This document shows, one piece after another, positions 1 through 39,086 of a stretch of 39,086 nucleotides of DNA. Position 1 is the first letter of the stretch; each line of letters begins with the position of its first letter. A program made the position numbers and the translations under genes. The notes under the pieces were generated by a model. It had not been told where the DNA came from and made no database searches. It saw nothing but the letters and a program-made list of their open reading frames with translations. This DNA is from Candidatus Woesearchaeota archaeon (GTDB lineage: Archaea > Nanobdellota > Nanobdellia > Pacearchaeales > GW2011-AR1), in assembly GCA_964653605.1 (NCBI GenBank), contig CAZZGW010000004.1:1-39086 (forward strand). Direction: 5' to 3'.

Positions 1-5
1 GTACA

Positions 6-1805
6 ATGAAAAGAGGAAAGAGTGTTTCTCAAGACTATGCAGCGATAACAATTGATGGGACCAAAGAAGAACTTTCAGTAACGGAGCTTAAAAATCGTGT
101 TCTTAATTTGCTAGAATATCCCAAAGAGTTTTCAAAAAAGCAGAACCTCTTGTATAAATTCACTGTTTATACCCCTCAAGAAGAAATGAAACAGATTATC
201 TTACAAGATTCAGAATCTAGGATTAATACTTTGCGTCATGTCTTTGGAATTGACAAATACAAAAGAGTTATTGAAAATTCTTCAATAGTTTTAACTAAAA
301 TTAAAGAAGAAAAAAGATACAAAGAAGCATTGGTCTCGAATTTGGAAAATGATAAGTTGGAGCTTTCCTCTAAGGAGATAGAGCTTGAGACAAGAAAAAC
401 GAGTTTGGGGGATGTTGAAAAAGAATTTGTTCTCAAGAAAATAATAAGAGAGGATTCTCAAAAAGAAATAGAGCAAGTTTCAGAAAAGATTCAAGAGAAG
501 AACAGGCTTCAACAAGAAATTGAAAAAACAAAGATGATGGTTTCAACAAAGAACAATGCAATCCATGACAATAAGAAAATGATTGAGCAATTAAATCTTC
601 AAATTGCTGAATTAGAAAAATTAGGCTTTGATGGAAACCGCCTAAATTTTCTTGAATCAGAAATACCTTTACTCAAATCCCAAATAAATCCTTTGAATGA
701 TAAAAACCTAAAACTATCTACGGAAATAAACACACTTATGGTAAAAAATCAAGACAGTGAAAGAATGAGGGAAAAAATTAAGCACCTGGAAAGTTGTCCT
801 ACTTGCCTTCAGGATGTGGACTCTGTTTACAAAAGCAATGTATTTATTAAAATGGACTCGGAACTTTCAGAAAATATAAACAGAATAAAAGAATTTGAAT
901 TGGAAAAACAAAAATTAACTCAGGAAATTAGTAAGTTGAATTATGAAACTTCTTTGAAAGAAAAAGAATTCCAAGACCTACGTATATTAAAGGTAAAAAT
1001 ACAAAGCATAGAGGAAAAAAAGAACCATATAGAAAACCTTGAGAAAAATAATGCCTCTATTTCAACAGATATGGATTTCTTAGAAACCCAAATGAAATTT
1101 CTTGAAAGTTCAATCTTTGAATTAAACAAATACGAGAACATATACAAAGAAAAACAAAGAGCCCTTGTAGAGGCTCAACAGCAAGAGAGAATGGCCGAGA
1201 TAAAAGTTGCAGAGCTAAAAAGGGAAATAGAGTTCTTTCTAAATAATATAGAAGAACTTAAAGCTAAGATTGCAAGAACAGAACAAACAAAAGTACAGTT
1301 ACACAATCTAATTAATCTTGAAAATTGGATTTCAAAGCAATTTATCCCTTTAATTTCTAATATTGAAAGGAATGTAATGATAAAACTTAAACAAGATTTT
1401 TCAAATCTTTTTTCTGAATGGTTCTCAATGCTAGTTTCAGAATCATTTAATGTTCAGCTTGATGATAATTTCACTCCGATTATTGAGCAACAAGACTATG
1501 AAATAGATTATGCCTATCTTTCAGGAGGAGAAAGAACAGCAATTGCATTGGCCTATAGACTCGCTCTTAATCAGGTAATTAATTCCATGTTAAGCAAAAT
1601 AAAAACAAGAGATTTAGTAATTCTCGATGAACCTACAGACGGTTTTTCAGATCAGCAACTTGATAAAGTACGTGAGGTTTTGGATCAATTAAATGTCGGA
1701 CAATTAATAATAGTAAGTCACGAGCAAAAAATAGAAGGCTTTGTAGATAATGTTGTTAGATTACGTAAAGAAAAAGGAATTTCTGGAATAGTTGAAGATA
1801 ACTAA
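6..1805 (+). CDS. rad50: Rad50/SbcC-type SMC-family ATPase, 5' end probably outside the window
   Basis: Long coiled coil with central CPTC zinc hook, ABC signature LSGGE, Walker B ILDEPTDG and H-loop IVSH. No Walker A is visible and the frame is open to the window edge. Confidence 0.88.
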   Translation: MKRGKSVSQDYAAITIDGTKEELSVTELKNRVLNLLEYPKEFSKKQNLLYKFTVYTPQEEMKQIILQDSESRINTLRHVFGIDKYKRVIENSSIVLTKIKEEKRYKEALVSNLENDKLELSSKEIELETRKTSLGDVEKEFVLKKIIREDSQKEIEQVSEKIQEKNRLQQEIEKTKMMVSTKNNAIHDNKKMIEQLNLQIAELEKLGFDGNRLNFLESEIPLLKSQINPLNDKNLKLSTEINTLMVKNQDSERMREKIKHLESCPTCLQDVDSVYKSNVFIKMDSELSENINRIKEFELEKQKLTQEISKLNYETSLKEKEFQDLRILKVKIQSIEEKKNHIENLEKNNASISTDMDFLETQMKFLESSIFELNKYENIYKEKQRALVEAQQQERMAEIKVAELKREIEFFLNNIEELKAKIARTEQTKVQLHNLINLENWISKQFIPLISNIERNVMIKLKQDFSNLFSEWFSMLVSESFNVQLDDNFTPIIEQQDYEIDYAYLSGGERTAIALAYRLALNQVINSMLSKIKTRDLVILDEPTDGFSDQQLDKVREVLDQLNVGQLIIVSHEQKIEGFVDNVVRLRKEKGISGIVEDN

Positions 1806-1817
1806 AAAGAAATAATT

Positions 1818-3404
1818 TTATTTGAATTCTTCTGCAAAGTATTTTGCTGTAAGTGGTTCCCCTGTTGCATCCTCAACAAGCCTATCCCAAGTCTTTGTTG
1901 CACCTGGTTTGAATATGTTTTCTTTAAGATATTTTCCTATTTCTTTGTTAGAATAATCTGGATTTTTGAAATTATCACTCTTAAGGATGTTTTTTACAAT
2001 ATAATTATTTAATTGAGAGGCCAAAAACTTTCCTAGCAAATAATTATGGTAATAAACAGGAGAACTGGCAATATGTATTTTAGAAGCCCAATCGGGTTCA
2101 TCTCTATAAAAATCAATTAATTGGTATTTTTTTACAAGACCCCACCATAATTTGTTTAAATCTTGGTCGGGGTTTTTGTATAATTCTTTTTCAAAGTAAA
2201 ACATTACTTGATCCCATCTTGTAAAAACTAATTCTTCCGTCCTAAGACTCTTTCTAAGCAAGTCGGAAATTTTATCAACTTCTTCGGGGTCCGCTTTACA
2301 ATATTTTTTTAGGAAAGAAGTATTTTTTGAATTTCTTTCAAATAAAAGAGCAATAGCTTCTGTAGTAAATATGTGTGCCTTATCTTTCAATATGAATGGA
2401 AGGTCTTCTTTCGCATAGGTTTGGTCATAAATTGAGTGTCCTAATTCATGTAATGTTGTGCAAGCCCAGTATTCATTATTCTTTACGCTTTGAATGATTC
2501 TTACATCTCCCTCTCCCCCCATATCCATGCAACAAGCATGCTGATATTTTCCTGGTTTTTCATATAAATCACTTTTTTCTAATATTCCAGAAACATCAAA
2601 TCCAGCCTCGCTATAGAATTTTTCAACAGTTTTAATAATGTCTTCTTTGTAAAATCCGTCTAAATCAACATCGTAAACTTTTGGGCCTTTCTGAAAGAAA
2701 AGATCTTGGTAGTGCCAAGGTTTTAGTTCCTCTTTTGAAATGTTGTATTTTTTTGAAAGCACTTTATCAATATCTTCTTTCAGTTTCTCAAAAGCACCAT
2801 CCAAATGAACTTCCATCTCATTGAATATGTTTTCAATATCTTTTCCCTTTTGTTCTCCAAGTTCAAGGACCATAACATAATAATCTTCAAATCCCAAACT
2901 CTTTGCAAGTTTGTTTCTTAGTTTAATAAGTTCCAACAAGTCCTCCTCAACCAGTGCACCTTGTTTTTTGCTCGCCTCCCAAGCTGCCTTAAGTTTTTGA
3001 GAATCCGTTTCAGTTTCTAATATATCTTTGATATCGTTGTCAGTTAGAGTTTTTCCATTAACTTCTGCTCTGAAAGTGTTGAATTTTTGTTCTATTTCAG
3101 ATTCTTTCTTAGAAATTTCTTTTAATAGTTCATTATCTCCCTGACATCCCAAGTAGGACCTGCAAAGTATATCAAATTGCCTTTTTTCTAAAGGATCTTC
3201 TGCCTTTTTCAGGAAATCCTTCACTTTCTCAAATCTTTCTTTATTATTCAAATAGGTGCTAAATTCATTAAGGTGCTTCTCAAATTCCTCATAATACTCT
3301 TTTTTACCTGTAGTAAGGGCATTCCAGTAGGCCAATGCGTATTTTTTAATAATTACTTGCAAATTCCTATTTTCAATTTCCAAGAATTTTTGTACTTCAT
3401 CCAT
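1818..3404 (-). CDS. Zinc metallopeptidase of the M2/M3 (ACE/oligopeptidase-like) group
   Basis: HELGH zincin motif, downstream TEAIA glutamate ligand, DLYEKPGK-HACC, PWHYQD and HIASSPVYYHNY motifs. Confidence 0.85.
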   Translation of the reverse strand: MDEVQKFLEIENRNLQVIIKKYALAYWNALTTGKKEYYEEFEKHLNEFSTYLNNKERFEKVKDFLKKAEDPLEKRQFDILCRSYLGCQGDNELLKEISKKESEIEQKFNTFRAEVNGKTLTDNDIKDILETETDSQKLKAAWEASKKQGALVEEDLLELIKLRNKLAKSLGFEDYYVMVLELGEQKGKDIENIFNEMEVHLDGAFEKLKEDIDKVLSKKYNISKEELKPWHYQDLFFQKGPKVYDVDLDGFYKEDIIKTVEKFYSEAGFDVSGILEKSDLYEKPGKYQHACCMDMGGEGDVRIIQSVKNNEYWACTTLHELGHSIYDQTYAKEDLPFILKDKAHIFTTEAIALLFERNSKNTSFLKKYCKADPEEVDKISDLLRKSLRTEELVFTRWDQVMFYFEKELYKNPDQDLNKLWWGLVKKYQLIDFYRDEPDWASKIHIASSPVYYHNYLLGKFLASQLNNYIVKNILKSDNFKNPDYSNKEIGKYLKENIFKPGATKTWDRLVEDATGEPLTAKYFAEEFK

Positions 3405-3447
3405 CCCAAGAGATATTTTTAAGTCTTTAAAAGAATATCTGTCCCTT

Positions 3448-3463
3448 CCGAAAACTTTATAAA
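3448..3463 (+). promoter_or_regulatory. Archaeal BRE + TATA box upstream of the psmB-aCPSF1 operon
   Basis: CCGAAAAC followed directly by TTTATAAA in the divergent intergenic gap, 58 nt before the psmB ATG. Confidence 0.55.
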
Positions 3464-3521
3464 ATAATGATTTTTACCTCTATTATAAATTCTATAAATA
3501 TATTATAGTATTCTAAGAAAA

Positions 3522-4202
3522 ATGAACGAAGAATTGAAAGGAAATCTTGATAAGTACGTTTTAAAGACCGGAACTTTGACCGTAGGAATTGTTTGTAAAG
3601 ATGGAATAGTCCTTGCTGCAGATAACAGACAAAGCTATGCTCAAGGAAATGCTGTTGCTTATATTGCTGGCCAAGCAGAAAAGATTAGCGCAATAAATGA
3701 TAGAATTATTGTAACTACTGCTGGTGGGGCTGCAGATTCTAGAAGAGTAATAAAATTAGTTAGGGCAGAACTTAGATTAAAGGAGTTAAAAAGTAAGAAA
3801 AAGGTTAATACAAAAGAAGTAGCTTCATTAATGTCAAATATGTTATTTCAAAATATTAGACAACCCTCCATGATCCCAAGTATAGCTCATTTTTTAATAG
3901 CCGGATATGATGAAACTGGACTAAGTTTATACGATGCATCCCCCGATGGATATTTACAAAAAATAGAAACCTATCAAGCAACAGGTGCGCCTTTTGAAAG
4001 CCTAGGTATTTTTGACGTAGAATATGAGAAGAAAATAACTTTAGAGCAAGGAATTGAGTTAGCAAAAAAAGTCTTCGATGCTACAAGGGGAAGACAGCCA
4101 GGGGTTGGAGATGGATTTGACATTTACACAATAAAAAAAGGCGAAATAAAAAAAGTCTCTTCTCAGAAAGTTGTTGATGAGATGAAAGACAGAGAAAAAT
4201 AA
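3522..4202 (+). CDS. psmB: 20S proteasome beta subunit
   Basis: Short propeptide ending KTG/T, TVGIVCKDGIVLAAD and GGAAD Ntn-hydrolase motifs, and the conserved archaeal position next to aCPSF1. Confidence 0.93.
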   Translation: MNEELKGNLDKYVLKTGTLTVGIVCKDGIVLAADNRQSYAQGNAVAYIAGQAEKISAINDRIIVTTAGGAADSRRVIKLVRAELRLKELKSKKKVNTKEVASLMSNMLFQNIRQPSMIPSIAHFLIAGYDETGLSLYDASPDGYLQKIETYQATGAPFESLGIFDVEYEKKITLEQGIELAKKVFDATRGRQPGVGDGFDIYTIKKGEIKKVSSQKVVDEMKDREK

Positions 4203-4229
4203 TCATATTGATTAAAAAATATTTTTAAA

Positions 4230-6113
4230 ATGGGCATTTTAGATAACATAAAAGAAAAACTACACGGTAAAGTAAAAGAAGCTAACTTCGAAGGAGCAAA
4301 TATTGTTCTATATACAGATAATGAATTATTTTTCAGAGAAGGCGAAGGAAAAATAAAAGAGATAGTTAGCGAAATAAAAAAACGGATTGAATTACGAGCA
4401 GATGCAAAAATTTTACCAGATACAACAACTGCTGAAAAACAAATTAAGCAAATTGTTCCTAATGAGGCAGAAATTGAGAATGTGATTTTTGATAAACATA
4501 GGAGTATTGTAGTTATTGAGGCAAAGAAACCAGGATTGGTTATAGGAAAGCAAGGATCAATCTTAGAAGAAATACGTAAAAAGACTTTCTGGACCCCACA
4601 AGTTCAACGTTCTGCAGCAATCAAAAGCAAAATAACTGAAAACATTAGAGAAGTGCTATATGCAAATAATAATTACAGAAGAAAATTCTTGAATGAAATA
4701 GGAGAGAAAATATACAAAAGTTGGAATCCAGAAAAAATGGATTTATGGGTTAGGTTAACTTGCATGGGTTCGGGCCGTCAGGTGGGTAGAAGTTGTTTCC
4801 TACTCCAAACAAATAATTCAAAAGTTCTCTTAGATTGTGGAATTGATGTTGCAGGACAGGGAGAGGATAAATTTCCTTACTTAAATATCCCGGAGTTTAA
4901 TATAAACACCTTAGATGCTGTAATCTTGAGCCACGCTCACTTAGATCATAGTGGTTTAATTCCTTATCTATATAAGATGGGATATAAAGGACCAGTTTAT
5001 ATGACTGCCCCAACAAGGGACATTGCTTCTTTGCTTGCATTAGATTTTATAGGTGTTGCGTATAAGCAAGCGTCAGCGCCTTTGTTTAGTTCTGTAGATG
5101 TTAAAGAAATGGTAAAACATAGTATTTGCTTGAATTACGGAGAAGTTACAGATGTTACTCCGGACATAAGAATTACATTATATAACGCAGGACATGTTTT
5201 AGGATCGGCACAAGTCCATATGAATATTGGAAACGGTTTACACAATTTTGTTTATTCTGGAGACATAAAATATGCAAAGACAAAGCTATTGGATCCTGCT
5301 GTTAATAAGTTTCCAAGAGTAGAATCAATCCAAGTGGAATCAACATATGGTGGAAGAGACGACCTGTTACCCTCGAGAAAAGAAACTGAAAAGAAATTTA
5401 TAGATCTGGTTAAAGAAACTGTAGAAAAAGGAGGGAAAGTTTTACTTCCAGAATTAGGATTGGGTCACGCTCAAGAGACTATCTTGAGGGTTGAAGAAGC
5501 AGTTAGAAATGGGGAGCTTCCAAATGTTCCAATGTATATTGATGGAATGGTTTGGGACATTAATGCAATCCACACTGCTTACCCAGATTTCTTAAGTAGC
5601 AATGTTCGTTCACTTATATTTCAAGATAAAAATCCTTTTATTTCAGATATTTTCTCAAGAGTTGGTTCTCAACATGAAAGGAAAGCAGTTATTGAGGGTG
5701 GACCTTGCATCATAATTGCAACTTCAGGGATGCTTGTTGGAGGAGCATCAGTAGAATATCTTAAATCATTTGCGGATAATCCAAAAAATCTCTTAATTTT
5801 AAGTTGTTATCAAGGGCCAGGTTCCCTGGGTAGGCAGTTACAAGATGGAGAGAGAAGAGTTAAGATGGAATCTGATGGAAGAATGATAGATGTTGATGTT
5901 CAGTTAAGAGTAGAGTTGGTTAATGGGCTTTCTCCCCACTCAGGAAGAAATGAACTAATGGGGTATTTCAATAATATGAGGCCAAGACCAAAAAGAATTA
6001 TAGTAAACCATGGGGAAGTTTCTAAATCATTGGATTTAGCCTCTGCACTTTACAAACTTAATAGGGTTGAAACAACTGTTCCTAGAAACCTTGAGACTAT
6101 TCGTTTGAGATAA
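4230..6113 (+). CDS. fttA: KH-domain beta-CASP ribonuclease aCPSF1 (FttA transcription termination factor)
   Basis: N-terminal KH region (KPGLVIGKQG), VGRSC, SHAHLDH metallo-beta-lactamase motif, NAGHVLGS, ESTYG, NHGE and terminal NLETIRLR. Confidence 0.95.
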   Translation: MGILDNIKEKLHGKVKEANFEGANIVLYTDNELFFREGEGKIKEIVSEIKKRIELRADAKILPDTTTAEKQIKQIVPNEAEIENVIFDKHRSIVVIEAKKPGLVIGKQGSILEEIRKKTFWTPQVQRSAAIKSKITENIREVLYANNNYRRKFLNEIGEKIYKSWNPEKMDLWVRLTCMGSGRQVGRSCFLLQTNNSKVLLDCGIDVAGQGEDKFPYLNIPEFNINTLDAVILSHAHLDHSGLIPYLYKMGYKGPVYMTAPTRDIASLLALDFIGVAYKQASAPLFSSVDVKEMVKHSICLNYGEVTDVTPDIRITLYNAGHVLGSAQVHMNIGNGLHNFVYSGDIKYAKTKLLDPAVNKFPRVESIQVESTYGGRDDLLPSRKETEKKFIDLVKETVEKGGKVLLPELGLGHAQETILRVEEAVRNGELPNVPMYIDGMVWDINAIHTAYPDFLSSNVRSLIFQDKNPFISDIFSRVGSQHERKAVIEGGPCIIIATSGMLVGGASVEYLKSFADNPKNLLILSCYQGPGSLGRQLQDGERRVKMESDGRMIDVDVQLRVELVNGLSPHSGRNELMGYFNNMRPRPKRIIVNHGEVSKSLDLASALYKLNRVETTVPRNLETIRLR

Positions 6114-6239
6114 TCTCTTTCTTGAGTAAATATTATAAACTAATCTTTACATTAATTAATATTAAAATAAAATGAGTGTGATTAATATTAAGTACAAATT
6201 TAGCGGGAAGTTTACAAAAAAACCAGGGGCGTCTTTTGA

Positions 6240-7151
6240 ATGAAGCATAACATAAAAATCACGCTAGTTCTTCTAGCAATGTTTATTATAACGCAATTTA
6301 TAGGAATGTTTATTGTAAATTATTATTCTATTCAAGGACATGAGCTCCCTTACGGGATGGAAACTCCCGAAGTTCAATCTCAAACAGACTTTTATTCTTC
6401 TTTTTTACCCTCGATATTAATAGCATTTGTAGTAGCAATAATTATTTTATTTCTATTAACGAAATTTAAGCTAGCATTTGTTTTGAGAATTTGGTTTTTC
6501 TTAGTTATAATGCTTGCCATAGGAATTTTCTTTAACGCAGTTCTTCCAAATGGAAACTATACGGGGTTGATTGCAATTATCCTTGCACTTCCGCTCGCAT
6601 TAGTAAAAGTTTACAAACAGAATTTCCTAGTTCATAATTTAACAGAGTTGGTAGTTTATCCTTCAATAGGTGCTGTTTTTGTTCCTTTGTTAAATATTTG
6701 GACAGCAATTGTGCTTTTGGTATTGATTTCTCTTTATGATCTATGGGCTGTATGGAAGTCTGGAATAATGCAAAAAATGGCAAAGTACCAAATGGATGAG
6801 CTAAAAATATTTGGAGGGATGATGGTTCCTTATCTTTCTAAATATCAAAAGAAAAAGTTGAAGAAGATGAGAAAAGCAAAGAAAGAAAATCCTAAGAATT
6901 TCAAAGAAGTTAAGCTTAAAGTTAATATGGCTGTTTTAGGAGGAGGAGATATAGTCTTCCCTATAATTGCAGCAGGAGTAATGCTTGTTAATTATGGATT
7001 TTTCCCTGCATTATTTGTTCTTTTAGGAGCAACTCTTGGTTTAGGATATTTGCTTTTCATAGCAAAACCAAAGAAACCTTACCCCGCAATGCCTTTCATA
7101 ACTGCAGGAATATTTTTAGGAATGTTGGCTAGTTTGCCTTTTATCTTATAA
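6240..7151 (+). CDS. Presenilin/signal-peptide-peptidase family intramembrane aspartyl protease
   Basis: Multiple TM helices, catalytic YD (LYDLWAVW) and GxGD (LGGGD) motifs, and a PAL-like PAMP motif. Confidence 0.9.
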   Translation: MKHNIKITLVLLAMFIITQFIGMFIVNYYSIQGHELPYGMETPEVQSQTDFYSSFLPSILIAFVVAIIILFLLTKFKLAFVLRIWFFLVIMLAIGIFFNAVLPNGNYTGLIAIILALPLALVKVYKQNFLVHNLTELVVYPSIGAVFVPLLNIWTAIVLLVLISLYDLWAVWKSGIMQKMAKYQMDELKIFGGMMVPYLSKYQKKKLKKMRKAKKENPKNFKEVKLKVNMAVLGGGDIVFPIIAAGVMLVNYGFFPALFVLLGATLGLGYLLFIAKPKKPYPAMPFITAGIFLGMLASLPFIL

Positions 7152-7557
7152 GTCTAGCCATTCTAGGAATAATTATTATATCAGGTTTGTTATTGAGTTC
7201 TTTACTTAATTTAGATAATTCTCTTTCTTTTACCATCTTTTGGGCGTAGGACTCAATGTTCATGTTTTTGCAGTACATTTGTGTGCTTTCTTTGCTTGTT
7301 GGTCTCCAATGGGCTATGTCCTCTCTTTTGAGCATATATGGAAGCCCTTCCTCTTCAATAGAAAATTCCGATCCATTTCCAATAGGTTCAGACTTTTGAT
7401 AGGGTAAAAGTCCTATTTCCCCGTTATTTATTTGGGATAATACTCCTGTAAGTCTATCTCCTTTTTTTAGGGTTATTAGGGTCCAATGATCCTTAAAATC
7501 CTCTAAGGTTATCTTTTCTCTTGTTTCAGAGTTAAATCCTATCCCATTTTCTTTCAT
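7141..7557 (-). CDS. Hypothetical protein with weak resemblance to an Sm/LSm-like fold
   Basis: 138-aa ORF with ATG start and an upstream TATA-like element. ITLKKGDRLTGVL...LKREDI resembles Sm1/Sm2 patterns by eye only. Confidence 0.5.
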   Translation of the reverse strand: MKENGIGFNSETREKITLEDFKDHWTLITLKKGDRLTGVLSQINNGEIGLLPYQKSEPIGNGSEFSIEEEGLPYMLKREDIAHWRPTSKESTQMYCKNMNIESYAQKMVKERELSKLSKELNNKPDIIIIPRMARLIR

Positions 7558-7661
7558 ATTTATGTGTGATAAACACTATTTTTAAACTTTTGGTATTTGT
7601 TGTCACTAGCCAAATACAACACCATAGAAACCTTTAAAAACCCCTAAAGAATAGTAACACT

Positions 7662-8078
7662 ATGAAAACAGACAAAGAATATGTTACAGATATTAAAGCA
7701 AGAAGAGAATATCTTACAGAAAACGATTTTATATCTGAAGAAGATTCAGAAATGTATGGGGCAATCGCTCTTGCAGATATTGATAAATCAAAGAGACTTT
7801 TAGGCAGTTTAAAGTATATGCCCCAAGGAGAAAAGGATAGAATAAGATATATCTTAAATTTTTATGAATCAGGAGAAAATAAAGGAAGAACTTTTAGAGG
7901 GGTTAATGGAAAAAACTTACTTGGTCTAATGGGTTATATTGTAAGTTCAAAATACAGAGAAGATGTAAAGAGCGAAATTAATTTTAAAGAAATGACAAAT
8001 GACAAATTATCAAAATCAAGCAAAATGATTGAAAAAATTCAAAGTGCTAGAAAAAATAAAAAAGGAGCTAAAAATTAA
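7662..8078 (+). CDS. Hypothetical protein
   Basis: 138-aa ORF. GAAACCTTTAAAAA BRE/TATA ends about 21 nt before the ATG, consistent with a leaderless transcript. Confidence 0.65.
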   Translation: MKTDKEYVTDIKARREYLTENDFISEEDSEMYGAIALADIDKSKRLLGSLKYMPQGEKDRIRYILNFYESGENKGRTFRGVNGKNLLGLMGYIVSSKYREDVKSEINFKEMTNDKLSKSSKMIEKIQSARKNKKGAKN

Positions 8079-8352
8079 AATGTTAGTTAAACAAGATTTA
8101 AGTTATAAATTTGAAAGATATGAGACTATTGTAAATTATTTTGAAAGCAATAAAGATAGGTTGAATAAAAAGAATATAGGATACTTACGTTCAATGAAGG
8201 GAGAATTATGGTTACTTGGAAAAAATGGTAGTTCATTGTTAGATAAAGTAAATTCATTAGTTGGAGACGAATTAATTATGGTAGTTCCAAGCGAATTAGA
8301 ATTAAAAAAATCTGTTGGAGAAAAATTAAAATGTTAGTAAAACAAGATTTAA
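8070..8352 (+). repeat. 32-bp direct repeat (8070-8101 and 8321-8352, 1 mismatch) covering the trmB start region
   Basis: AAAAATTAAAATGTTAGT(T/A)AAACAAGATTTAA occurs twice, each preceded by GGAG. Both copies encode MLVKQDL. Confidence 0.9.
8080..8337 (+). CDS. Hypothetical 85-aa protein sharing its first 7 residues with TrmB (start revised from 8029)
   Basis: ATG at 8080 follows a GGAG RBS and lies 1 nt after the upstream stop. Protein begins MLVKQDLSYKF. Confidence 0.55.
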   Translation: MLVKQDLSYKFERYETIVNYFESNKDRLNKKNIGYLRSMKGELWLLGKNGSSLLDKVNSLVGDELIMVVPSELELKKSVGEKLKC

Positions 8353-9122
8353 TAAATAAAATCAAAGATTATTTTGATTTGAATGTATACGAAACAAAAG
8401 TATGGTTAGCTTTACTTGGTAAAGGAACAGCTTCAGCTGGAGAGATAGCTGAAATTTCAGGTGTTCCAAGATCAAGAACTTACGATGTTTTAGAATCTTT
8501 AGAAAAAAAAGGGTTCGCAATCGTTAAATTAGGTAAGCCAGTAAAATATTTAGGTGTTAAACCAAAAATGATTCTGGAAAAATTAAGAAATAATGTTAAG
8601 AAAGATGCAGATGACAAAATTGAAAGCCTTTCTCACATTAAAGAAACAGCAGAATTTGTTCAATTAGAAGAATTATACAACGGTGGAATTGATCCAATTA
8701 AGAGAGAAGAGATTTCAGCAGCTCTTAAAGGAAGATCAACAATTTCAAGTTACCTGAGAGAAATAATCCAAAATGCTAAGAAAGAAGTATTAATTTGCAC
8801 TAAAGCTAATGAAATAAATTCTAAAACAAAATTATTCCAGCAAACTTTTGAGGCTCTTAAGAAAGCTAACATAAAAGTTAAATTAGCTTTATCAGGAGAG
8901 GAAAAAGCAATAATCCAAGCAGAACAAAGCTTTGGAATTAAAGTGTTAAGAACAGATATTGAAGCTAAATTTTTCATTATTGATAGAGAACAAATGTTAT
9001 TCTACCTAATCAAAGAGTCGGAAAGAGATGAAATTGCAATATGGTTAAATTCAGAGTTCTTCGCAACTGCTTTTGCTAACTTATTTGAAGTGGCAATGAG
9101 AGCACCAGGAGGAAAGAAATAA
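8331..9122 (+). CDS. trmB: TrmB-family transcriptional regulator
   Basis: Winged HTH motif LNVYETKVWLALL...AGEIAEISGVPRSRTYDVLESLEKKGF followed by a PLD-like effector domain. Confidence 0.92.
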   Translation: MLVKQDLINKIKDYFDLNVYETKVWLALLGKGTASAGEIAEISGVPRSRTYDVLESLEKKGFAIVKLGKPVKYLGVKPKMILEKLRNNVKKDADDKIESLSHIKETAEFVQLEELYNGGIDPIKREEISAALKGRSTISSYLREIIQNAKKEVLICTKANEINSKTKLFQQTFEALKKANIKVKLALSGEEKAIIQAEQSFGIKVLRTDIEAKFFIIDREQMLFYLIKESERDEIAIWLNSEFFATAFANLFEVAMRAPGGKK

Positions 9123-9164
9123 AATTCAAAGAAGAAGAGAGGATATAAGGAGGTAAAAAATAAT

Positions 9165-9467
9165 ATGACAAACAAAACAAATTACGAAAAGGCAGGAGAT
9201 ATAGGCCGTAGGTATGGTATTAGACAAGGAATTACTGATGCTGGATGTGCTGTTGCAGGTCTTGCAGGAGGAGTTGATCTTATAGCCCAATATGTAAATG
9301 GTGGAACAGTTGCAGAATATCTTACTGGATTAGGAGTAATTATTGGATCTGGAATTGTAGACAATAGAATCTCAAGACTTAATAAGAGAAACCAAGCTAA
9401 AGCTATTAAAAAGCTAGAGAGAGATCTTATCCCCTTTGAAGTAGTTGATACTTCAGGAGCCAAATAA
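9165..9467 (+). CDS. Hypothetical small membrane protein
   Basis: Strong AAGGAGGT RBS and two Gly-rich hydrophobic segments. Confidence 0.65.
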   Translation: MTNKTNYEKAGDIGRRYGIRQGITDAGCAVAGLAGGVDLIAQYVNGGTVAEYLTGLGVIIGSGIVDNRISRLNKRNQAKAIKKLERDLIPFEVVDTSGAK

Positions 9468-9581
9468 ATGGCCAACGAAGAATTCCTAGATAATGTAAAT
9501 GTGGTATTCATGGCGATAGGAGTAGTTTTTGTTTTACTTCCAGTTATGGCTGTAAAATTCGTTAAGTTCCTAAGAGAATAA
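9468..9581 (+). CDS. Unannotated 37-aa single-TM micropeptide (MANEEFLDNVNVVFMAIGVVFVLLPVMAVKFVKFLRE)
   Basis: ATG directly abuts the upstream stop, AGGAG lies upstream, and the peptide has an acidic N-terminus, hydrophobic core and basic C-terminus. Confidence 0.55.
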   Translation: MANEEFLDNVNVVFMAIGVVFVLLPVMAVKFVKFLRE

Positions 9582-9586
9582 TTAAA

Positions 9587-9688
9587 ATGACAGAAGAAAT
9601 TTTTAACCCAATATATAGAATAGAAGAGGACCTTTCTCTTAGATTGTATGTACCAAGTGAAGAAGATTCTGAAAAACAAGAAGAATAA
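9587..9688 (+). CDS. Unannotated 33-aa acidic peptide (MTEEIFNPIYRIEEDLSLRLYVPSEEDSEKQEE)
   Basis: Fills the gap between the previous micro-ORF (5 nt) and the convergent cca stop (2 nt). Confidence 0.4.
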   Translation: MTEEIFNPIYRIEEDLSLRLYVPSEEDSEKQEE

Positions 9689-9690
9689 AA

Positions 9691-10971
9691 TTATTTTATT
9701 TTTATATCACTTACATACATCTCTAGAATTTTTCTCTTGTGTTTAACTTTCCACTTTTGAACAAAGTCTTTTGCAGTGATATTATTTTTTTCTTTTGCAA
9801 AAAGTCTTTTATTTTTTTCAAATATTTTTTCATGTTCTTTTTTGAACTTTGCAACGTTCTTTTTATCTTTTACAAAAGGTCCTCCGAATAAAACAAATTC
9901 TCTTTTCTTTAAAACAAAGAAACAACGGGCGCTTTGTTTTTGATTATAATTAAATCCTTTTTGTTTTACAATAAAGTTCCTTTCCAACTCAGTGCCTATG
10001 TGATTGTAAAACTTGAATAGTTTACTTCCGGCAACATCCCCCTCTTGTTTTTCTGTTGTTATTTCCATTAACAAAAATTCATTTTTATTTCTAAAGGCCA
10101 AGTCTTTAATCTTGGCCAAATTTATTTTTTTTATTTCAAAGGATTTTATCGAAGGTGTTTTTATAAATTGGACGCAATGTTTCTGAAATTTAATCAAAGT
10201 TTCTTTAGAAAGTGCTGCACTAACGTTCCTTTGTTTAAAGGTGGGGTCTACTAAAATAATCGGAGAAATTAACTTGGAAGAATTTATATCTAACAAAACT
10301 TCTTTTTTATTTTTGTAAAATTTTTCAATATCTATAACCGTTTTCTCTTCAGGATTCATTTTTAAAATGGTATTAATAAATTTTAAGAAACTTCCATAGT
10401 GATAAATTAGAAGTTCTAAAGAATAACCAGAGAATCCATTAATGTAAGATTCTGCTCCATAACAGCCACTAGCATAACAAAATGCCTTAGCTATTTTAAT
10501 GTCATTCAATACTTTTTGAGATTTAATATTTTTATTCATGTATCTAACATGGGAATAGGATAGGTCTGTTATGTTTTCTGATTCTCTAGGGTTTGAAACT
10601 TTTCTAACCGGAACTACCTCTATTACAAAGTTTTCTTTAATCTTAATATTAAAATAATCTCTTGAGCCATGAACAACTGACGCCCCTTTAACACCTTTAA
10701 TTAATTTTTTAGTCATATTTGATATTTCTTTGTCAGGATATTTCTTGTCAAACCTCAAAAATAAATCAATGTCATACTTATCTTTTTTAACGAGAGTCTT
10801 TTTCGCAAAACTCCCTCCAACAAAGATATCAACAATAAATTTTTCTTTCTTTATGTTCTCTTTTAATTTTTTAATAAATTCTTTTAAGAAACTATTTATG
10901 TAACTAACATCTTCCTTAGAAGGTTCTATTTTTTTAAGCACCTCTTCAAGGATTAAATCACTTTTTTTCAT
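9691..10971 (-). CDS. cca: Archaeal (class I) CCA-adding tRNA nucleotidyltransferase
   Basis: VGGSFAKKT...DIDLF nucleotidyltransferase motif, YGAESYINGFSGYSLEL and VDPT...RNVSAALS. Confidence 0.92.
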   Translation of the reverse strand: MKKSDLILEEVLKKIEPSKEDVSYINSFLKEFIKKLKENIKKEKFIVDIFVGGSFAKKTLVKKDKYDIDLFLRFDKKYPDKEISNMTKKLIKGVKGASVVHGSRDYFNIKIKENFVIEVVPVRKVSNPRESENITDLSYSHVRYMNKNIKSQKVLNDIKIAKAFCYASGCYGAESYINGFSGYSLELLIYHYGSFLKFINTILKMNPEEKTVIDIEKFYKNKKEVLLDINSSKLISPIILVDPTFKQRNVSAALSKETLIKFQKHCVQFIKTPSIKSFEIKKINLAKIKDLAFRNKNEFLLMEITTEKQEGDVAGSKLFKFYNHIGTELERNFIVKQKGFNYNQKQSARCFFVLKKREFVLFGGPFVKDKKNVAKFKKEHEKIFEKNKRLFAKEKNNITAKDFVQKWKVKHKRKILEMYVSDIKIK

Positions 10972-11362
10972 CTTTTTCTAAATCTTTTACCCCTTGTTTT
11001 AAAGTAGAAGCCAGGTCAATCATGTATTTTCCTTCATCAAACTTGTAAATCAAAGGTCTTTTTTTATTAAATAAATTAACTACATCAATTTCATATTTTC
11101 CATCCCCCATAAACCTTATAGATTCCAAATCAAGGATAACAGGAGTCTCCTCATCAGTTATTCCTGCAATTTCCCTAACGTCCTTCTCTATGGCAGCTTT
11201 TTCCTTTTCAGGAATCTCAATTATAGGTTTTTCCTTAATTCTCTCTAATTGCTCGTCCTTAATATAAAAGAAAAACTTACTTCCACAATTTTCACAGCCT
11301 TCTATGAGTTCCTTACTCCCCAAAGGAATTATTTTAGAACATTTAACACATTGGTGTGGCAT
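10958..11362 (-). CDS. oapC: Zn-ribbon protein DUF2072 (OapC)
   Basis: MPHQCVKC...GCENCGSKFFFY, ESIR...GKYEID and GKYMIDL motifs, plus synteny with DUF2073 and the GTPase. Confidence 0.85.
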   Translation of the reverse strand: MPHQCVKCSKIIPLGSKELIEGCENCGSKFFFYIKDEQLERIKEKPIIEIPEKEKAAIEKDVREIAGITDEETPVILDLESIRFMGDGKYEIDVVNLFNKKRPLIYKFDEGKYMIDLASTLKQGVKDLEKDEKK

Positions 11363-11448
11363 TTTTTGATTTGACTAATTTAAATTACCAATTCCAAAGT
11401 TGAAAGTGGCGTTGGCATAAATGAGCTAAAAAATCAAACTATTTAAAA

Positions 11449-13287
11449 TTATCCGCCAAAATAGGTGTTTACATCTGAGACTTCTGTATCATTTAGCGCC
11501 CTATTCCATATAATTACTTCATCTATTCTTCCTTCAAAAGGTCTTCCCATGCCCGGGTTTTCTCCTATATAAACTGGCCAAGAATTTTCTAATAGGGCTC
11601 CTGTTTTTGGTGAAGTCCCTTGTGAGGTTCCATCAACATATATTTCAGAATTGCTTCCATCATAAACCCCCACCAGATGATGCCATCCGCTATTTGGAGT
11701 AGCACTTCCTTCATTATGGCTTATAACGGTTCCGCCTGCAGTAAATCTAAATCTATAGGAGGCGGTAGTTGATGTAGAATCATCCAAACCTATCATGAAT
11801 GCATGGTTTGCAGTATCGGTACCAATGGCTTTGGACAAAATCCTAGGATCCAAACCAAAAATTGTCCCCTCGTAATTATACCAGGCAGAGATAGTTATTG
11901 CACTCCCTGGGACTGAGAATGTTCCAACGTCAATATAATCATTTATTCCATCAAAATAATAGCATCCGTCTCCATACTGGCAGTTAGAGCTAGTCTGATA
12001 TGCTCCAGAAGCAGTCCCATCATTACTTCCAACGGAGTCTGTAGCGTCGTTATCAAGGTTCCACCAAGAAACTATGCCTGTTTCCCAATATTCTGAACAA
12101 TCTGGATCACTTGAGCATCCTGCGCTTGCACAGCAAGTTCCATCAGAAGTACAAATAGCAGTATTAGAACAGGTACCTAAAGAACAACTATCTGTAGTAC
12201 ACTCATCTGAATCGTCACAACTTCCACAATTTTCTCCACAAACATCTCCACAAACATAACCTAAACTAGCACAAGTATCTGTACAACTCGAGACACACAT
12301 ACCAGTAGCATTACAAGTGAGTCCAGAACCGCAAGCACTACAATTAACTGTTTCACCACAAACGCTTTGGTTCCCACATTCAAATCCTAAACTAGAGCAA
12401 GTCTCGGTACATCCTTCTTCACATAATCCACTAGAATTACAACTATATGTTGGTCCATAAAGAACAGTACAATCTCCACAACCAGAGCTTGCACCACAAA
12501 TGGCCCAATCACCACATTCATAACCAAGCGAATTACAAGTCTCAACGCAATCTTCTTCACACAATCCGCTAGCATTGCAAGAATATCCTAGGCCACAAGA
12601 TCCACAGTTTTGATCACCACCACAAATAGTGTGGATATCACATTCATAATTGAAAGTAGAGCAAGTATCAGTACATCCCGCTTGTTCAACACAAGTTGTT
12701 CCAGAACAAACAAAACTAGCATTAGGACAATCACCACAATTAGTACTGAAAGCACATACCAATTGGTTTCCACATTCAAATCCAAGGCTAGAACAAGTTT
12801 CCCCACATGTCGTTTTCTTTTTTATTTTTATAGTGTCTTTTACATCTCCAGTAACTTGTTTACCAGATTCTAACTCAAAAACTGGAGAAATCTTAATTTC
12901 AGTAAGCTCGGAGGCGTTAATATCTTGCAAAATAAATACAAAAGTTCTTTCTTCTAATTGTTCCATGAAGATAGGGAGTTCTATAATCTCTGAATTTTCT
13001 CCGTCTTCAAAAACAAATTTTAAAGCTATAAATTTTCCCTCTCCAGCATTTCTTTTAAATCTAACCGTAGCACTGGTGTCGTTATCAGATTGAACACTTT
13101 TTAATTCAAGATCTAATGTGAGCTTTCCTAGAGAAACTTGTTCTGCTCCCTGTCTAACAACCTTACTAACAACTCCCCAGACGATTCCAACAGCAACCAA
13201 TACTAAAACAATCATCAAGAGGGAGGCAACAATAGTAGACAGACCTTTTTTTCTTCTCATAACCTCTCTTTTAGGCAAATAAACCAT
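11449..13287 (-). CDS. Pilin-anchored Cys-rich surface protein with C-terminal LamG/ConA-like domain (likely start 13260)
   Basis: Class III-like signal RRKKG/LSTIVASLLMIV, several CxxTCxSLGxECG repeats, and LamG motifs YFDGINDYI, WHHLVGVYDG and GRIDEVIIWNRAL. Confidence 0.85.
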   Translation of the reverse strand: MVYLPKREVMRRKKGLSTIVASLLMIVLVLVAVGIVWGVVSKVVRQGAEQVSLGKLTLDLELKSVQSDNDTSATVRFKRNAGEGKFIALKFVFEDGENSEIIELPIFMEQLEERTFVFILQDINASELTEIKISPVFELESGKQVTGDVKDTIKIKKKTTCGETCSSLGFECGNQLVCAFSTNCGDCPNASFVCSGTTCVEQAGCTDTCSTFNYECDIHTICGGDQNCGSCGLGYSCNASGLCEEDCVETCNSLGYECGDWAICGASSGCGDCTVLYGPTYSCNSSGLCEEGCTETCSSLGFECGNQSVCGETVNCSACGSGLTCNATGMCVSSCTDTCASLGYVCGDVCGENCGSCDDSDECTTDSCSLGTCSNTAICTSDGTCCASAGCSSDPDCSEYWETGIVSWWNLDNDATDSVGSNDGTASGAYQTSSNCQYGDGCYYFDGINDYIDVGTFSVPGSAITISAWYNYEGTIFGLDPRILSKAIGTDTANHAFMIGLDDSTSTTASYRFRFTAGGTVISHNEGSATPNSGWHHLVGVYDGSNSEIYVDGTSQGTSPKTGALLENSWPVYIGENPGMGRPFEGRIDEVIIWNRALNDTEVSDVNTYFGG

Positions 13288-13332
13288 AGTATACCCATAG
13301 TTCTTTTATTTATAAAATTGTTTATAGAAGGT

Positions 13333-13482
13333 GAAATTAATTATTTACTTAGAAGAAGTTCTATTTTCTTTGGATTACGTTTAATTTCCTTTATGTAAAT
13401 CACTGTGTGGATTTATGTCCATGGAAATTAATTATTTACTTAGAAGAAGTTCTATTTTCTTTGGATTACGTTTAATTTCCTT
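13333..13482. repeat. Exact 59-bp direct repeat (13333-13391 and 13424-13482) duplicating the oapB 3' end, with a 32-bp spacer
   Basis: GAAATTAATTATTTACTTAGAAGAAGTTCTATTTTCTTTGGATTACGTTTAATTTCCTT read twice. Confidence 0.95.
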
Positions 13483-13845
13483 AACTATTGTGGCAGGCCC
13501 AATAATAGTAATAGCTCCCAGGTCTCCTTTAACAATCATCTGGACCAATCCTTTTCTAACCCTGTCCATAAATGTCTGATCACCATTCCCCGAGATAACC
13601 GCCAATTCAATTCCTTTAAATTCTTTAACATGTCCAATCATTGCCATTGTATCCCCTATTAATCTTGTTTCTTCATCACTTCTTAATTTTCCTTGCAAGA
13701 TTAAAATATTATTTCCTAAAACAATTCCAAGAATCTTCTTAATACGTTCATCCCCGTTTAAATCTTTTATTTCAGAGTAAGGTAAGAATTGGATGGTAAA
13801 TCCTTTAATCTTACCAATGCCTTTTTTCCCCTTTTTTCCAGCCAT
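13432..13845 (-). CDS. oapB: DUF2073 family protein (OapB)
   Basis: ERIKKIL...NILILQGKL..EETRLIGDTM...FKGIE...TIIGPATIVKEIKRNP pattern, directly downstream of the Era-like GTPase. Confidence 0.85.
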   Translation of the reverse strand: MAGKKGKKGIGKIKGFTIQFLPYSEIKDLNGDERIKKILGIVLGNNILILQGKLRSDEETRLIGDTMAMIGHVKEFKGIELAVISGNGDQTFMDRVRKGLVQMIVKGDLGAITIIGPATIVKEIKRNPKKIELLLSK

Positions 13846-13878
13846 ATTTTCTATTATATATATTACGAAATATACTTT

Positions 13879-14520
13879 TTAAACTTTTTTCGCCAATTTA
13901 AATATTGATTCGTAAAATTCCTCAAGGTTCTTTCCTTGTTTAGCACTTATTCCCACAACATCGTATTCAGGGAAGGCAGATTCTATCTTTTTGAGGTCAG
14001 CTTTCCTTAAATCAATCTTATTAGCCACTATAAGCACTGGAATTTTCCTGGCAACTAAGTTGCCTATGATTGTTATATTTACTTGATTGTAGGGGTTCTC
14101 TGTGGCATCTAGGACTATTACAACGACGTCCATATCATCTAACCACTTTATACTCTCTACAATTCCTTGTGTTGCTTCCTTAGCACGCGTTTTAGCATCT
14201 TTTTTGTTAACTTTGTACTTCAAGAAATCTTCATAATCAATTTTAGTAGCAATACCTGGGGTGTCAATCATCTTAAACATTAATGTTTTCCCCTTGTAAT
14301 CTATCTCAACCTTTTCTTTAAATTGAACGTTTCTTGTCTCGTGGGGAATTTTACTAACACTTCCTATCTCTTCTCCAGTAAAATCTTTACAGATTCTATT
14401 AGCTAGACTTGTTTTTCCGGCATTGGGAGGGCCATAGAACCCTAATTTAATGTCTTTTTTTCCATTAAACAAGTTAGAAAAGATTTTCTTAAAAAAATTT
14501 TTAAAAACTTTTATCGCCAT
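13879..14520 (-). CDS. oapA: Era-like small GTPase (OapA)
   Basis: G1 GPPNAGKTS, G2 PHETR, G3 DTPG, G4 NKID and G5 ISA. Confidence 0.9.
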   Translation of the reverse strand: MAIKVFKNFFKKIFSNLFNGKKDIKLGFYGPPNAGKTSLANRICKDFTGEEIGSVSKIPHETRNVQFKEKVEIDYKGKTLMFKMIDTPGIATKIDYEDFLKYKVNKKDAKTRAKEATQGIVESIKWLDDMDVVVIVLDATENPYNQVNITIIGNLVARKIPVLIVANKIDLRKADLKKIESAFPEYDVVGISAKQGKNLEEFYESIFKLAKKV

Positions 14521-14583
14521 ATTCTATTTTTGTAAAAAAGGTTTATTAAGTTTTTTGTGTTACAACACACATTATTTAACATT

Positions 14584-16074
14584 TTATCTGCCAGGTTGTT
14601 TACCTCTTTGAGGGTTTTGAGCTCCTTGCCCCCCCGGAACCTTATTAAAAGGAAGTTTTACCATCCCTGTCCTTTTTCCAGAATATTTCTTAAGCACATA
14701 CTTAATTTGTTCCCCAGACCACTTAGATTTCCTTAAGTTTTTAGCAATTTCTTCATTGCTAATTCCTTTTCTTTTAGAATTGTTAACATAGATGATTAAA
14801 TTGTAAAGGTTATTTCTATTAGGGAATAAGTATCTTTCATATTTTTTATCATACCAAGTGCTTACAATAGAATAAATAACCATTCCCAAAACTAAAAGTA
14901 AAAGAATAACCAGCCCAAAGAAAATCCATCTGGAAATTTTAACTTGTTTCTTAGAGTCTATAATCTCTCCTCCTAGATCTGGGAGATCCATAAGGGCTGG
15001 AGAAACAAACATAGGAACACTAACAAAATCAACGTTCTCAGAGGTTATAAAGATTATATCCCCATAGGCTTGCTCTCCTAGGTTAATATAATAATAATTT
15101 CCTTTCTTTATTTGCCCATAATTTTCTTCAAACTCCAAATTTTCTATAGATTCAATTATGAAATAAGAATTCATTGTAGGGCTTTCTGGGAACTGAACCT
15201 CAAAATATCTGAATAAAACCTCTTCTGTAAAACCATAACTAGCTGAGATTTCCTTAAAAGCAATCCTCATATCTATCTCGTCTTGATTCCATATAAATAG
15301 AGCATCAGAATAAGAACTTTCCAAATCATCATCATATTCTTCTCCTGTGATGCCTGTAAGAATATCAAAGTCCACGTTCTTATCATCAGCATAGAATTTA
15401 ATGTTATCAATGCTTTTACTTTCCGAAATTAGCTTAGGAACCCTTATTAGAAGAGCATCATCAATTATTTTTTGGTAGTCTGCATTTGAATCTGCTGTGG
15501 AATATAATGTTTCTAATTGCTCTACCCTTATGTCAAAATTTAAAACGTCAAAGGCAACTTCTACCTTTTCTTTAATAAATCCTGTATAGGTTTTAGAACT
15601 AGCATTAAATTGTGCAATATCAGCCTTTTTACTATTAATCGCTTGAGCAGCCTCAACTTTTAAGGAAAGGTCTTGTGTTGTGTTTATATTTATTATACCC
15701 GAAAGCAAGGTTATTCCAGTTAGGTTTAATTCATAGGCTACATCTCCTAAAATTCCAGGAATTATGAAAGCATCATTCAAAGTAAGAATCTGGAATGAAG
15801 AATTAAGCAAGGGAAGAGAATCATTGTAAACATATTCATTATTCTTGTTTAAAATATTTTGTATTGTGTGTGTGTTTCCAAAAGAATCTTCAAACGTAGA
15901 ATTATAAGGTTCGTTAGTAAAGCTTATATTAACCCATGCAACTATTTTGTCCCCAAGATCATATGTATCATTAAGATAATGCGAAGGAGTTCCTATTTGA
16001 AAACTAGCAGAAACTAAACTAAGTGATAAAATAACACTTAAGAAAACAAATACAGAAAATATCCTCCACCTCAT
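14584..16074 (-). CDS. Membrane-anchored secreted (surface) protein of unknown function
   Basis: N-terminal signal peptide, several N-x-S/T sequons, a C-proximal TM helix and a cytoplasmic tail. Confidence 0.75.
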   Translation of the reverse strand: MRWRIFSVFVFLSVILSLSLVSASFQIGTPSHYLNDTYDLGDKIVAWVNISFTNEPYNSTFEDSFGNTHTIQNILNKNNEYVYNDSLPLLNSSFQILTLNDAFIIPGILGDVAYELNLTGITLLSGIININTTQDLSLKVEAAQAINSKKADIAQFNASSKTYTGFIKEKVEVAFDVLNFDIRVEQLETLYSTADSNADYQKIIDDALLIRVPKLISESKSIDNIKFYADDKNVDFDILTGITGEEYDDDLESSYSDALFIWNQDEIDMRIAFKEISASYGFTEEVLFRYFEVQFPESPTMNSYFIIESIENLEFEENYGQIKKGNYYYINLGEQAYGDIIFITSENVDFVSVPMFVSPALMDLPDLGGEIIDSKKQVKISRWIFFGLVILLLLVLGMVIYSIVSTWYDKKYERYLFPNRNNLYNLIIYVNNSKRKGISNEEIAKNLRKSKWSGEQIKYVLKKYSGKRTGMVKLPFNKVPGGQGAQNPQRGKQPGR

Positions 16075-16118
16075 TTTAATAACAATGAATTTCTTTTTAT
16101 AAATCTTACTCTCCGGGG

Positions 16119-19100
16119 TTAATCTCTTCTCCGGAAAATAATAATTGTGTATGCTATAGCCAAAACAATTATTGATAAAATAAGCTGCATCTTTCCGAAT
16201 CCAGGAAGCTCAACTTGTGCAGGACATATAATTTCATCACTTATGTTATTACAATCATCAGATGCTCTGTCCCCTGTTAAAGGGTTTATAGGATCATAGT
16301 GCCATTCTCCAGCAGGATCTTCAACATAACTCGTACTTTGAGGATCAACATAAACAAAATTTGAATCATCCCATATCCAGTTTGCAGTGTAATCTCTAGT
16401 TAAAAATCCATCAGCACAGTCATCCAAGCTATTATCAGAATAAGCACAATACCCAATACCATTTATTCCCCCTAAATCAAGGGCATTACAATCAGGATCG
16501 GAGATAGCACAATAGGGGCTACAGTAACCATCTGAAATGACCTTACAGCAAGCGTTATCCTGAACCCGGTAACTTAATCCTTCCGCACAACAATTTGCAC
16601 TTTCAAGTTGACAAGAATCATCATATCCAATATCTGTAAATCCACAATTTAAACTACAAGTTCCATCTAGACATAACATTTGACCTTCGAGACAATCTCC
16701 CCCAATAGGAACTATATTGTAAGTACAAGTATTTGAACACCCGTCAGTATTATTTGTATTTCCATCATCACATTGTTCTCCGAATCCTTCCCATCCATTT
16801 CCACAATAGTCATCTCCAGCACAATCAGGATCAATGAAAGAACAGTAAGGGTTACAGCTTCCATCTTCAGTGCCATAACAACAAGCTTCATCATTTATAC
16901 TGCATAAAAGTCCAGCCCCACAAGCATCATTCACCCCATCACAATCTCCACAGCTACATCCTTCATCTGAATCACAGGTTCCATCATTGTTACAAGGAGC
17001 ATTTCCACCGTCAGTAAACCAACAATTTAAACTACAAGTATCATCAGCACATCTAGTTGTTCCTTCAGGACAAGGAAGACTTATATCATCTTCAATAGTA
17101 CAAGTAGCTGAGCATCCATCTCCGCTAATAATGTTTCCATCATCACAAGTTTCTCCAGAATCAAGAACTGTGTTTCCACATTCACCACAGGAAGGAGTGA
17201 TCTCTAAACTTGGAACACAAGAACTTCCATCCCATTCACATCCACAATCATTATACAATATACATCTTGAAACAGGATCAACTTGGAAGTCACAGTTAGC
17301 TTGAGAAGCATCTGCAACCCCACATCCGTCTGCTTCACACGCAGATTGGCTGTAATCAGCACAAGTACTAATTCCCGCACAAGGATTCACATAATTAACT
17401 GTTAATAATCCTCCACTATCTCTTTCAGTAGTATCTCCTTGGATGTTTGCAGTAAAATAAAATTCTGGAGGATTACCATCTCCATCTGTATCAGACATAT
17501 ATTCTGCATTCCAAATCCCATCTGCCATGTTGCTTGAGATTGTCGCATCCCCAATAGAAGTAGAAACAAGATCATCAAAGGTATTATCATCTTCTGTAAC
17601 ATAGAATTCTATAGTTGTTCCATCAGGACAATCTGGAGTTTCAACATGTAAATATACATTAACATTATCATTTACAGAAGTGATTGTACTTCCACTTCTT
17701 TGCCATTCGGCTACAGAAATCATACATCCTGCTTCAGAACATACACTTAAGTCTCCAACATCTCCAACACAAGAATAACCATCCTCTACCTGACAAGAAG
17801 AAGAACATCCATCCCCATTGGCAGTATCGTCATCATCACATTGTTCTGTAGAATCTCTTATACCGTCTCCGCAAGCCCACCAACATACATTATTTGGTTC
17901 ATTAGTATTACATTTCCAACCAGACTCAATAGAACAGGTAGATGAACATCCATCGCTAGAAGCTGTGTTTCCATCATCACACCCTTCTCCAGACTCTCTA
18001 TCCCCATCTCCACAAGTAGCACCACTAGAAACGGAGTTAACTTCTAAATTTCCACTTGTATCACTTTCACTCCAAGCACTTATTGATGCGGTGAACCTAT
18101 ATTCTGGGGGGTTAGATTCAAGAAGTGCAGAATCATCTGTCCAATCAGCCACCCATGTCCTAGAGGTTGTTCCATCACTTTCTACATTTTTAGCAGATGG
18201 GTCTGGAGAATAATCATCATTAGAATCAAGAATATCTCTCTCAAAAATATTAAAAGAAATTGTCTCAGAGGTTGTACATCCAGTAGTTTGAACATTTAAG
18301 GTAACTGAATCTCCATCATTTACACTAGATGAACTCCAATATGCATTGGTTATAACACAATCATCCATACAAGTATTAGAATGACACACTTGTCCAGGAC
18401 ATAGACAATCCTGAGAACATGTACCACAATTCTCTTGGCAAATTCCATCCCCGCAAGAAGCTGGAGGAGGAGCAACAGTAATATAAATATTTCCAGAATA
18501 AGCCTTTTCACCAGTATTTGAATCTAATGTTCCCACAAAATCATGATCTCCAGAGTTATCTACATCTGAAGTCCAACTTCTATAACCCCTATATGGGGAA
18601 GAACTTCCTATTGTTAAGCTAGAAAGGTCCCTTATCCAAGTACTTCCTCTATAAACATCTAAATCAACAGTTTTTCCTGCACATGCCCAGTTCCCTTCAA
18701 CAGCTAAGCTAACACTAGTTCCTTCACCAATATCATCTCCTGGACTCCACCAAGCACCAGTTAAATCACAAGCAACACAAGTATGGCTAGAACTACACTT
18801 TTCATTAGAATTACAATTACTATCACTAGTACATTCATAATCATAACACCCAGATGTAATGAAACCAGTACAAACAGAATTACATGAAAGTGTCCCAGCA
18901 TCATAATTTAAGCTAGTACAAGTAGCCCCGTTTAAATCAGAACCATCACAAGTTTCACTTCCTTCTTGATTATTATCTCCACAATCCGTACATGAATTTG
19001 TGTTAAAAGACAGACAATTGGTATTACAACTTAAAGTTCCTGCATCAAAATCTCCAGCAACTGTTGTACAATCATTCCCTCCTAAGTTAGATCCATCACA

Positions 19101-20867
19101 AACTTCGTCTCCTGCAATTGTTCCGTCAGGACAATCGTAGCCTTCACCTATAACACATTCATCATTTTCCCCAGGGTTTACTTGGCAAGATTCTCCAATC
19201 GCAGTACAATAATCTGAGACATCTGTTCGATCTCCACAGTCATCATAATTCCACAAGTTACCATCACCATAGCAACCCACGTAAGAATTAACTCCCACGT
19301 TGCATATGGCATTGCAGTCTTTTTGAAGAGTACTCGCATATAAATCATTACTACTATATGGATAAGCACAACGTTCATCATCTTCACAAATCTTTTCCCC
19401 CGTACTAAGAGTATATTCAATACACCTATGTTGAAGTAAATCATCAATGCCTGTTGAGCACCGATACTCCAGTACCTCATAATGAACCCTGTCATATCTT
19501 GTATCACACCACCATTCAGTCCAGGGGTTTCCAGTCTGTTCATGGAAATAGTAAAATGGACAATCTGAAGCTGAAGTACCGCAGCCCCATTCTACACAAG
19601 TGCTCGACCACGCATCACACATAAAGCCATCACAACAATCACTATCCTCATACCCATAATCATTGCTAACAGTGCAACTCTGTCCAAAGCTACTGCAAGA
19701 AGGAGCAACATCACATCCCCCTAGTGTTGAAGATAACTCAGAAGGATTAACACAAAGTCCTGCATTATCACGTTCGTAACATTTTTGTCCATTGTAACCA
19801 CTACAATCATCCCTACACTTTCCTTCAACACAAACCAATCCACAACAAGTATTTGCATTAGAACAATCATTTCCGTTTGATGTGCAAGTTGGGGCTGGTG
19901 TTTCACAAACATAATCTGAGTTACATACCTGTGGAGATGTGCAATCTCCGTCATCACAACAATTAGAACTTGTGCTTCCTACACAATTACTTCCACAACA
20001 TACACCATTAGCAGAATAACTTCCACCCACACTTTTATCACAGTCATCTCTATCAAATACAGAAGAGTATCCACATTCACTATAAAAGTTATCATTTCCA
20101 TTATATTGAAGCCATTCTCCAGTCATATCACATATGCCCTTGCTACCATCCCAAGCACAATTCCCAGCAGTAGTGTAAGATGAAGTTGAACCACTTCCAG
20201 AACATCTTTTAGACGGAGGACTAACTGGACAAGAATACGCAGTAGCTCCACATTCTCCTTCCACACATAAGCCAGAATCACAATCTGAACCACTTGTACA
20301 GGTGTTGTCGATTTCGGTACAAGTCGCAGCATAACTTATGCTTGGAGGGCCCGTAACAAGGGTTGTCCCAATTATACAAACGTTAGCGCTACTAACCCAA
20401 TAACAACAATTCGCATCAGTAATTCCTAAATCTCCATATACATCATGTTCACACCAAGATTCACAAGCACTAATGCTAGATTCGCTAGTATATGCTTTTA
20501 TATTATTACACGCCTTACTTGAAGTAGGGTAGTCACAATTATAACCATACCCATAAAAAGTACAACTTCCTCCATATATGTTGCTTGGAACAGGATATGC
20601 CATTGGTTGGGTTCCTAAGTAACAACTTCCCGTACTTGAAATCCATGAACAACAATTAGCGCCAGTGGTAGTTTGCGATTCGCACCAAGATTCACAAGCA
20701 CTAGCACTATTAACAGTGGTGGTAGGAGACCCCCAAATATTATTACATGCTGTACTTGAAGCAGGAGTGCCACAACTGTACCCAGCACTAACAACAACCA
20801 AAGATAACAACATGACTACAAATATACTAAGAACAACTAAAACCCCTTTTAATTTCCTCTCAACCAT
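16119..20867 (-). CDS. Giant (1582 aa) Cys-rich surface protein with DUF4215/myxobacterial-type repeats and a PGF-CTERM-like anchor
   Basis: Signal peptide, four CGxG...ExCDDxx...DGCSxxC repeats, and C-terminal LPGFG + TM helix + RRRD. Confidence 0.85.
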   Translation of the reverse strand: MVERKLKGVLVVLSIFVVMLLSLVVVSAGYSCGTPASSTACNNIWGSPTTTVNSASACESWCESQTTTGANCCSWISSTGSCYLGTQPMAYPVPSNIYGGSCTFYGYGYNCDYPTSSKACNNIKAYTSESSISACESWCEHDVYGDLGITDANCCYWVSSANVCIIGTTLVTGPPSISYAATCTEIDNTCTSGSDCDSGLCVEGECGATAYSCPVSPPSKRCSGSGSTSSYTTAGNCAWDGSKGICDMTGEWLQYNGNDNFYSECGYSSVFDRDDCDKSVGGSYSANGVCCGSNCVGSTSSNCCDDGDCTSPQVCNSDYVCETPAPTCTSNGNDCSNANTCCGLVCVEGKCRDDCSGYNGQKCYERDNAGLCVNPSELSSTLGGCDVAPSCSSFGQSCTVSNDYGYEDSDCCDGFMCDAWSSTCVEWGCGTSASDCPFYYFHEQTGNPWTEWWCDTRYDRVHYEVLEYRCSTGIDDLLQHRCIEYTLSTGEKICEDDERCAYPYSSNDLYASTLQKDCNAICNVGVNSYVGCYGDGNLWNYDDCGDRTDVSDYCTAIGESCQVNPGENDECVIGEGYDCPDGTIAGDEVCDGSNLGGNDCTTVAGDFDAGTLSCNTNCLSFNTNSCTDCGDNNQEGSETCDGSDLNGATCTSLNYDAGTLSCNSVCTGFITSGCYDYECTSDSNCNSNEKCSSSHTCVACDLTGAWWSPGDDIGEGTSVSLAVEGNWACAGKTVDLDVYRGSTWIRDLSSLTIGSSSPYRGYRSWTSDVDNSGDHDFVGTLDSNTGEKAYSGNIYITVAPPPASCGDGICQENCGTCSQDCLCPGQVCHSNTCMDDCVITNAYWSSSSVNDGDSVTLNVQTTGCTTSETISFNIFERDILDSNDDYSPDPSAKNVESDGTTSRTWVADWTDDSALLESNPPEYRFTASISAWSESDTSGNLEVNSVSSGATCGDGDRESGEGCDDGNTASSDGCSSTCSIESGWKCNTNEPNNVCWWACGDGIRDSTEQCDDDDTANGDGCSSSCQVEDGYSCVGDVGDLSVCSEAGCMISVAEWQRSGSTITSVNDNVNVYLHVETPDCPDGTTIEFYVTEDDNTFDDLVSTSIGDATISSNMADGIWNAEYMSDTDGDGNPPEFYFTANIQGDTTERDSGGLLTVNYVNPCAGISTCADYSQSACEADGCGVADASQANCDFQVDPVSRCILYNDCGCEWDGSSCVPSLEITPSCGECGNTVLDSGETCDDGNIISGDGCSATCTIEDDISLPCPEGTTRCADDTCSLNCWFTDGGNAPCNNDGTCDSDEGCSCGDCDGVNDACGAGLLCSINDEACCYGTEDGSCNPYCSFIDPDCAGDDYCGNGWEGFGEQCDDGNTNNTDGCSNTCTYNIVPIGGDCLEGQMLCLDGTCSLNCGFTDIGYDDSCQLESANCCAEGLSYRVQDNACCKVISDGYCSPYCAISDPDCNALDLGGINGIGYCAYSDNSLDDCADGFLTRDYTANWIWDDSNFVYVDPQSTSYVEDPAGEWHYDPINPLTGDRASDDCNNISDEIICPAQVELPGFGKMQLILSIIVLAIAYTIIIFRRRD

Positions 20868-20959
20868 GATAAAATAATTAGTAAAACCCCTTTTATAAAC
20901 TTTTTGAAGTTTTTGGGAATTCTTTTTTGTAAGAAAAATGTAAATAACAAAATAAAAGA

Positions 20960-23242
20960 TTATCTTTTTACAAATTTTCCTGTTCCAAGAGGAGTTTCAT
21001 TTTCATCTCTTCCTCTTATAATATACAGGCCGGATTTTAAGTCAGAAGAATTAAATTCTGTTTCTCCATTTCCATCTTTATCAATTATTTCTTTTTCAAG
21101 TTTTCCCGAAGTGTTGTAAAATTCTAAGTAAGCAGTTTTATTCTTTGAATATCTTACTCTTCCAAACTCATTTACAGGATTTGGAAAAACAAGCATTTTG
21201 TTATTTAGCAATTCATTTTCCAACCCTACATCTGTTATATTAATATACTTAATAGTAGAATCTTTATTTCCAAACATATCTTCTGCGTATAATTTAAGCT
21301 CATTTTCTCCAGTTGGAAGACTTTGATAATTCTTGAACCCTTCTTGAGAAATGTTTTCTTTGTTTCCATTTAAAGCAAGATATGATTCTTCTGGATTGAA
21401 ATTCTTTTCTTCAACACTCCAGCTAGCAGAAACATTATTTCCATCAATTTCATAATTAAGTGTTGGCTTTGGTTTTATGGTATCTTTAACTGAAAAATTA
21501 ACTTCTTTTTCTGTTTTATTTCCAGCCTCATCAACTCCTGTAACAGAAACTTGATATTCTCCGTAGTCTAGATTTTCATTGCCAGAAAAGTTCTCTTCAA
21601 AGATATTCCTTGTTCCATTATTTACCTGGAAATATGCACTATCAAGTGATTTATCGTCGGTAACACTAAAATTAAAATTAGGGCTCTCTTGATAGAGTGC
21701 ATTTTCCAGAGGACTAGAAATGTTAACTTCTGGAGAGGTGTTATCCACTGGCTCAACAATTGAGAAATTAACAACTTTATCAGTTTTATTTCCTGCTTTA
21801 TCTACTCCACGAACAAGTAAATTGTAATTTCCAAAGTTTAAATTAGGGTTCTGATTAAAAACTTCATCAAAGAGAGTTTTAGTAGTTCCATTATCTAAAC
21901 TAAAGTAAGAACTATCTAGCTCTGTTTCATCTGTAACGTTAAATTGGAAATCTGGACTTGAACCATAAACCATTCCTTCCAACGGACTAGAAACACTAAC
22001 CTCCGGATTGATATTATCAGCGGGTTTAACAATTGAGAAATTCTTTTGTATAACTGTTTCTTTACGAGTTTTATCAATACCGTAAGTTACCATTGTGTAT
22101 TCTCCTTCTGGCAAATCTGGATTAAAATTATTGCTTTCTGAAATTAGTCTTTTTGTTGCCCCCCCATCAAAGCTAACCCATCCTTCCCTGACGCCTTTAT
22201 CATTCTGTTGATTATCCTGGATTTCAATGTTAATGTTTGGACTTGATTCGTATTGAAACCCTTCTTGAATTGAAGTGCTTATTGTGGGGTATGAAGTGTC
22301 TCTTTTTAGAGTTTGACCATATTGTTCCTCGGATGTTGGCCAATAGTTTGAGGGCACTAGATCATTAATTCTAAAACGAGTAAGGATGCTCAAATAAAGG
22401 CTCTTTTCTTCTTCGATTCCAAAAGTCCCAAATGTTGGAGGTCCTCTAATTTCAAATTTTGAATTTTCTCCAATAATGTATGCTTCTCCTGGCTGAACAT
22501 CCATGAGATCTCTTTGAGGTTCAAAATGGTTCCAATCATTCCAATTTAATGCATCATTTCCAACAAAAATGGTGTTCATTTCATGGGCTCCAGAAATTTT
22601 TCCATTTTCATCATAATCTTTTATATAGGCGTCCATCAAAGGAATCCCATGTAAACCATTTTGCGAAAAATCATAATCCCAAACTTCTTGTAGGTCTGCA
22701 ATATCATTAGGATCAGTAAATCCATGGACATCAATCATTGTTTGTTGAGAATATTGTGTACAGTCAAAGATTGGAATTTGTCCCCCATCTTCAGAGTGGT
22801 TAGTTTGGTCAAATTCATAAACACTTTGAAAATAAGCATTTCTTTCTTCGGGGGTTTGCAGAGCATCCCAATACCAATTTGCTACTTGTTTAAATTTGTG
22901 GTTTCTTACATGGTCTTCAAGCATGTCATAGTCTTGGTTATTTACTTGATTGTCTCCATTAATATCTGCTCTGTACATTAACCAGGGATCAGAAGGATCA
23001 GTAAAAGTCCCATCAATTATCTCCTGCATCCTTGTCAGATCATTTTCTATAAGAGTGTCTTTAGAAATTCCTTCCCTATTGACATCTCCAGAACGTCTAA
23101 ATTGTAATGATTCTGTTGGATCAATTGTTGCAAGTGAAGGATCATCTCTGTAAATTCCATCATTTTGCCCATAAACATTAGGCAAAATACTTGCTACAAC
23201 CGCAGTTCCCGCCATTAAAAAATTATTTAGTCTTTTTCCCAT
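20960..23242 (-). CDS. Secreted multidomain protein: dockerin-like repeat, putative Cys-protease domain, Ig-like repeats, T9SS type-A C-terminal sorting domain
   Basis: GDVNREG and ADINGDNQVNNQD EF-hand-like motifs, FDC...HEMN...FEPQRD, repeated D..PEV.ISSP...GVDxAGNKT, and VFPNPV...YNTSGK...LKSGLYII...KFVKR. Confidence 0.8.
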   Translation of the reverse strand: MGKRLNNFLMAGTAVVASILPNVYGQNDGIYRDDPSLATIDPTESLQFRRSGDVNREGISKDTLIENDLTRMQEIIDGTFTDPSDPWLMYRADINGDNQVNNQDYDMLEDHVRNHKFKQVANWYWDALQTPEERNAYFQSVYEFDQTNHSEDGGQIPIFDCTQYSQQTMIDVHGFTDPNDIADLQEVWDYDFSQNGLHGIPLMDAYIKDYDENGKISGAHEMNTIFVGNDALNWNDWNHFEPQRDLMDVQPGEAYIIGENSKFEIRGPPTFGTFGIEEEKSLYLSILTRFRINDLVPSNYWPTSEEQYGQTLKRDTSYPTISTSIQEGFQYESSPNINIEIQDNQQNDKGVREGWVSFDGGATKRLISESNNFNPDLPEGEYTMVTYGIDKTRKETVIQKNFSIVKPADNINPEVSVSSPLEGMVYGSSPDFQFNVTDETELDSSYFSLDNGTTKTLFDEVFNQNPNLNFGNYNLLVRGVDKAGNKTDKVVNFSIVEPVDNTSPEVNISSPLENALYQESPNFNFSVTDDKSLDSAYFQVNNGTRNIFEENFSGNENLDYGEYQVSVTGVDEAGNKTEKEVNFSVKDTIKPKPTLNYEIDGNNVSASWSVEEKNFNPEESYLALNGNKENISQEGFKNYQSLPTGENELKLYAEDMFGNKDSTIKYINITDVGLENELLNNKMLVFPNPVNEFGRVRYSKNKTAYLEFYNTSGKLEKEIIDKDGNGETEFNSSDLKSGLYIIRGRDENETPLGTGKFVKR

Positions 23243-23354
23243 TTTCCTATATTGTAACTACTTTGTAGTTATATATAAATGTTTTGATTTATACCTCTTT
23301 ATGTGTAAATTACGTTAGAATTAGAGGAAAATGGGGGTTTTAAGCACTATGGTG

Positions 23355-23680
23355 TTACTGATTACATATTAGATTTACTTGTTTTGGAACACTTTTATTA
23401 TCATTTTCTCTAAGACCAACATCAATATCCCTTGAAATGAGTTTTATTGAAGAGTCACCTATGCTTTTAACCCCTTTATTATAAAATTCAATTGTTTTAG
23501 AGTATTCTCCAATAATCTCTCTTAAATCATTTAATTGAGCCATTTTTTTTAGTTAGTCTTCCTTCTAATCTTGGATTTAATTTGGTTCCTTCAAAATCAA
23601 CTTTGAAGAGTAATTTATTTTTTGAATAAGTATAATTTTGTAAACATCTAATAAATCTTGTTTAACCTCTAATAAAACAT
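23355..23680 (-). pseudogene. Possible decayed gene of unknown family, including the 62-aa ORF at 23355-23543
   Basis: AGGAGG RBS and ATG followed at once by a stop (ATG TTT TAT TAG), then short overlapping open frames. Confidence 0.25.
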
Positions 23681-23726
23681 AATCTAACCCTCCTTTTGTT
23701 AAGTTTTTTAAAAGATTGTTGTTTTT

Positions 23727-23756
23727 TTATCCCTTTATGACTACTAGTGGTTTTAT
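23727..23756 (-). pseudogene. rtcB: Relict rtcB 3' terminus (IKPLVVIKG-stop)
   Basis: Minus strand reads ATA AAA CCA CTA GTA GTC ATA AAG GGA TAA. The last 8 aa plus stop match RtcB, with 7 differences in 27 nt, all synonymous. Confidence 0.75.
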
Positions 23757-23784
23757 TTGTATGAATTATTTAATTATAACAATA

Positions 23785-23792
23785 TTTAAATA
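23785..23792 (+). promoter_or_regulatory. TATA box for the RiPP operon (probably leaderless transcript)
   Basis: TTTAAATA ends 21 nt before the precursor ATG, the same spacing as at the 7662 gene. Confidence 0.55.
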
Positions 23793-23813
23793 GAATTAAG
23801 ACTCCTGAATAAT

Positions 23814-23993
23814 ATGGCAAATAAGGGATTAGAAGGAAAAACTGGAAGTGGCCCAGCTCCAATTACTGCAAATGAAGTAGCATACTTGAATAGTATGATG
23901 CCTCAAGTTAGACAAGAAGGATATACTTGTGTTTCTGGTTGTAGTGAATGCATAAGTTGCGGGGGAAATCCTTCATACCAAAAATTAAATTAA
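23814..23993 (+). CDS. Putative RiPP precursor peptide, 59 aa: MANKGLEGKTGSGPAPITANEVAYLNSMMPQVRQEGYTCVSGCSECISCGGNPSYQKLN
   Basis: Translated by hand (below the ORF-track cutoff). Cys-free leader-like N-terminus, C-terminal CxxxCxxCxxC core, 51 nt upstream of the radical SAM gene on the same strand. Confidence 0.8.
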   Translation: MANKGLEGKTGSGPAPITANEVAYLNSMMPQVRQEGYTCVSGCSECISCGGNPSYQKLN

Positions 23994-24044
23994 ATCTTTT
24001 AATAGTTTTTAGAAAAAAGCAATTCTATACTAATAGGTTTAAGA

Positions 24045-25151
24045 ATGACTAAAAAACAAATATTTATTCAATGGGATTCAACAAATAATTGTAATCTTGA
24101 ATGTAAACATTGTTATCATAATAGAGAAGGAAATCAAGACCATGTCCAAGAAAAAAAAGATTTAATGAGTCTTTTAGAGGTAAAAAGTATGGTTGATGAT
24201 CTTATAAATACAACCCAAAGATGGAACATGGAACCAAGATTCCATATTTCAGGAGGAGAACCCCTATTGAGAAAAGATTTATTAGACATTTTAGATTACA
24301 CTAAACAAAATAGAGTTCCCACAATTCTTCTTACCAATGGAACTCTAATAACCTTGGAAAAAGCAAAAGAGTTTAAAAAAAGAGGGATGAAAAGATTACA
24401 GATTTCTTTAGATGGAGATAAAAAAACCCATAATATTGTAAGAAATAGGAATTATGCTTTTGATAAAGCAATACAGGGAATTTCAAATAGCAATGAAGCA
24501 GGTTTGGATGTAACAGTTTCTTTTACTGCAATGCAATCAAATAAGAAATATATAGAACAAGTGATAGTAGATTCCATTGAAGCAGGAGCAAAAGCTTTTG
24601 GAATACAATCCTATGTTCCAGACAAAAAATTAGGCATTAGAGATCCTGAATTTATTAATTCAAAAGAATTATATAGAATTTATAGATTTCAAAGAGAATT
24701 AGATAAAAAATATGGAGATAAAATAAAATTACTAGAATCAGAAGTTTTATGGCATTTAATGCACAATGATGATTCTTTAAAAGAAGAATCAAGAGAAAAA
24801 GAAAAATATTTGGGAGGGTGTGGAGCAGGATTTTCAGGTTTATCTGTTCTTTCAAATGGAAGAGTTTATCCTTGTAGAAGACTCCCAATAGATATTGGGC
24901 ACATTAGCGAAGGATTAATAAAACTTATAACAGAAAATGAAGTTATGCAAAATCTAAGAGATTTACATAAAATAAAAGAAAATACTGGATGCGATTATGT
25001 TTCACATTGTAAAGGATGTAGGGCTATTTCCTATGCAACAACCGGAGATTATATGGCTAAAGATCCAATGTGTTTTAAAAAATTAGTTAAACCTTCTGAT
25101 CTTAAAAAAAGAGACTTTGAAAATGAAACAAAGAAAACCATTAATTGTTGA
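24045..25151 (+). CDS. Radical SAM enzyme with SPASM domain (putative peptide maturase)
   Basis: CNLECKHC, SGGEPLLR, TNGT and ISLDG motifs, then C-terminal CGAG...NGRVYPC...CDYVSHCKGCRA...DPMC. Confidence 0.93.
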   Translation: MTKKQIFIQWDSTNNCNLECKHCYHNREGNQDHVQEKKDLMSLLEVKSMVDDLINTTQRWNMEPRFHISGGEPLLRKDLLDILDYTKQNRVPTILLTNGTLITLEKAKEFKKRGMKRLQISLDGDKKTHNIVRNRNYAFDKAIQGISNSNEAGLDVTVSFTAMQSNKKYIEQVIVDSIEAGAKAFGIQSYVPDKKLGIRDPEFINSKELYRIYRFQRELDKKYGDKIKLLESEVLWHLMHNDDSLKEESREKEKYLGGCGAGFSGLSVLSNGRVYPCRRLPIDIGHISEGLIKLITENEVMQNLRDLHKIKENTGCDYVSHCKGCRAISYATTGDYMAKDPMCFKKLVKPSDLKKRDFENETKKTINC

Positions 25152-25626
25152 AATTATGCAAGAATTAAATCCCACATCTGTTTTGGATTTGGGTTGTGGA
25201 AAATGCAGATTCTCTAATAAATTTATTGAGAAAGGAATTTCTGTTGTAGGTGTTGATAAAGAAAATTTAATGGAATCAAAAGATAATTTTAAATTTGTAA
25301 ACAAAGATGTTCTAGATTTTAATTTTGAACCAAAATATGATTTAATAATTGGAACAGGAATACTGCATTTTTTAAAAAAACAAGATGCTAAAAAAATTAT
25401 TAATAGAATAAAAGAAAATACCCTCTCAAGTGGATTAAATCTTTTAATATGCATGTCTAATGAAGAAAATCCAAATAATAAAATTAATTTTTATCCAGAT
25501 AAAGAGGTGTTAAATAAATTGTATTCTGATTGGAAGATAATCCACAATACTTCTACTTTGTCTAGGAAACATGGAGAAGATATGCACCAACATAGGATAA
25601 TTATTTTCTTAGCAAAGAAAATTTGA
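25123..25626 (+). CDS. Class I SAM-dependent methyltransferase, TehB-like (ATG start 25123; track uses TTG 25117)
   Basis: VLDLGCG motif I, VVGVD, and YDLII...ILHFL...GLNLL. Overlaps the radical SAM gene end. Confidence 0.88.
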   Translation: MKQRKPLIVEIMQELNPTSVLDLGCGKCRFSNKFIEKGISVVGVDKENLMESKDNFKFVNKDVLDFNFEPKYDLIIGTGILHFLKKQDAKKIINRIKENTLSSGLNLLICMSNEENPNNKINFYPDKEVLNKLYSDWKIIHNTSTLSRKHGEDMHQHRIIIFLAKKI

Positions 25627-25627
25627 T

Positions 25628-26362
25628 ATGAAAGAAATAAATAGAAATAAATCTAAGATATATACTTTAAATGGAAAAAAAATTGTTTCCAAATATTATG
25701 AAAAACCAATTTTTTTACATAGGGAATTATTTTTTTATGATTTATTTAAAAAAAATAATTTAATAAAAACTCCAGAAATTCATAATTGGAAAGGAATTAA
25801 TCTCCAAACTTATTTTATTGAGACAGAAAAGAAAAATGTTTATCAAACAATAAAAGATTGGGCAAAAGTTCATGATTATTTTATAAAAAATCCTTTAGAA
25901 AAAAATAAATTGCTTATTAACCATAATTTTGAAGAAGTTGTTTCCTATATTTTTGAAAATTTAAATGTATTCGGAGATTTAAAAAAAGTTGTTGAAAATA
26001 AATTGCATAATAAAAAAATAAACAAAAATATTTCAACAATTTTGCATGGGGATATGCAGAATAAAAATATGATGACTTTTCAAGGAGATAATTATTATTT
26101 TGATTTTGAAATAGGGGGGATAGGCCATCCTGGAAGAGATGTGGCTTCAATGATTATTTCTAATCCTAATAAAAAGAAAGAGATAATCAAAAGTTACAAA
26201 GAAAGTGTGGGTTTTAATTATAGAGGTATGGAAGAGGATTTAGAAACTTGGTTAGTGGCTAGGACAGCACAACTATATGCTATTTTTAATAAAAAATTAA
26301 AAAGCAATGAACAAAAAAAAGATCTTAAAGATAAATTATTTTGGATAATTGAAGATTTATAG
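25628..26362 (+). CDS. Aminoglycoside-phosphotransferase/choline-kinase-like kinase
   Basis: VSKYY lysine, RE helix glutamate, Brenner motif LHGDMQNKN, and FDFE...GHPGRDVA. Starts 1 nt after the methyltransferase stop. Confidence 0.85.
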   Translation: MKEINRNKSKIYTLNGKKIVSKYYEKPIFLHRELFFYDLFKKNNLIKTPEIHNWKGINLQTYFIETEKKNVYQTIKDWAKVHDYFIKNPLEKNKLLINHNFEEVVSYIFENLNVFGDLKKVVENKLHNKKINKNISTILHGDMQNKNMMTFQGDNYYFDFEIGGIGHPGRDVASMIISNPNKKKEIIKSYKESVGFNYRGMEEDLETWLVARTAQLYAIFNKKLKSNEQKKDLKDKLFWIIEDL

Positions 26363-26372
26363 TATGTTGAAT

Positions 26373-26552
26373 TTACCCAATAATAACAACTAATGGCTTT
26401 AATCTAGCTACTTTTTTAGAAATACCTAAATCGTGCACTACCTGAACAACTCCTTCAACATCTTTGTAGACTTCTGGGGATTTTTCTACAAGGGATTTGT
26501 TACTTGTACTAGCTATTTGAATTCCCTGTTTTTTTAGTGATTCTTTAGTTTT
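26373..26552 (-). pseudogene. rtcB: Duplicated rtcB 3' fragment (about 59 codons, no start)
   Basis: Translates KTKESLKKQGIQIASTSNKSLVEKSPEVYKDVEGVVQVVHDLGISKKVARLKPLVVIIG-stop, colinear with the RtcB C-terminus. 26381-26477 matches 27007-27103 at 94 of 97 nt. Confidence 0.93.
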
Positions 26553-26554
26553 TT

Positions 26555-26998
26555 ATGACGGATAATTATGATTATTTTTCTACTCTAATTCGCAAGTCTT
26601 TTAATAAGAGATTGGGAAGAACAAATGAAGATCTTGAAATTATGGATATAGATCAAACAAGAAGCCCAATTAATCCTTATTTTAATACAACCCTCCCATA
26701 CACTCCTCCTGAAAATCCATTAACTGTTTTAGCTAGAATAAATCCCAACAGGTTAGCAGGTATTATGGAAAGAAAATTACAAAATGAAAGAATTAATATG
26801 TTTGTAAATCAAGAAATTCAAGAAAAAAAAGAAAATACTAAAATGGTGCAAGCTTATTTTAATGGAATGACTTCTCAAGAAAAAGGAAAAATTACTGCCT
26901 ATGATGTTGAGTCTTTTGAAGTAAGAGAAGACGGAATTTTAGTATTTTTGGGTCTTGGAGGAACAAAAAAAGTAACAAGAGTTATACTCCAGAGATAA
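26555..26998 (+). CDS. Hypothetical orphan protein between rtcB and its duplicated 3' end
   Basis: 147-aa ORF with no motif I recognise. Confidence 0.6.
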   Translation: MTDNYDYFSTLIRKSFNKRLGRTNEDLEIMDIDQTRSPINPYFNTTLPYTPPENPLTVLARINPNRLAGIMERKLQNERINMFVNQEIQEKKENTKMVQAYFNGMTSQEKGKITAYDVESFEVREDGILVFLGLGGTKKVTRVILQR

Positions 26999-28414
26999 TC
27001 AACCCTTAATAACAACTAATGGCTTTAATCTAGCTACTTTTTTAGAAATACCTAAATCTTGCACTACCTGAACAACCTCTTCAACATCTTTGTAGACTTC
27101 TGGTGCTTCTTCTGCTAGTGATTTATCACTTGAACTAGAAACTTCAATTCCTTTCTCATTAAGCATTTTTTTTGTTTTTTTACCATCAATTGTTTTTATG
27201 GCTTTTGTCCTTCCCATGATTCTCCCAGCTCCATGAACTGTGCTTCCAAAGGTCATTTCTTCTGCTTTTTTAGTTCCTGCTAAAACGTAACTTGATGTTC
27301 CCATAGTTCCTGGAATTAAAACAGGTTGTCCAACTTTTCTGTATTTTTCGGGGATTTCTTTTCTTCCTGGACCGAATGCTCTAGTTGCACCCTTTCTATG
27401 AACACAAACTTCCTGCATTTTTCCATTAATTTTGTGTTTTTCAAATTTAGCAATATTATGGCAGACATCATAAACAACCTCAACTTTTACTTTTGGAAAA
27501 AGTCTCTTGAGTTCTTCTCTTGTCCATTCTGTAATTAATTGTTTATTCGCAAAAGCAAAATTAACAGCGCAGCACATTGCCCCGTAGTAGTCTTTTCCTA
27601 ATTTGCTTTTAATTGGGGCATTAACTAATTCCCTGTCCGGAAGCTCCTTTACGTTTGTTTCTTTTTCCATCGCTTTAATGTAATCCGAGGCTATTTGGTG
27701 TCCTAACCCTCGAGAACCACAATGAATCATAACGACTGCCTGGTCTTTCTTAAGTCCAAAAGTTTTAGCAATTTCTTTATCAAAAATTTCATCAACAAAA
27801 AGAACTTCAAGAAAATGATTTCCAGCTCCAAGGGTTCCTAATTGGCCTATCCCTCTTCTAATTGCTTTTTCAGAAACTTTTGAAACATCTGCTTCTTTCA
27901 TTTTCCCTCCCTCTTCGGTGTTAATGTAATCTTCCTTAATATTATCTCCGAGTTCAGACATATATTCTGCCCCTCTTTCAAGGATTTTTATGAAGTCAGA
28001 TCGTTTAACCTGGTAGGGGCTTCCTCTTCCAACACCAGAAGGAATTTTTTTGTTTAAAGAATTAAGAACTTCTTTTTGCTTTTCGAGAATGTCTTTTTTT
28101 GTTAAATTTGTTTTAAGCAATCTAACACTGCAATTAATGTCATATCCAACACCTCCTGGGCTTATGATTCCTTTATCTTTATCAAAAGCTGCTACGCCTC
28201 CTATGCTAAAACCGTAGCCCTGGTGTGCATCAGGCAATGCAATAGATTGATTAATAATTCCTGGCAAGTTAGCAACGTTAATAACTTGAATCAGAGTTTT
28301 GTCCTCTTTTATGTCCTTCAATATGCTTTCAGATGCATAAACCCTTCCCGGGACGTTCATCTTCCCTTTCCTAGGAATTTCATATATGTTCTCAGAAATT
28401 TTATTTATTTCCAT
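26999..28414 (-). CDS. rtcB: RNA-splicing/repair ligase RtcB (start revised to 28414, MEINKISE)
   Basis: LPDAHQGYGFSIGG, GVGYDINC, GTLGAGNHFLE, HCGSRG, YDVCHN, HRKGAT, HGAGR and EEAPEVYKD motifs. Confidence 0.96.
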   Translation of the reverse strand: MEINKISENIYEIPRKGKMNVPGRVYASESILKDIKEDKTLIQVINVANLPGIINQSIALPDAHQGYGFSIGGVAAFDKDKGIISPGGVGYDINCSVRLLKTNLTKKDILEKQKEVLNSLNKKIPSGVGRGSPYQVKRSDFIKILERGAEYMSELGDNIKEDYINTEEGGKMKEADVSKVSEKAIRRGIGQLGTLGAGNHFLEVLFVDEIFDKEIAKTFGLKKDQAVVMIHCGSRGLGHQIASDYIKAMEKETNVKELPDRELVNAPIKSKLGKDYYGAMCCAVNFAFANKQLITEWTREELKRLFPKVKVEVVYDVCHNIAKFEKHKINGKMQEVCVHRKGATRAFGPGRKEIPEKYRKVGQPVLIPGTMGTSSYVLAGTKKAEEMTFGSTVHGAGRIMGRTKAIKTIDGKKTKKMLNEKGIEVSSSSDKSLAEEAPEVYKDVEEVVQVVQDLGISKKVARLKPLVVIKG

Positions 28415-28495
28415 TTTTCTTATTATTATGAAAAGATAACTAACCTTTAAAAGGGTTTTTCCCCTCTGTAAAATCATGAAAAGGAGGTTAATTAA

Positions 28496-28678
28496 ATGGC
28501 ATTATTAGGAAACGGACTTCTTGGATTGATCGTTCTTGCGTGTGCAGTGTGGGTAATTTATGACGTGGCTGCAAACCAGAAGAAAATGTCTTCAGGAAAG
28601 AAAGTCCTTTGGATAATTTTAGCGGTTATTTTCAACATCTTAACGGCAATAATATATTATCTTGTAGTTAAGAAATAA
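28496..28678 (+). CDS. PLDc_N-type small two-TM membrane protein
   Basis: AGGAGGT RBS and the pattern VWVIYDV...KKVLWIILAVIFNILTAIIYYLV. Confidence 0.8.
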   Translation: MALLGNGLLGLIVLACAVWVIYDVAANQKKMSSGKKVLWIILAVIFNILTAIIYYLVVKK

Positions 28679-28833
28679 CTTTATTTTTATTTTTTTAATC
28701 TATTTTTTGTTAGTCTCTTTTTGAGTTGTTATCCAGTTAGAGGGGCATTCTGATAGAATCTCTTTTGTTAGAAGGGTTTGTTTGAGATAGGTGAAGCTTT
28801 AGCTTATTTATAGTCAGTTAATTGTCTTTTTTC

Positions 28834-29247
28834 TTAAACATCTAGAACAACTTGTGCAATCCATTTTTCTGGTAGGTGCTTTATTTCCATTTCGCTATAT
28901 GTTACTGCCTTGATATGAGTAATCTCGTAATCATTGTTTTTTACGGTGTCTCCCACAACTCTTGCAGTGATTTCAAATTTTGCCTTATCTAAAATAACTT
29001 CCTCAAATCTACTTCCAATGAAATTTTCACTGTCCAATAAAAACAAGAATTCTTCTAAAAAATTGTACATTAAACTCTCAAGATCATTTCCTTCAGCCCT
29101 TATTGTCATCCTTTTATTAAGTTTTATTTTTTTATCCGACAAACTCTTGAATAACGCGAGTGCAGAATTCTCAAAGACCTCTTCAATTGTCTTTCCCCAA
29201 GCTTGGAACTTTATATCTGCAGTGTGTGATAAAAATTCAAATTTCAT
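28834..29247 (-). CDS. Archease (RtcB cofactor)
   Basis: FEFLSHTADI, IKAVTY and terminal VVLDV motifs, next to rtcB. Confidence 0.95.
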   Translation of the reverse strand: MKFEFLSHTADIKFQAWGKTIEEVFENSALALFKSLSDKKIKLNKRMTIRAEGNDLESLMYNFLEEFLFLLDSENFIGSRFEEVILDKAKFEITARVVGDTVKNNDYEITHIKAVTYSEMEIKHLPEKWIAQVVLDV

Positions 29248-29248
29248 T

Positions 29249-29590
29249 TTAATATCTTATCGCTCCTATTGCTGTTAGTAGTTGCATTGTTGCAAATGCA
29301 ATATTCATTACAATTAATGGTTTTTCTTTATGCAAAATTCCATAATACATCCAAAGAACAGAGATTATTGAAAACCCTAGCCAAGAGAGGGCACTAACTC
29401 CCGTAGCATCTTGGTAAACCCATATTTTGAGTAATTGAGGGAGAGTAATTAGTGGACAAATAATGGCTACTGCATACATTAGCTTATCGTAATTTCTTTT
29501 GAATTTATCTGGGTGTGGATACTTCTCATGTTTTTTATGAATCCTTTTTCTGATATTCATATGGTGGAGTCCTTTACTTTGAGCAGGCAT
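29249..29590 (-). CDS. SemiSWEET/PQ-loop family transporter
   Basis: Three TM helices with LPQLLKIW...GVS...W.YYGIL...PLIVMN. Confidence 0.8.
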   Translation of the reverse strand: MPAQSKGLHHMNIRKRIHKKHEKYPHPDKFKRNYDKLMYAVAIICPLITLPQLLKIWVYQDATGVSALSWLGFSIISVLWMYYGILHKEKPLIVMNIAFATMQLLTAIGAIRY

Positions 29591-29591
29591 T

Positions 29592-30041
29592 TTATCTCAC
29601 CCAGCAGAATAATTTTAATTGTCTTGGAGCATAAGTGTCCAGATCCGCGGAGATGTATCCAGATTTAGAATATATGTTTTTTTCTGGAGGAGACCCAGGA
29701 TTGGTACAATCGTCATTTAAATCACAAACTTTACTTTCACAAATAATACTTCTAGGAGACTTCTCAAGCACTTTTAAACCAGTATTGGTCAACCCAGAAG
29801 AATTAAAGTCGTCCCACTCAACAGGCAAACTAGCATCAAGTATTTCTTCTCTAAGGTCCTCGTCATTTTGGATGGTCTTTAAAATATAATCCATTTTTTG
29901 ATTAATCTCTTTTCCAATAACATCTCCAGTAAAACTATTTTGATTTAAAACCAGAACGACCGCACCAGTCATAAGCATTATTGCGATGAATACTTCAATA
30001 ACTTTTATCCAACCTTTTTTATTTTTCTTTCTTATTCTCAT
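29592..30041 (-). CDS. Type IV pilin-like protein
   Basis: Basic leader KKG followed by WIKVIEVFIAIML hydrophobic helix and a C-terminal Cys set. Confidence 0.6.
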   Translation of the reverse strand: MRIRKKNKKGWIKVIEVFIAIMLMTGAVVLVLNQNSFTGDVIGKEINQKMDYILKTIQNDEDLREEILDASLPVEWDDFNSSGLTNTGLKVLEKSPRSIICESKVCDLNDDCTNPGSPPEKNIYSKSGYISADLDTYAPRQLKLFCWVR

Positions 30042-30042
30042 T

Positions 30043-30768
30043 TTACCAAATCTTTAACACCAAAAATCCTGTTTGAATCTTTCCCAATTCGTTAACATAC
30101 TGTATGGGGATTTCTTTTATGTAAATATTTTTTTGAACGTCTCTGTCTGGAGTTTCTATGGCATTTCCACCAGAATAAATCAATCCAAATCCAAATTCAT
30201 ATGTATCTGGAATTTTTAAGTCATCTTTTAGCATTTCATACCTGCCTATGTAATCATTTATTAATGCAATAACATTCTCTGAAAAAATATATTTTTCAAC
30301 CTTGGTAACTCCCAAATCGTAACCAACACCTTCCACAAGGTTTTCACAGGTCCAAGATCCAGAGCCCCTATCTGGAAAGTCTTCGGAATGGTGAATTTTG
30401 AAAAATACGTCTGAGGGATCCTCTCTCTGGATTCTTAAGTCATTTCCTTGGATTCCAGATTGGGTTGAAACTTGTTCAGCATTCCAAACAAAAATCCTTG
30501 GAGTTATTTCAAAAGTTCCAATAAGTCCATCTAAAGAAATACATTCACTTAAGCTGCTTGAACTAACGTTCACAGTTATGATTGTTAACTCAGAAGAAAC
30601 ATTTTCAATTAAAGTTTTTTCAAGATAGACCCTCAGAGCATTCTCTTGTTCTTTTTGTTGAAAGCTCGGCTGGGCTAAAGTATAAAGAAATATCAAGAAC
30701 GCTACAAATATTGCAAAAGAGATGACCACTCCAATATGGGATCCTCTCTTATCACCTCTTCTGATCAT
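30043..30768 (-). CDS. Type IV pilin-like protein
   Basis: Basic leader KRG followed by SHIGVVISFAIFV hydrophobic helix. Co-oriented with a 1-nt gap to the next pilin-like gene. Confidence 0.55.
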   Translation of the reverse strand: MIRRGDKRGSHIGVVISFAIFVAFLIFLYTLAQPSFQQKEQENALRVYLEKTLIENVSSELTIITVNVSSSSLSECISLDGLIGTFEITPRIFVWNAEQVSTQSGIQGNDLRIQREDPSDVFFKIHHSEDFPDRGSGSWTCENLVEGVGYDLGVTKVEKYIFSENVIALINDYIGRYEMLKDDLKIPDTYEFGFGLIYSGGNAIETPDRDVQKNIYIKEIPIQYVNELGKIQTGFLVLKIW

Positions 30769-30837
30769 GAATTAGAACATCAAATTAAATATATAAAACT
30801 ATTGAAAAAGATAAAATAAAAAATAAAAACAATTCAC

Positions 30838-31083
30838 TTATCTTCTTTTCTTTTTAGCGGCTTTCTTCTTAACTGGTTTCTTTTTTACAACCTTCTTCTT
30901 AGCAGCTTTCTTCTTAACTGGTTTCTTTTTTACAACCTTCTTCTTAACTGGTTTCTTCTTAACTGCCTTTTTCTTTTTACCGCCTCTCGCCATCTTAGCT
31001 TCGCACACGTTTCCTTTACCGTCTACATAATAAAGGTAACCTGACTTTCTTTCAATGACATTTTTAGCAATGATTTTTCCCAT
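30838..31083 (-). CDS. Cc1-like small chromatin protein with Lys-rich histone-H1-like tail
   Basis: IERKSGYLYYVDGKGNV...MARGG core, then xxKKK pentapeptide repeats. Strong AGGAGGT RBS and GAAAGGTTTATAAA promoter upstream. Confidence 0.75.
   Translation of the reverse strand: MGKIIAKNVIERKSGYLYYVDGKGNVCEAKMARGGKKKKAVKKKPVKKKVVKKKPVKKKAAKKKVVKKKPVKKKAAKKKRR
30860..30965. repeat. Coding tandem repeat with 15-bp sub-period and 45-bp period
   Basis: GCTTTCTTCTTAACTGGTTTCTTTTTTACAACCTTCTTCTTA is identical at 30860-30901 and 30905-30946. Confidence 0.9.
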
Positions 31084-31164
31084 CTCTTTTAGACCTCCTT
31101 TTGATCATTATAATTTTCTATAGACTCAATTCTTTATAAACCTTTCTGACTCTTCTCACTGTCC

Positions 31165-31530
31165 TTAGTTCAAGGCCAATAAATTTTTAATTTCTCGTCG
31201 GTAAAATTCGTTAATCGGAATCTCAAAAAGTTTTGTGAATGGTTTGTCTGGACCAATCTCCACGCTCCAGGGCTTGATAATTTTCTTCTTTATGATTTTG
31301 TGGTCCTTATCAATCCAAACGGCAACAAAAGGAAATTTGACAAACAGCGAGTGAATTTTCCATTTAATAGGTTTCTTAAATTCAAATAATAATGCCCTTG
31401 CTCTTCTTCTATTTCTATACATGAGACCCCTTGCCTCTTGGAAAGTTCCATTCACCTTTTTTAGTTCTGGAATTTTGAGGAGTTCATCCAAACCAACTTT
31501 TGTTTTTTTCTTTGCCATCTTTTTTTGCAA
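31165..31530 (-). CDS. DUF192 (UPF0127) family protein
   Basis: ARGLMYR...LLFEF...IHSLFVKFP..AVWID motif. Confidence 0.8.
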   Translation of the reverse strand: MQKKMAKKKTKVGLDELLKIPELKKVNGTFQEARGLMYRNRRRARALLFEFKKPIKWKIHSLFVKFPFVAVWIDKDHKIIKKKIIKPWSVEIGPDKPFTKLFEIPINEFYRREIKNLLALN

Positions 31531-31882
31531 TATAAGTGTTATAATGGAGGTTAACGTTCTTATTAGTTACCCAATCGTGATGCTTGAATCCACCTCCAAA
31601 TGTTTTTGGAATATGCATTAGTTCATGGATGATCGTTTTAACCTGGTCTTCTTTAGAAAGTTTATCAAATCTTTCATGGATAAATTCAAGAGCATAATGG
31701 GCTTTAACGCCAACAGCTTTTTGCATTAACTTTCCAAGCGCGTGACATCTAGCAATGGTGCCTTTAGAGGAACTTCCGTAGCTCCTAAAACATTTTACTC
31801 TTTCAAGAACGATATGGGGGAATAACATTATAGAAACTTCATCCGCAATTCTTTGTAAATCCTCTGCTGGTTCGTATTTCAT
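31484..31882 (-). CDS. Putative SprT-like/phage-type zinc metallopeptidase
   Basis: RSYGS...ARC...ERFDKL...IIHELMHIP...GG..HH. Confidence 0.75.
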   Translation of the reverse strand: MKYEPAEDLQRIADEVSIMLFPHIVLERVKCFRSYGSSSKGTIARCHALGKLMQKAVGVKAHYALEFIHERFDKLSKEDQVKTIIHELMHIPKTFGGGFKHHDWVTNKNVNLHYNTYIAKKDGKEKNKSWFG

Positions 31883-31890
31883 TTTATTTT

Positions 31891-32157
31891 TTAATCCTCT
31901 TGAATTTCAACAACTTTCTTCCGCGATTTAAGTCCAAAGACAATCTTACATTTTTTGTTAAAATATTTCCGAAGTATTTTTTCTAATGCAATGTTTGCCT
32001 TACCTTTTAAAGGGGCCTCTTTAATCCAAGCTTCATATTCCCCTTCCTTAATCTTAACAACTTCTTCTCTTGAAGAATTTGGGTGCATCTTCACCTTAAC
32101 TCTTTTATTATGATGTTCTGTTTTGGAAATCTTTTCAAAATGTTTATTCTTCTTCAT
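31891..32157 (-). CDS. DUF167 (UPF0235) protein
   Basis: VKMHPNS...APLKGKAN...IVFGLKSRKK. Confidence 0.85.
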   Translation of the reverse strand: MKKNKHFEKISKTEHHNKRVKVKMHPNSSREEVVKIKEGEYEAWIKEAPLKGKANIALEKILRKYFNKKCKIVFGLKSRKKVVEIQED

Positions 32158-32542
32158 CAGGAATTTTATGTAATCCTTTATTAAATACTTTTTCTATGTA
32201 TTCCTCAACATCTTGGATTTTCCTAAAAGAAAATATTTCTACGTAGCCATTATGGAAATGACATTCTTCCTGGTTATATTCCCTGCAAATTGTTGGTCTT
32301 TTTTTATAATAGGTACATCTGTTATTCTCGTCTAAGTGTCTGCAAGGAGTTATGAATTCAATATTCCAACTTCCATCTTCTTCAACATAGACGTGTACGT
32401 TTTCATGACAAACATACCATTTAATATTTTCAAAATCTTCTAAAGTTTCTGGAACATCTATTTCTATGGCCACATATTTGCAACACTTTCCATCACATTC
32501 GTTACAGGTTTTAATATCTTTATTTAGTTTTTTTTTGGACAT
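32144..32542 (-). CDS. YkgJ-family cysteine-cluster protein
   Basis: CNECDGKCC, CRHL, and CTYYKKRPTICREY. Confidence 0.88.
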   Translation of the reverse strand: MSKKKLNKDIKTCNECDGKCCKYVAIEIDVPETLEDFENIKWYVCHENVHVYVEEDGSWNIEFITPCRHLDENNRCTYYKKRPTICREYNQEECHFHNGYVEIFSFRKIQDVEEYIEKVFNKGLHKIPDEEE

Positions 32543-32561
32543 GGAAGAGAGTTAATTAAAA

Positions 32562-32951
32562 TCAGTTTTTAAAGCTAACGCGTTCATCTCTGTCAGAATC
32601 CATAAATCCTTTAACTCTTTTACGTATCTCAACAATCCCTTCAAGACCTTCCGAATCTGTGGTTCCGTCAATAAGAGCTAGATTTTTTTCCATCTCCTCT
32701 AAAGAAAGGTAGCTTTTGTATCTTCTAAAAATGAATGATTTAGGGAGAACTCCAAAGAGTACCTGGTCCCAAAGGAAATAATCTCCACAGTCTTTGCAAC
32801 AAGATAAATTTGTAACGATTCGGTTAACCTTCCCATTAATTTTTGATTTAAGATTAGTCGAAGCCAAATATTTGAAATAATCGATGGATTTTACTGGATC
32901 TATTTCTTTCCCCTCCACTTCATAACATTTACATTTTTCTTTCGGATTCAT
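32562..32951 (-). CDS. Hypothetical protein, possible Zn-binding
   Basis: CKC and CCKDCG motifs. Start overlaps the ychF stop (ATGA). Confidence 0.6.
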   Translation of the reverse strand: MNPKEKCKCYEVEGKEIDPVKSIDYFKYLASTNLKSKINGKVNRIVTNLSCCKDCGDYFLWDQVLFGVLPKSFIFRRYKSYLSLEEMEKNLALIDGTTDSEGLEGIVEIRKRVKGFMDSDRDERVSFKN

Positions 32952-34141
32952 CTTGTAACAATCTCTAAGGCGTCTCTATGTTTTAATGCGTGTTCTTTGC
33001 CCCAAGCCATTTTACTTCTAGCATCAATAGCTTTTATAAAATTTTTACCAAAATCAGTATGTAGGTAGTAAGCAAAATCCTGAGCAGTAGTTCCTGGAGG
33101 CATTAGGAAACAATCAGGAAGAATATTTCCTTTGCTATCCCCTAATTTGTTTGCACTTGCAGGGAATATTGCAATATATTCCAATAAATCAAATACTCCT
33201 GAATTTAGTACTTTTTGAACACCAGTTCCAAATTCAAATTTATCCAAGACATTTTCTTTAATTTTATTTAATGCTCCCTTTTGTTTTTCATTTAAATCTT
33301 TAAGAATTTTGAAATCTTTTTCTCCTGGTATGTATTCAATCAGGCCCGCTTTAGCAGCTTGTCTGAGTGCTAGTTCAGAATCGGAGCTGCAAGGAACAAC
33401 CAAATAATCTGGAAATTTTTTCTTTAGTTTCTCAAAGTTTTCTTCCCCATTTTCAACATCAACTTTATTAGCGGCAATTATCATTGGTTTGCTTTCTTTT
33501 CTTAATTCAGAGGCAAAAGTCATTAATTGTTCTTCAGTCCAAGTAGAAGCTTTTTCTGGAAGATTTGTTTTTCTTAATACTGCTTTTATTTGTTCTTCAG
33601 TAACTTTCAGCCCAGAAAATTGTTTTGTAACAGCTTCTGTGAACTTAGTTTTCTCAAGCTCGGCTTTTCTTGCAAAAGCTTTCCAAGCCTTAACCAAGAT
33701 ATTGTAATACCAAGTATCAAGTTCTTTTTCTAAAAAAATCACATCCTCCCAGATTTCATAGGTTTCCCCTTTTTCAAGAGGTTTTCCTTCGGCATTAGTT
33801 GTCCCAGTACAGTCAACTATTTGTATAAACATGTTTGCCCCACGCAAATCATCTAAAAATTGATTTCCTAAACCCTTTCCTTCTGAAGCCCCAGGAACCA
33901 GGCCAGCAACATCCATCAAATCAACAGGAACAAATCTATTATGCTTTAAACAAAAACCATGATTTGGGTTACATTGGGTATTAAATTCCTTATCAATACA
34001 GTCTACTTTAACATAAGCAACTCCATGGTTAGCTTTTATTGTGGTAAATGGGTAAGAAGCTATTTCAACCTCTGCTAAAGTTGCAGCTTTGAAAAAGGTG
34101 CTTTTTCCCACAGAAGGTTTTCCTACAAGTCCTAATAACAT
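32948..34141 (-). CDS. ychF: Archaeal YchF-like Obg-family GTPase/ATPase with TGS domain
   Basis: GKPSVGKST, YPFTTI, DVAGLVPGA..GKGLGNQFLDDL, NKVD and C-terminal TGS pattern. Confidence 0.92.
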   Translation of the reverse strand: MLLGLVGKPSVGKSTFFKAATLAEVEIASYPFTTIKANHGVAYVKVDCIDKEFNTQCNPNHGFCLKHNRFVPVDLMDVAGLVPGASEGKGLGNQFLDDLRGANMFIQIVDCTGTTNAEGKPLEKGETYEIWEDVIFLEKELDTWYYNILVKAWKAFARKAELEKTKFTEAVTKQFSGLKVTEEQIKAVLRKTNLPEKASTWTEEQLMTFASELRKESKPMIIAANKVDVENGEENFEKLKKKFPDYLVVPCSSDSELALRQAAKAGLIEYIPGEKDFKILKDLNEKQKGALNKIKENVLDKFEFGTGVQKVLNSGVFDLLEYIAIFPASANKLGDSKGNILPDCFLMPPGTTAQDFAYYLHTDFGKNFIKAIDARSKMAWGKEHALKHRDALEIVTR

Positions 34142-34181
34142 ATCTCTAGAATTATACGGTCATTTAAAAGGATTTTCATCT

Positions 34182-36533
34182 TTAACAAGGATCATTAGCA
34201 GTTCCATCCCATCCAGCCATACGGGCCATTAGCCACCAAAATGCTCTTGCTTTTCTATAACAATTATACTCGTGGCTATGTGCACAAGAATAAGTTTGTG
34301 TTAAAATAGGGCTACATTCACTAGAATGCGAAGAACACCAAGTGTAACACCATTGACAGTAATCTGTTCCAGAGGAATAAAAAACCCCATTTGGATTATA
34401 ACTTTCTATATCGGCGAAATCAAAGAGAATACCATCCACTTCATTAACATGATCTCTTATAATATCGTTAGCTTCTTTAACTGCTTGATTTGCTTCTAAA
34501 TGCCCTGTCATGTAAATAAATTTAACATCATACTGATTCTTTATCGATTCCGCAGGGCCAAGGTAATGAGAATACATATTATCTTCATGATCATTAACTT
34601 GTCCGCACCAAGACCACATAACAACATTTATGTTTCCATGACTTTCCAGATAATTTTCTGTAGCTTCGGCCCAATCTGAATATCCAATGTCGCTTGCTGA
34701 AGAGGCATATGAGGCCATTGCATCGTCATGGAATTCTAAGTCATTACTTCCTGTCCCTATATTATAAGGAGATCCTTTTAATCTTTCTAAACCTTCAAGC
34801 CCAGAAGGTATTTGAGACCCATGACTGGTATGTTCATAAGCGATTCTAAATTCATCCTTAGCACGTTCAATCCAACAACTAGGAATAATATCAAAGTCGT
34901 CTGCAGAAGCATGGTCTGCAATAATTGCGCCAGTATTAGGATATGCTGTATTTGTTACACAAGCTCCATTGGTGCAAGTTTGACTTGAAGTACAAGCATT
35001 TGTGTTTGAACAAACATGGTTATCTGTGCAGGCATCTGTAGTACAAGCACTATTATCATTACAGTCAGTGTTAGAATTACAACATCCGTTTATATCTGTA
35101 CGAACACAATCTCCTACAGCATTGCATGTGTCCGTTGTACAAACATCATAGTCATTACAGTCCGTGTTAGAAGTACAACACCCATTTATCTCTGAATGGT
35201 AACATGTTCCAGAGTCACAAGTGTCAGTTGTACAATCATTATTATCGCTACACTGAGTAGCAGAAGTACACTCGATGCATCTTCCATAAGCGTCACAAAT
35301 TTCATCATCAGAGCATCCTGGGGTGCATTCTCCTTGGCATCCGTCATTACCACACTCTTTATTTTCACAATCTGGCTGACAAGCGCTTTCAGATTCTTGG
35401 CAACCAATTGTCTCAAAAATACAATTAACATTACATTTTAAGATTCCATCGGGATTATCAATCCCAAAAGTAGCACAAGTTTCCCCACTTAAATCAGTCC
35501 CATCACAACTTTCCCCTACTTCTACAATGTTATTGCCGCATATAGGCTCAGGGGGAGGTTCTTCCTTAGTAACACATTCATCAACTTCACAAAGTTGGTC
35601 AGAAGTACAAGTCTTATTAACGAAACTTTCATTTAAACATTTATCATACAAGTAAACCTTTGCCTGATAACAGAATAAAAGGAATCCTTTGTTACATTCT
35701 TCTTCTGGGACATCCTCTGGAGATTCATTTTCAGGCTCATCTTCTGAAGTCTCATTTTCTAGAGAATTGTTTAGAAGTTCTTCGAGATTTTCATCTTCAT
35801 CAGAAGGAGGTTGGTTATAAGTATTTTGTGGAGGATAAGGCCCACCCTCATCCTTAGAAGTTTTTACAAAATCCTCGCTTGTTGGAACGTAAGAATCTTC
35901 AACAGAGCCAACAACTCCTTCTCTTTCAGGAGTATTGTAAATAGGGGAAACTAAAACTTTGATTACCTTATCTCCATCAACTTTCTTTAAATCAAGGTGT
36001 ATGTCCCCTTTTCTAATTTCTGATTTGCTAAGTTCTATTTTAAAAATATCAAAGTTAGTTCCGTCATCAACGATAATTTTTACCCCAACTAATTCTTGGT
36101 CTTTTTCGTCAATATCTACATTTATATCTATAGAATCTTCTTCAATTTGAACGTTAGAAATTTTCATTTCTAAGTCTTGGGTTCCTAAATCTTTTCCTCC
36201 AATACCTTCTCCATCTAAAGCATTTGTAAAAATAATGAGAACAACTATCATTGTTATAACAACGGCCCCGATAAGTCCCCAGACAACTTTTCTCAGAGGG
36301 CTATTTACTATGTCTTGAATTGAATTTTGTTTAATTAAACTTCCAACACCCCTTCCTCCTTTTTGAATTCCTCTAGATGCTTGAGGATATGTTATTCTTT
36401 TAGTGTATCCCCCAGTTGCTTTTGGTTTTGGAAAAATCTTGGAACTACCTTTAGGCGAGGGTTTTTTTGAGGCTGGCTTCTTTGGAGTAATCTTCTTTGC
36501 AGTGCCTTCTGGTTTGTAATATCCTTTTTTCAT
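34182..36533 (-). CDS. Membrane-anchored Cys-rich surface protein with a bacterial-type C-terminal putative hydrolase domain
   Basis: Basic N-tail, one TM helix, acidic linker, three CxDxxxCTTDxC repeats, and a domain with HTSHGSQI, MWSWCGQ, YMTGH, DFADIESY and CAHSH. Confidence 0.75.
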   Translation of the reverse strand: MKKGYYKPEGTAKKITPKKPASKKPSPKGSSKIFPKPKATGGYTKRITYPQASRGIQKGGRGVGSLIKQNSIQDIVNSPLRKVVWGLIGAVVITMIVVLIIFTNALDGEGIGGKDLGTQDLEMKISNVQIEEDSIDINVDIDEKDQELVGVKIIVDDGTNFDIFKIELSKSEIRKGDIHLDLKKVDGDKVIKVLVSPIYNTPEREGVVGSVEDSYVPTSEDFVKTSKDEGGPYPPQNTYNQPPSDEDENLEELLNNSLENETSEDEPENESPEDVPEEECNKGFLLFCYQAKVYLYDKCLNESFVNKTCTSDQLCEVDECVTKEEPPPEPICGNNIVEVGESCDGTDLSGETCATFGIDNPDGILKCNVNCIFETIGCQESESACQPDCENKECGNDGCQGECTPGCSDDEICDAYGRCIECTSATQCSDNNDCTTDTCDSGTCYHSEINGCCTSNTDCNDYDVCTTDTCNAVGDCVRTDINGCCNSNTDCNDNSACTTDACTDNHVCSNTNACTSSQTCTNGACVTNTAYPNTGAIIADHASADDFDIIPSCWIERAKDEFRIAYEHTSHGSQIPSGLEGLERLKGSPYNIGTGSNDLEFHDDAMASYASSASDIGYSDWAEATENYLESHGNINVVMWSWCGQVNDHEDNMYSHYLGPAESIKNQYDVKFIYMTGHLEANQAVKEANDIIRDHVNEVDGILFDFADIESYNPNGVFYSSGTDYCQWCYTWCSSHSSECSPILTQTYSCAHSHEYNCYRKARAFWWLMARMAGWDGTANDPC

Positions 36534-36534
36534 T

Positions 36535-37410
36535 TTATCCCGCAGCTGCTGCCCCTGACGTAATTATGTTTGCTGCAGCTGAAACTAAAAATGAGACTAA
36601 CATCAAAGCGAATGAATGTCTTATTCCAGCCTTAACGCTGCCTTCGGATAATTTACCTATTGTTAACCCTGTAAAGAAACCCTGAATAAGCATTAAATAT
36701 AAGAAAGAACTAGAAATCTCTGCCTGGTCTATAGGTTCTCCTCCACTAAGTTCTCCGGTTCCCCCTCCTAAAACTCCGCCTGTGGCCACACCCACCTCGG
36801 CAATACCTGAGACCATAGGAAGTATTTGGAATTGCATAACTAATATAATAATAATGAATACAAAGAAGATTATATATCCCTGTATTACTAGCGTAGAAAT
36901 TGCCGCTTTTCTTTCTTTCTTCAATTTGTCTGCCGTACTAACAGCTTCTGCAACAGCCTCTAAAATCTCTCCAATGTCCCCCCCTGCTCTTTCGGCTTGC
37001 CCTATAAGCGTTAGGGCACGGGCAATTGTTTTATTGTTAACATCTTTTGAAAAAACATCCAATGCATAGTTTAAAGGAATACCTAAAGAAATTTGGTTAG
37101 CTAGTTTTTCAATATGAACTCTTAAAACTCCATAATTTTTATTTTTAACGTTGATTATACTTTTACTAATTGGAGTGCCAGTTTTAACACTTTCAACTAG
37201 ATTTCTACTAAATTCTAAGAACATCTCTTCTTTTTCAAGGCTAATTTTATTTTCTTTAATTATTGAAAAAACAAATGGAGAAGATGCAGCTAATACCCCC
37301 AATCCTACTAATAGGAAGAACAACTGAGATTCCCTAAGGAAGAGTAAAGCGATAGCTATTATAACCAAAGAGGCAATCATTCCTACAGCGTGTATTTTTT
37401 TTAATTCCAT
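36535..37410 (-). CDS. Type II secretion system F / PilC-TadC-FlaJ family membrane platform protein
   Basis: FSRNLVESVKTG, YGVL, AERAGGDIGEIL and LMLIQGFFTGL.IGKLSEGSVKAGIRH. Confidence 0.9.
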   Translation of the reverse strand: MELKKIHAVGMIASLVIIAIALLFLRESQLFFLLVGLGVLAASSPFVFSIIKENKISLEKEEMFLEFSRNLVESVKTGTPISKSIINVKNKNYGVLRVHIEKLANQISLGIPLNYALDVFSKDVNNKTIARALTLIGQAERAGGDIGEILEAVAEAVSTADKLKKERKAAISTLVIQGYIIFFVFIIIILVMQFQILPMVSGIAEVGVATGGVLGGGTGELSGGEPIDQAEISSSFLYLMLIQGFFTGLTIGKLSEGSVKAGIRHSFALMLVSFLVSAAANIITSGAAAAG

Positions 37411-37411
37411 T

Positions 37412-38890
37412 TTATTTTTTAAATTGCAAGAAAGTCAGGAAAACAATGTTAACCATCGTAACTGCAAGTACCATTATTATAGTAATCATATTTGTGCTCA
37501 TGGAAACGCCTAAACCACTCATTTTCATCATCATCAACAGAATCATTAAAATCATAGGAGCAGCAATAACAACACTAATGTAAATATCCATAAATGTTTC
37601 GTTTGCTTTTGTTTTCTTTTCCTTTTCTAACCCATGCTCAAATAAAAGTGTTTCTGCTCTCTTATTAAAAAATTGTGGTAAGTCTCCTCCAGAATTAATC
37701 GTTGTAGCTAAACCATTAAACAACTCAGATAACTTTTTACTTGGGCTTCTCTTTGCAGAACTCTTAAGGGCGCTTACAAAATCATATCCATAAATATTTA
37801 TCTCATTTATCAATTTAATAAATTCCTTTTCAAGCGAAGGATATTCTTTAGTGGAAATAATAATATTAAAGATCTTACTAGGATCAATCATAGAACCTGA
37901 AATTGCTGACATGTGAATTGTAGCAAAAGGAAGTTCCTCATCAATTTTTCTTTCAGCAGCTTTTCTTTCCATAGAAGGATAAGAAAGCATAACAAAAATT
38001 GTTAGCAAAGGAAATATAAATGGCATCCATATAACTCTTAACAATCTAGAGCCCAATTCTCCTTCTGCAAAATGTATAAAGGGTATATCCCCCGTAATTG
38101 AAAATATGAAAAAGAATATGGCTAGAAATAATCCTACTGCCGTAGCAATTACCGTAGAAAATAAAGCAACAGAAATATATCCCCTAGGGATAAATCTTAA
38201 ATTACCTTTTATTAAATCTTCTTCAAGAGTAGGGAATGCATTTTGTTGAACCATTCTATCAGCATAAGTAGAAAATACTTCGTTAGCTTTTTTAACAAAT
38301 GAGTTTGCTTTTTCTTCTTTTTTAACAATGACTGTTGTCTGGCTTTTCTTTGCCCTTTTTATTGTTTCTTTTTCTAAGGGTCCTGGTTTTAAATCCCCTT
38401 TTTTGTAAATTTTTTCAAATCCAATAGCCTCAATAAAAGATTTCCTAGGGAGTGGCCTATTTGGAAGTGGTCTAGGATCTTTTTCAGACCTATTTGGTTT
38501 AATAGCATATCCTTTGTTCTTTAAGTCCTTAATACCTTCTGCTTTCCCCAGATTTCTGACCATCCCTCTTTCCTTCTCTGATTGCTTGTAGGCTTTCTTT
38601 TTCGCCTCGTCTATTTTTGCCAGCTTTTTATCAGAAAGTTTTCCCTTAGATTTGGCATCTTCGTCTTGTGGCAATTTTTTCACTAATTTTATTTTATCTA
38701 ACTCTTCTGGAATCGAATTGTTGAAGTTCTTTAAAGAAACCTTAAGATTTCGAAGGTGGGTAGTGAGCATCCTTCTCTCACTTAAATTAGAATTTTTTAG
38801 GTGGGTCGTAGATGAGGCTATTTCTTTGATTAGTTTTTTCTCTTTTTCTATTATTTCTTTCAGGGGTTTAAATTTGTCAGGCTCTCTCAT
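37412..38890 (-). CDS. Type II secretion system F / PilC-TadC-FlaJ family protein with long basic N-terminal extension
   Basis: IDEELPFATIHMSAISGS, YGYDFVSALK, PSKKLSELFNGLATTINSGG and YISVVIAAP. Confidence 0.9.
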   Translation of the reverse strand: MREPDKFKPLKEIIEKEKKLIKEIASSTTHLKNSNLSERRMLTTHLRNLKVSLKNFNNSIPEELDKIKLVKKLPQDEDAKSKGKLSDKKLAKIDEAKKKAYKQSEKERGMVRNLGKAEGIKDLKNKGYAIKPNRSEKDPRPLPNRPLPRKSFIEAIGFEKIYKKGDLKPGPLEKETIKRAKKSQTTVIVKKEEKANSFVKKANEVFSTYADRMVQQNAFPTLEEDLIKGNLRFIPRGYISVALFSTVIATAVGLFLAIFFFIFSITGDIPFIHFAEGELGSRLLRVIWMPFIFPLLTIFVMLSYPSMERKAAERKIDEELPFATIHMSAISGSMIDPSKIFNIIISTKEYPSLEKEFIKLINEINIYGYDFVSALKSSAKRSPSKKLSELFNGLATTINSGGDLPQFFNKRAETLLFEHGLEKEKKTKANETFMDIYISVVIAAPMILMILLMMMKMSGLGVSMSTNMITIIMVLAVTMVNIVFLTFLQFKK

Positions 38891-38945
38891 TTGAATCTCC
38901 TTTTTACCCCTTGGAGAGATGAATGACAGTGAATTTTATTTTTTC

Positions 38946-39086
38946 TCATTTTATATATCCAGAAATTTTTTGCTGAGTCTCTAATATAAATTTCCTTAAT
39001 TTAGTAAAATCCTCATACTTTTCTCTTTTGTAGGCCTTTTCTAATTTTTTTTCAGCCTTTTCAAGAGATTCAATTAATTGCTTTAA
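38946..39086 (-). CDS. Partial helical hypothetical protein, 5' end outside the window
   Basis: Open frame LKQLIESLEKAEKKLEKAYKREKYEDFTKLRKFILETQQKISGYIK-stop, translated by hand. Confidence 0.6.
   Translation of the reverse strand, partial: LKQLIESLEKAEKKLEKAYKREKYEDFTKLRKFILETQQKISGYIK

What the first reader, a model, noticed from the sequence alone, without database searches (positions are those of the whole stretch)
23727..27103. Three stacked rtcB 3' ends: an apparent serial gene-capture hotspot without an integrase
Seen on the minus strand in order: intact rtcB end (26999), orphan gene, 59-codon rtcB end copy (26552-26373), RiPP operon, then a 10-codon rtcB end relic (23756-23727). All three ends are co-oriented and both cargo blocks are on the opposite strand. 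Established: elements that integrate in a gene's 3' end restore the gene and displace the old end. Inference: two successive acquisitions at rtcB, probably by homology-anchored recombination, with the relics delimiting the RiPP island at about 23757-26372.
Basis: partly seen in the sequence, partly recalled or inferred. Interest (0 to 1): 0.78.

Follow-up and report, generated by a model that had tools for sequence, protein, structure and literature searches.

The report
Stacked rtcB tails mark gene insertions
In a tiny archaeon, accessory genes have twice been slotted in directly behind the RNA-ligase gene rtcB, each time leaving an old copy of the gene's tail behind, and the same pattern turns up in several related genomes without any integrase in sight.

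Summary
rtcB (28477-26999, minus) is followed by a 147-aa orphan gene, an open 59-codon copy of the rtcB tail (26552-26373), a four-gene RiPP-like operon, and a short relic (KPLVVIKG+stop, 23753-23727). In the whole 729-kb genome the tail motif occurs only at these three places. The closest relative (G001) has the same flanks but no island, orphan or relic. A second, 75% identical copy of the RiPP operon on another contig matches window 23778-26361, so the relics do delimit the island. Stacked rtcB tails around small cargo blocks recur in at least five other genomes or contigs of the same archaeal family (L056 has three relics); cargo is mostly toxin-antitoxin or defence-like, and none of 10 cargo blocks holds an integrase. 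Relics differ from the working tail almost only at synonymous sites, so they come from other functional rtcB alleles, not from decay in place. Best reading (about 0.5): integrase-free, homology-anchored insertion of foreign DNA that carries an rtcB tail. A recombinase acting in trans is not excluded. The same architecture occurs at other genes, so rtcB is a favoured site, not a unique one. This is a new variant of known tail-displacement and accretion processes.

The parts
26999..28477 (-). rtcB (tRNA-splicing RNA ligase), intact, 492-aa frame
   Evidence: PF01139 over residues 64-492, E 1.4e-163; 76.8% identical to the G001 orthologue
26999..27180 (-). Working rtcB tail: the repeated segment (copy B), last 59 codons plus stop TGA
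   Evidence: Direct repeat D1; register alignment
26555..26998 (+). Orphan gene (147 aa), cargo block 2; fills the spacer between the two tail copies exactly and abuts the rtcB stop
   Evidence: ORF list. No Pfam, NCBIfam or PADLOC family. Homologues at 99% and 75% identity in the protein collection. Only weak hits in 2 of 200 other family genomes
26373..26552 (-). Copy A: displaced rtcB tail, 59 open codons plus stop TAA, ends ...KPLVVIIG
   Evidence: Mosaic: first 75 nt are 68% identical to the working tail, last 102 nt are 94%. An IIG end is a natural variant, seen in the G005 rtcB
23778..26361 (+). RiPP-like island (cargo block 1), as delimited by its paralogue on contig C49
   Evidence: 75.0% identity over 2597 nt to C49:2687-111; GC 0.19-0.31 against 0.35-0.375 in rtcB
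23814..23993 (+). 59-aa candidate precursor peptide with a Cys-rich C-terminal part
   Evidence: ORF; conserved next to the rSAM gene in C49 and in L093-L097 at 51-69% identity; no curated family
24045..25151 (+). Radical SAM / SPASM enzyme (368 aa)
   Evidence: PF04055 and PF13186; below every NCBIfam cut-off, best to NirJ2/AhbD/ACGX-type models
25117..25626 (+). TehB-like SAM methyltransferase (169 aa)
   Evidence: PF03848, E 3.2e-18
25628..26362 (+). APH/EcKL-like kinase (244 aa); its stop lies 10 nt from the stop of copy A
   Evidence: Weak PF01636 match; 30% identical to the kinase in the L070 cluster
23727..23756 (-). Oldest rtcB tail relic: KPLVVIKG plus stop TAA
   Evidence: 8 of 8 residues identical, 6 differing codons all synonymous
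20960..23242 (-). 760-aa surface or adhesin-like protein: the conserved downstream flank of the insertion site
   Evidence: Ig-like domains and Por_Secre_tail; homologue follows rtcB in G001
28834..29247 (-). Archease: conserved upstream neighbour of rtcB
   Evidence: PF01951; found next to rtcB in all 7 relatives' loci compared, one of them only as a fragment cut off by the contig end

Best explanation
The last conserved stretch of rtcB serves as a landing pad for integrase-free, homology-anchored gene insertion. DNA from a related lineage carries the 3' part of that lineage's rtcB plus the accessory gene(s) beside it. It pairs with the resident rtcB tail and recombines, as a single crossover of a circular or 'ends-in' molecule (Campbell type). 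rtcB stays whole, now with a hybrid tail. The cargo sits directly after its stop codon. A second, partial tail (foreign 5' part, resident 3' part and resident downstream DNA) is pushed distally. Here this happened twice: first the RiPP-like operon, leaving the 8-codon relic, and later the orphan gene, leaving the 59-codon copy A. SHOWN: the three tails; the absence of the island in the nearest relative; the island borders; recurrence in other genomes; the lack of integrase genes; and the allelic (synonymous) nature of the relics. INFERRED: the recombination mechanism, the order of events and the form of the incoming DNA. Repeat-flanked blocks could later loop out by recombination between the repeats and enter other lineages by the same route; this is speculation.
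For: (a) Homology between the working tail and each relic stops at or within a few bases of the stop codon in 9 of 9 pairs from 6 loci. Its 5' reach varies from about 27 to about 245 nt. That fits variable homologous fragments rather than one fixed att core. (b) Relics look like alleles of functional genes. Differing codons, synonymous to non-synonymous: L089 10:0 over 81 codons; window relic 6:0; the three L056 relics among themselves 5:0, 6:0 and 6:1; L087 6:1; L088 3:1; L086 3:1. The stop codon differs in every working/relic pair. (c) Copy A is a mosaic. Its first 75 nt are 68% identical to the working tail and 71% to G001, whereas the working tail is 83% identical to G001 there. Its last 102 nt are 94% identical to the working tail against 79-82% to G001, and they include an exact run long enough that the public-run contigs break at it. 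L089 shows the same three zones: diverged edge, near-identical centre, diverged last codons. This is what a crossover in the best-matching stretch would leave. (d) No integrase was found in the window or in 10 of 10 cargo blocks. No tyrosine recombinase was found in G409 or G394, which are 80-82% complete. (e) The same architecture occurs at unrelated genes: archease in L088, and a thermonuclease gene and a 97-aa gene in L096. This argues against an rtcB-specific enzyme. (f) rtcB is the last gene of a block that all 7 relatives' loci carry upstream, while the genes downstream of rtcB show no conserved order among them.
Against: The relics around the RiPP cassette are short: 27 nt here, perfect 22-nt and 26-nt repeats at two other sites. 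That is little homology for strand-exchange recombination and looks more like att cores. The cassette ends fall at nearly the same positions in the window and on C49, as expected of an element with defined ends. In L056 the relics are only about 70% identical to the working tail, with no long exact run, so homology-driven crossover there needs a later change of the working tail. A simple crossover between uniformly diverged alleles predicts divergence along the whole repeat; the near-identical centres need mosaic donors or later gene conversion. No circular form, empty-site allele or donor was observed.
Confidence: 0.5

Rival explanations
1. Tandem accretion by a site-specific recombinase acting in trans. 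The blocks are integrase-less, cis-mobilisable remnants (CIME-like) of elements whose attP mimics the rtcB tail. A recombinase encoded elsewhere (a resident Xer-like enzyme or a passing element) inserts each newcomer into the tail and displaces the previous one.
For: Gene-tail direct repeats flanking stacked islands, some without integration genes, are the known signature of this process (passages in PMC5704250, and PMC3146451). The RiPP cassette sits between perfect 22-nt and 26-nt repeats at two other sites, with near-constant cassette ends. Recombinases tolerate synonymous variation outside a short overlap, which would suit L056. G000 carries a 304-aa tyrosine recombinase frame on C1 and a partial one on the small contig C47.
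Against: 0 of 10 cargo blocks and none of the first ORFs downstream of rtcB in the other loci scanned carry a recombinase. For comparison, 16 Dehalococcoides islands carry an integration module and 15 do not (PMC3146451 passages). Repeat length ranges from 27 to 245 nt, and targets include at least four unrelated genes. No tyrosine recombinase was found in G409 or G394, though both genomes are incomplete.
Confidence: 0.25
2. One-sided homology plus an illegitimate or template-switch junction (homology-facilitated illegitimate recombination, as proposed for Rhs tips and T6SS effector-immunity arrays). The incoming linear DNA anchors in rtcB, and its far end joins the chromosome upstream of the crossover, duplicating resident sequence.
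For: This model was proposed for strings of orphaned 3' regions (PMC5361080 passages). Two-zone repeats, identical from their 5' border and then diverging only in the last codons, fit it: the L096 thermonuclease gene (about 140 identical nt, then 55 diverged) and L088 archease.
Against: It predicts that the 5' part of the relic equals the working copy. Copy A (68% there) and L089 (6 synonymous differences in the first 36 nt) do not. The illegitimate joint would have to fall inside the last 8-81 codons every time.
Confidence: 0.15
3. Local duplication followed by divergence in place (tandem duplication or slippage), with the cargo arriving later or independently.
For: L036 (G005, same genus) is exactly this: an 1825-nt tandem unit that starts 27 nt before the rtcB stop, with homology continuing past the stop into a duplicated 496-aa gene. 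For a small hairpin element, the two gene-end copies evolve in concert within genomes.
Against: In the window the cargo is not duplicated and homology ends at the stop. Neutral decay of an unused copy cannot give 6:0, 10:0 and 17:1 synonymous to non-synonymous codon differences.
Confidence: 0.05
4. Assembly artefact: a chimera of co-existing strains.
For: The genome is a fragmented metagenome bin of 76 contigs. The public-run contigs break inside the repeat and next to the relic.
Against: Contigs from two other studies carry the cargo-to-tail junctions without a difference. The same architecture is seen in independent assemblies. A junction from cargo into a tail copy cannot arise without reads that span it.
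Confidence: 0.03

Closest known systems
Tandem accretion of genomic islands and cis-mobilisable elements (CIMEs) at the 3' end of a target gene (ICESt1-type elements; reviewed in PMC5704250, passages read)
   Same: [quoted passage not shown] Older blocks are pushed outward. Blocks without integration genes keep their flanking repeats. The gene stays intact.
   Different: There a tyrosine or serine integrase and a defined att core do the work. Here no integrase was found in any block, repeat lengths vary about ten-fold, and several unrelated genes show the pattern.
Dehalococcoides ssrA genomic islands (PMC3146451, passages read)
   Same: Many co-oriented direct repeats of the 3' end of one essential gene lie downstream of it. 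They delimit tandem islands of accessory genes, 15 of them without an integration module.
   Different: The repeat there is a fixed 20-bp piece of an RNA gene, and 16 islands carry a serine-recombinase module. Here the repeats are protein-coding tails that vary at synonymous sites, and no module was seen.
C-terminal displacement in Rhs loci and sequential displacement in Vibrio cholerae T6SS effector-immunity arrays (PMC5361080, passages read; the Rhs paper is known only from its reference list)
   Same: A conserved upstream part anchors incoming DNA. The old 3' end is displaced downstream, leaving strings of orphaned 3' regions. No integrase is involved, and homology-facilitated illegitimate recombination was proposed.
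   Different: There the new tip encodes a different toxin with its own immunity gene, so the tip is the payload. Here every tail encodes the same housekeeping peptide and the payload is unrelated genes beside it.
Integron cassette arrays; IMEX elements at dif; SCC composite islands at rlmH/orfX
   Same: Serial insertion at one site next to or inside a conserved gene end. The newest block lies nearest the site. Some blocks lack their own recombinase.
   Different: Each depends on a dedicated or host recombinase and a specific site (attI/attC, dif, ISS). No IntI, attC-like site or dif-like palindrome was recognised here.

Membership tests
Site-specific integrative island / CIME accretion | Direct repeats made of the target gene's 3' end flank each block | tested here: met
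   also seen in L056 and L086-L089
Site-specific integrative island / CIME accretion | An integrase or recombinase gene in at least some elements at this site | tested here: not met
   0 of 10 cargo blocks. None among 35 window ORFs. Only the first one to three ORFs downstream of rtcB were scanned in the other loci (50 of 171 ORFs listed)
Site-specific integrative island / CIME accretion | A fixed core of identity with one crossover position | tested here: inconclusive
   All repeats end at the stop codon, but their lengths are 27, about 44-56, about 50, about 66, about 66, 180 and about 245 nt. The crossover point cannot be read from single genomes
Site-specific integrative island / CIME accretion | Excised circular form or empty site | not testable with these tools
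   Only contigs of public runs could be laid, once
C-terminal displacement / HFIR arrays (Rhs, T6SS EI) | Co-oriented orphaned 3' ends stacked downstream of an intact gene | tested here: met
C-terminal displacement / HFIR arrays (Rhs, T6SS EI) | Displaced ends derive from other functional alleles | tested here: met
   Synonymous to non-synonymous counts; mosaic of copy A
C-terminal displacement / HFIR arrays (Rhs, T6SS EI) | Each tip encodes a distinct toxin domain with a cognate immunity gene | tested here: not met
   All tails encode the conserved RtcB C-terminus; cargo genes are separate ORFs
Integron | intI tyrosine recombinase with attI, and attC at each cassette end | tested here: not met
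   No PF00589 in the window. The only repeats at block ends are rtcB tails
Diversity-generating retroelement (VR/TR pair at a gene's 3' end) | Reverse transcriptase nearby, and mismatches confined to template adenines | tested here: not met
   No RT domain in the window. Only 28 of 83 mismatches have A in the relic
Simple tandem duplication | Homology continues past the stop into a duplicated downstream segment | tested here: not met
   Not met in the window. Met in L036
rSAM/SPASM-modified RiPP cluster (ranthipeptide/sactipeptide-like) | Radical SAM enzyme with a SPASM domain next to a small Cys-rich precursor gene | tested here: met
   The precursor is conserved with the enzyme in C49 and L093-L097
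rSAM/SPASM-modified RiPP cluster (ranthipeptide/sactipeptide-like) | Score above the cut-off of a curated maturase or precursor family | tested here: not met
   All NCBIfam hits lie far below cut-off (best 182 bits against 500). No precursor family matched

The most novel reading that the evidence does not exclude
These small-genome archaea run an integrase-free cassette economy. A duplicated tail of a conserved gene acts as a portable homology arm, so any block caught between two tails can loop out and re-enter whichever lineage keeps that gene. rtcB is favoured because it is the last conserved gene before a hypervariable surface-protein region. The same logic would explain (i) the tail duplications at archease, thermonuclease and other genes, (ii) the RiPP cassette sitting between short target repeats at three different sites, and possibly (iii) a family of about 35-45-nt hairpin elements that sit just after stop codons and are followed by a second copy of the gene's last codons.
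Probability: 0.3. Interest if true: 0.8.

Novelty: new variant of a known kind. Interest (0 to 1): 0.62.

Why it matters
DPANN-type archaea have tiny genomes, few recognisable mobile elements and no cultured genetics, and how they gain accessory genes is poorly known. A recurrent, integrase-free insertion site behind a housekeeping gene, marked by allelic tail relics, gives three things. First, a readable record of successive acquisitions, newest nearest the gene. Second, a simple sequence signature for finding recently acquired cargo in metagenome bins: defence and toxin-antitoxin genes, and a RiPP operon. Third, a testable model in which homologous recombination alone moves cassettes between lineages. 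It also extends tail displacement, known from polymorphic toxin loci, to a housekeeping gene whose tail does not change in meaning.

Tried and rejected
- Viral contigs: no relative of the orphan or of the rSAM enzyme.
- Orphan function: nothing from Pfam, NCBIfam, PADLOC or the protein atlas (best atlas score 0.77).
- Empty-site or excised forms: the joints listed by read laying that skip parts of the island (for example 23796 to 26088) have sides of 21-25 nt and high depth, which the tool flags as typical of other organisms, so I did not use them. No record spans 23756-23765 in X1. Several stretches have no cover in X3 and X4. None of this counts for or against the structure.
- Nucleotide self-search with the last 120 nt of each locus's rtcB: only chance-level hits outside the window, so short relics need the protein-level scan.
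- DGR reading: rejected.
- Xer/dif (IMEX) reading: no convincing dyad in the tail by eye, and the tail varies at synonymous sites between lineages. This was not tested formally.
- IS200/IS605: TnpA genes exist in G000 (C37, C31) and directly after rtcB in L033, but their end hairpins are GC-rich and unlike the AT-rich hairpin element. No relic accompanies the L033 copy.
- Rfam: no family for the hairpin element.
- tRNA targets: none near the L096 cassette.
- Literature: searches for rtcB as an integration site and for DPANN integrated elements with direct repeats returned nothing describing rtcB-tail relics. One listed paper mentions RtcB only in a gene list. Subscription journals are not covered.
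- G398 (second motif 10.8 kb away, 3 residues different), and G102, G155 and G333 (second motif on another contig, 76 kb away, or not followed by a stop): set aside as probable chance hits.
Full report
WHAT IS THERE. The window is one whole contig (C4) of a 729-kb, 76-contig archaeal genome bin, 86.9% complete. It carries archaeal housekeeping genes: a proteasome subunit, FttA, TrmB, CCA-adding enzyme, OapB/OapC, archease and RtcB. On the minus strand the order is as follows:
- rtcB, 28477-26999.
- A 147-aa orphan ORF on the plus strand (26555-26998), whose stop abuts the rtcB stop.
- A second rtcB tail, 26552-26373.
- Four plus-strand genes: a 59-aa Cys-rich peptide, a radical SAM/SPASM enzyme, a TehB-like methyltransferase and an APH-like kinase (23814-26362).
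- A short tail relic, 23756-23727.
- 183 nt of spacer, a 62-aa ORF, and a 760-aa surface protein.

IS IT REAL? The 59-codon copy is a direct repeat of the working tail, 84% identical over 174 nt and 96.9% over its 3' 97 nt. It is open throughout and 73% identical in protein. The relic encodes KPLVVIKG plus a stop. All 6 codons that differ from the working tail are synonymous, and the stop codon differs. A relaxed tail motif occurs at exactly these three places in six frames of the whole genome. Across 401 genomes of the order, a degenerate DNA pattern for the tail hit 195 genomes, mostly once each, while the reversed control pattern gave 7 hits in total. Contigs of public runs from two further studies carry the junctions kinase/copy A/orphan (26230-26591) and orphan/rtcB (26910-27185) with 0 and 1 differences. 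The probable source run has 26403-27036 in one piece. The relic's inner junction is covered by one record with only 22 nt on the relic side.

IS IT AN INSERTION? In the closest relative, G001 (rtcB 76.8% identical), the order orf241-orf149-archease-small membrane protein-rtcB is kept and the adhesin homologue follows. Between rtcB and the adhesin lies only a 92-aa GNAT fragment: no orphan, no RiPP genes, no relic. In all 7 relatives' loci compared the archease gene lies next to rtcB (in one it is cut off by the contig end), whereas no two share a conserved order downstream. The island is AT-richer, GC 0.19-0.31 against 0.35-0.375 in rtcB. A second copy of the whole operon lies on the 2745-nt contig C49 of the same bin. 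It is 75% identical over 2597 nt and aligns to window 23778-26361, within about 20 nt and 11 nt of the two tail copies.

DOES IT RECUR? Among 78 loci (597 kb) that held an rtcB relative, 49 had a recognisable rtcB end. Of these, only the window and the metagenome contig L056 had extra tails; a reversed decoy motif gave 0 hits. L056 has three co-oriented relics, all encoding ARLKPIAVMKG plus a stop. They lie behind an rtcB that ends VRVKPLIVIKG and separate three cargo blocks.

In the 401-genome scan, ten genomes had two hits on one strand. In five of them (G000, G164, G371, G394, G409) the two hits lie 0.8-3.3 kb apart on one contig, each followed by a stop. G171 has a one-mismatch relic 693 nt behind its rtcB and another at a contig end. 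The other four were set aside as probable chance hits.

Cargo in these loci:
- AAA_14/DUF4143 ATPases, which match the PADLOC candidate family PDC-S01.
- Nucleotidyltransferase genes, each with a small neighbouring ORF.
- A PIN-domain gene.
- A ThiF-family gene with two unknown genes.
- A serpin.

None of the 10 blocks (2 in the window, 3 in L056, and 1 each in L086, L087, L088, L089 and L091) contains an integrase or transposase domain. Cargo runs in either orientation.

WHAT KIND OF COPIES ARE THE RELICS? In 9 of 9 working/relic pairs the similarity ends at or within a few bases of the stop codon, and the stop codon itself differs. The 5' reach varies from about 27 to about 245 nt. Differences are overwhelmingly synonymous: L089 10:0 over 81 codons; the window relic 6:0; the L056 relics among themselves 5:0, 6:0 and 6:1; L087 6:1; L088 3:1; L086 3:1. 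An unused copy decaying in place would collect mostly non-synonymous changes, so these tails were shaped inside working rtcB genes.

Copy A has 16 non-synonymous codon differences, but they show a coding-like position bias (11, 4 and 15 differences at codon positions 1, 2 and 3) and a mosaic structure. Its first 75 nt are foreign-looking: 68% identical to the working tail, while the working tail is 83% identical to G001 there. Its last 102 nt are 94% identical to the working tail, against 79-82% to G001. Its unusual IIG end is a natural variant, seen in the G005 rtcB. Mismatches are not adenine-specific, which excludes a DGR template/variable repeat pair.

NOT ONLY rtcB. The RiPP operon occurs in 15 other loci from bins whose records are titled Pacearchaeota, Woesearchaeota or Nanoarchaeota, and none is within 5 kb of an rtcB gene or tail. 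On C49 it lies between perfect 22-nt direct repeats that occur nowhere else in the genome. In L096 the three-gene version lies between perfect 26-nt repeats, one of which is the 3' end of a convergent 97-aa gene. That is the same geometry as in the window, at another target.

L096 also has a thermonuclease gene followed by two genes and a 65-codon copy of its own tail. In L088 the archease gene is followed by a Fic-domain gene and a copy of the archease tail. A tail scan of 1.5 Mb found 20 downstream co-oriented tail copies against 4 upstream ones. That data set is enriched for rtcB loci, and some hits are tandem repeats or paralogues. L070 (rtcB 73% identical) has a distantly related rSAM/peptide/kinase cluster directly behind rtcB, without a recognisable relic.

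MECHANISM. I commit to homology-anchored, integrase-free insertion (0.5). DNA from a related lineage, containing an rtcB 3' fragment and neighbouring genes, recombines with the resident tail by a single crossover of a circle or an ends-in fragment. This explains:
- the intact gene;
- the cargo starting at the stop codon;
- the variable repeat length;
- the foreign 5' edge and shared centre of copy A and of the L089 copy;
- the allelic look of all relics;
- the lack of integrases;
- the occurrence at several genes.

rtcB would be favoured because it ends a conserved block that borders a variable surface-protein region: the adhesin and a 1582-aa DUF4215 protein here, and similar proteins in L056, L086 and L087.

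Weak points are the very short, perfect repeats around the RiPP cassette, its near-constant ends, and the low identity of the L056 relics to the working tail. These fit a trans-acting site-specific recombinase better (0.25). One-sided homology with an illegitimate second joint (0.15) suits the two-zone repeats but not copy A. Duplication in place (0.05) holds for L036 only. An assembly artefact is unlikely (0.03). The order of events (RiPP first, orphan later) follows from the displacement logic and from the greater length and identity of copy A; it is inferred.

COMPARISON WITH WHAT IS KNOWN. From passages of three papers, the pattern combines features of three described processes. Tandem accretion with CIMEs is the first (PMC5704250). 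The Dehalococcoides ssrA islands are the second: a fixed 20-bp repeat, with 15 islands lacking an integration module (PMC3146451). The third is C-terminal displacement and HFIR arrays in Rhs and T6SS loci (PMC5361080). It differs from the first two in lacking any recombinase gene and a fixed core. It differs from the third in that the displaced tails all encode the same housekeeping peptide while the payload is separate genes. My searches found no paper describing rtcB as an insertion site or such relics in DPANN archaea. The library lacks most subscription journals.

VERDICT. It is a new variant of a known kind, of moderate to good interest (0.62). The broader possibility, a general homology-driven cassette traffic in these archaea, deserves a census in closed genomes.

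Noticed in passing
window 13330-13445 (minus strand), behind the OapB gene 13432-13845; also G000 contigs C1:23431, C1:112714, C2:21670, C12:5769/5829, C14:7686, C19:3891, C24:462, C31:1891, C52:721: A family of about 35-45-nt AT-rich hairpin elements. The conserved core has compensatory changes in its stem and matches no Rfam family. Each element sits just after a stop codon and is followed by a second copy of the gene's last 6-17 codons plus a stop. In C31 the two copies differ at 10 codons, all synonymous. In G009 the element follows the orthologous OapB gene with the same junction, and the two copies match within each genome but differ between genomes, which suggests concerted evolution. 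The core was found in 5 of 61 relatives.
   Followed up: partly
G000 contig C49 (2745 nt): A second RiPP-like operon (peptide, rSAM, methyltransferase, kinase), 75% identical to the window's. It is flanked by a perfect 22-nt direct repeat that is unique in the genome. The contig is too short to identify the target.
   Followed up: partly
L096:3076-6881: Two more tail-duplication sites lie side by side. The RiPP operon (without the kinase) sits between 26-nt repeats of the 3' end of a 97-aa gene. A thermonuclease gene is followed by two small genes and a 65-codon copy of its own tail.
   Followed up: partly
L088 (G394:C32) 6394-7895 and 2718-5573: The archease gene has its own tail relic 1254 nt downstream, with a Fic-domain gene between. 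The rtcB frame in this locus is 951 aa, and in L087 a LAGLIDADG ORF abuts the rtcB start, so inteins or homing endonucleases may sit in or at rtcB.
   Followed up: no
L033 (G028:C65) 2968-3405: An IS200-like Y1 transposase gene lies directly downstream of rtcB on the opposite strand. No tail relic was seen.
   Followed up: partly
L036 (G005:C18) 3760-5640: In a species of the same genus, an 1825-nt tandem duplication starts 27 nt before the rtcB stop and duplicates a 496-aa lipoprotein-like gene. This is a different route to an rtcB tail relic.
   Followed up: yes
Genus g1 genomes: Only 4 of 24 genomes of the genus (G000, G001, G005, G009) gave a strong match to this RtcB C-terminus. Several others gave only weak matches inside 384-400-aa frames. 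They may carry another RtcB type, or the gene may be missing from the bins.
   Followed up: no
L093:4384-4673: Two tRNA-Val(TAC) genes 219 nt apart lie directly upstream of the RiPP operon in that genome, possibly another duplicated insertion target.
   Followed up: no
G000 contig C47 (2961 nt): A small contig with a partial tyrosine-recombinase-like frame, several tiny ORFs and two paralogous membrane-protein genes in tandem; possibly a small integrative element or virus fragment.
   Followed up: no
L070:3386-6371: A distantly related cluster lies directly behind an rtcB that is 73% identical to the window's: a 430-aa rSAM/SPASM enzyme, a 238-aa unknown, a 60-aa Cys-rich peptide and an APH-like kinase. 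No relic was recognised.
   Followed up: partly
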